A DNA stretch of 64,000 bases from Heteronotia binoei (taxonomy: Eukaryota): positions 78,430,001-78,494,000 of the forward strand of contig NC_083228.1 of the NCBI RefSeq assembly GCF_032191835.1. The letters are read 5' to 3'. Of the stretch, positions 1 to 64,000 are shown in pieces. Made by a program: the position numbers and the translations under genes. How positions within the stretch are numbered: position 1 is the first letter of the stretch; each line of letters begins with the position of its first letter. Below the pieces are notes generated by a model that worked only from the letters and a program-made list of their open reading frames with translations, was not told where the DNA came from and did no database searches.

Positions 1-217
1 GCATAGACATGAACACAGACAATCATTTATGGTCATCTACTTCACATACAATATCTGTTTCCTACATAAACTACAATATTACACTGATCTATTTATTACA
101 GTTGTCAGTCAGAACTTAGTTGATTGCATAGGATTTGTTCTTCATTGTTTCATATCTAACATTTCATTATTACGAACATGTATTGCCTGACTCAGTTTCT
201 TACTCATTCTCCACTTT

Positions 218-538
218 AGAAGAAGAAGATATTGGATTTATATCCCGCCCTCCACTTCGAAGAGTCTCAGAGCGGCTCACAATCTCCTTTACCTTCTTCC
301 CCCACAACAGACACCCTGTGAGGTGGGTGGGGCTGGAGAGGGCTCTCGCAGCAGCTGCCCTTTCAAGGACAACCTCTGCCACAGCTATGGCTGACCCAAG
401 GCCATGCTAGCAGGTGCAAGTGGAGGAGCTATGGCTGACCCAAGGCCATACTAGCAGGTGCAAGTGGGAGGAGTGGGGAATCAAACCCGGTTCTCGCAGA
501 GAAGAATCCGCACACTTAACCACTACACCAAACTGGCT
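218..538 (-). mobile_element. tRNA-head SINE (squamate CORE/Squam-like family) with internal 44-bp tandem duplication
   Basis: Minus strand starts AGCCAGTTTGGTGTAGTGGTTAAG (A box), B-box-like GGTTTGATTCCCC, tail TATAAATCCAATATCTTCTTCTTC; same family as 18393-18990. Confidence 0.85.
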
Positions 539-2269
539 TTAACTTTTTAGTCCTAATTTTGAGCTATATAGTCAAAAAGTACATTCCATTTTTCTTGAAA
601 CTTTGAATTCAATCTATTTTGTCAATAAGTTGTTAGTTTTTGGCATTGTCACAAACTCAGTTAGTTTGTTCTTCCATTCCATCAATTTTTGGCATTTTTT
701 TGTCTTCCATTTAGACACAAAGGTCACTCTTGCTGCTGTTACCATGTGTTTAAATAGTTCATTATGTGTTCTTGTAATAGTGTTTAATATATTTTTCCTA
801 ATAAATGTTTTATGTTTTCTATAATTAGTTGTCTGTAGGCTGTTTTCTCTCTTAAGGAACCGCTTTTGGAGATGTGTGTATGTGTGTGCTAGCTCATATC
901 AACACATGGGAAGCATTGCACAAGTTTGCAAATACCAGATTAGTGTGAGGTGGAGTGTGAGGTGATGTATAAACTCAGTATGAAGCTGCTGTGGCAGTAG
1001 GACTCATTTCCTCTGTTTGGCTACTGATCAATAAGAGGCTTCCATGGAAACAAGTCAAATTCTGTTGAAACATAACCACATTCATAGCATGTTCTGCATA
1101 CTTCCTTAGTGCATGTGTGCTAAAAATGTGTAAAAGATTTTCAATGCTTTTGTGAGGGTTTTTTCCTCTCTTTTAAATGGTATAAGGAATGCTTTCTTGT
1201 CTTTAAAGGCTTACAAGTTTATGTCAATAAAAATAATTTCTACATAAAGTTTTGAATTTGTTTAAACCACATATGGGGCTGGATGGATTGGAGATGAATG
1301 TTTCATGGGCACAAAGACTACCCATACAGTTCAGTTTTACTGCTTCCTTCCTCCTGCAGCAACCCAAAGCCCCTCAATAACAGGAGGGGAGCACCTGGGG
1401 TGAGATAGGAACATAACTCTCTATGTGTGGAATCGGGATGTCCTTGCACATGCAGAATCTTTAGTCCAGACTGATCCAAGCCTTTTTTTTGGTCCTAATC
1501 AAATATTTCAATTGAAATATGTTATGCTATTGGGATATAACATGCAGTTTATTTAAATTTTCAATTACCAAATAAAAATAAATATGCAAAATCAGATAAT
1601 GCTTTATTTAGGACATTAGAATTTTTTCTGGAACATTTTCCAATTTAGATTTTTCTGGGAAACCCACATCACTGGGAAAATACAAGTGAAATGTAGAACA
1701 AAGAAAGATAAGTTGACCCATAGTTAGGCCTTCCAGAGGCACCAAAATGCCCTAAATTCTTTGTGTAACTCAATGCCAGGTGTCTACACTGTCCTTGTGC
1801 AGTATGTTAAGCATATCAGTGTAAGTACACGTGTGTGTGTGCGTGCACAGATGTCTTTGGAATACACTGTGTCAACAGGTTAATACATGTTTTGTAATCC
1901 CTTCACCCTGTTTTGTTTCTTGTATGTTGCATACTCCTTGCCCCCAACAATTCCGCAACAAAAACAGATGAGCTGTTGTTGCTCACATCGTGGTTGTATG
2001 GAACATGGTACAAGAGATGGGCTTTCTCTCATCAGGTACCAGACTTGTGAAGCCTAGAGAACTATCCAGCTTGGCAGATACATTATACTTGACACAGTGT
2101 ATTGCAAAGCCTTGGAAGCTGCATCAATAAATAGCAGCCAGCTTAACACTTTGCTACCTGTGTTAGATGGCTTGGTAGTGAGTCTGATGGCTGCTTAGAG
2201 GGCTTAACCCCTTCCCTGCTTCATGGTCATAGATTCACAGCACAATCCGAGGGGGCTGAAAGTGCTCTG

Positions 2270-4060
2270 GGAGTGGACATGCCACTACGTGTGCACCAGG
2301 AGCATTTGCGCCAGCGTACGACTGGCGCCGCCACAGTGGAGGGGAGTTACGTGGGCGGGGGTCTGCTCCGCCCAAGAGCAGCGGTGCCTGAAGGCTGCGC
2401 CCGAGCGTGGGTGGAAGTGAGGCGGAGCGTGATGCTCAGGCAGAGGAGGGGGTGGAGTTGGGGGCGCGGCCAGGCTTAGGCAGCTTCCTGAGCAGTTTGG
2501 GCCATGTCACGCCCCCCCGAGAGGCGCAGCGTGTCCCATAGGCACTCGTTGAACCAAAAACAAAGGTTGCCTCCACCACGGCGGAAGCTTGCAAACTCCT
2601 TAGGGAGCGGCGTGATTGCCTCACCAATCCCCTCGCGCCTCGGCCTGGCAAGCCCCCTCCCCAGCGCCCAATCACGGTTCCCCCCCTCCTAGAAATTCTT
2701 CCGCTCTGCCTTGCACAACTCAGTTGTTAGGAAGAGAAGCACATGGCGGGAAGTTCTTCCAGCGAGCTCCCTGCCATACTGACTTAGAGCAAGGGACAGG
2801 CAGGCATGTTGGTGACGGGTTTTGCAGTGCGCCGTAGCTTTGACAGTATCTTTGACTTGCGGGGGGGAAGAGTGAGGTCTCTCCCCTGGGGCTAACTGCT
2901 CTTGTTTTCAGGTCTCCACAGCTTCCAGGCTCGCGGAGGCTCTGTATGAGAGCGAAGACTGTTGCCCATGGCTGGGTAAGTTTCACTGTGCACCCCCACT
3001 ATCCTCCCCCTCCCCTCGCTCTTGGCTGCTTGGTATGCGAGCGTCCCTGGCACTTGAACCAGGCAGTTGGCTCCGGCAGGGGGCATTTGCTGAGCCTGCT
3101 CTCCTGTGCTGCTGCCTGCCCCCTTCCCTTGGTCTGCCTTCTGCTGCATTTCCAACCCTTGGAAGGGCACGGGGTGGTGGTGGTGTGTGGCAGCTGCCCC
3201 GATGCGGGAAGGTGGGTCAAAGACTGTTGTCCCTCCTGATTGGCATCTGCTGCACATTCCCAAGGCAACCCCCCCCCCCGTCAGTGGCCTCTGTAAGGGA
3301 ATGCCTAGGAGGGTGGGCAGACTTGGGTCTTGGGGGGGGCAGTCTATGAGTTGCCACGCTGTCCCCTGCGTGGCTGGACAGGGGAGGGGGGGTTCTGCCC
3401 CTCAGCCTGCCCGGGTTGACGGCCTACCCAACCGCACAGGGATGTTGTGCGCAGGGCCGTAAGGGGGTGGGCTGCTGAAGTGGATCATGCCCATCAGCTC
3501 GCACTCTTAATTCTGTGGCCCCCAGGGGAAGTGTTGCTTGCACATAGCAGGGGGCGACAGCAGGACAACACCGGGGGGGGTCTCCGGGTGGTGGTGGTGG
3601 TGTCTTTTGGACTTGTTCTGTCCGCTCCCAGACACACATTCCAGCTGCTGTCTAGGACAGCGAACTCCTGCACTTGGGACTTCCTGCTTGTCCGTGCATG
3701 CCTCTGCCCGCCTGCCTGCCATTGGCAGAATCTCTGACAGTGGGAGGGAGTGGGGGGACTGACGGCCTCTCAGGCGCGGGCTTTCCGCCCCCTCATCCAG
3801 TCACGTGCAACAGGCTGGCCAATCCCATGGTCCCGCATGAGCCTGTGCCTCCCCCACCTTGGCAGCAGGCCAATAGCGTGCACCTGGGTGGAATCACCAT
3901 GGCAACAGGTTCTCTCTCACTCGTCGGGCCACTCTTCCCCCTCCAAGCGTGGTGTGCCATCTCCCCTTCGGGAGCCGACTGTGGCCATAGATGCTAGTTC
4001 TGCACTCGAGCGCAGCTACATGGCGGTTCTCTGGATTGGGCTGCCAGAGGCTCAGCTTAG
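2270..4060. promoter_or_regulatory. GC/CpG-rich island with promoter-like motifs inside UBTD1 intron 1, origin unknown
   Basis: Abrupt GC/CpG rise between AT-rich flanks; CCAAT boxes (~2625, ~2668, ~3819, ~3870), GC boxes, CACGTG ~3802, X-box-like CCATGGCAAC ~3897. Confidence 0.45.
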
Positions 4061-4639
4061 ATAAACTGTTGCTAACTCATCTTGTGCTGTCTGGGGAAAT
4101 CAATTTCAATCAATCCTATATTGTACCTAGTAAATTTTTAATCAGTCTCAGGTTAATAAGGGCAGCATTTCAGTATATAATGGTAGTAGTATATAAACTT
4201 TCTCATTTGCCTTGGTGTTGTAATATAACTTGATTGCGCAGCAGTCTTATAAACAACCCCATGTTTTGTTGTTGTTGATGCCACAATGCAGGTGTGGAAC
4301 AATTTTTTAAAAGCTGGTTGAGTACAAGTATTTCTCCATTAACATCTTTTATTTATAATTCAGATTTAAAAATTGTAAATTCTTCTGTCTAGACAAAATA
4401 TATCTGCTTTATTGTTATTATAAGTGATGTTCTTTGAAAGAAAAATAAAATGCAGAATAATATTTGTTTATAAAACTATAGAAATGTGTAAATTCAAACC
4501 TCAGGGAATTTGAAATTCAACTGACAAATTCTGAAGAATTAATAATGAGATCAAAAGAGACACAAGGTCTTTTATCAAAATGTTACTAGCTTCTGTTGGA
4601 AAATGCCATCTTCTGCAAAACTGAATTTTAAACTGAGAA

Positions 4640-4960
4640 GGGGGAAATGACTATCATAACAATTAATGAAACTGAGTTAGAAAATATATTTACTTAAAGA
4701 CCAGCTAATGCAAGTTATCACTATAAAATTTTATTTTATGGTATATGACTCCTATATTAAATGTATGGAAGTAGCTCTAACAAATGTTGGAAATGTGAAC
4801 AAGCCTCACTAAATTGTGTATGTTGTGATAGTGGCCTGCTATTCAAGATTATTAGAGAAAATTACAGCACAGATTTTAAAAAATGGTCAAGCTACCAGTG
4901 GATTTTAAAGTTAATCTCTTGGGACGTTAACAATTGTAGTGTTTTCCATACAGGGAGGAG
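4640..4960 (+). mobile_element. Old L1 ORF2 C-terminal fragment
   Basis: YKILF..YMTP..SNKCWKCEQ resembles the L1 C-terminal cysteine-rich region (compare RCWKCKKH at ~46840). Confidence 0.5.
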
Positions 4961-6793
4961 CATATGTGGTTCTGATTGGCTGGTGTGGCTGCAGATAAGT
5001 GAAGTGGCAACAGGGCTTTCACATGGCAGGTTTCCCTAACTTGGTTCTCCAGCTGTGGTCATCCCCACCAGGCCACTGGTGCTTTGCACTGAAAATAATT
5101 AGCATTAGAATATAATTATATTGACATATTATTGAAACAATAGGAATATCAGGTTTTGTGAAGCCCCAGTTTTCATGAAAAAAGTTAGTATTTCACCTTA
5201 TATCTCCACAAGGGGTGGTGCTAGAGACTTACTTTTTAAAACCAAAGCTGAGAATTCAGAGAACCTGTTACACATGTTGTTACAAAAGAAGATCAATATA
5301 AACGCCTCCTGGTGACAGGGAACAGGGTTGCTATATCTAGTTTGGGAAATTCCTGGAGATTTGGGGTAGAGACTAAGGAAGGTGGGATTTCCTTGTTTTT
5401 GACCTACAGCTGAACATCTGCTTCATGAGAAATTATGCTGAAAGAACTTCCTCTTGAGTGGTTCTATGTTGGCCAAGGTGGGTTTCCTACAACTCACAGT
5501 CGACCCAATGGCTCTTAAACTTCTCCGAGCCAAACAAGAGCAGAGTCTAATCCTGATTTCATAAGACATTTCTATTAGGGTCAAGATGGTTGTCATGTAA
5601 TTGAGGAGAATTTGTCTGTTGCTTTAAGAGCTCAGTGGTAGTAAGTGAGTAGGCAGCAGAGGAAGCATATCCTGAGTGCAAGGATCTAGGAGCAAGAGGT
5701 ATTCCTGTGTACTCTCTCACTGCCTCCATGTTGTCCAAGTGATGGGCAGAGTATCAGAGTTCATCCCTGACAACCATATGCATTGTCCTTAAGTGGTGGC
5801 TGAATAGCGCATGGATGGACACAGGTGTATTGATGCTGGGTTATAGAATAGTGGGCTGGCCTCTGAAAGCAGTAGTTGTATAAAGTCCATTCCTGAAAGT
5901 CTGCCTGTCTTCCCTGAAGTCAAATGAATGGTATTTTCTGTCTATCACGATGCCCACCGCACTACTGATCCAGTTTTTCTAAAGCTAATTTAGCTGAGAA
6001 GCTTAACATAGCTGGGGTTAGGAAGAAGGCAGGACAGTCTTCCCCAGGGCCCATTTGGGCCTGCGGCCCTCTATGTTCAGCTGGTGAACAGAAGTTTCTC
6101 TTGTTTCCACATTAGAAGAAGCTCCAAGAAGGGTGTTTTCATTTGTGGGTTTCAGTAGCTCCTGCTGGACCTCGCCTACCATTGTCTCTTATCTGTCAGT
6201 TAAAGATGCCACATAACTGATTTGTACTGACCTGATAATTAGGAGTTCAGTGTTTGTTGTAGTCCAGAGTTCATGCTAAGCAATAGGAGGTTTTTAAAGG
6301 GGAACATTTTAAAATTACCCGATAAATGAAAAAGTAATAGCTCCTCTTTAAACCATGTACATACGGCAGTCCTATTGCCAGGCCTGTCTCCAAGCATCTC
6401 TTTACCTTTGCTGATAAAGTTCCTGTAACCAAAGGGCTATTAGTCTAAATGACAAGTTCCCTTTACCAGCCAGGAAAGGCATAAAAAATGAGGAATATGT
6501 TGGCCTCCACAACATGCTTACATGTTGGGAGACTGAGGATGGGCATTGTTAGGCTTTTGCCTTTTCAGTATTGTGCTTTCTTTCTGCAAACATGCCTTGC
6601 CGTAGCCTTTTCTCTCTTCCTGACCACCCGTAATTAGACTTAAACCTGCAGCACAAGCTCCTTATACAGCTGGCTTGAAACTAAATCTCCTTGCAGAGCC
6701 AGCCAAGGCAGGGTCAACTCAGGAAGCTGGTCCTCTTCTGCCTCTTTCCTAGGGGACAACTGACAGAGCAATATATCTGGGAATAAGTGTGCC

Positions 6794-6982
6794 CAGGGTT
6801 TTTTTTTAGCAGAAACGCACAGGAAAGCAGTTCAGGCTAGCTTGATGTCAGGGGATGTGGCCTAATATGCAAATTAATTCCTGCTGTAGAAAAAGCCCTG
6901 TGCAAAACAATAGTGATGTTGGAAGAGTGGCCTAATATGCAAACGAGTTCTTGCTGGACTTTTTCTACAAAAAAACATCCTG
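6794..6982. mobile_element. hAT-type MITE
   Basis: CAGGG...CCTG ends; 8-bp TSD AGTGTGCC/AGTGTACC (7/8); internal repeat TGGCCTAATATGCAAA shared with 11253-11391. Confidence 0.75.
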
Positions 6983-8120
6983 AGTGTACCCACCGGGAGG
7001 GCCCTGTTTTCCACTGAATCTGCAGAAGATTTTCCTGGTGAATGAAGGGGCAAAAGGATGTATTAGGGAAGCAAGGGTTAGGGTTGCATGAGGATCTGCA
7101 AAGCTACATGTAACCTGAACCTGTTTCTGAATTCAACGTCCTGGGAAATTCTCAGTTTTGACTTAAAAATATTACATTTCTAGCTCTTAGGACTGCAAAC
7201 AAAAGCTTGAACATGCGCACAGCAGTGAAGAACTTCTTAGAAGCCTGAAGGGACTGTTTGGGACTTCCATGTGGTAATGGAAGAAAGCTTTGGGGTCTCC
7301 AGTATGACTTATTTCTTCCTTGCATGTACCATTACTGCAAATCTCCCTACCCTTTCCTCAAACCTTTAGCTAATAAAATTAAATTACGTTAAAATTTGCA
7401 TCTTGGAAGCAGTATAAAGTATACAAAATAGGCAAATATGTGCATAATTTCCATAATTCTGATCATTGAATTTAAACTCCGGTGTAGAATATTGTTTGTA
7501 TGTGTTCTGCCCACCTTTCAGCTACTAAGTATCTAGACAGAAGCATTTTTATTGATTTTTCTGAAACAATTAGTGTCTGCGATCTCTTGTCCAGGATTTG
7601 GTGACCCCCCCCCCTAAAAATACACTTCCTGGTAACCTAATGATGATTCAGATTTGTGGGTTTTTGATGGGCAGGAGTCAGCAGAGATTAAAGATGCATT
7701 CAAGCAGCCCTCTACTAAAATGTGAGCACATGCTTACTGCATTTCAAACGTACAGGCTTAACGAAGCATTACACCTTCACATTTCTATCAGTGAGACTGA
7801 AGTGTGAGTTACCTTTCTGCTGGACTGCAGTAGACTCTGGTATGGATGAATTCAGAACATTGTCAGTTCCTATACAAAAGGACTCAAATCTGCTAGGCTG
7901 AACTGGTATTTGCCTTTTTTTAGTGGGTTTCCTTGCAGGAGTTGCTGTCTTACTGTCCATTTTATACCTGAACTCTGCCACACCAACTCCTCTTGCAAGC
8001 CCTCTGCAGTTTCCCTTTGTGTGAGTATGTGTGGATCAGGAAGGAAATCACATTGTGTTGGTGGGAATCCACACTGTTCATCACAATAAAAACCTGTGAT
8101 AGAGAAGTGGGGTCAATCTG

Positions 8121-8353
8121 AGAGCCAGTTCATGTGTAGTGGTTAGTGTGTTAGACTAGGATCTGGGAGTTCCAGGTTCAAATCTTCACTTGGCCATGGA
8201 AGCTTGCTAGGTGATCTTGGGCCAGTCACTCTCTCTCAGTCTAACCTACCCCACAGGGCTGTTGTGAGGATAAAGCGGAGGAGAAGAGAACAATGGAGGC
8301 CACTTTGGGTCCACATTGGGGATAAAGGTGGGGTATAAATGATGTAAATAAAT
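8121..8353 (+). mobile_element. tRNA-head CORE-type SINE (Squam3-like)
   Basis: A/B boxes (TAGTGGTTAG, GGTTCAAATC), CORE-like CTTGGGCCAGTCAC..CCTACCCCACAGGG, tail GGGGTATAAATG..TAAATAAAT. Confidence 0.85.
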
Positions 8354-10002
8354 TAACAATGTCCTGAGGTGGGGCAGTGGCCAGTGCTCAGAGCCTCTGG
8401 CGTGTCCCAGTGCTACCACCTCTGCCCTTGCTTGCCCATACATCACACATGCAGTGCCCAGCACTGTTGGGGGAGGATCATATATGGTTGGAAATGTAGA
8501 CAGTGTGAGGGCATATGGGGGGGGGGGGAATGCATGGGCAGATGATGAGGAAGTCATATGGGTGAATGGGAAGGGGCGTGAGTAGGATGCGCAGTAGCAA
8601 AGAAGGGGCCCCTTGACACTCTGTCCATGCCCCCCTAAAATCTGGAACTGGCTCTGTGCTGATTAATCTAACACAGTGGAAGTAGAGGAATCGCATAACC
8701 TGGCTGCTCCCCTTGACTCCACATAGCTTAGTGATCTCGTGAACATTTAAGTAGTATTTGCTTGGAACACCACTGGGAATGGTGTAGCCCTAAGAGGGTC
8801 ATGGACCATGGCACTTCATGCTGCTCCCTGATGCTTGACATCAGGCTAATGATTCTCCATCCTGTGGCTAGAGTGCAGTCAGTTCCCCCACCATAGTGTG
8901 ATTTTTTTTTTGCTTGTTCGGAAGGCTTGAAGACTGTAAGAAACCTTTGAGCCTGTACGGCTACTGACTCTGTTTCCTTACATATGATGCAGGGCATTTG
9001 GTCTCTCCAACCATCCTCAGTAAGCTGCAGCCAATCAATGTCTTCCTGCCATCTCCAGTACACTAGAGATTATGGTTCGTTAATTGCTTTCATCCTGGCA
9101 GTATTTCCACTGACTGCAGCTAGTGGAGATGGGGGTGGGTCAGATCAAAATAACTAATTCCTGCATGTGCCCTCCCCTCCTGCTCCTCTTTCCAAGCCAC
9201 ATTTGGCTATTCTCTGCATAACATAGCTAGGAAGCTGAAGATGCTGAGAGGTTCCGGGCAAGCAGAGGGTATCTGAGGGCTCTGTGTGAACTGGGAATAA
9301 ATGGTACTGAATGCCCCTGGGCTTGTCTGATTTTTGGTGTCTATTTCCTGCTGCTCCTTAGGGTCAGCTATCTGAGTGATGTGTATGGGCAAGCACTTCC
9401 AAGAGTGATAAGCTGCACTGTGCTTGGGCATTTGATTCATGGGACCACTTGTCACAAATGTGTATTTAGAGTCTTAAGAAGAGATTTTAAAATTCCTAGC
9501 CTTTGACCTAGATTGTTCCTTAGATCATCATGCAGAATATTCTGGGATCTCCACCTCACTGAATCTCAAGGCTTCTTGTTTGAAGACCAGCTCTTCTTGA
9601 CCAGTAGTCCTCTGAACAATCACAGCAGCTGTGTAAGCACAGCTGCCTTTGTGGGAGAGGGGAAGCCTGAGAAGACTCCAGATGGCATGACTGCTCCTTA
9701 ATGATCCCTCCTCCTCCATGGTAGCCATGAGCATCAACTGCCCTGCAAGAGAGGATAAGGCGAGGGAAGGAGTCAGACTGGCAGGCTAAGGAAGCACCAT
9801 CACACGGTTGTCCTTGGGTCAACTGCTCAGATCTCTCCTGGACTACAGCAGCCAGGGATGTTCTGTTTCTGTTTGGTTGAGTTCAGCATTTTAAAATACT
9901 AGTTTTCAACCTGATTCCCCCCTCCATCTCATGGGTCTTTTTGTTTTATGTTTTGCATTTTTACAGTGTTAGGCTTTAGAATGGAATTATGCTTTGTTTA
10001 GA

Positions 10003-10221
10003 CATTTATACCCTGGTTTTCTCCTCAGTGGAGGCCTGAAGTGCCCTTACAGCATCATGCTCCTCTCCTCCATTTTATCTTCACAACAACACCCCAGTGA
10101 GGTAGGTTAGGCTGAGAAAGAGGGACCAGTTCAAGGTCACCTAGTGAGCTTCCATGGCAGAGTGGGGATTCGAATCCAGGTCTCCCAGATCCTAAATCCA
10201 ACACTCTAACCACTATACCAC
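10003..10221 (-). mobile_element. tRNA-head CORE-type SINE (same family as 8121)
   Basis: Reverse complement matches 8121-8353 along its length; B box GGTTCGAATCCC-like. Confidence 0.85.
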
Positions 10222-11252
10222 TTTATGAATGTCAGTGAGCCAGTTTGATCAAAAAGTGGGATCTGGATATAAATCTGAAAATAAAACAGTAATAAAAAAA
10301 ATACCAAGCAATGACTAGTTTGGAGGCTTTACAGAGCCTGTCTGCATATCCAGCATTATAATGTGACGGGTTTCAAAATGTCCTTTTTGCTATGTATTCA
10401 CTTCTTTGCTTTGGAGCCCAGAACATTCCTAACCATTTCAGACATCCCCCATTAATTATGCTCATAATTTTGGCTCTGTTTGCCATATCATTATACGTGG
10501 TAGCAGGTGGCAACCCCTGTATTAGTGTTCTGAGTAACAGTTACATCCTGAGTCTCAGATGTGTGTGTTAATGACTAGAACTAGATCTAAGAATGTTTCT
10601 GGACATGCCAGTCTCAAAAACAGCAAACCACGCCAGCCACAAACAAATGTCAATGTTTCTACATCCTTGAGGGGCTCCTCAGATGTTCAGAGAATATGAG
10701 GTCATTAAATAACAAATTATCTAAAAGAAAACGGGGTTCTCAGAAACCAGTCCTGATAGGGACTAAGGAGGCCCCCAGCTTGTTTTATTTAAAATGGGAT
10801 TCACTTTTTATATAACCGCATCACTGAAATTGGTTCATGTTTGGTTTGCTATTCTGCATCCCCCAGACCCTTCTGTGCAATGCTGCATTCTACGTAATAG
10901 ATTTATACATTACTTGTCTTTTTTTGTTTGGGGAAGCAGCTGTTGCATTTCATTCTTGTTAAGTTCTGAGTACAGGTTTTCAGTTTATTGAGAATTTGGT
11001 ATATGTTCAACCTTTCCTTGCTGTGTGTTTCTTTTTCCTCCCAGTTATATACTTGAGTAATTGTGATCCACACTCTGTGTTGCTTCATTAAGGGGGAATT
11101 ACTGTGTCCTTGAAAGAGTTTTTCACTCTTTTGTGTAGCTTTTTGATTTGTATTGGTTGTTCCTGAGCTAGCTTGTGGTGTACGGTTGTCGAATGACATA
11201 ATTTCATAGACAAACCTGGAAAGATTTAAATGACAGAAATAAAAGATAAGAC

Positions 11253-11391
11253 CAGGGGTGGGATTTTAGCAGGAGCTCCTTTGCATATTAGGCCACACAC
11301 CCCTGTTGCCTTGTAAGCTCTTGGAGGATTGGCTATATTAGGGATGTGTGGTCTAATATGCAAAGGAGCTCCTGCTAGGATTCCACCCCTG
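11253..11391. mobile_element. hAT foldback MITE, 139 bp
   Basis: ~50-bp TIRs starting CAGGGGTGG; perfect 8-bp TSD GATAAGAC at 11245-11252 and 11392-11399. Confidence 0.9.
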
Positions 11392-12129
11392 GATAAGACT
11401 GAGAATGCAACATTTTTACTGAGGAAAGAGGTAAGGAAATCAACATCTTCAGAGCTGGAAACTGAGGAGGGTCATAGTGAAAAATGTTAAAAGCATTATT
11501 ATGAAAATTGGGAAGAGTAGAGAAACAAGATACCTCCAAACTGTAGAAGATCAGACAATGGAACCAGTTGATTTAAAATGCTACAGGACTTCTTTGTATG
11601 AGATGTTTACAAAGAAGTGTTGAGTAAGTGTCTGTCAGAGACTATTTTGATCTAGAAAACCCTGTCTTTGGCAAAACAGTAGGAGTGAAAGAGCTACTCA
11701 GGAATCAGTGGCATGATTAGAAGAGAGCCCAGCTGAACTGACTTCAATCTTCATGCTTCCGCCTCTCCTTGTGTCTTTGCCTTCCAGGAACTCAGCCTCC
11801 CCCAGTTTTGCAAATTGTTGCCACCCATCAGGATGCAGCCCCATGGCTTATTCCCTGGCTAATTCTTTGAGCTATAAATACTGTCCAGGATGGAAAACTC
11901 TCTTAAGACTCTGGGCAGAGAGCCGGGTGTGTGTGTGAGGAGGTAGAAGAAAGCTGTGGTTATTGGCTATGTGCAGCTCATTGCAGGGGGAGTGGAAGTA
12001 CCACTTGCCAGAGCTAGGCTGTGAAGAGATGGGACAGTAGCCCCTGTAAACACAAAAGAAGTTGGGTCCAGCAGGTGAAGAGAGTTCTGTCTTTGGGGCT
12101 TCATTTGAAATCTCTCTCTACCATTGCAG

Positions 12130-12357
12130 GTCGCAATGAACCTCTAAAGAAGGAGCGCCCCAAGTGGAAGAGTGATTACCCTATGACGGACGGGCAGTTA
12201 CGAAGCAAGCGGGATGAGTTCTGGGATACAGCGCCGGCCTTCGAGGGTCGAAAAGAGATCTGGGATGCACTCAAAGCTGCCGCCTATGCTGTGGAGGCGA
12301 ATGATCATGGCTTAGCACAGGCCATTATTGATGGTGCTGGTGTTACCTTGCCCCACG
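12130..12357 (+). CDS. UBTD1: Ubiquitin domain-containing protein 1, exon 2 (228 bp, phase 1-1)
   Basis: [51 protein letters not shown]...LPHG; ttgcag|GT and CACG|gtatg sites; exon 1 not in window. Confidence 0.97.
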
Positions 12358-13356
12358 GTATGTTGGGTGAAACAGGGTTGAGTCTTTCTGCCCCCATCTC
12401 TAGTGCCGAGCAGACACAGTGTCTTATACTGTGGATTTGTCATGACTACACCTTTCTCCTGTACTACAGTTACCAAACAATACACCTACAAAAATGCAAT
12501 GTGTGTGTGCAACAAATGTATATTTACGAAAGATTATAAAGCCATGCCTTTCCACCATGGTGCAGAATGCATGTAATGGACTTAGGTTTTGTACATATGG
12601 AACTTTCATTGGGCTTTGTACCTATGGAACAAAGACCACAGTCCAGTGGGAACCTGGCAGACAAAAATAGGTTCATATCTTCTTGTTATTTTCAAGAAGA
12701 AAACTGAGAACGGCAAGCTTTGTCCCATCCCTGCTAGCGAACCCTCCAAGCACAAGTTGAGCAGAGCTTGGACAAGATTGTTCCACCTCTTTCCATTGCT
12801 CTTCTGAATTCAACTGCAGGATAACATGACTTTGTGGAGTTCCCAGGAACTTGAGGGTGGCATTTCATAGTTACGGAGAACTTTCTTCTCTCGTCTTAGG
12901 AAGTCTAGGCATGATTACACTAATCTCATTGCTAAGAGGAGACAGTTTGAACTGGAGACTGGACAGTCTTATATCCATTTGTTCAAAGAGATTGGGTTCA
13001 GATGATTCAAAGAGAACAGGGAGAATCATGCAGTTGGGGTAATTGGGTACTGCCCCTAAATTAGTGTGCATCCTAAGGCTGGGGACAGGAAGTGGTCTAA
13101 GACTGCATAATAAAATTGGGGAATATCAGAACTAGAGAGAGAACTGGAAGGAATTTAGGACATAGGAGTACATGAACAGATGCAAAGGCATCAAGAAAGA
13201 GATTTTGGTTTGAAGGAAAAAATTGAAAGTCTCTATTTCATAGGCTTTGGAGACTTCAGTATAGAAATCCAGGAGTGTCTTAAATTGGCCTGCGGAAAGG
13301 CATACTTTTATCCCAAGCTTCTCATGCCCTCTGCTGGTTTCTTCATTCTCCTGCAG

Positions 13357-13742
13357 GCTCCCTTACTGAGTGCTACGATGAATTGGGGAACCGTTATCAG
13401 CTTCCTGTTTATTGCCTTGCCCCACCTGTCAACCTGATTATGGAGAGAAGTGAGGAGGAGGGTGTGGAGCCCCCTGAGCCAGCACCCAACACCCGGCGTG
13501 AATTCCCCCTGAAAGTGCGCCTCTCCACTGGCAAGGACCTGCGCCTGAGCGCCAGCATGACTGACACTATTGGGCAGCTCAAAAAGCAGCTCTTTGCCCA
13601 GGAGGGGCTGGAGCCTGCCTGGCAGCGCTGGTTTTTTTCTGGCAAGCTCCTGACAGACCGGACCCGCCTTCAGGAAACCAAAATCCAGAAGGACTTTGTC
13701 ATTCAAGTAATCATCAATCAGCCACCTGCGCCAAGGAACTGA
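13357..13742 (+). CDS. UBTD1: UBTD1 terminal coding exon (ubiquitin-like domain)
   Basis: ctgcag| [24 protein letters not shown]...KVRLSTGKD...[35 protein letters not shown] 13740-13742. Confidence 0.97.
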
Positions 13743-14512
13743 GTTGGAGGTGGCTGACTCAGGGCCCATTCTGTGGCCCAGGGGCTGAGCTTCAGCTCAT
13801 GAGCACAAGGCTGCTCTTGTGCCTGGGGAAAGCAGACGGTATTCTCCAAACTATGGTGGGAAGATTTTATGGTGGCCCTTAGAGAATCGCACATGTTCAT
13901 TTGCTGCAGGGCACAGACAAGGGGTAGCAAACAGCACAGGTGGGGAGTCTTGACGGTGGATTTTTCCCATGGTTTGCCTCTCATGAAGATATTGGATTTA
14001 TATATTCATGACCATTAGGGCCATTTTTTTTACCACCCAGACCACACCCCCCCCCCCGATTGACTGTCTTTATCCTCTATTTCTAGGTTGGTACTGAAAC
14101 ACATGCCTTCCTCCTCTTCTCCTTGGCTTCAACCCAGCTGGAGCTGTCTACACTGGGCCTGTAAGCCCATGTGAGGGATTGTGTGTTTAGTCCCTTCAGG
14201 GACTGAGCATAGATCTTGCCACTTGGGCATCAAGAAGCTTTTCTAGGGCATGTGAGACCAAAGCATCCCCCACAAAAAGTACCATGCTGGGCAGAGGGCC
14301 AGGATGCCTTATCAAACATCCTGCAGTATCTGGTTCCCAGTATCTGATCTAGTGAATGAGGCCTCAGTAATACTGAGATTGGTCCTGTTTGCATAATCAC
14401 CTGTGATGAGCCAGTGGGACAGATACACATTCTGGTTATACAGACAGCCTTTCAGCTAGATGGGGGAAATGGAGGATTGTTCCTGTATGTATAGATCTCA
14501 GTGTAATTTATC

Positions 14513-14518
14513 AATAAA
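14513..14518 (+). terminator. Probable UBTD1 polyadenylation signal
   Basis: First AATAAA after stop (~770 nt), followed by T/C-rich tract. Confidence 0.6.
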
Positions 14519-15504
14519 ACCTTTTCCAACTAGCCCTGAACCTGTCCTGTTGCCTGATTCAGCCTGAACCTGGTCTTCTTTCTTATCTTAAGAAAGCTTT
14601 TAACAATTTTCTTAACTTAGAAAAGCATTCATATGCTTAGTAGGAAGAAACAGACTCATTAATTAGACAATCTAAGTTCCAACTTTGGCTGGGGAGAAAT
14701 ACTTACCAACCTGGCCTTTGTAGGTAAGGGAAATCGTGCTACCAAGGGGGAGATGGGCGATTTTTATGAGAAGAGTCCGACATGGACATGAAACTGCCAT
14801 GAAGTCCAAGACTATGTTTCAGGATGGAACTAGAAATTATTTAGAAATAACAGTGGAGGGGGAAGTAGTTTATAAGGGAGGATCAATGGATGAGAAGGAA
14901 GCGTAACTTTTCTTGCATTCACTGATTCCCCTGTATAAATAATTGCTCACTTTCAGCTTCATACCTCATATGGGGAAGAGATAAAGAGGCGGAAATCTGT
15001 AGCAGTAGAGAAAGGGTTAAGAGGGTTAACCACAATAGCCCTCAATGGCATTATGTTTTATTTATTTACATTATTTATAGTTGGAGGGAAACAGAAATGA
15101 TAACAGATTTTGGGCACAAGTGGTTCTTGAAACAAATACAAGAATAATATGTTGATTAATATTATCTAATACATCCCAAGATCACTTTAGAGCTACACCA
15201 GTTGTACTTTAAAAAAAAAGTGGGGGGAAGAGCACTTGGCAAGGCTCTGTCTGTTGATCTACAGTATTTGATCAGGTGTAAATTGCACACCTGCAAGCTA
15301 AAAAGAAGGGAGGAAAAATAAATGACATATGTTCAGTTCAGGTTTATTATTACAGTCTGACCAGCTTGCACAATTGAATCACATAAAGCTTCTAAAATGA
15401 CATATGAGATCACGTTGGCCGTTTTTGTCAGGATGACATGGCTTCTTGATAGGTCAAGCCCAGACACAAATGTACACCAATCCACCCAGATGGTCTAAAC
15501 ATTC

Positions 15505-15592
15505 TCCAGACTGGAAGCCAGTAGCACCTAAAGACTAACAAGATTTTCAGGGTAAAAACTTTTGAGGGTCAAATCTCCCTTTGTCAGATGAA
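15505..15592. mobile_element. Penelope-like pseudo-LTR relic with decayed hammerhead
   Basis: GCACCTAAAGACTAACAA motif; minus strand CTGACAA-stem-CTCAAAA (CpG-decayed CUGANGA/GAAA). Confidence 0.55.
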
Positions 15593-17339
15593 TATACGCT
15601 GTGTCTGAGGCTTTCTAGCCAGTTAATCTTAGTTAGAGGTTTACATAAACTATTAAAATTTCTCAAGTAGATTTATTCACAGTACACATCTGTCAAGTAT
15701 TGTGTGAACTGGCGCACATGTCCTGTTATTAAGTAATAGAAATTTTATCTTTTTATACCAACTAATGTTCAGTATAGCAGAAGAGGAGCTTTGTTGGGTC
15801 AGAAGAACAATTTTCAGTTAATTTACCCTTCTGTTTTCCAGAGCAGCCAACCAGAGAGCTCACAAGCAGGGGCATTAGCCGAAGTCTCCCACAGCTGCCG
15901 CTGCCCAGCAAATGGCACACTGCCTTGGAATGTGGAGGTCCCCATTCAGCCTTACCTTACAATGACTGGCTTGTTTGGGTTAAAACTGGTTATTGTAGGC
16001 TGGGGTAGAGACAGCTCCATTGCCATGTGTCTTCTGAAAAAGACTGGTTATAATAGCATCCGTGGCTTTGAACTCCATTGGAATGGGGTCCAAGATATGT
16101 TTGAATATATTGACTTTCTTCCTGCCTCCTTCTCTAAACAGGGGTGTGTGTGGCTCAGCTAGAGTTGTAACAGAAATGAATGCCAAGGTATTTGAAACTT
16201 TTAACCTGTTCAATGGATTTGCCATTGAATGGTCCAATCAGTGGGCTTCCAGTTCTGCCGAAACACCATAATTTTAGACTTCTCAAAATTTAGGAAAAGT
16301 CTATTCTTATTGCAATAATTTAACAAAATCTTTCCCCTGTCCTTTGGAGGGGCACCTAGGAGCTCTCAGGAATGAGTTCAATTGCTCTGCTGTCATGGTA
16401 CAATTTTGGGGTAATGAGACTGTGAGAGACAGAGTGGTGTGTCCGTCACCACAAATAGCTCCCAGCTCAGCCCATCCTGGTGCTGTCCTCTCCCCTGCCC
16501 CCAGCTCACCCAATGTTATTCAGAGTGTTCCAGGCTTACTGTTCCAGGCTTTGTGCCTAAGTTAGCAGCTTGGCAGGTGGGTAAGCTGTTTCCTGGCGAA
16601 ACCCAGCTGCTTGAGTGTATGTCCATGCAAGTAGACTCCTGGGGAGCACGTGGCACCCACAGCAATGGGCTAAAAATGTAAAACGTAGCTAGGGAATGGC
16701 ACTGCACTTGGAAAAAGTGCTGTAAGACATTTTAAGACTATAGAACAGAGCAGAATATAAATCAAATAAGAAACATTTCACTTCTCATACTGGCAGAAAA
16801 TCTAGTTGGGAGACCAGAGGGACACTTAAACAAAGCTATTGAGGACATTTAGAATAAGATTACCACATGCCCCCTTCTGGAGAGAACTGCACATGATTCC
16901 AGGATTTCACAGTTTTCACATGATGGCTATATCTTTTCATATCTGAATGTTATAAATGTTCATATTTTGGATGCTGCAGTTTATACTTTTGAACTTTCAG
17001 CTCTGTATTAGGACTCTATTTTCGGAGGAAGTGTGTCAGTGTGCTTATGGGTTTGTGGGGTAAATGTATGTACAAATGTATGCATGAATGACAGACAAAT
17101 CTACCAGGAATGGTAATGACTCACAGGACAGTACCTGGGCATGAAGCCACAATCTTTGTCCCCTTTCTAACCTGGAGGGAGACAGCAGTCTGTGTGAAAT
17201 TGACAGGATTCTAAACCAACATTCCATCCTGCCATTCACCACCACCCCCTCACCATACGAGTGTGGGGAACAGTTCTTTGAGTGTTTCCCTTTGGGGACA
17301 GGGATTCTTTGAGCAGTAACTGGCCACTTTAGGAAGGTG

Positions 17340-17513
17340 ACTTCTGGGCAGCTGGACAAGGAAAGAATGTGACAGGCTGAACTCATAACAAAGGCGTGTG
17401 AGGGGAGGGAAGTAGGGTTGTCACTTGAGACAGAACCATGCATCAGGTCTTTATAGCAGTGGCTGCAACAAGACTAGGTCAGGACCAGTGAATACTGTAT
17501 AAGTGCTAGGAAG
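17340..17513 (+). promoter_or_regulatory. ANKRD2 proximal promoter
   Basis: E-box CAGCTG 17349-17354, CACTTG 17422-17427, TATA-like TTTATAG 17450 and TATAA 17498 just upstream of ATG. Confidence 0.6.
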
Positions 17514-17654
17514 ATGGCTGAGCCTGGCTTTCAAAGATGTCAAGAGGATTTACAGCTCCGTGACAATGCAGAAAACATGGCTGCTGCTGATCAGGGAGTG
17601 AAGTGGGCAACAGAATTAATTGAACAGAAGCTGGCACTTGAGGAAGAACAGGAG
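17514..17654 (+). CDS. ANKRD2: Ankyrin repeat domain 2 exon 1 (alternative in-frame ATG at 17577)
   Basis: MAEPG...NMAAADQGVKWATELIEQKLALEEEQE similar to recalled human QRATALIEQRLAQEEENE; GAG|gtcagt. Confidence 0.88.
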
Positions 17655-17873
17655 GTCAGTTTCTAGGAGACATGGGCTAGTTTGCTGGAAGCCCAAAGGC
17701 TAGACCAGGTTATAATAGGACTCCAGGAGTGGGTGTATAGCGTCCTTGACAATGATGGAAGGGACAGTCATAGTATGAAGTAATTAGCTACTTCAGGTGT
17801 AAAGATGCCAAGGAGAGAAAAGGTAAGTGTTTAAGACTTCAGCATTTGTTCATCTTCTGTATGTTTCATTCAG

Positions 17874-17987
17874 AAACACCGCTCCCACCCCCCTGCAAAA
17901 CAACAAGAAATGGCACGGATGGACTTTCCACAGCTGGAAGAGGAAAAGAGGCATGGACTTTTCAACAAAGGTGTCGAGGGGCTTAAG
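17874..17987 (+). CDS. ANKRD2: ANKRD2 exon 2
   Basis: ttcag|KHRSHPP...MDFPQLEEEKRHG...GLK|gtcaga; phase 0-0, 114 bp. Confidence 0.85.
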
Positions 17988-18531
17988 GTCAGAGGAGTTG
18001 GGGCCTTCAGCATGGTTTTCAAAGCTTATTCCATTTCATGCAATTATCTTTATCTGTGAACTCATTCCACTAGAAGTAGCACCCCAAACATAATCCATTG
18101 GGCACAAGTATTAAGTATGTGCATTTTGTTTTCTTTACATAACTGAATGCTTTTACAAATTGTCTTATGCTAATAACCCTTGTAATACCCCATTAGACAC
18201 TGATGGGAACATAATTCTATAGGCAAATAATGGGCTGGCTTGTGCCTTCCATTACACTCCCTCTCCCTCCCTCTCTCTCTTTCTCTTTGTGTGTATGTAC
18301 ATCAGCTATGGCAGGCAAGACAATTAATTTGAAATATTATATGCCCCCTATGCCTAGGATTGTAAAAGATGCCACAGCTCTTTTACAGTCCTGGAGAGCC
18401 AGTTTGGTATAGTGGTTAAGTGTGTTGGTTTGATTCCCCATTCCACATGCAACTGCTAGAGTGACCATGGCAGAGGCTGTTCTGGAAAGACCAGTTTCTG
18501 TCAGAGCTCTCAGCCCCACCTACCTCACAGG

Positions 18532-18725
18532 CAATGTTACCTCTAAGCTGCAGAGTCTTGTGAGCAAAAATTCTGCTTTTTGAGCTACAGGCATTAAAGT
18601 GGTGAGCTACTGCTTAAATTATTGTGCTCTGGGATCATACTTCTTGAGCTAAGACAAAAACGTGTGAGCTGGAGGCTAAAAACCTGTGAGCTAGCTCACG
18701 CTAACTCAGCTTAGAGGGAACACTG
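18532..18725. mobile_element. hAT MITE (CAGTGTTCCCTCTAAGCTG-end family)
   Basis: TIR CAATGTTACCTCTAAGCTG / CAGCTTAGAGGGAACACTG; TSD CTCACAGG/ATCACAGG (7/8). Confidence 0.88.
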
Positions 18726-18803
18726 ATCACAGGGTGTCTGTTGTGAGGAAGGGAAGGGAGATTGTAAACCACTCTCAGACTCCTTTGGGTAGTGAATAGT
18801 GGG

Positions 18804-18969
18804 CAGGGCCGGCCCTACCACTGGGCAAACTAGGCAATTGCCTAGGGCACTGGCCTTCTGGGGGCACCAACTTGGGCACCTCTCCATGTGATTCAATGAC
18901 ATTATCAGTGCAGGAAGGGCACCAAACCTAGCCTTGCCTAGGGTGCCTGACAGTCTAGGGCCAGCCCTG
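18804..18969. mobile_element. hAT MITE (CAGGGCCGGCCCTA-end family)
   Basis: TIR CAGGGCCGGCCCTA / TAGGGCCAGCCCTG; perfect TSD ATAGTGGG at 18796-18803 and 18970-18977. Confidence 0.9.
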
Positions 18970-20349
18970 ATAGTGGGGTATAAATCCAATCTCCTCCTCC
19001 TCCTTCAGTACTGGCTTAATGAGAGTATCTCACTTGTATTCACCTAGTACTAAACACAATTCTTCCAAACAGCAAGTCTTCTGTTTCATTATAATCATCT
19101 GCACCTAAGTTTCTCCAACCACATCCCTGAGCCCTGTCATGTTGTTCTTGTAAGATTCATCTCTCTTTCTTGACCCTAAGATAAATTTCTAGGTCTCCTA
19201 GGTTTGCCCAGAGATGCAGTTAGGTAATTTCAGTCTGTAGACCCAATGGTCTTACATTCTCCTCCCTTGAGATGATGGTGAAGACTTAAAATGCAAGGCT
19301 ACAACCTGCTTCCCCTCCTTCTGAGCCTATGTCTTGAGGACCTGGACTTCCATCCCAATGTCCAATTCTGCCTACCACTATGGTTCTCAACATAGTTTAT
19401 ACTTGGCGAGATAGTATGTTTTTTTTACTAGCATGACTGCTAGTAAGAAACACCCTGCATTTGCACCAGACGAGTCACCATCACAATCCAAGAGCAAAGG
19501 GATGGAAATCAACGGGATGCAACCGCTGTGATTTCATTTCGCAACAGATGCTGCTCACGGCAGCCAAGAATCACGGCAGGCTTCCTTCATCAGACCAAAG
19601 GCTGGCTACTCTACAGGGAGATGGATTGTATTCGTATTATTAAGGACAAAAGTTGACATCTGATTTTGTATTATTAGAAATGAGATACTAGCACAACTGT
19701 GCATTAAGGGACAGCTATACAAGCTGAATAAGCAGTCAGCAACTGACCTCCACTGTTCCTTTAGTAGCATACTCTTGTGTGGGAAGGGGAGGCAGATTGG
19801 CCTTCTGCCACCTGGCCACCTAGTGGGGGGGTGGCAGAAACAGCCCCAGTCTCCCTCCTCCATTTAAAGACCCCATGGGAGGCAGTGAAGGGGCACAGGC
19901 AGGGGGCATCCTGGGGGAGCAAAAAACCCCAACACCCCCCTCCCACGCACATACACTGGTCCGTGAAAAAAATTGTCTTCCACAAAGTCAGTCCATGGTG
20001 CCAGAAAGGTTGGGGACCACTGGATTAGATGACCCCTTCCCTTAGGGCTGTTCAAACAAGTATGGAGATGAAGGTGGTATCTCCATGGGTGAAAGGAAAT
20101 AATCTAATCAGCAGGACACTGTGTTATTAAATTTGGCATTGTGATAAGTCAAAGACATTGTAGGAAGTCAGCAAAGACAAAAATAAGCCTTTGATCAGCA
20201 TGTCCTTGGCTACAACTGGAAAGCAAAACAAAAAGGGGTTTACAGTTACAGGATGAGGAGAAGATAATCCAGTAATAACCCAGAGAATTCTTCACAAATC
20301 TCTCTCCTTCTGCCTTCTATCTCTCCCTCTCACTCTCTGTCCTTTACAG

Positions 20350-20490
20350 GGCCAGGAGAGGGTGCGAAAGAGCTCTGTGGACCTAAGGCGGGAGATCATT
20401 GAAGTTGGTGGCACTCAGTACCTCTTTGAGCTACGCAAGAAACCCAAAAAGAAGGAAGAGAAGAAGCCAGAGCCTGAGCCAGAGGAAATT
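20350..20490 (+). CDS. ANKRD2: ANKRD2 exon 3 (basic NLS-like stretch)
   Basis: GQERVRKSSVDLRREIIEVGG...ELRKKPKKKEEKKPEPEPEEI; tacag| and |gtaagg. Confidence 0.96.
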
Positions 20491-20813
20491 GTAAGGGAAA
20501 TTCTGTTGTCAGGGTTGTGGGAGGTGGGAGCTCTTGGGAAGGAGTAGTGAGATCTCAGAATTCATCCGCAGCAGATTTAGTAAGCAGAAGCAAGGCAGCA
20601 AAAAATCTTCTCCCAAAATGGGAGCCTCTGCATGCATGTCATCCCTATGATAAGCAATGTCTGTATTAAGTGTTTGGAACTGTGGATAGGGGATTGGGAA
20701 TAATTATGTCCATTCTCAGAGTTTAAGGCTTTCATTTTAAATTTTTTTTTTTAAACTTGCTATACTTTCTGAGCTTTTGCAACACCTACTGAACCATCAA
20801 TCCTTTCCTGCAG

Positions 20814-20921
20814 ACAGGTCCTGTGGCAGAAGAGGATTTCTTGAAAGCTGCTGTACAGGGCAAGGTGCATGTGATAGAGAAGTTCCTAGCAGATGGAGGT
20901 TCTCCAGATACCAGTGATGAG
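20814..20921 (+). CDS. ANKRD2: ANKRD2 exon 4
   Basis: TGPVAEEDFLKAAVQGKVHVIEKFLADGGSPDTSDE. Confidence 0.96.
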
Positions 20922-21194
20922 GTATCACAACACTCAGGGAATACCATTCTCCATTATCTTTCCTATGTTTATTTATTACTGTTGCCATCCGAGCTATGAA
21001 TTAGAATGTGCGGTAGTAACAGTGTGGTAGTAAGTAACCTCTGCATCTAGGATTGTGTCTTAGCTGGATAAGAATGTAGAGTTCCGGGCAGGACAGTAAG
21101 GGAAAATGAAAATACTCAGTGTCCTAAGAGAATATAAACTTGATACATGGTCATGTCACTTTTTTATAAGTGTAACAAATGTGTCATAATGTCA

Positions 21195-21352
21195 GACCAC
21201 TAGTCTTTCTAGCACATAGCACTGTTTCTTCCCAGGCACCAGAACATCGTTTCTAACATCTGTGATCTGAGACTTTTAACTGGAGGTACTGTGGATTGAA
21301 TCTGGGACCTTCTGCATACAAAGCACATGATCTATCATTAAGCTATTGCTTC
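21195..21352 (-). mobile_element. Degraded tRNA-head SINE
   Basis: GGATTGAATCTGGGACCTTCTGCAT matches head of family at 28698-28894. Confidence 0.6.
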
Positions 21353-21608
21353 TCTCTGAATAAATCAATTACATAATTTTTGAGAGGGGGGTATTGAACA
21401 CCATCTATTTTTTAACCTGAGAAATAAATTTTCAGTTTAATATGAAGACATGTTAAGTACTTAGATACGTTGTCTCAAAGAGCACCAATACGCGGGTGCG
21501 GGGGGGCTAGGTGAATGGCTTCTTGAAACACCTCTGGTCTTTAATCTCTGAATCCATATATGCCAATTTAGTACAAGAAGTGGCTAACTGGGAAACATCA
21601 ATGGAAAC

Positions 21609-21812
21609 CAATGCTCCCTCTAAGCTGTGGAGTATTGTGAGCAAAAATTCTAGTTTGTGAGCTACTGGCATTAAAGTTGTGAGCAAGCAGTTTGGCTACT
21701 GCATAAAGTAATTTGCTCTGTGGCCATCCTTCCTGAATGACAACAAAAATGTGTGAGCCAGAGGCTAAAAAATTGTGAGCTAGCTCACACTAGCTCCTTA
21801 GAGGGAATACTG
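21609..21812. mobile_element. hAT MITE (same family as 18532)
   Basis: CAATGCTCCCTCTAAGCTG ... CTTAGAGGGAATACTG ends; internal similarity to 18532-18725. Confidence 0.85.
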
Positions 21813-22093
21813 CATTGGGAACAACCTTGTGAAGTCTGCAAGAACAAAAGCCTCAGTACTTCTGTATATATAGTGAACATGAAAGAAATTTCACAAACTT
21901 CCTTTCAGCAATGTATGGAAATGTTTAATAAGTACTGGACTGGTGATGTTGTGGTGGGAAGTGGGGAGATGTCTGGAGCAAACAAAGTTTTAAAGAAAAA
22001 CACCAGGAGATTTTGTGCTATAGTTAATTGGTACAGGACTTTTTTATTTTTTACTGTATCCTTTATTGAAGACTTCCTTTCTCTTTCACTTAG

Positions 22094-22192
22094 TTCCGCA
22101 GGACAGCTTTACATCGTGCCTCACTTGAGGGATACACAGAGATAGTGGAGAAGCTTTTGGTCTATGGTGCCACTGTTGACTTGAGAGATCGA
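22094..22192 (+). CDS. ANKRD2: ANKRD2 exon 5 (ankyrin repeat, 99 bp)
   Basis: FRRTALHRASLEGYTEIVEKLLVYGATVDLRDR. Confidence 0.97.
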
Positions 22193-22492
22193 GTAAGATA
22201 CCCCTCCTCACATCCTTCCACATTCATGCTTGCTTTCATTTCAACCATTCTGCAGTTTTGGCAATCCCTTTCTTCTGTTCTCTATCACTATTAATTTCCT
22301 GTCTAAAGAAAATGTTAATTGGGTTTTCTGAGGATCAAAATTGGCTTTGAAGCTTTCTACTAGTTCATGTGCAGCTGGAAAGTACAGGTGTATGGATGCA
22401 CAAAATTAAACTCCAAGGGTGGATGCAAATGAGTATAGGTGCAAGGTGGAGTGGCTCTCCTCTACTGACAGATGTGTTCTTCCTGCTGACAG

Positions 22493-22591
22493 CTGGATGC
22501 CACTGCTATGCATTGGGCCTGCCGTGGTGGACATCTTGATGTGGTGAAACTTTTGCAAGAGAAAGGAGCCAATTTCAATGTCAAGGACAAG
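22493..22591 (+). CDS. ANKRD2: ANKRD2 exon 6 (ankyrin repeat, 99 bp)
   Basis: LDATAMHWACRGGHLDVVKLLQEKGANFNVKDK. Confidence 0.97.
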
Positions 22592-22859
22592 GTGAGTGAA
22601 GGAGTAGGGATTCTAGAAACTGCTTTTTGAGAACTGGGGTGGAAGAAGAGCATTGTGGTAAAAATTGAAGTCAGCTGTTGGGGGAAAATGGTTGAACTTT
22701 GTGTGAAAGCATAGGGGCAAAAGAGGATTTTAGAAGGGAAGTTGTGGTTGCATTGCATTAAAGTAACTGGAATATGGGGCACACTGATGGGAAGGATTGG
22801 GTTAATATAAAATAATGTTTCTTCCTTTTGGCTTCCGTCCTATATTTGTTCAAACACAG

Positions 22860-22958
22860 CTTCTTAGCACTCCTCTGCATGTGGCCACCCGCACTGGTGT
22901 GACTGAGATTGTGGAACATCTGATTAACAGTGGAATGGATATCAACTCCCGTGACCGA
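22860..22958 (+). CDS. ANKRD2: ANKRD2 exon 7 (ankyrin repeat, 99 bp)
   Basis: [33 protein letters not shown]. Confidence 0.97.
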
Positions 22959-23667
22959 GTAAGACAAGAGCCTTGAAAAAAATCGCATGCTATTTACTGC
23001 AATGTGTATAGCTCACCTCACTCCAGTCAATTGCTTAAGGTGTGCAACTGCAATGCTGCACCAGCAGATGAGACCTTGTCCCTGAAATTTGTTAAAAAGC
23101 AACAAAATGAAAGGAAAATAAATTTGACACTAGTAGAATAATTTAAAATGTAAGCAACCTTATCAAACCTTACTAAATTCGGTTCTTGAGTATTAGGACT
23201 AGTGTGCTTGACCCCACTCCTCTTTTCAGGGTGGGGCTGAGTTGTTTCATAACCCGGTCCCTTCCATACCTCTCTAGTAATTTCCAGCCAGCCAGGGATG
23301 CACTGAGTGAAAAGTACTCCATATGGATCCTTCAGCTAATTAAGCAAGCAAGCTTCATCGATAACAATGGTGAAACTGCAGCCCTTCCTACTAAGGACAG
23401 GCAGAAAGATTCTGTTCAGCTAGCCTGACTAAAACCATCGAGGGTACTTGGTAACATTCTGTCTCATTAGCAAGTTGGCTAGTCTCTGCCTCCAAAGCTA
23501 TATTTAGTATATCAGACTGCATTTGCAAAGCACTTGAGAGATCTGAACTGGAGGGATGCTCCTCTGGCTGCTAAAGCTTCCCTTATTCTTATGTCAATAT
23601 TAGTTCTGGTGCCTGATTTCTGTCTCTCCTCACCTTCCACAATGTGCTGTTACTGTATCTGTTGCAG

Positions 23668-23766
23668 GAGGGAGACAGTGCCCTGCATGATGCTGTTCGT
23701 CTCAATCGCTACAAGATCATTAAGTTGCTGATTCTGCATGGGGCTGACATGATGGCCAAAAACCTG
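23668..23766 (+). CDS. ANKRD2: ANKRD2 exon 8 (ankyrin repeat, 99 bp)
   Basis: [33 protein letters not shown]. Confidence 0.97.
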
Positions 23767-23959
23767 GTGAGTGTTGCCCTGTTATGACCCAACCAAGGGA
23801 TAACATTTTAACACTTTACTGGTGATTTTACCTTCAGCTTAGCTTATAGATTAAAGCCTACTGTCTTGTCAGTTCAGCTGCTAGCTACATCTAGGTCATG
23901 TTGCAGCAGTTGCATGATACAAAGATACTTACCTTTCTCACCTCTGTTTCCTGCTACAG

Positions 23960-24058
23960 GCTGGGAAGACTCCTACAGACCTTGTGCAGCTATGGCAAAA
24001 AGATACGCGGGAAGTGTTGGAGAAGCAAGAGCCAGACACAGCAGAGATGCCAGCATGA
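23960..24058 (+). CDS. ANKRD2: ANKRD2 exon 9, terminal
   Basis: AGKTPTDLVQLWQKDTREVLEKQEPDTAEMPA*, TGA 24056-24058. Confidence 0.96.
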   Translation, partial: AGKTPTDLVQLWQKDTREVLEKQEPDTAEMPA

Positions 24059-24330
24059 GGCAGATGAGGGGAGGGAAGTCTGGTGGGACTCAAGCCAGGA
24101 TGACTGTGGACTCCAAGAGGCTGTTGTTACCACCCAAGTTAAAAAAGAAGAAGTAAAATCTAGTTAATCCACTATTTGCAAAGCACCATTGCAATAGTTG
24201 GAAAACTTCCCACCACCATATTATCACCAGCCACACGTGAATTTTCTGTTTGTCATACAGTTGTACACAGCAGAGGCACCCTGCCAAGCAGACAAGTTCC
24301 AATTTTGTATCCATAAAACTGAGTAAAACG

Positions 24331-24538
24331 CATGAAGCTGCCTTTCACTAAATCAGACTTCTGGTCAGTTAAGGTCAGTGATGTTTACTCTGACTGGCAG
24401 CAGCTCTCCATGGTCTCAGGTAAAGGTTTTTCCCATTTCCTCCTACTCAACCCTTTAACCTGGAGGTGCCAGGGATTGAACCTGGGCTGGGATCTTTTGT
24501 ATGAAAACTAGATACTCTGCCACAGATCCACTGCCCCT
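24331..24538 (-). mobile_element. tRNA-head SINE (family of 28698)
   Basis: CATGAAGCTGCCTT...ACTCTGACTGGCAGCAGCTCTCC...GGGATTGAACCTGGG. Confidence 0.8.
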
Positions 24539-25149
24539 CTTGTGGATTGAATGATAGATAATGCTCATCTGTCTCAACTGCGTGATAACTACCCTACAAG
24601 ATCCTAAAATCAAACTACTTGCAGTATATTGGGTTAGTGCTGTAAAAGTAATGACTCCAGGTGTCTTCCAGATATTCCAAGGTAAAAGTGCACCTTGTCT
24701 CTGTGCAACCAGGCACACTTGTTTCCACCAATGCAGTCTGGTTTGTAATTTATCATCTGACTTGTCTGGTTGGTATCGTCCTTTCACTCTATGCATGGTC
24801 CCTCCAGCACTATGCTTATTCTAGACTCCTTCTACTTATACTTTCTGAGCTAACCCCTTGAAGCACCTGAACCAGGCCAGTACTAAATCAGCGTTGTTTG
24901 CTTTGTCTGGCAGCAGCTCTCCACTAGCTTAGGGAGAAGTCTTTCACATCAGCTCCTGTCTACCTGGCCCTTTGGGATGGTGAATTATGAGCCACAGGTT
25001 TTGCATGCTAGGAAAGTGCAAGCACAGACAAACTATTATACTCCTTTCCTTTTCCTTGGATTTTTCGGGGGGGGGGGGAAGGGGGGGGATTGTTAAGGCT
25101 GGAATCCGCTGCATACCTACTGGAGAGTAAAGTCCATTGGACACAGCAG

Positions 25150-25860
25150 GCTTACTTTCAAGCAAGGAGGCTCACGACTGGGTTGTCAGTGGGAGGGGAT
25201 CCCCTCTGTCCCGCTCCCTCCCTGGAAGGGAGGTAAATCACACGCACGGGACGCAGGACTTGCACCTCGGCCTCTTGCAACGTAAAGGGATTTTCAGGCC
25301 AGCGCTTGGCTGAACTATGTGACCCCGCCCCGTGAGGCCGGTCTTGTACATTCTCTCCGCCTTCAAGCCGGGGCTGTTGGGTCAGGGGTTCCAGAGTGCA
25401 ACGCTGGCAGCTGCAGCGCAAGGGTCAAGCACGCTATGCGAGCCCAACGGATCCTGCCTCTTCTCTCGCCTCGAAGCCTTTGCTGGCGCCCCGCCAGGCC
25501 ACAGACGAGGAGCGCTCCTAGGATGTTCGGCGCTGTTGCTGGTGGAGCGGCGCCCAGTCGGCGGCTGGACCTGCGGGGTATCTACCCGCCCCTGACCACC
25601 CCCTTCACCTCGCAAGGAGAGCTGGATTATAGCCGTTTAGAGGACAACATCCGCCTCTACGATAAGACCCCCTTCCGAGGTAGGATCGGCAGGCAGGGCT
25701 AGCTAGACACGTCGCGGGGTCTTTCCTGAGAGCAACAGGCAGTGAAGCCCTCCGCAGCCCCGGGAGCCTTTTGTTTCAGACTCATGGGCAGAGCCACAAC
25801 GAACTCATTTTTGCGCCGGCGGAGGGCAAGCATATAAAATTGCCCCCCCCCCCCCGTACT
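25150..25860 (+). promoter_or_regulatory. HOGA1 CpG island/promoter
   Basis: CpG-dense around exon 1; GC box CCCCGCCCC ~25323; DR3 element 25311-25325. Confidence 0.75.
25436..25679 (+). CDS. HOGA1: 4-hydroxy-2-oxoglutarate aldolase exon 1 (mitochondrial presequence + LDLRGIYPPLTTPF)
   Basis: Arg-rich N-terminus then GIYPPLTTPF...DYSRLEDN...PFRG|gtagg; DHDPS-family start. Confidence 0.93.
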
Positions 25861-26957
25861 TTCATAGTGCTCATTTCAGTTAAAAAGTAAAGACACAGAT
25901 AATAAGAGTAATAACACAACGTTTATTTTAGCCCTGCCCAGCTTTTTCCTGCGCTCCCCACCGCCAGCTTTGTGCCTGCCTCCCACTTGCCTTGTCCTTG
26001 CCACTCTGCTCATGTAGCTGCTACTCCTCGGGAATTAAAACGGGCATCCACTGGCATCTGGCACTGGCACTTTCCTGTGGCCGCCAGGGCCAAACTAGAC
26101 GTTAGGGCCAAGCTATTTTAGAATTGAACTCAACTATTTAATTTTAAAAAGCCCCGATGGCCCGATCCGGGATCGTCAGGTTTTGCCTACACAATGTACA
26201 CTTTTTCAAGCGCACTGTGCTTGTTAGGGGCTCGCTCTTGGAAGGCAGCCATTCCAGAGCACCGTTCGTTCCTCTTAGAAAACACCTTTAACCCTGACAA
26301 GTCACTCCGTGCCTTTCAAAGATACATGTCCCACAGAAATCCAATAGGCAAGTTGTTAGAGTTTTTGAATTTCTGCCTGTCCTGCAGGTGTGACAGGTGC
26401 AAGAATCCCTGTCTAGAACAGGTGGCAGTTCTTCCCTGCACACCATAAGGTATCATTGGAAGTATTTATCAGGCAAGGGGGGGACAAACACACCATCTAA
26501 TCTTCAGAGGCAGTGTTGCAGCTTCTACTACAGCAGTGGCTTTAAAGCTAGAAAAATGGAACTTTGTTGATTCTTGCAACTGAATCATTTCCAGCAAATA
26601 GAAAGCTGAATTAGCAACTATACTGTCTTCAAGGATACCCATGGCTGCCTGCCTGGACTTTGGGCCCATTTGCTGCTTTGCAGGAGATGTACAGTTAGCG
26701 GGAGGAATCTGTCTTCAGGATCTCCTCCCTGCCCCCAAATCATGCTCTTCTGCTGCTGCTGTCCCTTCCTAAAGTATCCTTGGCCACCCCTTCTCAACAG
26801 GGGAATAGCCACATGCCAGCAGCCAGAAGCACCACAGCTAAGCAGCAGATAAAGCTGTATTGCCTTCAGCTGCCCTCCTGGCACTGTACCCATTATGGTA
26901 ACTCAGTATCCCAACAGGGACTGCAACACGCACAAAAACAGCATCTATTTTTTGCAG

Positions 26958-27086
26958 GTTTTGTGGTGCAGGGTTCCACTGGAGAGGCTCCCTACTTAAC
27001 ACAGCAGGAACGTATGGAAGTGGTGAAAAGGCTGCGACAAGCTGTGCCCAAGGAAAAACTGCTGCTTGTTGGGTCTGGATGTGAAA
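26958..27086 (+). CDS. HOGA1: HOGA1 exon 2
   Basis: [10 protein letters not shown] (GxxGE pyruvate-binding motif)...GSGCE|gtgagc; 129 bp. Confidence 0.97.
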
Positions 27087-27321
27087 GTGAGCAGTGTGGA
27101 GGGTGGGCCAGGGATTATCCATCTCTAGTTGCACCATGCCCTGAAGGGAGTTTCTAGGGTTGGGAGCTAACCCTGTGTGAATCTTGTTCACATGGGACCT
27201 AATTCAACTTCTGGTGCATGGTTCCTAATCTGACAGGGCCCATCCTCTGCTCAATAGGGCCTACCCTTTCATGAGACCCTTGTAACTGATCTTGAATATA
27301 ACTTCCTTCCTCTTCCCCCAG

Positions 27322-27449
27322 CAACTCGGGGGACTATTGAGATGACAGCACAAGTGGCTGACAAAGGGGCTGATGCTGCTCTTCTGGTGACTCCATGCTA
27401 TTACAAGGGGAGCATGACCAGTGCTGCCTTGATCCATCATTACACAGAG
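27322..27449 (+). CDS. HOGA1: HOGA1 exon 3
   Basis: TRGTIEMT...[28 protein letters not shown]; 128 bp. Confidence 0.97.
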
Positions 27450-28697
27450 GTGAAGAATGGGACTCAATGCTGAGAGTGGGAATTGGGATTTGAGAGGAAG
27501 TGGCTAAGGGCACTGAGGAGACTGTTTATTGATAAGTCTATGGAGGCTAGCTATTTCTATAAGTATGTGTGTATGTCAAGCAAAGTAGAAAGGCTGCAAA
27601 AATACTTCTAATTTTTCTGAGATGCAATTTCTGTTTTGCAGCCTGAATTAATTGGGGTTTTATCAGAGGCTCTTGTGCTTGTTTAGTTTACCATATAGCT
27701 ATACCCAGCCAGAAAATGTGGGTTGAATAGAGAGCTGAATCCAGCGGACCAAGGAATGCAAAAGTAGGAGGGAGTGCATTTGATAACTATCTGCCTTGAG
27801 TTGTAGATGTGATCATGTTTTCTATTAATGCAGTTATGATTCTTTTACAGGGCTTGGCTTCATGCTGTATGTCTGCTTGCTTCTTCTTTGACATCCACAA
27901 CTATTAGCATAGGACAAACTGTAAATCAGAACGAATAAATTAATACATGCATTGCTTCCTACAAGTACTGTTCCTTCTCATTCTGAAAAGTGAGGCTGAT
28001 ATTTATTTAATTCATTTGTACCCCCAGCATTCTCCTCAATGGAGACCCAAAGCAGCTTACACTGTTCTCCATAAGTTTTCTAGCCTATGAGGAATCATTA
28101 ATAGGCAATTTAAAAACCCCAAAGTCAAAATACTCCTGTGGTATCTTCACACAGTACCCTAGGAGACAATGACAGCAATTCCTACTGTATTTTGTGTTTT
28201 GAAAAATTGACACTCTGACCCTGTCACCAGTAATCAGAACAAGAACCCCATGATAATTCTACCACTTACATCCAAACAAGACTACCACTGAGGTAGCTGA
28301 CCTAGCTGAACTGTATAAAAATTCTGTCTGTCAAACTGATCTCTTTCCTCTTCACTCAGCTTTCTTTGTGTGTCTTGTACTTTTAGTTTCTAATCCTGAG
28401 AGGCAGGAGCTGTCTCTGTGAATGTAAGCCACTAGGGTATAAATATAACAGATAAATATAATACAGTTCAAGAAAAATTTCACACTTCATTGCCCTGCAT
28501 TCTCTTGTAAAGAGAAACACATGAGATTCTTAAAGCAGACGATGTTGACCAATAAATGCATAATAACAAACAGTACCTGTATTTGTAGGATCTGCCATAT
28601 CAAGGGAATATCGTGGAAGAATGAGATTTTACTTTGCTAAGGGGGAAGACTTTGTAAATTCTTTTTGGTAGGGTTTTTCAGCAGAGTAGTTTATGGA

Positions 28698-28894
28698 CAT
28701 ATGAAGCTGCCTTATACTGAGTCAGACCCTTGGTCCATCAAAGTCAGCATTGTCTACTCAGACTGGCAGCGGCTCTCCAGCTGAGGTTTTTTACACCTAT
28801 TTGCCTGGACCCTTTTTTGGACATGCCAGGGATTGAACCTGGGACCTTCTGCTTACCAAGCAGATGCTCTACCACTGAGCCACCGTCCCTCCCC
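28698..28894 (-). mobile_element. tRNA-head SINE, young copy
   Basis: Minus strand GGTGGCTCAGTGGTAGAGCA (A box), GGTTCAATCCC (B box), body ending CAGCTTCATATG. Confidence 0.88.
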
Positions 28895-28991
28895 AAAGTT
28901 TGTTGGGAGCTTCTCATTTTATGTGTAAAGGGCATGGATTATTTCCTTCTAAAATTCATATGCTAGTACTGGATTGTTTTGTATCTCCCAG

Positions 28992-29126
28992 GTGGCTGAT
29001 GCATCTCCAATCCCTGTGATACTCTACAGTGTCCCAGCCAATACAGGCCTGGAGCTTTCCAGTGATGTGGTGCTCACCTTGGCACAGCACCCCAACATTG
29101 TGGGGATCAAGGATAGTGGTGGTAAT
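28992..29126 (+). CDS. HOGA1: HOGA1 exon 4 (catalytic Tyr and Schiff-base Lys)
   Basis: [19 protein letters not shown]...[13 protein letters not shown]; 135 bp. Confidence 0.97.
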
Positions 29127-29409
29127 GTGAGTTAAAGGTGGGGGACATATGCTGAGTTCATCTGATGCTGTATGCTGGGATGATGACGGGCATCCCGGTT
29201 TGAGGACCTGCCAGCATTTGATAGATGAAAACTGGAGCTCATGTTAAGTAAGCAAATGGTTTGCTGGAGAATTTGAGACCTGCTGATTTCTCCTTCACCT
29301 CAGGTGTTCAAATATTAACTTTGAAGTAATTATTTCAGGTCACCCAGAAGGGACATTTGAGGCATAGTCAGGTGACAGCTTCCCACCGTCAAGGTGTAGC
29401 ACTTGTAGC

Positions 29410-29620
29410 ACATAAGAAAAGCCATGTTGGATCAGGCCAATGGTCCATCCAGCCCAATACTCTGTGTCAGACAGTGGCCAAAATCCATGCTGATTCTTCC
29501 TCAATAGCTTTAGCTTATCAATGTGCCTACTAATTCTATCTTTAATAACAGATTCCACCAATTTACCCAGTATTGACGTTAGATTATGATATGGCACTTG
29601 GTGTGTTATCTCCCTTGAGT
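29410..29620 (-). mobile_element. CR1 LINE fragments (RT piece and 3' end)
   Basis: Minus-strand LTSILGKLVESVIKDRISRHI...NQHGF; CR1 3' end CATAAG..AGCCATGTTGGATCAGGCCAATGG. Confidence 0.75.
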
Positions 29621-30514
29621 CTTGTTGACTACAAATCTGTAGACTTTCCCTAGCCAGACTGTCAGCTGCAGCCTTTCCAGTGCCTCTACCCATTAAAAGC
29701 ATTGATTACACTTTTCCTTCCTTCTTACTGGAAGAGCATTCTGTTTATGTGTGGTTCCCAGATGATCTCTTATCTGGGAACTCACCAAGCTGAGCATGAC
29801 CAATGTGACATCATTGTGTGACTCTAGGCTACTCTCTGCTTAGAATTGTAGGCCATCCACCCCCCTTCTTCTTGCTTGGTAATATCTAATGCAGCCACTG
29901 TATTAGGTCAGTTAAGTGAAACAAAAAGAGTCAAAGGGCTAAACGGGACATGATGGCATCCTTGTGGCTACCATGAAGATGCCATCATTTTAAAGTAATC
30001 TTAAAATGATCCTGAATAGGCCTGCAGGACAGTTCTTATCCCCCCGTGCCTTTTCAAGTGCTGAAACAGAGGAGCAACCATCTGGGCACTTGATAAGGCA
30101 TCAGGGAGGAGGATGACAAGTAAGCCTCAGCCTGCCATGCTGTGGGCCCAATCAGGATGGTGGTGGTGGTGTCCTCATGGTGGCCGTGAGAATGCCATCA
30201 TATTTAGACCAGCCCAGGCCCAAAGACATCCCATCCTAGAGCTTGACTTTTTTTCAAGGATGGGGACCAGTATAATAGACGGGGGGTGGGGGGGGACATA
30301 GAAAAATTGAAAAAGCAAGCTCCATACAAAGAAGGGGGCACCAGGCAATAACATACCATTGTTTCTACCATATATTTCCAGTGATCACGCTTGCCCTAGC
30401 AGGTGTCTTTATAATTACTGTCCTGTCTAAGCTCCTGGCATACTCCTGAGGACTGGCATCCCAGTACTTGATCTCTCACTATCCCAGAAATCCCCCCCCC
30501 TCTTTTTTCTCCAG

Positions 30515-30611
30515 ATTACTCGCTTGGGGCTGCTTGTCCATAAGACTCTGCATGAAGATTTCCAGGTACTGGCAGGATCTGCTGGTTTTCTGCTGGCCAG
30601 TTACATTGTAG
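30515..30611 (+). CDS. HOGA1: HOGA1 exon 5
   Basis: [28 protein letters not shown]; 97 bp. Confidence 0.97.
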
Positions 30612-30868
30612 GTAGGTGACATGAGGAAATTCATCTTCATATGGGGCTGTCCTGCAGAATGCAGATGGATGTACCAGGAAGGACCAAACTAGGATATGTT
30701 GGGACTTTTGGAGGTGAGACAAAATTTCCTCCCCATAACATCTCTTCAATAGAGTAGCACTGGTTTGAAGGCAGCTGAGTGAGAATACTGGGACTTGTGA
30801 GGACAAGGCCTGGGTACAAAGATGTGTTTCCAGTGAACGGATGTCCTTTTTTATTGGGTCTGCTCCAG

Positions 30869-31002
30869 GTGTCGTTGGAGGAATCTGTGCCCTTGCCAAT
30901 GTGCTTGGTGCACCTATTTGTGAACTTGAGAGTCTCTGCCATACTGGAAGTTGGGACAAAGCCCGTGAATTGCAGCACCGACTCATTGAGCCAAACCTAG
31001 CA
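30869..31002 (+). CDS. HOGA1: HOGA1 exon 6
   Basis: [15 protein letters not shown]...[12 protein letters not shown]; 134 bp. Confidence 0.97.
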
Positions 31003-31048
31003 GTAAGAGCCAGAATACTGGGGGTGGAGGGGAGAGGGATGACTGAAG

Positions 31049-31234
31049 CAGGGCTGGATCTGATGGGGGGGAGGGAGAGGGGGGTGCTTGCCCCGGGCGC
31101 CGACAGGGGGGGGGCGCCAAATTGGGTATAGAGTCCATTGTATTCTATGGGACCATAAGATAGAATGGCCCAAAAGGGGGCACCATTTTTTTATTTTGCC
31201 CCCCCCCCTCAAAAAATATGTAGATCCCGTCCTG
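31049..31234. mobile_element. hAT-type MITE
   Basis: CAGGGCTGGATCT ... AGATCCCGTCCTG imperfect TIRs; TSD-like GACTGAAG/GATTGAAA. Confidence 0.55.
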
Positions 31235-32264
31235 GATTGAAACACCTATATTGCCAAACTACAGGAAGTTAAGGGTTTGCTTCTGTGGGCAGTGTTGTCC
31301 TTCAGAGACTGAAACAAGGCCAAGGGGCCCTGTCTTATCCTTCCATGTTCTTGGAGGAACATTTGCTGTGAACTAGGCATTCCATAAACCTATAACCAAA
31401 TCAGTGACATTACCAAGCAATTGCCTAGAGGTGGGTGGGTGATCTCTTGGTTCACCTTCAGTGGTTCTGCATTTTATCCCCTTTGATTTTTGAGACTCAG
31501 AAGATACTTCTGGGTGGGTTTGGCCATGAAATATTGAGAATCCTTTGTAAAATATCTGCTTTGTTCTTCATAGATTTTTTTCAGTTTTTGCACAAACATG
31601 ATTTGCAATCATGAACACTTTTTTTTGCCATTCTATTTCAACTCCATTTTAATAATTACAAAAAACCTCAAAAAAAAAAAAAAACAGGGCTTCTTCCTGA
31701 GCTATTCTACAACAAAGAAGGCATTGGCTCAGTGGAAAAACACATACTTTCTATGTATAAGGTCCCAGTTTCAAGTTCTGCCATCTATAATGAAAGGATA
31801 TAAAAAAAAATAAAGCACCCTCTACTGGGGCTCCTATAAGAGTTTCTGTCAGTGAGCAGCATGGTCAGATAGACATTGACCTGATCCAGAAATACAATTT
31901 CTTATATTATTGTTCTGGTAACAATAATCCCAGGCCATGTGTATTCCAGGAAAGTTCAATTCCTTGGTGGCATACTATTATCTTAAAATGTATGTTAGTG
32001 GAATATGATGTGCCACATTACTATCTAAAATTTAGCAAGGGCCTGAATGGAACTGCTGGATCCTAGCACCCACTATACTAATATGCTTGACATTTTTGAC
32101 CAATTTTCAAGATGGTTCATGGTTGAGTGACTGCTTCAGTTTCTTCCAAATCCTCTGAGCTTGGAATGGTATAGTACTTACATGAAAAGTGAATTCATGC
32201 ACATTACCTTTCAGTTGTTGGCCTTGCAGCAGTTTTTAGATCCTCACATTTTCTGTTCCTACAG

Positions 32265-32414
32265 GTGACCAGCAAATTTGGAATCCCAGGCCTCAAGCAG
32301 GCTATGGAATGGTTTGGTTACTATGGAGGACTCTGTCGCGCCCCCTTGCTCCCATTAAGCAAGACACAAGTGACAGAGTTGCACCAGGATTTCAGCTCTA
32401 ATGGTTGGTTGTGA
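32265..32414 (+). CDS. HOGA1: HOGA1 exon 7, terminal
   Basis: [27 protein letters not shown]...FSSNGWL*; total CDS 1017 nt = 338 aa. Confidence 0.97.
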
Positions 32415-32573
32415 AGGGCCAAGCAATGACTGGAAGTCTGAGATGGTCTACATGGTTTTTGCTATTTCACCAGGCATCAACTTACGCACACTCCTTGCAA
32501 ATTAGTAAAATACAACTAATTCAACCTATGGTGTATACACTGGTGTGCTTGAAAGATCAAATGCTATACTAGC

Positions 32574-32579
32574 AATAAA
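32574..32579 (+). terminator. Probable HOGA1 polyadenylation signal
   Basis: AATAAA 160 nt after stop (a second at ~33011). Confidence 0.6.
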
Positions 32580-33673
32580 ACAGAGGAAGGAAGTTTCAAA
32601 TGCATGCTGCTTCTCATAGACTTTCCTCATATTGGCTTTATCCCTTGCCTCTTACAGTTTCTAAACAGGGGCAATAATCTCTTGCATATATACTATGGTG
32701 ACTATTCTTTGCTAGCTTTCCCCTAGCCCTGCCCAGAAAATGTTCTTCAGCAGTCAAGTTCCATTCAAGTTTCACTTTTATAGGGCTGTGCTTCCACATT
32801 CCTACTGGACCAAAAATGGTTTGATCTTTAAGGTTATGGTGCTGACTGAAGTCAAAGGACTGGCTGGTAACAGCACTCCTTAATCATAAAGCAGCTGAAT
32901 TTCATACCCAGTGCTGCTTTATGAAACTAAGCTTCTCTTGTCCCCAGCCCCCAATGAGACAGGCAGCCATTATGGTATTGGGAATGAGTCTTAAGAAAAT
33001 CTCTTTTCCAAATAAAAAATTATTTTGTGATCTACTCATTCCATTGATAGTGGTACCTTAGAAGAAGGGGAGGCATTGGTTAGATTACTGCGGAAAAGAG
33101 GTGTGCATTAAAGTAAAGCAGCAGAACATTGCCTGGAAAAGTTATTACTGCATTCATATAATTCCAGCATCCCTAAGTATGTTTATGGCAGGTGATCCAT
33201 GGCAGCAAGAAAACAGTACCTGACCATGCATCTTTCTGCCTTGATGCTATCTACCAAACTGAACCGATGTCCAATTGTCTATATTATCATCATCGCAAAA
33301 TACATTCAGATTTTTAGGATTAAAAAGACATCCTATGGGAAGTGCTTTTGAAATTCAATGTATTACATAAAGACTAAAAATTACTTAGAAAAATCAGGAA
33401 GTTTCCCTTTTCTAGAATCTAACACATGCCTTATAGGCAGGTTGGTACATCTCCCAAGGGGGCTGGGGGAGATAAACTTTAGTAGCCATAAAAGAACATA
33501 TGCATATTGAAAAATGGCTGCTCACAATTTTTACTGGCAGCAGCTTTGTATGCATGCAATCTTGTATGAGTTGTGCACTTGGACTGTACATTCACCTTCC
33601 CCTTACCGTTTCACAACCTCTTCCCAACACTTGCGGCACAACAAAGACATAGAGGCAAAAAATCCAGCAATTC

Positions 33674-33679
33674 TTTATT
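33674..33679 (-). terminator. Possible MORN4 polyadenylation signal
   Basis: First TTTATT found downstream of MORN4 stop (~2 kb 3' UTR). Confidence 0.4.
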
Positions 33680-34219
33680 TGGCCAAGGCCCGTACATGGG
33701 CAGAGACAGAAAGGCACGAGGGTGGCATTGACACGCAGACATTCAGTGTGGAGGTGGGCTGGTCACGCAGGCTCCAGCATGGCACTTAGGGACACACACC
33801 ATGCGGGTCAATGCTTGGCTAAGAACACCCTCAGTCTCAAGACAATCCCATGATTGATTCTAGTGCACACAAACATGAAGTGGCTGCACAGAAACAGAGT
33901 AGCTCTTCAAAGACCATTCAATCTCAACTCTCCCTTGTCCTCCACCATTCACTTTCAGTCTTTCTTGCTGTCCACCCACAACTGATTTTCCGTATTACCC
34001 CAGCCCTGCATTTCCATTCAGCCTATATTTTTAAAAAGAATCTTACCAGAAGACTTCCACAGCTTAGCTTGCACTTATGACTTAGGGATGGCCATCAATC
34101 TTCAAACTGTACATTATTGTAAGTTGTCCCACTACTGTAGGTTCCAATATTTGCTTCTCTCTCCCACCAAAATGCTTTTAAGGGGTGTGTGTGGGAGAGT
34201 GAGGAGCTGCATGAATATC

Positions 34220-34297
34220 AGTGCAATCCTAAGCAGTTACACCCAAGTCATAAAGTCAGTGGTCTTAGAAGGGTGTAATGTTGCTTAGGATTGCACT
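34220..34297. repeat. Small hairpin MITE-like repeat (AGTGCAATCCTAAGCA family)
   Basis: Arms AGTGCAATCCTAAGCA..TTACACCC / GGGTGTAA..TGCTTAGGATTGCACT; relative at 50998-51083. Confidence 0.7.
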
Positions 34298-35701
34298 ATA
34301 TATCTGGGAACAATAATCACATTAGACCCAGTGGGCAGAAGAGGGATGGTAACCACTTAGGCTGGGGATGTACAGGGCCACGTGCATGCCATGATTCCGT
34401 GACTGTGTTACAGAATTCAGTACTGGCCATCAAAGTCAGTATTTTGAGGATCTCAGCTCTGGTTATTTTTAAAGCAAAATTCTAGTTGTTCAAGCTGCAA
34501 AAATAGGCTAGAAAGCTAGTAGGCAATGTCTGATCAAACTTCTAGCAGTTAGGCTCCAATTTTCTACCAAGCTCATTGCCTCTTCCTATGACTACAAAAG
34601 CAGCAGTTATGCAAAATAAGCAGCTTTATGCATACTTATTATTTTGTATAATCAGTGCCATTTACTGCATACAGCATTCCTGGTCAGAATTTAATTTTTT
34701 TTCAAGTTTAGAATATACACAGTCCCTGCCTATGTGACACTACAGTGCATGGATGCCATGCAACAGTGCTGGAGGCAAAATTGATCCCTTCCTTCTAGGC
34801 CCCCTAGGTCAAGTATCCTACATAAGGAAAGACTGTTGTTAACCCAGGGAGCAAACCAAACACTCACAGTGAAAGGGCTCACATTAACAGGATAAAGAAG
34901 AAGCAGAAGAAACCTACAACAAATAATGGCAAAAGGCCCCAGATACATTGGGTAACAATATGGGCAGGCAGCGTAGCTCAGGCTTCATTCCCTGTACTGA
35001 TCTACAAGATTGGGGAAAAGGCACATTCAGAAGGTCTAGAATTCTACTCTACAGATCAATTTTTCATTTCTTTGTTTTTGACACAGATTGAGTCTCAGAG
35101 TGGGGGGGGGGGGGGAGAGGAGGAGAAAAAAATGTGAGACCCAGAGAACTTAGGAAGGGAATGAATGATGTGCTAAATGCAGATTCCAACTCTGACCACT
35201 GAAGACCAGCACAACTAAGTCACAACCTCCCAGCTGCACTGGTTTCAAAGTGAGGAAAGATGTAAACTAACCTTATGCATTCCCATAATGTACATTAACA
35301 AGTCACTCCTCCCTTACCAATTGGGGGGAGGGAGAAGGAAGAGGGTACGAATACAGCAACCTTCAATGTAGCCACCATGGCTGTGGGAATTTAGCACTAG
35401 CAGACCTTCTATAGAGAATACTCCCAACAAAGGGAGTGTAACTGCCTCAGGAATGGCAGATGCTTTGTCTGGAAGGGTTGTTCTGTAACTGAAGTTTGGC
35501 ACCAATGCACACTATGAGGGCCAGGATGTTTTAAAAGCAGTCTGGGCAGGCTGTCCAACTGAGCTGGGTTGGGGTCCTCTACCTTAAAGAGATGGTATTT
35601 GTCTCTGTAATTTCTACACTCCACATTCCTCCCAAACCCTGGGTCTTAGTCTGCAGTTTCATGGGAGAGTCCCAGGGTAGGGCTGCTTAGAGCTTGTCTC
35701 A

Positions 35702-36037
<336 letters not shown>

Positions 36038-36168
36038 TTATGAGTACATGGCACTTTGGAGGACAAGTCCTCACTAGCTGGCATCCCACACTGCAGTAAT
36101 TGTCATTAATCAAATTCAATCTTAGAATAGTATTGTGCTTGGATGCTCTCACAAGCAAGAAACTCTCA

Positions 36169-36324
<156 letters not shown>

Positions 36325-36689
36325 CTAGTCCTTGCACTCAACCTATGATCTAGTCAAAGATTGTAAGGCTTTTGAAAAAACATGGATGAGCACACTTTTC
36401 TGGACAGAAAAGAAAGGGTCAGGAGAGTCATCACTGGAGGGTCATTAATCAAGGCTGTACACTAGTCCAGGTAACTACAGAGTACTTATGGTAAGGAATG
36501 GTGCAGTAACTAACACAAAGAAGCTTTGCTTATGGTTCTGATCACATAGCGATGCATGCATACAAAAAGGGATTCATGCTGGGTGCAGCAATGCAGATAC
36601 ATTCTCCAAACTCAATTGTGTAGCCAAGGCAGCCAGAGTACAAAGATCCATTCATTTTCATCTTCCTGGGGCTGTTTAGGACATGCTTA

Positions 36690-36869
<180 letters not shown>

Positions 36870-37820
36870 TCAGAAAGAACAAGCAGTATTGCTTGTATAT
36901 GAATTGTCAAAACTGCAATGAAGCCTCAAACCAGGATCTGTAGTTGCATCATTAACTTCAAGGAGGATGCAAAACAGTTCCTGAGGAAGAGGGAGGTGGT
37001 AGAGTCCATGCCAGCAAATCCAGTTTGCAGACCAAGACTGTAGCAGAGGCCTGACTTTGCTTGTTCCAACCCACAACCTTTCCTTGACAAAAGCACACTG
37101 CTTAACATTATGTACAGAGAGACCCACAATTAAAGCCCACCACACTTTCTAAGGGGACTTGTAGACTTCTGGAGCAGGACTATATTGCTGACTTCATTAC
37201 ATCACAGCCAGTCAGCAAAGAATCTCAAATGTAACACTGCACGTCCCCAAAGAGCAGGCATTGCCTTCCAGAACAGTACAAAGGCAACAGCTGTCAGTGG
37301 GATAAGGGGGTCAGGAAGGGCGTTCTTAGCCTGATAGTTTCCTGATTGGAGCACCTGGGAACTTGTTAATCAATTGTCAGAAGGGGTACTATGGTGTCAA
37401 GTCAGCTTCAAAACTCTCTCTGCCTGGAAATACCTTCCTTTAAGAAAAACTGCAGGATTAATGGCAGCAAATCTTCCTTTTACCATGATGTTAACTCTAG
37501 GGCAGAGCTTCTGTCTAGCCTGGTTGTTAACTTTTATGGAGCAACATTTCTTGCACAGAGAGCAGCAGAACACAGTATGGTGGGTTGGGCATTGTGCCTA
37601 ACATACACAAGTCAAGATTGACAAAGACCTTGAAGCAGGGATGCTCTTGAAGCACTTTGAAAAAGCAGCATAAGCACTTTACTTGCTAACTTGGCATGAT
37701 ACTGGTATCCTGGGACACTCATTAGCTACAGTGATTGGTTAGCTACAGTGATTTTCTCATTCTATGCGCATTCCAGGAAGAGCAGATCTGGTCCACCATA
37801 AGAAGGCTGAGAGTCCCTCA

Positions 37821-38000
<180 letters not shown>

Positions 38001-39460
38001 TCAGAGACTGGGGCAGTGTTTGAGAGATTAGTGGCACAGGAACAGAGGGTGAGGAAGACAGGAGAGCACTGTCCACACAGTGCAACCAACTTGCACAGCA
38101 GACAGCAGTGACCCAAACACCAACTCATAGCTGGAGATCAAATGCACAATTATGAAGCCATGCTGTTCTCAGCTGAGGGGCTACAAACATGCATGTGTGA
38201 CATTCATGGACATACTGCTAACAAGATTCTGAAATACTTTACACTGTAGTAATCTGAATATTAATAATCTGAATACTAATAGCTAAGAATACAAAAATCA
38301 GCCTGATAATATAGGATGATACAGATTACAGAGCAGAGACTGGGCTAAACCTCAATTCATGGAAAGACATGAAATTGCATCAGAATATCCACATAAAAAT
38401 CAAAGCAGATTTGGATTACCAAAGGGCCATAGGACAATAGGTTTCATCCTAGTAATCCTATTATTGACTGTGGCAGAGATATTGAAAGCTCCAGTGACTG
38501 GTCGGGGAGCCTATGCTAGATGGACCCTTGGATTGATCCAACAGGATTCTTTTAACACAGAGTAGCACAGGGAAATAAAATCCAGAAACAGAGATGACAT
38601 ATTTCTGTAATAATGAATGACACACCAAAGGGCAGCTCTGATACTACCCACCTCTTGTTCTTCCTTGAAAACCTTTCAGTCTGCAGTTTTACCCCAGCAG
38701 GAAGATTCTCTAATCCCCAGACCTTCCCGCTCCTTGATTCTCTCAAACATTGACAAAGCAGAGGGCTGAGAAGCTACAGAGCTTTCATTTATAGGGACTG
38801 GCTGTTGAACTGTTTAATTTCAAAGGTCTTCTAAAGAAACAGCAGTAGTCAATGACAGAATAAATGGCCACCCAAAATGGTCTTGAGCTGTTTTCATTGC
38901 CATACTGCAAAGTAGCACCTCAAGAGTAATGAATGGGCAGCATCTTGTCACCCCCAATCTAATGAAGAAATACCTGAAAATACCGGAGCAACACAGGCTG
39001 TGCAATGTTATCTCTCATGTGGGATTCACCCTCAGGTACAGATGCATTTGGCTGCAGCCAGAGCAGTTTACTTCTTTGCCTCTCAGGACTGACCTGGAGT
39101 TAGGTATTTTGTGGACTTCTGTCCTACTTTCCCATACCAGTGATACACAGAGCTGCAGACTCTAGTCTGACTGCCTCTAACAAATGAGTGTATCCATTCC
39201 TACCACAGGAAATTCAAGCCTTATAGCTCAGGTTGCATTTACTTGTTGGTTTTTATCTCATCAGACTAGTGTCTCCAGTTTGAACACCAAGGACTCTACC
39301 TAAATGAAATATTAATGTATGCAGCCCATCTGGACTAGCTAGGGATACAACTTGGTGTGTTTCACCACAGGGTCTAATTCAGGCCTCCCTTCTGCCACCA
39401 AGGAATTCAAAAGGCTGCAAAATGGCCAGTCCCATTTGTAACACTAACATGCATACCCAC

Positions 39461-39978
39461 TAGGCTTCCCAATCCCCAGGTCCCAGAGGGGGATCCCCCG
39501 GTTTTACAGGCTTCCCCCCTCCCCCAGCCAGCTGGCCGGCGGGGGAAGCCCCACCCCCACAGCCATCATGCACCTCCATGAACAATTCCCATAGGGAATG
39601 ATGGGGAATTGATCCGCGGGTATCAGGGGCTCTGGGGGGGCTGTTTTTTGAGATAGAGGCACCAAATTTTCCGTATAGCATCTAGTGCCTCTCCCCAAAA
39701 TACCTCCCAAGTTTCAAAAAGATTGGACCAGGGGGTCCAATTCTATGAGCCCCAAAAGAAGGTGCCCCTAAACTTCATTATTTCCTATGGAAGGAAGGCA
39801 TTTAAAAAGATGTGCAGTCCCTTTAAATGTGATGGCCAGAACTTCCTTGAAGTTCAATTATGCTTGTCACACCCTTGCTCTTGGCTCCACCCCAATGTCT
39901 CCTGGCTCCACCCCCAAAGTCTCCTGGCTCCACCCCCAAAGTCCCCAGATATTTCTTGAATTGGATTTGGCAACCCTA
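39461..39978. mobile_element. hAT (Tip100-like TAGGGT ends) non-autonomous element, 518 bp
   Basis: TAGGCTTCCCAA / TTGGCAACCCTA ends; perfect TSD ATACCCAC at 39453-39460 and 39979-39986; ~21-bp unit x3 near 39880-39945. Confidence 0.88.
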
Positions 39979-42900
39979 ATACCCACCAACAGAGATCATG
40001 GCATTTGCTGCAGGATAGTTCTTGATGATAGATGTTGGGCATGCTCACTACCCTGCATTACACTCACCTGATATGAACAGGCCAGAAATTCCTGTGGCTT
40101 TTTAAAGATAGGAATCATTGTGCCAGGCCAGGTGAGTACCGTTAGAAGGAAAAGTACATACTGAGTCTTTACTCCTCCCTGTCTAGGGGAACAGGTAATA
40201 ACACATTTGTCAGTGGACTGGCAGTTCATACAGTAAGCATGATATGGTGGGGTAAAGCAGTGGTTTCCGAGCCTATGGGAAGGGTGCCAAGAAAATGGAT
40301 GTATGATTTTCCATCTCCTCTTTCAACATGGTTTATGTCTACTTACAGATGCAGAGGCAGAATTCTCCTTAGTGGCAACACTCAGTACAACAAACACACC
40401 AAGATGTTCATTCATGTAGTAGCCAAGTGCTACATTTATGTAGCTGAAAAACAGGTTCTTGATAACGTAATTCATGGGCCAAACATGAATAACAAGGGCA
40501 AATAAAATGGAGTTCTTGGCAGAGTTTTCCTAACTTTCAAAGTAGCTTGCTCTAGATGTTTGACGAAGTCTGAGAATTGATCTAATTTGCAAGCTGTTAA
40601 ATAATAGAATATCTGGAAAATACTACATGATCAGCAAAAAAGGCCGGTTTTTAGCCACATCAGTAGCTTACATACTCTTCTCTGTTAATCAACTATTTGT
40701 TATCACTTTCAATAGATAAAGTGAGTAAATTCTTGTTCTTACACAGAATACCTGAAGGATCTTCTTTAGGGCGGGGGGGGGGGGAGTCTATACCAGGGGC
40801 AGGAGTCTTAACATTTTGGTTTGCATTTGTGAGAAATGGACAGATTTCAGTATGGGAAAACATTCCCAGCAAAGTTCTGAAAGGCCAAACTTATAGCTGA
40901 TTAGTGCTGTACTTTGAGGCTTTGAGGGGTCTCCGGGAAGAGTTGCATTTTCATCATCTGCAGAAGTTTTCAGAGTCATTTATTTGACATAAGCTCAACA
41001 GAATCCTAACCTTCTTGGACATTGCTAAACATCTAAAGCTACGCAAGACCGGTGGAACCTTGGATAATTGGAAGAGAAGGTACAGATTACTATCTTTCAC
41101 TTCGGGACTATTTACAATTTAATGGAGTAAATTTAAAAGGTGGGAAATGAAAATCTATAAAGCTTGGAAGAAGAAGGGAAAAAGAGGTGAAATTTGGACT
41201 TTGTAAATATAAAGGACAGTGCTAAAAAGTGGAAAGGAATTTATTGTTTGGTCTATTTGCGGTTTTGAAAAAAGAGCACCATAGTCACAGACCTGCAGCA
41301 TATTTAAGCAGAACAGAAAGTATGTCAAGTATCATGAGATCTCCTGACTAGTGTGAATGAGACTTTGTGGCAAGTAAACCAGGAAGTAGTGAATGGAAAA
41401 CCTACTCTAGGAATATAACACCATTGAGAAATAGCGGCGGCCATTGCTTGGAGGTCAAAATTAAAATAAGGTTTTTAAAGTGTTCGGGACATTAAAAACT
41501 GTTGGAATTAACTGTTGGAATTAAGAGGACAAGAAGATAAGTATTATTGGACATATTATGTGTGTGGACTTTAGAAGTTTTTAAAAGGGAAAAAAAATTG
41601 TAAGGAGCAGCAAAAAGTCGCGACTGCCATTTTGAAACATTTAAAGACTTTAAAAATAAATATCTTGATTTTGGGAGCTTGGAGGATGGCAAAATTAGGC
41701 TTATTATAAAAGGCAAGTCCTATTCTTTTGAATCTGATAGTTGAATTTGAATTTGGTGAGGTCTAAATTTTCGCTGTTTTTTAAATGTCAGAACACAAGC
41801 AACCCCGTACAAGGGCTACTTCATTAGAAAAAATGCAGGACTAATTAGAAGCAATAGAGGCCAGAATGATGAGAGGTATGAGAGAGATGATAACTGAATC
41901 GAAAAAAGAAATTATTGAAGAGATTAAAAAAAGATATGGAGGATCTCAGAAAGGAAACTGAGGAAACATCTAAGAAAGTGCAGGAAGTAGAAGGCAGAAT
42001 GAAAGTATATGATTCCACCTTGTTGAAAATGCAAGAAAAAGTGACAATCCATGACTGCAAACTGATGGAGACTCAGATACGTCTGAGAGGAGTACCCGAA
42101 AAGGAAGATGGTGATCTAAAAGAATATATAATAAAAATAATTGCAGAATTTTTAGAGGAAGATCCTGAAGAGACTAAACATGTATGACTATATGTATAGA
42201 GTGAACTCACTTTATGCCAAGAAAAATAACTTACCAAGAGATGTTGTCATAAGATTTATGACAAAGGAAATGGTGGGAAGGATCATGAATAAAAACTTTG
42301 AAAAGACACTGATAGTGGGAGGCAGCAGAGTAAGAATTATGAAGGAGTTGCCAAGGCAAGTGATAAATGATAGAAGAACATATAAAAAATTGACAGAAAA
42401 ATTAAGAGATAGTGGAATAAGATTTATATGGATAATACCTGAAGGTCTGAGCTTCGAACTTCAGGGGAAAAGAATCACAATTACAAATGTACAGGAAATG
42501 CGTAGATGTTATGAAGAAAATAAAGAATTTGCATCATGATGGATTGCAAATTATTGTCTTGGAATGTAAATGGACTAAATTCACCACAAAAAAGAAGGGC
42601 AACATTTCATTGGATTAAGAAATAAAACTGTAATATAATTTGTTTACAAGAAGTGCATATTAAACAAAAGGATTACAAATTTTTATGGAATAAACAATTG
42701 GGACTAGAATTTTTTTCATTGGCTGAACAGACAAAAAGGGGAGTGATTTTTTGTATTAAACAAGAATTGGAGCCAAAATTAGTGTTTAAAGATAAAGATG
42801 GGAGATTTGTAGCAGGAGAAACAATATTAAATGGAAAGAAAACGTTGCTATTGGGACTGTATGCGCCTAATGATGCAAAGGATGCTTTTTAAAAAGACAT

Positions 42901-43089
42901 TATACAACAGCTTGATGAAATGACCTATGATCAAGTTTTGATAATGGGAGATTTTAATGGAACAGTTAAGAACTCATTGGACAGGTCTGGAGGGGGAAAA
43001 AAAAGCAGTAAAGAAGGAAAACTGCCAAAGTCTTTTTTTGAATTGGTTAAATAAGAAAATCTAGAAGATATATGGAGGAAATTTAACTC

Positions 43090-43908
43090 TAGGGTGGCCA
43101 GACCGTCCCGGGAGCCCGGGAATGTCCCGGTTCTGGCCCCCTATTCCCGCCTCCCAGGCTGGCTATACCGGGACCATTTAGAGGTCCCGGTTTAGCCAGC
43201 CCCGGAGGCGGTGGGCCGCGGGCGCCGGCGGGGAAGGCGGCGAGTGAGGGAGGGAGCGTCCCTGCGCCTGCACCGCCTTCCCCGCCCGCGCGCGGGGCCC
43301 GGCGGCGGTGGTGGAGGCCTCTCCGTGGCCTCCGCTGGTCGCTGGAAGCCCTCCAGAGACTCTGGAGGGCCTCCAGCGACCAGCGGAGGCCGTGGAGCAC
43401 CCGGCGCTGGTCCTGGAAGGCCTTCCAGAACCTCTGGAAGGCCTTCCGGGACCAGCGCCGACCAGCGAAGGCCTCCCCGCGGCCTCCGCTGGTCCCTGGA
43501 GGCCCTCCAGAGTCTCTGGAGGGCCTCCAGGGACCAGCGGAGGCCGCAGGGAAGCCGCGGAGCACCCGGCGCTGGTCCCGGAAGGCCTTCCAGAGCCTCT
43601 GAAAGGCCTTCCGGGACCAGCGCCGACCAGCGAAGGCCTCCCCGCGGCCTCCGCTGGTCCCTGGAGGCCCTCCAGAGTCTCTGGAGGGCTTCCAGGGACC
43701 AGCGGAGGCCGCGGGGAAGCCGCGGAGCACCTGGCGCTGGTCCCGGAAGGCCTTCCAGAGCCTCTGGAAGGCCTTCCGGGACCAGCGCCGACCAGCGAAG
43801 GCCTCCCCGCGGCCTCCGCTGGTCCTCTGGAAGGCCTTCCGGGACCAGTGCCGACCAGCGACCCCCCAACGTGTCCCTGGCTGGCCTTCAGACATTATGG
43901 TCACCCTA
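43090..43908. mobile_element. hAT non-autonomous element with internal palindrome array, inserted in L1 endonuclease
   Basis: TIRs TAGGGTGGCCAGACCGTC vs TAGGGTGACCATAATGTC (14/18); perfect TSD TTTAACTC 43082-43089 and 43909-43916; removal restores L1 EDIWRKFNSEVRDYTFFS. Confidence 0.95.
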
Positions 43909-45490
43909 TTTAACTCTGAAGTTCGGGACTATACTTTTTTTTCAGCAAGACATAAAACTTTTTCTAGAATTGACATGTTGTGGGGAACTAAAGAATTAGG
44001 TCTTATAACAAGGAAAAAAAAGATTTTACCTAAGATTGGGGCTGACCATAACCCAATAATGTGGATTACAAAATTGTCCAAGAAGTTGAAAAGATGGAGA
44101 TTGAATGAAGATTTGCTACAGAATAAAGAAACAGTGACATACCTAGAAAATGAAACTAAAGCCTTTTTCCAAATGAATGACAAAGAGGACATAGATTTCC
44201 AGACAGTCTGGGATGCTTATAAAGCAGTAATGAGAGGAATGTTAATTACTTTGAATAATAAGGGTAAAAGAGAAACAGAGAAACAGATGTTGGACATTCA
44301 AAATGATATAAAGAAAAAAGGGGAGTTGAGAAAAAGGCCAAGGAAAAAGAAAATTATAAGGGAAATTACAATATTACAAACTCAAATGAGACATTTGTTA
44401 ACTAAAGAAGTGGAATAGAGTTTGCAAAGATTGCAGCAGAAAACCTTTGAGGGAGCAAATAAACCGGGAAATTATTTGGCTTGGCAACTGAAAAAAAATA
44501 GGGAAAGTAAAATTATTAATGCAGTTGTGGTAGATGGAAGAGAAGTGGTTACCCAAGAGGGAATAAAAAGAGTATTTTTAAGTATTATGCCAAATTATTT
44601 AAAGGTGTTAAAATAAAGAAGGAGAAGATAGATGAATATTTACAAAAGGTAAAAATAGGGACCTTAACTGAAAATATGCAATAAGTTTTGAATGATCCAA
44701 TTGAAAAAATAGAAATTGAAGCAGCAATCAACGCAATGAAAAATGGAAAAGCACCTGGGCCAGATGGATATATAACTAAATTTTTTTAAATCTTCAAAGA
44801 GGAATTAATACCAAAGTTGCAGAAGTTGATGAATACGATAAAAATGAAAAGGAAAATCCCAAACACATGGAAGGAAGCTGTTATTTCGTTGATACCTAAG
44901 GAAGATAGAGATGTCACGAATGTAAAAAATTAGAGACCAATTTCGCTATTAAATAATTACTATAAAATTTATACAAGAATCCTGGCAGAATGGCTTAAAC
45001 AGCATTTGATAAATTTTATAAAGAAAGATCAAGCGGGTTTTCTTCCCAAAAGGCAAATAAAAGACAATATTAGAACTGTTGTAAATATTGTAGAATATCA
45101 TGAAAGACATCCAGAAAAAGAAGTAGCATTATTCTTTGCAGATGCAGAGAAAGCATTTGACAATTTAAACTGGGACTTTATGTTTGCAGTAATGGAAAAA
45201 ATGGAGCTTGGAGAAAGCTTTATAAGAATGATAAAAGCAATATATTCTGAACAAAGCGCAAGATTATGTATAAATGCAGATCTTACAGAAGATATGAAAA
45301 TCAGCAAAGGTACTAGACAAGGTTGTCCACTTTCACCATTGTTGTTTATAATGACTCTTGAAATAGTATTGATGCAGATACAAGAAGAAAAAGACATAGA
45401 AGGATTAAGAATAAAAGGATTTACTTACAAATACAGAGCTTTTGCTGATGATATAATGTTTATAAATGAAAACCCCATACACAAGTTACA

Positions 45491-45649
45491 TGTTTTGGTT
45501 AAATGTTTTAATTAATTATTGATTGGTTTTAATGTGATTTTAATGTCTTATTATTGTATTGTTCACTTTTAAATGTTGTTAGCCGCCCTGAGCCTGCTTC
45601 GGCGGGGGAGGGCGGGATACAAATAAAATTTTACTTACTTACTTACTTA
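45491..45649 (+). mobile_element. L2-type 3' end inserted in L1 RT domain
   Basis: GTTAGCCGCCCTGAGCCTGCTTCGGCGGG..AGGGCGGGATACAAAT + (TTAC)n tail; L1 frame NENPI..PLLLVKIQEYG resumes after it. Confidence 0.75.
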
Positions 45650-47474
45650 TCTTTGTTGTTAGTTAAAATACAAGAATATGGGGAGTTGGCGGGACTTTGT
45701 ATTAATAGAGAAAAATAAAAAATTCTGTGTAAAAATATGCAGATAAATAAACAACAAGAATTGCAGAAACTAACGGGCTGCGAAGTCACCTCCAAGGTAA
45801 AATATCTGGGGGTGGAGATAACAATGAAGAATACTGATCTGTTCAAAAATAATTATGAGAAGTTATGGTGTAAAATGGATGAATACATGTTAAAACGGAA
45901 CAAGCTTAATTTGTCATTGTTGGGTAGAATAGCTGCAATAAAAATGAATATTCTACCAAGAATAATGTATTTGTTTCAAACTATTCCTATTGTGAAGGAC
46001 AGTAAACAATTTGATAAATGGCGAAGAAAAAATTCAGAATTTGTGTGGGCCGGGAAGAAACCAAAGATTAAAATGAAAATTTTGACAGATGCAAAAGAGA
46101 GAGGTGGATTTCAACTACCAAATTTAAGATTATATCAGGAAGCAGTTTGCTTAGTGTGGATAAAAGAATGGATAACGCTGTTAAACAGAAAACTTTTAGT
46201 GCTGGAAGGTCACAGAAATAAATTTGGCTGGCAAGCATATTTGTATTATGGAAAAAAGAAGATGGATGGTTTTTTCTCTCACCATTACATAAGAAATAAT
46301 TTGTTAAGTACATGGATGAAATATAAGAAGTATGGAGATGAGAGAAGACCATTATGGATAGTACCGGCGGAAGTAATCAAAATAACAGCTGAGATAGGGG
46401 AAGAAAAGTGGTTGTCATATAGTCAACTGTTAAAAATACAAAGTGGCAAAAACCCCCTGAAAACTGCTGAAGAGTTGAATAATAAATATGATTGGTTTCA
46501 AAGGCAACAAATAAAGAGCTTGGTGGAGAATGATATTAAAACTGAAGGAATAAGGAAATAATGGGAAAAGTTCTGCTTGGAGACAATGATAAATTAATTT
46601 CAAAAGTATATAAATTACTTTTACAATGGTCTACAGAAGATGAAGTAGTAAAATCTCAAATGATTAAATGGGCAATTAATGTAAATAAAGAAATACAGAT
46701 GGAAACTTGGGAATATTTGTGGAAGAACTCTATGAAACTCTCAACATGCCAGAATATCAAAGAAAATTGTTTTAAGATGATGTACAGATGGTATATAACT
46801 CCTAAAAAATTGGCAAAGATGAATAATAAGATGCCAGACAGATGTTGGAAATGTAAAAAGCATGAAGGTTCTTTCTACCATATGTGGTGGACTTGTGAAA
46901 GAGCTAAAATGTTTTGGCAGATGATTTAGCAAGAGATTTCTAAGATCTTGGGATACGAATTTAACAAAGTTGAAGACTTTTCTGTTAGGATTACAAATGG
47001 AAAAATTTCCAAAAGAAGATAGAACTTTAATCTGGTACTTGCTTTCAGCTGCTGGGACATTGTATGCGCAGTTGCGGAAGCAAGAAAAAATACCAGAGAA
47101 ATGGGATTGGATTGTTAAAGTTATGACATGGAGTGAAATGGGTAAGTTAATAAGAACTTTAAGAGACTATGATTTAGAAGTATTTAAGATGGAGTGGAAG
47201 AAGTTCAGAAGATACGTAGAAAAAGAATGGAAAATAAAAGGACATTGGACAATCTTTGATAATGATTAAGTATAAGTGGGGGGGAGATATGAACTTTGGT
47301 TCTTATTAATTAGGGGTACCTTTTAAAATGATGTTTTGAATTTAGTACACCGGCGTGGGTCAAGTAAGGGGGGAGGGGTAGGTAGAAAGTAATATATGGG
47401 ATTTAAAAAGTAGTTATTAATTATATAAGAAATTGAATATATTGCCATATGTTACTAATAAAAGATTGTTTGAA

Positions 47475-48290
47475 ACTGACTGCTAAAGGTCTTGACGGTC
47501 AAAACCAGTATCTTGAACTGGGTCCAGTGCTCCACTGGAAGCCAGTGCAGCTCACACAGCACAGGCTGGATATGTGCCACCTGAGGGGTCCCCATTCTGG
47601 ATCAGCTGGCGCTTCTGGGTCAAGCACAAGTATAGGCCCACATAGAGCGAATTACAGTAGTCTATCCTGGAGGTAACTGTTGCATGGATTACCATGGCTA
47701 GGTTGGGGTGAAACAGGTAGAAGGCCAGTTGCCTAATCTGGCACAGTTGGAGAAATGCCAGTTTGGCAGCCTTCACAACCTGGACCTCCATAGATAAGGT
47801 GGTTTCCAGAGTCTTGCCCAGGCTCCTGATGGTCAGAGTCAGTGATAGAAACATACCATCAAGAGTTTGGAGCTGTCAACCCAACTGTGGCTCCCCCTCA
47901 TCCAGCCATGGAACCTCTGTCTTACCCATATTCAGTTTCAGCCTACTCTGCTTCAATCACCCAACCACAGCCTCCAAACCCTTGCTTAAGTTAATAGGAA
48001 TGGCTTCCGGCCACCCACCCATCAATTGAAATAGCTGGGTGTCACTGGCATATTGATGACACTCTAGCCAAAAATGCTGTGCTATCTGGGCAAGAAGGTG
48101 AATGCAGACGTTAAATAACATCAGGGAGAAAAGTGCCCCTTGTGGGATGCCACATTCCAGTAGGTACCTTGGAGACACTGTCCCTCCCAATGCCACCCCG
48201 TCCCCGACTGTGGAGAAATGAGGTGAACCATTCTAGAGCTACCCTATGAATTCCAGCACCGGTAAGGCTGTGAGTCAACAGATTGTGGTT
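47475..48290 (-). mobile_element. L2 LINE RT fragment
   Basis: Minus strand CGIPQGA, HQYASDTQL (YADDTQL-like), TSRIDYCNSLYVG, HIQPVLCELHWLPV. Confidence 0.88.
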
Positions 48291-48564
48291 GACTGTGTCA
48301 AATGCTGCTGTAAGATTGAAGTGACACAGAATATGATAGCCAGTTACAGTGACCGAATGTCTTATTCTGGTATCTCTCTCAGATACTAATATTTCTTAAT
48401 CCCCTTCATCCCATCCATCCTTCATATTTATGTGATTGATTAGCAGTGTCTATTGGACATTGTCTTATTCACTTCTCCACATAGCAGTAACTGCTTGTTT
48501 TAGCATTACACTAAGCATTACACTAGCATTAACTGAGAGTGGGGAGGACATTGAGCTATTATGA

Positions 48565-48761
48565 TTTCTACTTGTGCTCACTGCTCAGTATTAAGACCAT
48601 ACACAAAGTCCTTGTGGGGTGCAGTGATGTTTCTACTTGTGCTCACTGCTCAGTATTAAGACCATACACAAAGTCCTTGTGGGGTGCAGTGATGTTTCTA
48701 CTTGTGCTCACTGCTCAGTATTAAGACCATACACAAAGTCCTTGTGGGGTGCAGTGATGTT
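48565..48761. repeat. 65-bp minisatellite, three identical copies
   Basis: Unit TTTCTACTTGTGCTCACTGC...GGGGTGCAGTGATG at 48565, 48630, 48695. Confidence 0.95.
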
Positions 48762-50664
48762 GGACAGATAGACCCCTTCATATTGCAAGTCTCCCTAAAT
48801 GAAGACATTTGAGATAAATAACAAGCATGATGTATGTGGCAGGGTGTATGTGTTTCATATCTGCTATTATACTTCAGAACAAAGACAATGGACTGGGTCA
48901 TAGCATTTGTTGAACAGTATCAGTTGTGAAGTAAATCCTGAAAGCATCACAGAAATATACAGTTGTTAACTTTTTTGAGTAGGCAGAACTGGCCATTCTA
49001 AAAGCTACATTACAGCGACAAGTAATAGGTGCAGCTTTCTCCATCATAGCATCCTCATGCTAGCTACTGCTACACAGGTTAGATTCTTATATATCATGCA
49101 CTTTAGAGAGGCACAGGAGCCCAGAGAAGAAAAAAGATGGCAACCCCACATACGAACCACTAGTTTCCCATGGGTCACTGTGGGTTTTGTTGCTTTTATA
49201 GACTTTGCTTGTGGCCTGATTGGCACTGCTTCTGTAAGTGCCAATGACCATCTGGTTGTATGCAGAAAGACAAGAGAGATGGTGATAGAAATGAGTAATG
49301 GGTAGCAACTGCAACAGAGAAGAACTGTGACTGGGTGCTTATCTGAGATTTGCAACTGTGCATTTGAGTACTGTTGCTTTTCCATTTTGTACATCCCAGC
49401 CCAACCAGTAGTCTTACTGATGTCTGAAAATTCCCTTACTGGGAGAAAAGTATTACCACTGAGACAATATTCCCTCATCCAATGTAAGGAGTTCTCTCCT
49501 ACTTGAGTCCTGGTTCTGATCATGAAAAGCAAAATGTGTCTTGAATGTACCAATAATAACTGCACTAATAAATGGGGTAGAATACCCAATATTTACAAAA
49601 AAATTTTGGATGGATTTTCCACAGCCTTCACCAGTGTATGGTGGGAATTTACTTGGATGCATGTGTGGCAAATTACAGCCAAATTCCCCTTCCTTCATCG
49701 GCACAGTGCAAATTTACCCTGTATCCCCTAAAAGTGAGACTCTACTGTAATCTGATAGGTGAGTTGTTAAGCAAGTACACAGTCCTCCATGTTGCAGGGT
49801 ATACAAATGTATTTGTGTATATTTGTGTGGCCTGCAGAAACCTGGGGTGCTTCAGGGGGAAGGATGGATTGTATATGGAGGTATGGGCTGGCTTCATGTG
49901 AAAGCTTACTCTTGCTTATCCGTGCTTTGTTTGTCTCTGTAGTCTTAGCAGTAGCAGTGCAGCTGAGGTACCTGGCAAGGTTCTGTGAGAATATAATTTG
50001 TTCGCCTGTTCTGCTGACTTTGTTGTTGGTCTTATCTGGTTGTACAAAATGTTCTCTTTCAGCAAAATTCCACCATATATTCATGGTTCTTAAACTGTGG
50101 AAACAGAATGATATAGCCCCAGGCAATATGTCTTCATCTGTGTTCCCTACTGCTGGAACTACATTGGATTCTGATAGTGAAATCTTATGCTTTGACAGGG
50201 TTATGGAAGTGGAGAGAGTCATCTGTGGCTCTCAGCTGACTCTAAAATGGGTGTTTTTAGTTTTACCCTCTTTCTTGCTAACATAACATTATACCATCAT
50301 TGGGGGTAGGACCAATTCCTAAATAAGCATAAGATCTCAAACAAGTTACCTTCCTCCCTTGTCATTCCACTGACTTCACTCCAATTGTACTAGCAGCATC
50401 CCAGTAGCATAGGGGTTATGCTTGCTGGCACAACACCAGCATCAGTTCTGTGTACTGGTGTAACCTTTTCATCTTTCAGCACAGTGGAATTTAGTAGCAA
50501 TCATACCCTCATCCAGAATATAGCTATGTAAATATGTATAACCACCCTGGATCTATGAGGGAAAACTACAAGGTATAAAGTTGACGAAAGTTCAATCTCT
50601 ACCGTTTTTGTCGAAGATGGCTGAGACCTTAAATCAGACAGAATCACAACTAAGAAAGTAAATC

Positions 50665-50865
50665 CAAAGGGGCTAGCCATGTAAATCTGCTACAGCAAAA
50701 CAAATAAATAGGCTGTAGTGTTTTAAATATTTAATGGGATTATTATAACGTATGCTTTTGTGAACTAGAGTCCACTTCGGACACAAGTGGACTCTAGTTT
50801 ATAAAAGCTCATGTGATAATAAATCTGTTCGTCTTTAAAGTGCTAAATGGACTTTTTTCATTTTG
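50665..50865. mobile_element. Penelope-like inverted pseudo-LTR relic
   Basis: GGGCTAGCCATGT..TCTG start; inverted arms 50754-50777/50785-50808 around a deleted hammerhead centre. Confidence 0.6.
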
Positions 50866-51599
50866 GAAAAGTAATTGTTGGATATATGAAACACATGTTT
50901 ACTCTTTTCTATACACAGAATAAAACAAACAAATCTGTTGTGGCTTATGAGAAATTCAGGATAAAAGACTGCATAAGAGGCTGGTTAAGAGATTAATAGT
51001 GCCATCCTAAACAATATTACATCATTCTAAAGCCACTGATTTGAATGGGTTCAGAAGGAAGTAACTATGTTTAGGATGGCACTGCAAACTTGCCTATTCA
51101 TCTAGAGGCTGTATGAGGATTGCTGTTCCCCTGGAAACAATTACAACAGACAAGTGGAGCAGAGCAACTGCAGCTGCCAGCCATCAAAACATGCTTATAG
51201 CAGATCCTCAAGCTGTCAGGCAATTCTGCCCCATTCTGCACCTTGTAGAACTGGGCATACACACTTTATCAGGGATACCAGGTTGGTATGGTTCAAACAG
51301 CCAAGGGCAGCATACATTCCTCTATGTTGCTCTTTGGCTCATACGGAAAGATTTCTCATCAGTTATTTGCATCAAGGCTGGTGCTATCTGTCTGTGGCTC
51401 AGGTCCACATGCCACATCCGTGCCTTTAACACAGTGTCAACTGCATTCCCCCAACGCTCCACACATAACCCCTACAAATCAGTTACTACCAACTTCAACG
51501 CTAATCTCCACAGTACTCTAGTTTTAGCCTTTAATTCTCCTTCTGGCCAAGCTTCGTTAACCGAGTTCACGTCCTCGCAGTATCCTAAAGTCAGGCCAT

Positions 51600-52200
51600 G
51601 CAGCCCGAAACCACGCCCATCTAGCCAAGCTCTCGCCGCTACTACTGCTCACTAATGCATCTCACAATCACCGATCTTCTCTACACGGCTCCTCTCAACA
51701 GCAGCCCCTCTCGAATGAGTTCGTAAATCTCCTACCGCCTCATCCTAGGTGACTTCAACGCGACCCCAGGCATTCCCGGCACGCCTCCCTTCATCCCTCC
51801 TTCCTAACGGCCGCGCCCCTCACCTGGCTTCCGAGCGTCTCAGCAGCGACCACCAGCCCCAAACCCCTCCGCTCTCCCCCCATCGGCCACCGCCTCTCTC
51901 TTTCTCTTCACTCCGTCAGCTCTGCCAGGCTTTTTCCACCACACCCGCCACCGCGAGCAACCGTCCACCAGGATCTATCCCTTCACTTCGTTGGCTGTTA
52001 CCCAGGCAACCAGCAGTAAAGCAGCTACTCATTGCCCAACCTTCCCGCTACCCTCCCCCGCCCTTCCCTTGGCAGCCATCTTACTGAAGGGCAAAAAAGC
52101 TTCCTGCAATTATACGGCCATGCTTATGAGGGGCAAGATCCCCTTTTCGGTTTCTATTGGCGCCGAGGGACTGCCATATTGAGACCCTCTTCTGCTTTCC
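51600..52200 (-). promoter_or_regulatory. MORN4 CpG island/promoter
   Basis: CpG-dense; X-box 51997-52010, YY1-like GCCATCTT ~52076, GC box ~52056, CCAAT (ATTGG) ~52156. Confidence 0.7.
51824..52080 (-). other. MORN4: Probable MORN4 non-coding exon 1 (5' end approximate)
   Basis: CpG-rich; minus-strand donor CCAG|GTGAGG at 51824/51823; next acceptor is 37938. Confidence 0.6.
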
Positions 52201-52468
52201 TCTGAGGGAAGGTTGTTTTAACAGTTCTTAGTATACGTAATTCAAGGCAGAACGGGGAAATGCTGAAATAACCAGAGCAGTCAGAGAAATTTCTGCGGTC
52301 AAGGAAGCCTTTACAATACAAACCGTTATCTGGGTATTGTAATAAATAATAACATTAATAATTTAAAAAACTTATTTCTGTTTTCTTTTTGACCATTGCA
52401 CAGATTTTACCTGTTTGGATTTTGTGAGAAAAGATTAAAATGCAACGTATCAACTATGTCATTTCAGA

Positions 52469-52680
52469 TAGGGTTGCCAAACCTCCAGGTAATAGCTAAA
52501 GATCTCCCACTATTTCAGCTGATTTCCAGGAGATTATATTTTACCTGGAGAAAATGGCTGCTTTGGAAAGTGGACTGTAAGGTATTATACCCCACTGAGG
52601 TCCCTTCCCTCTCCAAATCTCGCTCTCCTCAAGCTCTACCCCAAAACCTGCATATATTGCCCAACCTGGAAGTGGCAATA
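52469..52680. mobile_element. TAGGGTTGCC-end hAT MITE, degraded
   Basis: TAGGGTTGCCAAACCTCCAGG start; same family as 63073-63833. Confidence 0.7.
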
Positions 52681-52689
52681 TATTTTATG

Positions 52690-52870
52690 TTATTAGGGTT
52701 TGTAGAATCTTTCAGGATCAAGTGCCGTGTTCTACTGGAGAAAGTTTTCCTTCCAGACGTTTCGTTCTCAGCTGCGGAGAACATCCTCAGTTGCAGTGCA
52801 GCTGCAACGCCACTTGATCCCGAAAGATTCTACAAACCCTAATGATGTTACCAGCCGTGAAAACCTGAAA
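52690..52870. mobile_element. Penelope-like inverted pseudo-LTR element
   Basis: 32-bp inverted repeat 52693-52724/52811-52842 (1 mismatch) enclosing a hammerhead motif. Confidence 0.75.
52753..52793 (-). ncRNA. Minimal type I hammerhead ribozyme motif (Penelope type)
   Basis: Minus strand CAA-CUGAGGA-U-GUUCUC(cgcagcu)GAGAAC-GAAA-CGUC-UGG: intact core, 6-bp stem II, palindromic ACGU stem III, GUC cleavage triplet; stem I has one mismatch. Confidence 0.7.
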
Positions 52871-53698
52871 TCTTTGATATTTTATGTTACATCTATATTT
52901 TATAGCAGAATTTTTATTCAGCAGCATACTGTTTATATTGTCATCCCTTGTTCTTCTTTCATGTCCCTTGATCCCCAAACCTAAGGAGTTCCTGGTGACT
53001 GCATTCCTGGGGGCTTGGCAAGAGTGCTGGTGGCAGGTCCTGGGCCCCACAACTGGGGCCAGATGGTAGTGGGGTCCATGACACTCACCACATAGCACCT
53101 CAATGTCATAGCCACCCACCACCATGGTGTGTGTGTGTCACCACCTGCATGATGGCCTCCACTCCAGGTAGACCCTCCTTCACTGCCTGCTCATAGGGGG
53201 TACCCACAGCAGTGTTTTCTCAGCCTTGGTCCATTTAGACTGGCAGGGGCCATCACCTCTACTAGATATTGCTGCAGCCATGCCACCCACACACAGGGGA
53301 ATGCAGAGGTGGACCAAAGCAGTGTGGTAAGACTATGATCCCCCCCTTCCTGCTCTGTTCCCCCCATATTCCCACCATGGCCATCACCCAGCAGGGCGCT
53401 GGGGATAAACCCGCAGAGAAACAGGGTGGGTAGTGCTCAAGGGAGGGTCCAGCACCAGCCACATGGAAGAACATGCTATAGACTGGCTGATGCATTGTGA
53501 ATACTGCCCCCATTTTTCGCAGGGCCTGGCCAGCCACTTTCAGGATGGTGCCTCCTTCTGCCTTTGCCACCCATACTAGGTGTTCCTCACATTCACTTAC
53601 CAGCATTTTATGTCTGGGTGGCACAGCAATGGTAGAGAAGGCACCATGCCCACTGGTAGCAGGCTCGCATCAGTACCTCATGTCAGTTGGACAGCACC

Positions 53699-54117
53699 TG
53701 CCTCTATTGGTTTGGCCTGAATAGAGCTACCATCTATGCCCTGTTCAAGGAGCGGGGGCCATCACTCTAGGGCCAACCTCCCTCATCCCATGCCATTCCT
53801 GTCTTGCAGAAGGTCCTGCTCATCCTGAGGTTCCTTGCCATCATTTCCTTCCCAGAGGTTGTGGCGGAGGGCCTCAAGGTTTCTCAGTCCTTGGTGAGCT
53901 GCTCCCTGCACAACTTTCTGGATGCCATGCCCACCGACCTACAGGATCATGTGTGCCTTCTCAAGGAGGCCCCCATCAGGGAGGGTTTTTGGCAATTGCT
54001 GGCTTCCCCAACATCATCAGCACTGTGGACAACACCCACATTGCTCCCCGGAGGAGCTGCAGCTTGCAAGTCTACACTTCTACAGCCTCAATCTTCAGGC
54101 CTCCTGCAACCACCAGG
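53699..54117 (+). mobile_element. Harbinger/PIF transposase relic
   Basis: LNRATIYAL..SHAIPVLQKVLLILRFLA..VSQSLVS, then FLAIAGFPNIISTVDNTHI and FYSLNLQASCNHQ (HARBI1-like DDE motifs) across frameshifts; truncated by hAT MITE at 54118. Confidence 0.85.
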
Positions 54118-55864
54118 CAATGTTCCCTCTAAGCCGTGGAGTGCTGTGAGCAAAAAACTACTTCGTGAGCCAAAAGAACTACTACCATTAAAATTATGAG
54201 CGAGCCTACATTTTACTATTATGTAAATTCATTTTTTAAAGAAGATTATTACCATAACTTTGTAAAAATCTCAGAATGAATTCTTTTAAACTATATTTTA
54301 AGAATGATTTAAACATTACAAGTGAAGACAGAATAAAGTCGAATTTCATTACAGAAAAGGTTTTAAGACTTTTTAAAGATTCAGGGGAATTATAAAGTCA
54401 GTTTACAGATACATTACAAGAGAAAAATAACAGTTTCCTCCAGCAGAGTGCCTAGAAATAAAATGTTCATGACAGATTTCAGTTTTGTGGTGGGCAAATG
54501 CAGAACCTTTATGGGTGGTTGGTACACAATAAAAACATAATGGATTAATTTGAGAAGACAGTATTATTACCTTTTGTTCTTTAAATAATTCTTCCCTTTG
54601 TTGCCTTTATTTTTCAAGGCCGATTTTTCTCTAACAAGCCAAAATAATGAAGAAGCAGGGTTGGGGGAGAAAAATCAAAGTGTGATTGCTTGCAGCCAAG
54701 AAGGAACATCTGCACTGAATCTCTACACAGCTACTTTACTAACAAAAACTTGGAGGTATGGAAATAGTATCCAATTTTTTCCTAATCTAAATTCGCTTCT
54801 AGGTAAAATTAAAGGTGCTGGTTGTTATCTATGTAGTTGACGATATGTAAAATGAGGACTCATGGATTATGAAGAAGACATCTGCATGTTCACAACTGTT
54901 ACAATTGTCTGTGTCAAGCCAAACTGGGACTTTCTAGCTATACAAAACCCATTGGTTGTAGCCTGCAGCATACAGCAACCAGATCTTTACCAGTACATTG
55001 CAGAATCAAGCAATATTGGGCAATCACCACTTCATGAGCTTAGAAGCCTGGCAGGTTTGTGCGTCTGAACTCCCAGTTAATTAGAAAAGTTAATGGGTTC
55101 AAAGACAGCCTTGGCAAAGTTGTTGACCAGCAAATTTAACTTCCTGCAGTGAGTTAAATGAGGGTGAAGAAAGAGAATCCGAAGAACTGCTGCGAAGGCT
55201 AGGGAATGACATTACATACATTTCAAGGTTAGGAGCTGTTTATGCTGCTTGCTTTTCTGGCTCTTTGCTTCGGCCTTCCTAGAGGTTGGGGATTAAATTG
55301 GCCCCAGCAGCCCCTCCTGCTGACTATGGAAGACACATACAACCTGCTGCAGAGCCATGTAGCCTCTAGCAGTGGCCAAGCTATTTGCCTTTTGTGTGCT
55401 GCTCCATAACAATAAATAGTGCCACTCCCCCCACCCAAACATTCAGCTTGCACTGAAGCTCCACTGGTACTCAGCCACAGCACAGCTGCACTGACAGTTG
55501 TGAGCTGTGCAGTGGTGCTAGTGTTCTGCACCAGCATAAATGGTCCTTATGCCAGGGTGACCTGGAGTTATGCTGGCGTTCAGGCCAGTTGACTCCTTGA
55601 GCTAATTCCATCCCTCTTTAGGATTGTGCTATTTGTCACCTATTTCCAACATCCAATTTTTTGACAATATATGTCTACCAGTCATCTAGTTCTCTTCTTC
55701 ATATGTGTTACTTTCTATTTTTTTTTACCTTTTGAAAGATTTAAACTAAAGCACAGACACACAAAAATGGTGCAGATGTTGCTGGTGGGGCACCACCTCA
55801 GATCATAGTCTGGCAGACCTCTGGACCTGCAGTCATGACTGTAGAGGCAGAGCTTTTATGCTTT

Positions 55865-55985
55865 TAGCTTGTATTTTAGCTGTTTATATTGTATTTTTAA
55901 TCTTGTTTTTATTGTCTAATTTTTGATGGAACCCACCCTGAGCCTGCTTTGTGGGAAGGGGGGATATAAATTTAATAAAACAAAG
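55865..55985 (+). mobile_element. L2-type 3' end fragment
   Basis: CCACCCTGAGCCTGCTTTGTGGGAAGGGGGATATAAAT resembles 45581-45625. Confidence 0.6.
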
Positions 55986-56166
55986 GAAAGGAAAGGTCTC
56001 CTGTGCAAGCTGGGTGCTCATTTTACCGACCTCGGAAGAATGGAAGGTTGAGTCAACCTCGAGCTGGCTACCTGAAAACCCAGCTTCCACCGGGGATCGA
56101 ACTCAGGTCGTGAGCAGAGCTTAGGACTGCAGTACTGCAGCTTTAACACTCTGCGCCATGGGGCTC
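55982..56166 (-). mobile_element. Sauria SINE, internally deleted
   Basis: Head GAGCCCCATGGCGCAGAGTGTTAAAGCTGCAGTACTGCAG; lacks 115 bp between two GCAAGC. Confidence 0.88.
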
Positions 56167-56703
56167 TTGTAATAGATCAAATAACCAAGCAAATGAATAA
56201 ATGATGTGACCCAGTTGTGATCACAACCGGCAAGCTGTGGGAAGGAAATTTACTAGGGTTGTGGGTATTGGATGAACATAAGATCCATTACCACTGGAAG
56301 GCATGTGATACCTTATTACAGAGGATAGGTAAATATCAGGCAGCAGATCAAAGAATTATTATTTTCTTCTTCCCAATGACCTAGAATTAGGACTAACTGA
56401 AGCCATACTGGTAAACTATGGATCATATGGGTCTTCTGTACATTATAGGAAACAAGTAGTAATGTAAGATTCAGCAAAAGGACCTAGACTTATGTACTGT
56501 TCATCTCCTATTCAATATTTCATGCATCAGAGGAAGAGGCAAACCTTACATTGGAAATGTGGATGCCATATGCTTTTCCATATTGGCTGCATTTTCTGTT
56601 TAAGCCTTCACCTTGCTGTCGTTGCAAGCACTGTTGTTTCATTGTGTGTGTGTTATTTTAGCAGTGGTTTATTTGCAAAAGATCATATTTCACATTGAGT
56701 TAA

Positions 56704-56997
56704 AAAGGTAAAGGTAGTCCCCTGTGCAAGCACCAGTCATTTCTGACTCTGGGGTGACATTGCATCACAATGTTTTCATGGCAGACTTTTTATGGGGTAG
56801 TTTGCCATTGCCTTTCCCAGTCATCTACACTTTACCCCCAGCAAGCTGGGTACTCATTTTACTGACCTCGGAAGAATGGAAGGCTGAGTCAACCTTGAGC
56901 CAACTACCTGAACCCAGCTTCCTTCGGTATCGAACTCAGGTCGTGAGGAGAGCTTGGACTGCAATACTGCAGCTTACCACTCTGCACCACAGAGCTC
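56704..56997 (-). mobile_element. Sauria SINE, full length (BovB-related tail)
   Basis: tRNA head, GGCAATGGCAAAC body, tail GACTACCTTTACCTTT. Confidence 0.9.
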
Positions 56998-57419
56998 ATC
57001 ACATTGAGTTAGATTTGTCTATAATTTCTTCAGTAGATTGTGGCAGCCATGTTGGCTCCAAAGTCTATAAAATACAAAATAGGTAAAAGAATATACTCAA
57101 TGGGACTAATTTCCTGATGAAAAATTCTGTGAAGCTCTAAAGATTGTGCATGGGCATATTGGCATGGGCATATTGTTCTGAGTACAGTAATGTTTCGTGT
57201 AGTTTCTATTTTTTTAAATATCTGCCTGGCCAGTGAAGGAAAGCAGAACACTCCTGATCCCATTGCTTTGTACAAGTTATTATTTTAAAATGAAAAGACA
57301 AAGCCTCAACCTTTTCATGGCTTCCTTGGTAGAATGTGTTGGGAAGCCACAACTGAAAGGAAGAGCACTGAGTCAAACATTCAATTTATGGTCCAGGTGA
57401 GCAGGTGTGTTGATATGAA

Positions 57420-57585
57420 GCAGCAGAACAAAGTTTGAGTCCAGTGGCACCTTTAAGACCAACAAATTAAAGCTTTTGTGAGCATCCACAAAGTATCTGA
57501 AGAAGTGTGCACACACACAAAAGTTTATACCTAGTTTAAAATTTTGTTGGTCTTAAAGGTGCCACTGGACTCAAACTTCTACTCC
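57420..57585. mobile_element. Penelope-like inverted pseudo-LTR dimer
   Basis: Perfect 36-bp inverted repeat 57431-57466/57543-57578; internal CTGAAGA-AGTGTG..CACAC-ACAAAA decayed hammerhead. Confidence 0.75.
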
Positions 57586-58199
57586 ATTTTTGAAAATTCT
57601 AGATGTCGTAGTCAGATTATAGCAGGCCGTAGAAATGTTGGAAGACTACATCATTATAAAAGTATCAAAACAATTAAAAATTTTTTAAAACAAGCATTCT
57701 TCTCAATATTTCAAAAGAATCAAGGATGCAAGTGAATGGACAGGATGGGGAATTTCCAGAAATGACTACAGGCCTAGCACAAAGAAACAATATTATACAA
57801 TAACGGTTATGCAGTCCAGCAGCTAAACAGGAAGATAAAAGCAAGATGTACTGGGGTGTGTGTAGTGAAGTACAGGACTTCAGACAATTTGTATCTTCCT
57901 TCAAAAGTTAAGTGAAAGGAGAACATGACACAGGCAACTTTTAGCTACCAGTTAACAGCTGTTCTAGAATCTGTATAATCTACCTAGGACAAATCTGGTG
58001 CCTGGTTCGTTTTGCAGAACACACCACAGGATATGGTTTGCTCTCTCCGTTGAAGGAAAAGTTTGTGGGTTTGCAATGTAACCTATGTATGTGATTTCTA
58101 AAATCAAGATAGTAACAACAGTGAAAGGAGGGATTGTTTAGCAAATAGCCAGTTCGTGGTCATTTGGGTTTTTTTAAATAATGGAGAGGTGGGACGAGC

Positions 58200-59227
<1,028 letters not shown>

Positions 59228-59821
59228 TGAAGATGTGTATGGGAAAGTGTGCATGGCCGGGGCGGGGTGGGGGGGAATAACCTAAAAGAAGGGTGCCTTC
59301 ACTTTGCCAATGACAGCTCTGCCTTCTATGGGGATGGAGTGTGCATGCATGTATGCAGTGCATCTATGTCCAGCTCTGAAGTACCATGTGTTTGGGAGGG
59401 CGGGGGGTGGGGGGAGACTCACTTGCCCATTATCAGATGGAGCCAATCCCTTACCTATCTCTCCTGGTTGGTGTTCCTGTGCATCTTTCTTTTGTGGCCT
59501 AGGAGGTAATTTGTTCTTTAGGGTTTGGGGCTTGATCCTCACGGTGCATGATATCTGGATTACCTTAATGGCTTTATATGCTGTATAGGTAAATGCACAC
59601 TATTATCTGTTCATTAAATAGATGTATCCAACTCATCTGACAGAATCAGCCAGATGCAGGCCTTATTTTCAGACAGGACAGATTGAAATATAATTGTAAT
59701 GAATGGAGCAAATTGCCAATATTATGGCACAGTTTTCATAAAGCAAATGTAGTAACAGTGAGAAGGTTGCATCAGTGTTTTATGGCATAATTTCGGATTC
59801 ACTGATAGCCTGTGAACATAA

Positions 59822-60480
59822 TTGCAGGTGGGTAGCTGTGTTAATCTGTAGCTAATGCTGGAGTAATGTTGTTAGTCTTTAAGTGAACTTCTGTGGACAC
59901 AGGAGTAGTATAAGTTAATTGTATTTGAAGAATAAAATTAGGGGCATATTGAGATGCTTCTGATAGCTGGATGGAAAGTATCTGGAGTGTGTGGAATGAC
60001 TTGTCCATGATATTGGCATGCATTTGTGCCAGTCCAGTGTCTGTTGTCCTGAATGGGTAGACCCCTCATTTGTGTAGGTAGAAGGGTATCTGGGTTATTA
60101 CCCAGCCCTGGAATTTGTTCTGGCTTCTTGGACCTCATTATAAGTTTTTCAATGATTGGCTGACTTTCTGGCTATGAATAAGGTAGTAGATTTGTCATTG
60201 TATGTTATTGGTTCAGAGTGCTTGGTAAGCTTTTAAGATGCAGGAATGTTCCACAGAGTTTTTACACTGGAAAATAATATGGGTTGGAATTAGATGAGCA
60301 TAAGGTGATTTGCCAATAATATGTGTTCCTGTTGGAACGTTTGAGATAGTTCCAGGTATAGGATTGTTTTGTAATACTTCTTGAGAGCCTCTTACTTGTG
60401 GTGCAAGAAAGCTTACTAACTTGGATGTAATCACACTACAGCTGGACAGGAGTACCTCCACTTTAAGTACTTGCTAGTGC
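59822..60480 (-). mobile_element. Possible old Penelope-like body fragment
   Basis: GGTAGCTGTGTTAATCTGTAGC resembles PLE end; minus-strand TLFIARKSANH.KNL..RSK weakly resembles PLE linker. Confidence 0.3.
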
Positions 60481-61510
60481 AAGATCTGTTTATTTGTAAG
60501 GCAAATAATTCTGAAGGAGGAGGCTATTGGTCAGTGAAAAACAGCTGTTCAACTTCTCTTCCTAGTAACCTACTCTTTTGACATTTTTTTTAAAGTAAAG
60601 CTCAGCAGATTTTGCTTTTAGGCCCCAGACTGTCTATGAAAGCTGGCAAGAGCTCAGAAACATGAAGGGGTTGATTTAGGAATGGAAAGTGGAAAGATTT
60701 AGGCAGGTCTACTGTGTAGAAGCCTGAGTGTAGTGTAAAGTATTGTTTTCAAATTGCCCCTTGTTGGGAAAAATTTAAGCCAGCCCTGCTGGTTTTGACC
60801 CAGCTTTCAAATCTCTCAGTATCATGAACTCCTTTAGTAGTATCCCATGAACAGTGTTTGATGGCTAATAATATACATGTTTGGCATCCAGGTTTTTAGA
60901 CAGTGGATTAAAAGTTCTACAAAGTGTGGAATATCAACTGCTCTGTTGCTGTTTTAAATGGCAAATGCCATATTTTTTGTTGTAACTCTGTAAATTGCTG
61001 TCTGCATTAATGGTGCTACATAGATGTTGTTAAGAATATGATGGGAGAAAATGGGATCGTATGCATCAGATTGGGTTAAACCTTCTAAGTAATAAGCATT
61101 CCCAAGCAGGGGAACATGTACTCCAGAGAAACACTATGCTTCATGTCACTAAATGTTCTTAGAAAAAATAGGTTTGCTTCAGGGAAGGCCAATGTGTATG
61201 TATTTATTTATGCTTGTGCATGCTCTGGAAAGGGGACCTTTTGTATTACCATGTGCCCTAGTTTTAAGATTCTGGCCCATACTGTTTTTATTTATCACAC
61301 ATACATGTTTTTTTATGCCATGTGTCCTCAGAACTGTTTACAAAAGATAAAAAATGTGGTACTGGATTCTGTGCTCTTGACTTTGCCTTATGGAGCTTAT
61401 ACCTCTGCCTGCAGGGACTTGGGAACCTAATTTTGTGCTGGGTTCAACTTGGTGAATAAGGGACTTTTGAATAACTAATCAAACTGCAAATGGTTTACTG
61501 GAGTGGCATG

Positions 61511-62253
61511 TGTCATGGATCCAGTCAGCTGCCATGCATTCTCCAGACCTGTCCTGTGTGAGAGCTGATTGTGCTGATGGTGCACATGTCTTGTGGCTCT
61601 CCTTGTGACCCACCATAACTAACCAGACTAAGTTTCACTTCCTGCTTCTCTGTCTCCAGTGTTAACTGTATGAAGCCATCTCACCCACATGCCTTGCCAT
61701 TTCTTGCTGTTAGCAGTCCGGCCAGATTTTTCCCCTGGTTCTAGCTCTGAATTCTCTTCCCTTTTTGGTTGGTTCAGGAGAACTGCTGCTAGGATGAATC
61801 AGACTGACCTTTGCACTGCTGCTTTAGGCAGGCAGAAAGCAGATGAATTGTTGCAGCATCATTTCTTCCAATTTTGTTGATTACTAGAGAGGAGCAATTG
61901 TAGTTGGTGTTCAGCAGTAAGGATAAGACTTCTGGGATGATTGCCCGCTCCTGGACCTTGTCTGTCTACATGTACATAGAGATGATAGGACAGTGTGTGT
62001 GGGAGAATTAACTAGCTTTCTGGGAAGTGGACTGTGTTTGTTTGCTGGGAGTGTTATAATCTATGCTATTGACCCTGCATTCTTTCTCCTAACGGTAACA
62101 CAATCTCTTTGCGTGCTGTGCACCATGCATTAAATTAAGAGTTATCTTGTGTACGTACTTGGCAGGTGTGTGTATCAAATGTATAGGTGAAAGATCTTTC
62201 CTAAGCAGTACTTGCTGTTGTCAGGGCAGAAGGCAGTATATTTCTCTCTGACA
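61511..62253 (+). mobile_element. Possible solo LTR
   Basis: TGTCA...TGACA termini, TATA-like ~62053, ATTAAA ~62129; flanking 5-mers match only 3/5. Confidence 0.3.
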
Positions 62254-63072
62254 GTCTGAGGGATCAGGAAGTACAAGGGAAAATGTCAGGTAGTTGCCAT
62301 TGTGTATCTCATCTAAGTTTACAGGGAGACTGAATAATATTCTCTTTTCAAGAATGAGGTTGGCCTGTTACTGGTGACATTTTGCAGAATTAGGCGGCCT
62401 GGCTAAGGGACAAACCTCTGTGGAAACTTGGATGTTCTCATCATAACAAATAGTTACCATTTTTTCCTCCCAACTATTTGCTATGATTCTGAATTCTACT
62501 TGGTGTTTTTAGAATTCTGTGCAAAAATACTATTATTTTGCCACCATCTAATTTGTGTTATGTTTCTGGAATAAATCGCGCAGACTTGCATTCTCGCATC
62601 TTTGCTCAGGTGAAGAATTTTCAGACCTGTTCACAAAATAGGAATAGATGGCAGCAATTCCTGCTTCAACATAAGGAGTAGTAAGTGTTGAGAAGCTTTG
62701 GGGATGGGGGTTGGATTTGTGCTGACTGAAGAAGCCCTGCCCACTTAGCATTCCTATGCTGATTTTCAGAGCTTTGACAGAAATATCTATGCATTTTCCA
62801 TGGTTTGGTGTGTAATCATGAGGTCTATAATGCTCTTTCATGAAACAAAGGCTCAAATCTCACAGTAGATGTCATGGCTGCCTCATGTGATGCAGCTTTA
62901 GCTATACTGAATGCTGGATCTGCTGGTAATGTTGCCTCAAACTGAGATGAGGCTATAGTATGTACAGTGTGATGCTTTTAGATAAGCAGCAATGAGATTA
63001 AATAGTCCTCCATCCAGTCTTTCCCCCTTCCTCTCCAGTTCATGAGAAGCCCTGGAAACAGTGTTGTTGAGG

Positions 63073-63833
63073 TAGATTTGCCAACCTCCAGGTGGGTAGA
63101 AGAGAAGAAATACCATGAATTAATAACTAAAAACCATTATGATGTACTATTTCAAATATAACCCATATTAATGTCAATATTCATTCCAAAATATATAAAA
63201 AGTCTGCAGAGTTCATTCCTACTCATATTCATTCACATAGTTCCAAAATCTCATACCCATTAGATGTCCCAACAAGTTCTGAAATATTTAAAGTGCTAGT
63301 ACCAGTCTTTTCAAGATTAAAGTGCAGCCAGCTTCTTTTTTTGTATTTTTTTTTTGTGTATGTGTACCTGGAACTCCTGTCGACCTCTAGTGACTGCCCC
63401 CTACTGGGGGCCTGGAAGATATTAAGGGAGGTGGCTGAATAAGCCTGCTTCCACCTCTTGACTGGGTATTTCAAGGACAGTCTCCCATCAACCATTTATT
63501 TTGGAATAAAATATTGACACATTAATATTGGTTATAAATATTAATTGAAATTGTACATCATAATGGTTGTTGGTTATTAACTCACAGTGTTTCTTTTGTT
63601 CTATCTTATTTCCGTGAATCTTTTGTTGTTGTTGTTGAACCGCCTGGAGATCTCCTGAGATTACAACTGATCTGCAGACTCAAGTGACAAGTTCTCCTGG
63701 AGACAGTGGGTTCTTTGGAGGGTGGACTTTGTGGTGTTATACCCCACAGAGGGGGTGTATGTGATGTTACACCTCTCCCCAGGCTCCACCCTCAAATCTC
63801 CCAGAACCTCCCAAACTGAAGTTAGCAACCCTA
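63073..63833. mobile_element. TAGGGTTGCC-family hAT MITE interrupted by a foldback element
   Basis: TAGATTTGCCAACCTCCAGG start, body resumes GCCTGGAGATCTCC at ~63642, end GCAACCCTA; TSD-like TGTTGAGG/AGCTGAGG. Confidence 0.75.
63098..63602. mobile_element. Foldback element with ~100-bp AT-rich imperfect inverted arms
   Basis: Arms 63098-63193 and 63497-63602 align as reverse complements. Confidence 0.75.
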
Positions 63834-63900
63834 AGCTGAGGCTGTCAGGTTGATATGGTCAAGTACCGTGCGGTGGCCCTGACCTGACACAAACTATCAT

Positions 63901-64000
63901 GATCTTGTCAGACCTTGGAAGCTAATCAGAGCTGGCCCTGGTTAGTACTTGTATGGGAAACCACCAAGGAACTCCAGAGTTGCTACTCACAGGCAATGGC
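63901..64000 (+). mobile_element. 5S rRNA-derived SINE head joined to Sauria-like body (runs off window)
   Basis: GATCTTGTCAGACCTTGGAAGCTAATCAGAGCTGGCCCTGGTTAGTACTTGTATGGGAAACC aligns to 5S internal control region; then GGCAATGGC as in Sauria SINE. Confidence 0.8.

Follow-up and report, generated by a model that had tools for sequence, protein, structure and literature searches.

The stretch of DNA analysed here (64,000 nucleotides of the gecko Heteronotia binoei, hereafter the window) contains, at 43090-43908, a row of long palindromes within what looks like a DNA transposon. This locus raises the question of how such a row comes into being, and of whether its hairpins are kept by selection or were generated by mutation. 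We approached the question through the element that carries the palindromes, the order of the palindromes themselves and the substitutions that distinguish their copies.

The element is 819 bp long, with a G+C content of 72.5% and 74 CpGs. It is enclosed by a target-site duplication, TTTAACTC, the left copy of which (43082-43089) recurs perfectly at 43909-43916 (8/8 identical). The terminal inverted repeats are TAGGGTGGCCA at 43090-43100 on the plus strand and TAGGGTGACCA on the minus strand at 43898-43908; 10 of their 11 bases pair. The element begins with TAG and ends with CTA, and TAGGGTG is found at both ends. It is known that hAT transposons have short terminal inverted repeats starting with YAG (CAGGG/TAGGG in Ac). 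The TAG...CTA ends, together with the 8-bp duplication in a symmetric solution, constitute the hAT signature. Compared with the loose hAT target-site consensus nTnnnnAn, which is statistical and needs many copies, the duplicated 8-mer fits at position 2 (T) but has T instead of A at position 7. The exact 22-mer of the left end occurs once in the window, where only one copy of the element was found. Neither a paralogous empty site nor an autonomous hAT partner, which would share these ends and carry a BED finger and a hAT dimerisation domain, was seen in the window.

Four long ORFs extend across the element. Since none of the four passes a Pfam cut-off, a coding element was rejected; a word-based protein search with the 271-aa ORF of the element returned no relatives. 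These ORFs are by-products of the G+C-rich repeats, and the element is non-coding. Its assignment as a non-autonomous hAT-type transposon copy is well supported. The preliminary description had called it a hAT MITE. MITEs are small (usually under about 800 bp), non-coding and present in high copy number. The hAT part of that name stands, since the ends are inverted, the duplication has 8 bp and no protein family was recognised, but as a MITE the element is borderline in size, 819 bp being at the upper edge. The retention of CpGs, said to set the element apart from its host L1, was borne out: the observed/expected ratio of the element is 0.69, that of the flanking LINE sequence 0.33 and that of the window 0.24, and the whole element classifies as a CpG island.

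Other elements are also present in the window. A second hAT-type MITE of about 518 bp (39461-39978) has ends of the TAGG(G/C)TT(G/C)CCAA type, an 8-bp duplication (ATACCCAC) and an internal 22-bp tandem repeat in 3 copies (39878-39943). Further downstream, a MITE-like stretch (region 52469-52851) begins with TAGGGTTGCCAAACC at 52469; the hairpin element adjoining it (about 52694-52851) measures about 158 bp and has inverted ends of about 33 nt.

The 819-bp element interrupts an L1-like LINE (41915-47269, plus strand) that is dead, with broken ORF1 and ORF2 pieces surviving as ORF fragments. The reverse-transcriptase domain of this LINE lies at 45006-45512 (Pfam RVT_1, E = 1.6e-21). In the 5' part of the host ORF2, a GDFN motif precedes the insertion by 45 codons; we take this region to be the endonuclease, and the short ORF pieces gave no Pfam hit. 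A motif scan of six-frame translations placed MORN4-like coding exons on the minus strand: the one with the start codon spans 37839-37907, and those with MORN repeats lie near 36777-36818 and 36175-36285. Measured from the start of MORN4 coding, the element lies 5.2 kb upstream. It would lie within the MORN4 pre-mRNA, as first proposed, only if a putative 5'UTR exon exists upstream, beyond 43.9 kb.

Near the left end, the word GTCCCGG forms a subterminal cluster (43105-43190) of four words within 100 bp, at 43105, 43124 and 43184 on the plus strand and at 43168 on the minus strand; one more is found at a distance of 63 bp from the right end. For the parts outside the array, dinucleotide shuffling gave an expectation of 0.15 against the four words observed, and none of 2000 shuffles reached four. 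Short subterminal repeats are known binding sites of hAT transposases (e.g. Ac/Ds). The cluster fits such transposase-binding repeats, although binding itself is putative.

The interior of the element was then described by a gapless dyad scan, which returned exactly the six array centres previously claimed, far beyond chance: 43359, 43431, 43513, 43596, 43678 and 43761. One base is unpaired at the centre of each palindrome, again as claimed. Types B and A alternate along the row. The type-B palindromes have arms in the range of 32-43 bp given at the outset: B1 (43470-43556, centre 43513; -55.5 kcal/mol) and B2 (43635-43721, centre 43678; -57.5 kcal/mol) have 43-nt arms at 95%, and B0 (43321-43397, centre 43359; -45.6 kcal/mol), a diverged edge unit 88% identical to B1 and B2, has 38-nt arms at 92% (32 nt at 97%). 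The type-A palindromes are likewise present, but their arms measure 28-29 nt at 93-100% instead of 26. They are A1 (43402-43460, centre 43431), which was recovered by both the dyad scan and folding, A2 (43567-43625, centre 43596), whose centre doubles as the dyad centre of the entire array, and A3 (43733-43789, centre 43761), which has perfect 28-nt arms. The row ends in a truncated hybrid unit (43799-43853) with a B-type left outer arm and an A-type right arm; this unit lacks 19 columns, and its fold is not significant (z = -1.5).

A separate imperfect hairpin, centred at 43179, spans 43147-43211 (29-nt arms at 90%, 7-nt loop; -32.1 kcal/mol, z = -9.7). It had been regarded as unrelated to the units, and we agree: local alignment gave P = 0.35 against shuffles, with one common 9-mer. 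As a source of the array this hairpin was rejected, its similarity being no better than that of shuffles. The GC- and CpG-rich unique spacer that follows (43212-43314) folds no better than shuffles (z = -1.2) and has no significant similarity to the units, nor have the element ends. When folding was computed for single-stranded DNA, each of the seven hairpins reached -32 to -57.5 kcal/mol (z from -9.7 to -14.4 versus shuffles), and the whole element -408 kcal/mol (z = -39.9). No other palindrome of comparable size was found in the window.

The six palindromes are not independent of one another. Tandem Repeats Finder reported a higher-order tandem array at 43385-43840 with a 165-bp unit, the period proposed earlier, in 2.8 copies (score 831, 95% matches, no indels). 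The array thus consists of head-to-tail 165-bp copies built of diverged sub-units, that is, a minisatellite or higher-order tandem repeat. Gapless comparison of the 82-83-bp sub-units gave 63-64% identity, and their 53-nt cores are 81-87% complementary. In a seven-unit alignment, types A and B proved to be homologous over their full length (mean column identity 80%), in line with the relationship suggested for them. The array edges are the most degenerate parts, B0 on the left being 88% identical to its counterparts and the right unit being truncated; this is typical of a tandem array.

Symmetry is found within the arms as well. The nested palindrome reported for the type-A arms, GGAAGGCCTTCC (12 bp), occurs six times, always in A arms or in the truncated last unit, and the corresponding small palindrome in B arms is a 15-mer; both are repeated at 20-21-bp spacing, and Tandem Repeats Finder gave a period of 20 in two copies for the B cores. 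When the region 43364-43840 was aligned with its reverse complement, 89% of 459 aligned positions agreed (score 547 versus 30 +/- 6 for shuffles), and the asymmetry of the array is confined to a bubble of about 8-9 nt in each half-period. The small palindromes in the arms, the units and the self-complementary array therefore represent symmetry at three scales: about 12-16 bp for the first, 57-87 bp for the second and 477 bp for the third. That A and B alternate follows from the repetition of a 165-bp dimer, and the 89% self-complementarity of the 477-bp array follows from one ancestral palindrome with two paralogues (A, B), the dimer having been copied 2.8 times. The earlier view of an ordered array was therefore upheld, but that of six separate palindromes was not: a single palindrome was duplicated hierarchically. 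To judge from these alignments, the array is best described as one ancestral palindrome that gave rise to paralogues A and B and, through them, to copies of the 165-bp dimer.

Two further repeat features are recorded here. An ETS-core-like word, CCGGAAG, is present in inverted pairs within the type-A units, six in all (43443-43842). Outside the element, a 65-bp tandem repeat at 48565-48761 (3.0 copies, 100% identical) is either very young or assembly-related.

The substitutions that separate the units fall into two classes. Between A and B, the inner 30 nt of the arms differ at five positions, and in every copy each of the five is carried by both arms. The same holds for the B0-specific change that was checked, C to G. 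Among the 165-bp copies, on the other hand, eight columns are variable. All eight changes are transitions, four are at CpG, and there are no indels. None of these eight young, unit-private changes, admittedly a small sample, is mirrored on the partner arm; each lies in a single arm or in the linker. The mirrored A/B differences, set against the unmirrored young changes, indicate a symmetric older history followed by ordinary methylation-biased decay that degraded the stems. Since the young changes break stems and are uncompensated, they speak against the idea that the hairpins of this copy are being maintained at present.

The pattern of substitutions fits a mutational origin, by template switching or fold-back copying and then slippage, followed by neutral decay. 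Template switching is known to generate perfect stems, and compensatory changes of several bases, in one step during replication and with no selection involved (PMC8794818; also PMC5453318), and it would explain the mirrored older class. A hairpin kept by selection does not fit the pattern of young changes. Selection on the hairpin would equally leave symmetric A/B differences, but it does not predict the unmirrored young class.

On these grounds we consider it probable that the locus is a non-autonomous hAT copy, mobilised in trans, which carries as a passenger a palindromic minisatellite grown by repeated duplication of a palindromic seed. A transposase encoded elsewhere would move the element in trans, guided by the 11-nt ends and, probably, by the subterminal GTCCCGG words. 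In the interior, a palindrome of 12-16 bp would first have been doubled at 20-21-bp spacing. Arms of CGCTGGTC/GACCAGCG would then have framed the doubled seed, giving a palindrome of about 55-85 bp. This palindrome would have been duplicated and have diverged into types A and B, the differences being carried over to the second arm through fold-back synthesis, template-switch synthesis or correction of one arm by the other. The 165-bp A+B dimer may subsequently have reached 2.8 copies through hairpin-promoted replication slippage, unequal exchange or post-excision gap repair, and the copy would have decayed neutrally since that amplification. A slippage-type expansion, already suggested in the preliminary description, is the most economical origin. 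We infer, in addition, that the array is borne by the transposon family rather than grown locally.

It is worth considering whether the array could instead be a selected module of the transposon, in which the two inverted GTCCCGG words of each A unit serve as putative extra subterminal sites that raise mobilisation. The enrichment of GTCCCGG in the true subterminal region and the established binding of hAT transposases to such repeats are in favour of this explanation, as is the recurrence of the word at six places of the array, namely in A-type arms and the last unit, where it appears in either orientation and, within the A units, as inverted pairs. However, a given 7-mer would occur in a 165-bp GC-rich unit by chance in roughly one case in ten (a rough base-frequency estimate), and the symmetry doubles the count. 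The exact word is absent from the B-type units, and one of the words in A1 (43414) has already been destroyed by a CpG transition and was left unrepaired. The basis for a transposase-binding role of the array is this common 7-mer, which, as a sign that the array itself might be a binding platform, is weak evidence. We therefore regard a selected module as unlikely.

It is equally improbable, in our estimation, that the array or its number of units is an assembly artefact, or a private expansion after insertion, and not a feature of the family. Palindromic tandem repeats are difficult to assemble, and a single copy is all that the window offers. Against this, the units differ by private substitutions and keep a clean 165-bp register free of indels, a pattern that is not expected of mis-joined reads, and the array is enclosed by intact inverted ends and a target-site duplication.

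A somewhat more doubtful explanation is that the hairpins act as RNA. The stems (28-43 bp, perfect), transcribed through a host gene or from the CpG-rich element itself as putative sources, would then yield small RNAs, miRNA-like or endo-siRNA, or be edited. The stems are indeed long and nearly perfect on both strands, their pairing is preserved by all of the older A/B differences, and miRNA-precursor models of Rfam matched them with E-values down to 4e-9. Every Rfam hit, however, is below the gathering score (55.3 bits at best versus 74), and the hits are on both strands and scattered over many unrelated miRNA families. Such sub-threshold hits point to a generic signal of perfect hairpins. 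Moreover, the young substitutions disrupt the stems without compensation, and relative to the start-codon exon of MORN4 the element is upstream, its intronic position and its transcription being putative.

There is no more reason to adopt a combined proposal, in which a gecko hAT family possesses the palindromic dimer as a self-renewing module with a function of its own: hairpin or cruciform extrusion would drive both expansion and re-symmetrisation, transposase recruitment (through GTCCCGG) or small-RNA silencing of the family would be added, and selection acting at transposon level would tune the unit number. The uncompensated young changes are mildly against these and the other putative functional proposals, a fragile site and a dsRNA source included. 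Passenger repeat and neutral decay remain our preferred reading, and the palindrome array is probably best read as mutationally generated filler.

Taken alone, this result is modest: one more non-coding hAT copy with repeat filler, which is a known kind of repeat. Its value lies in the clean natural record that it provides of the birth and decay of a long palindrome, since at a single locus the older changes are all mirrored and the young changes are all unmirrored. With copies from the whole genome, the same pattern could be used to measure the rate at which template switching re-symmetrises hairpins in the vertebrate germ line. The element also places an 819-bp, CpG-island-like and predicted cruciform-prone block 5 kb upstream of the MORN4 coding start, and the locus may be length-polymorphic.

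The element was finally compared with known sequences and systems. The exact 22-mer of the unit had no match in metagenome or viral contigs. It had one in a Burkholderiaceae genome-bin contig (L001, 4382-4403), just upstream of a coding region; being a single occurrence in GC-rich bacterial DNA without the array, this is a chance match. A literature text search for words of the ends and the unit returned unrelated primer sequences only. The hairpins resemble miRNA precursors (Rfam mir-1258, mir-3199, mir-3158) in that both strands fold into stem-loops of 60-90 nt, but they stay below the gathering threshold and have no sequence family relationship to them. Closer in mechanism is quasipalindrome correction or template switching (PMC8794818, PMC5453318), which makes perfect inverted repeats and copies a change from arm to arm, as in the mirrored older differences. 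That process, however, is known from isolated stems in genes and genomes, not from a tandem array, and we infer its action here from the pattern.

As for the element as a whole, the nearest likeness is with the non-autonomous hAT-N and hobo-N families from the lizard Anolis carolinensis, with interiors that are unrelated to any autonomous element (PMC3014272), so that such a family is defined by its ends alone. Like them, the gecko element has short hAT-type ends, an 8-bp duplication, no transposase and a squamate host. The words palindrome, hairpin and minisatellite are absent from the text of that paper, whereas the gecko interior is an ordered palindromic higher-order repeat. A foldback transposon, in which long terminal inverted repeats account for most of the length, was also considered and was rejected, because the inversion of the ends stops after 11-13 nt and the symmetric array (43364-43840) is internal and off-centre.

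Tandem arrays borne by transposons are known from Tetris, a foldback element of Drosophila virilis with internal tandem repeats (PMC4079207), and from oyster Helentrons, which carry satellite-like arrays (PMC7492417). Both are, like the gecko element, non-autonomous DNA transposons with a short tandem array, a kind of array in which the unit number can vary and which can seed satellite DNA. The repeats of Tetris, however, lie inside long terminal inverted repeats, whereas the gecko array is internal and off-centre in an element with 11-nt ends, and the oyster arrays are carried by rolling-circle elements, not by a hAT element. In contrast to both, each unit of the gecko array is itself a near-perfect palindrome, and this property, together with the global dyad symmetry of the array, is what is particular to the gecko element.
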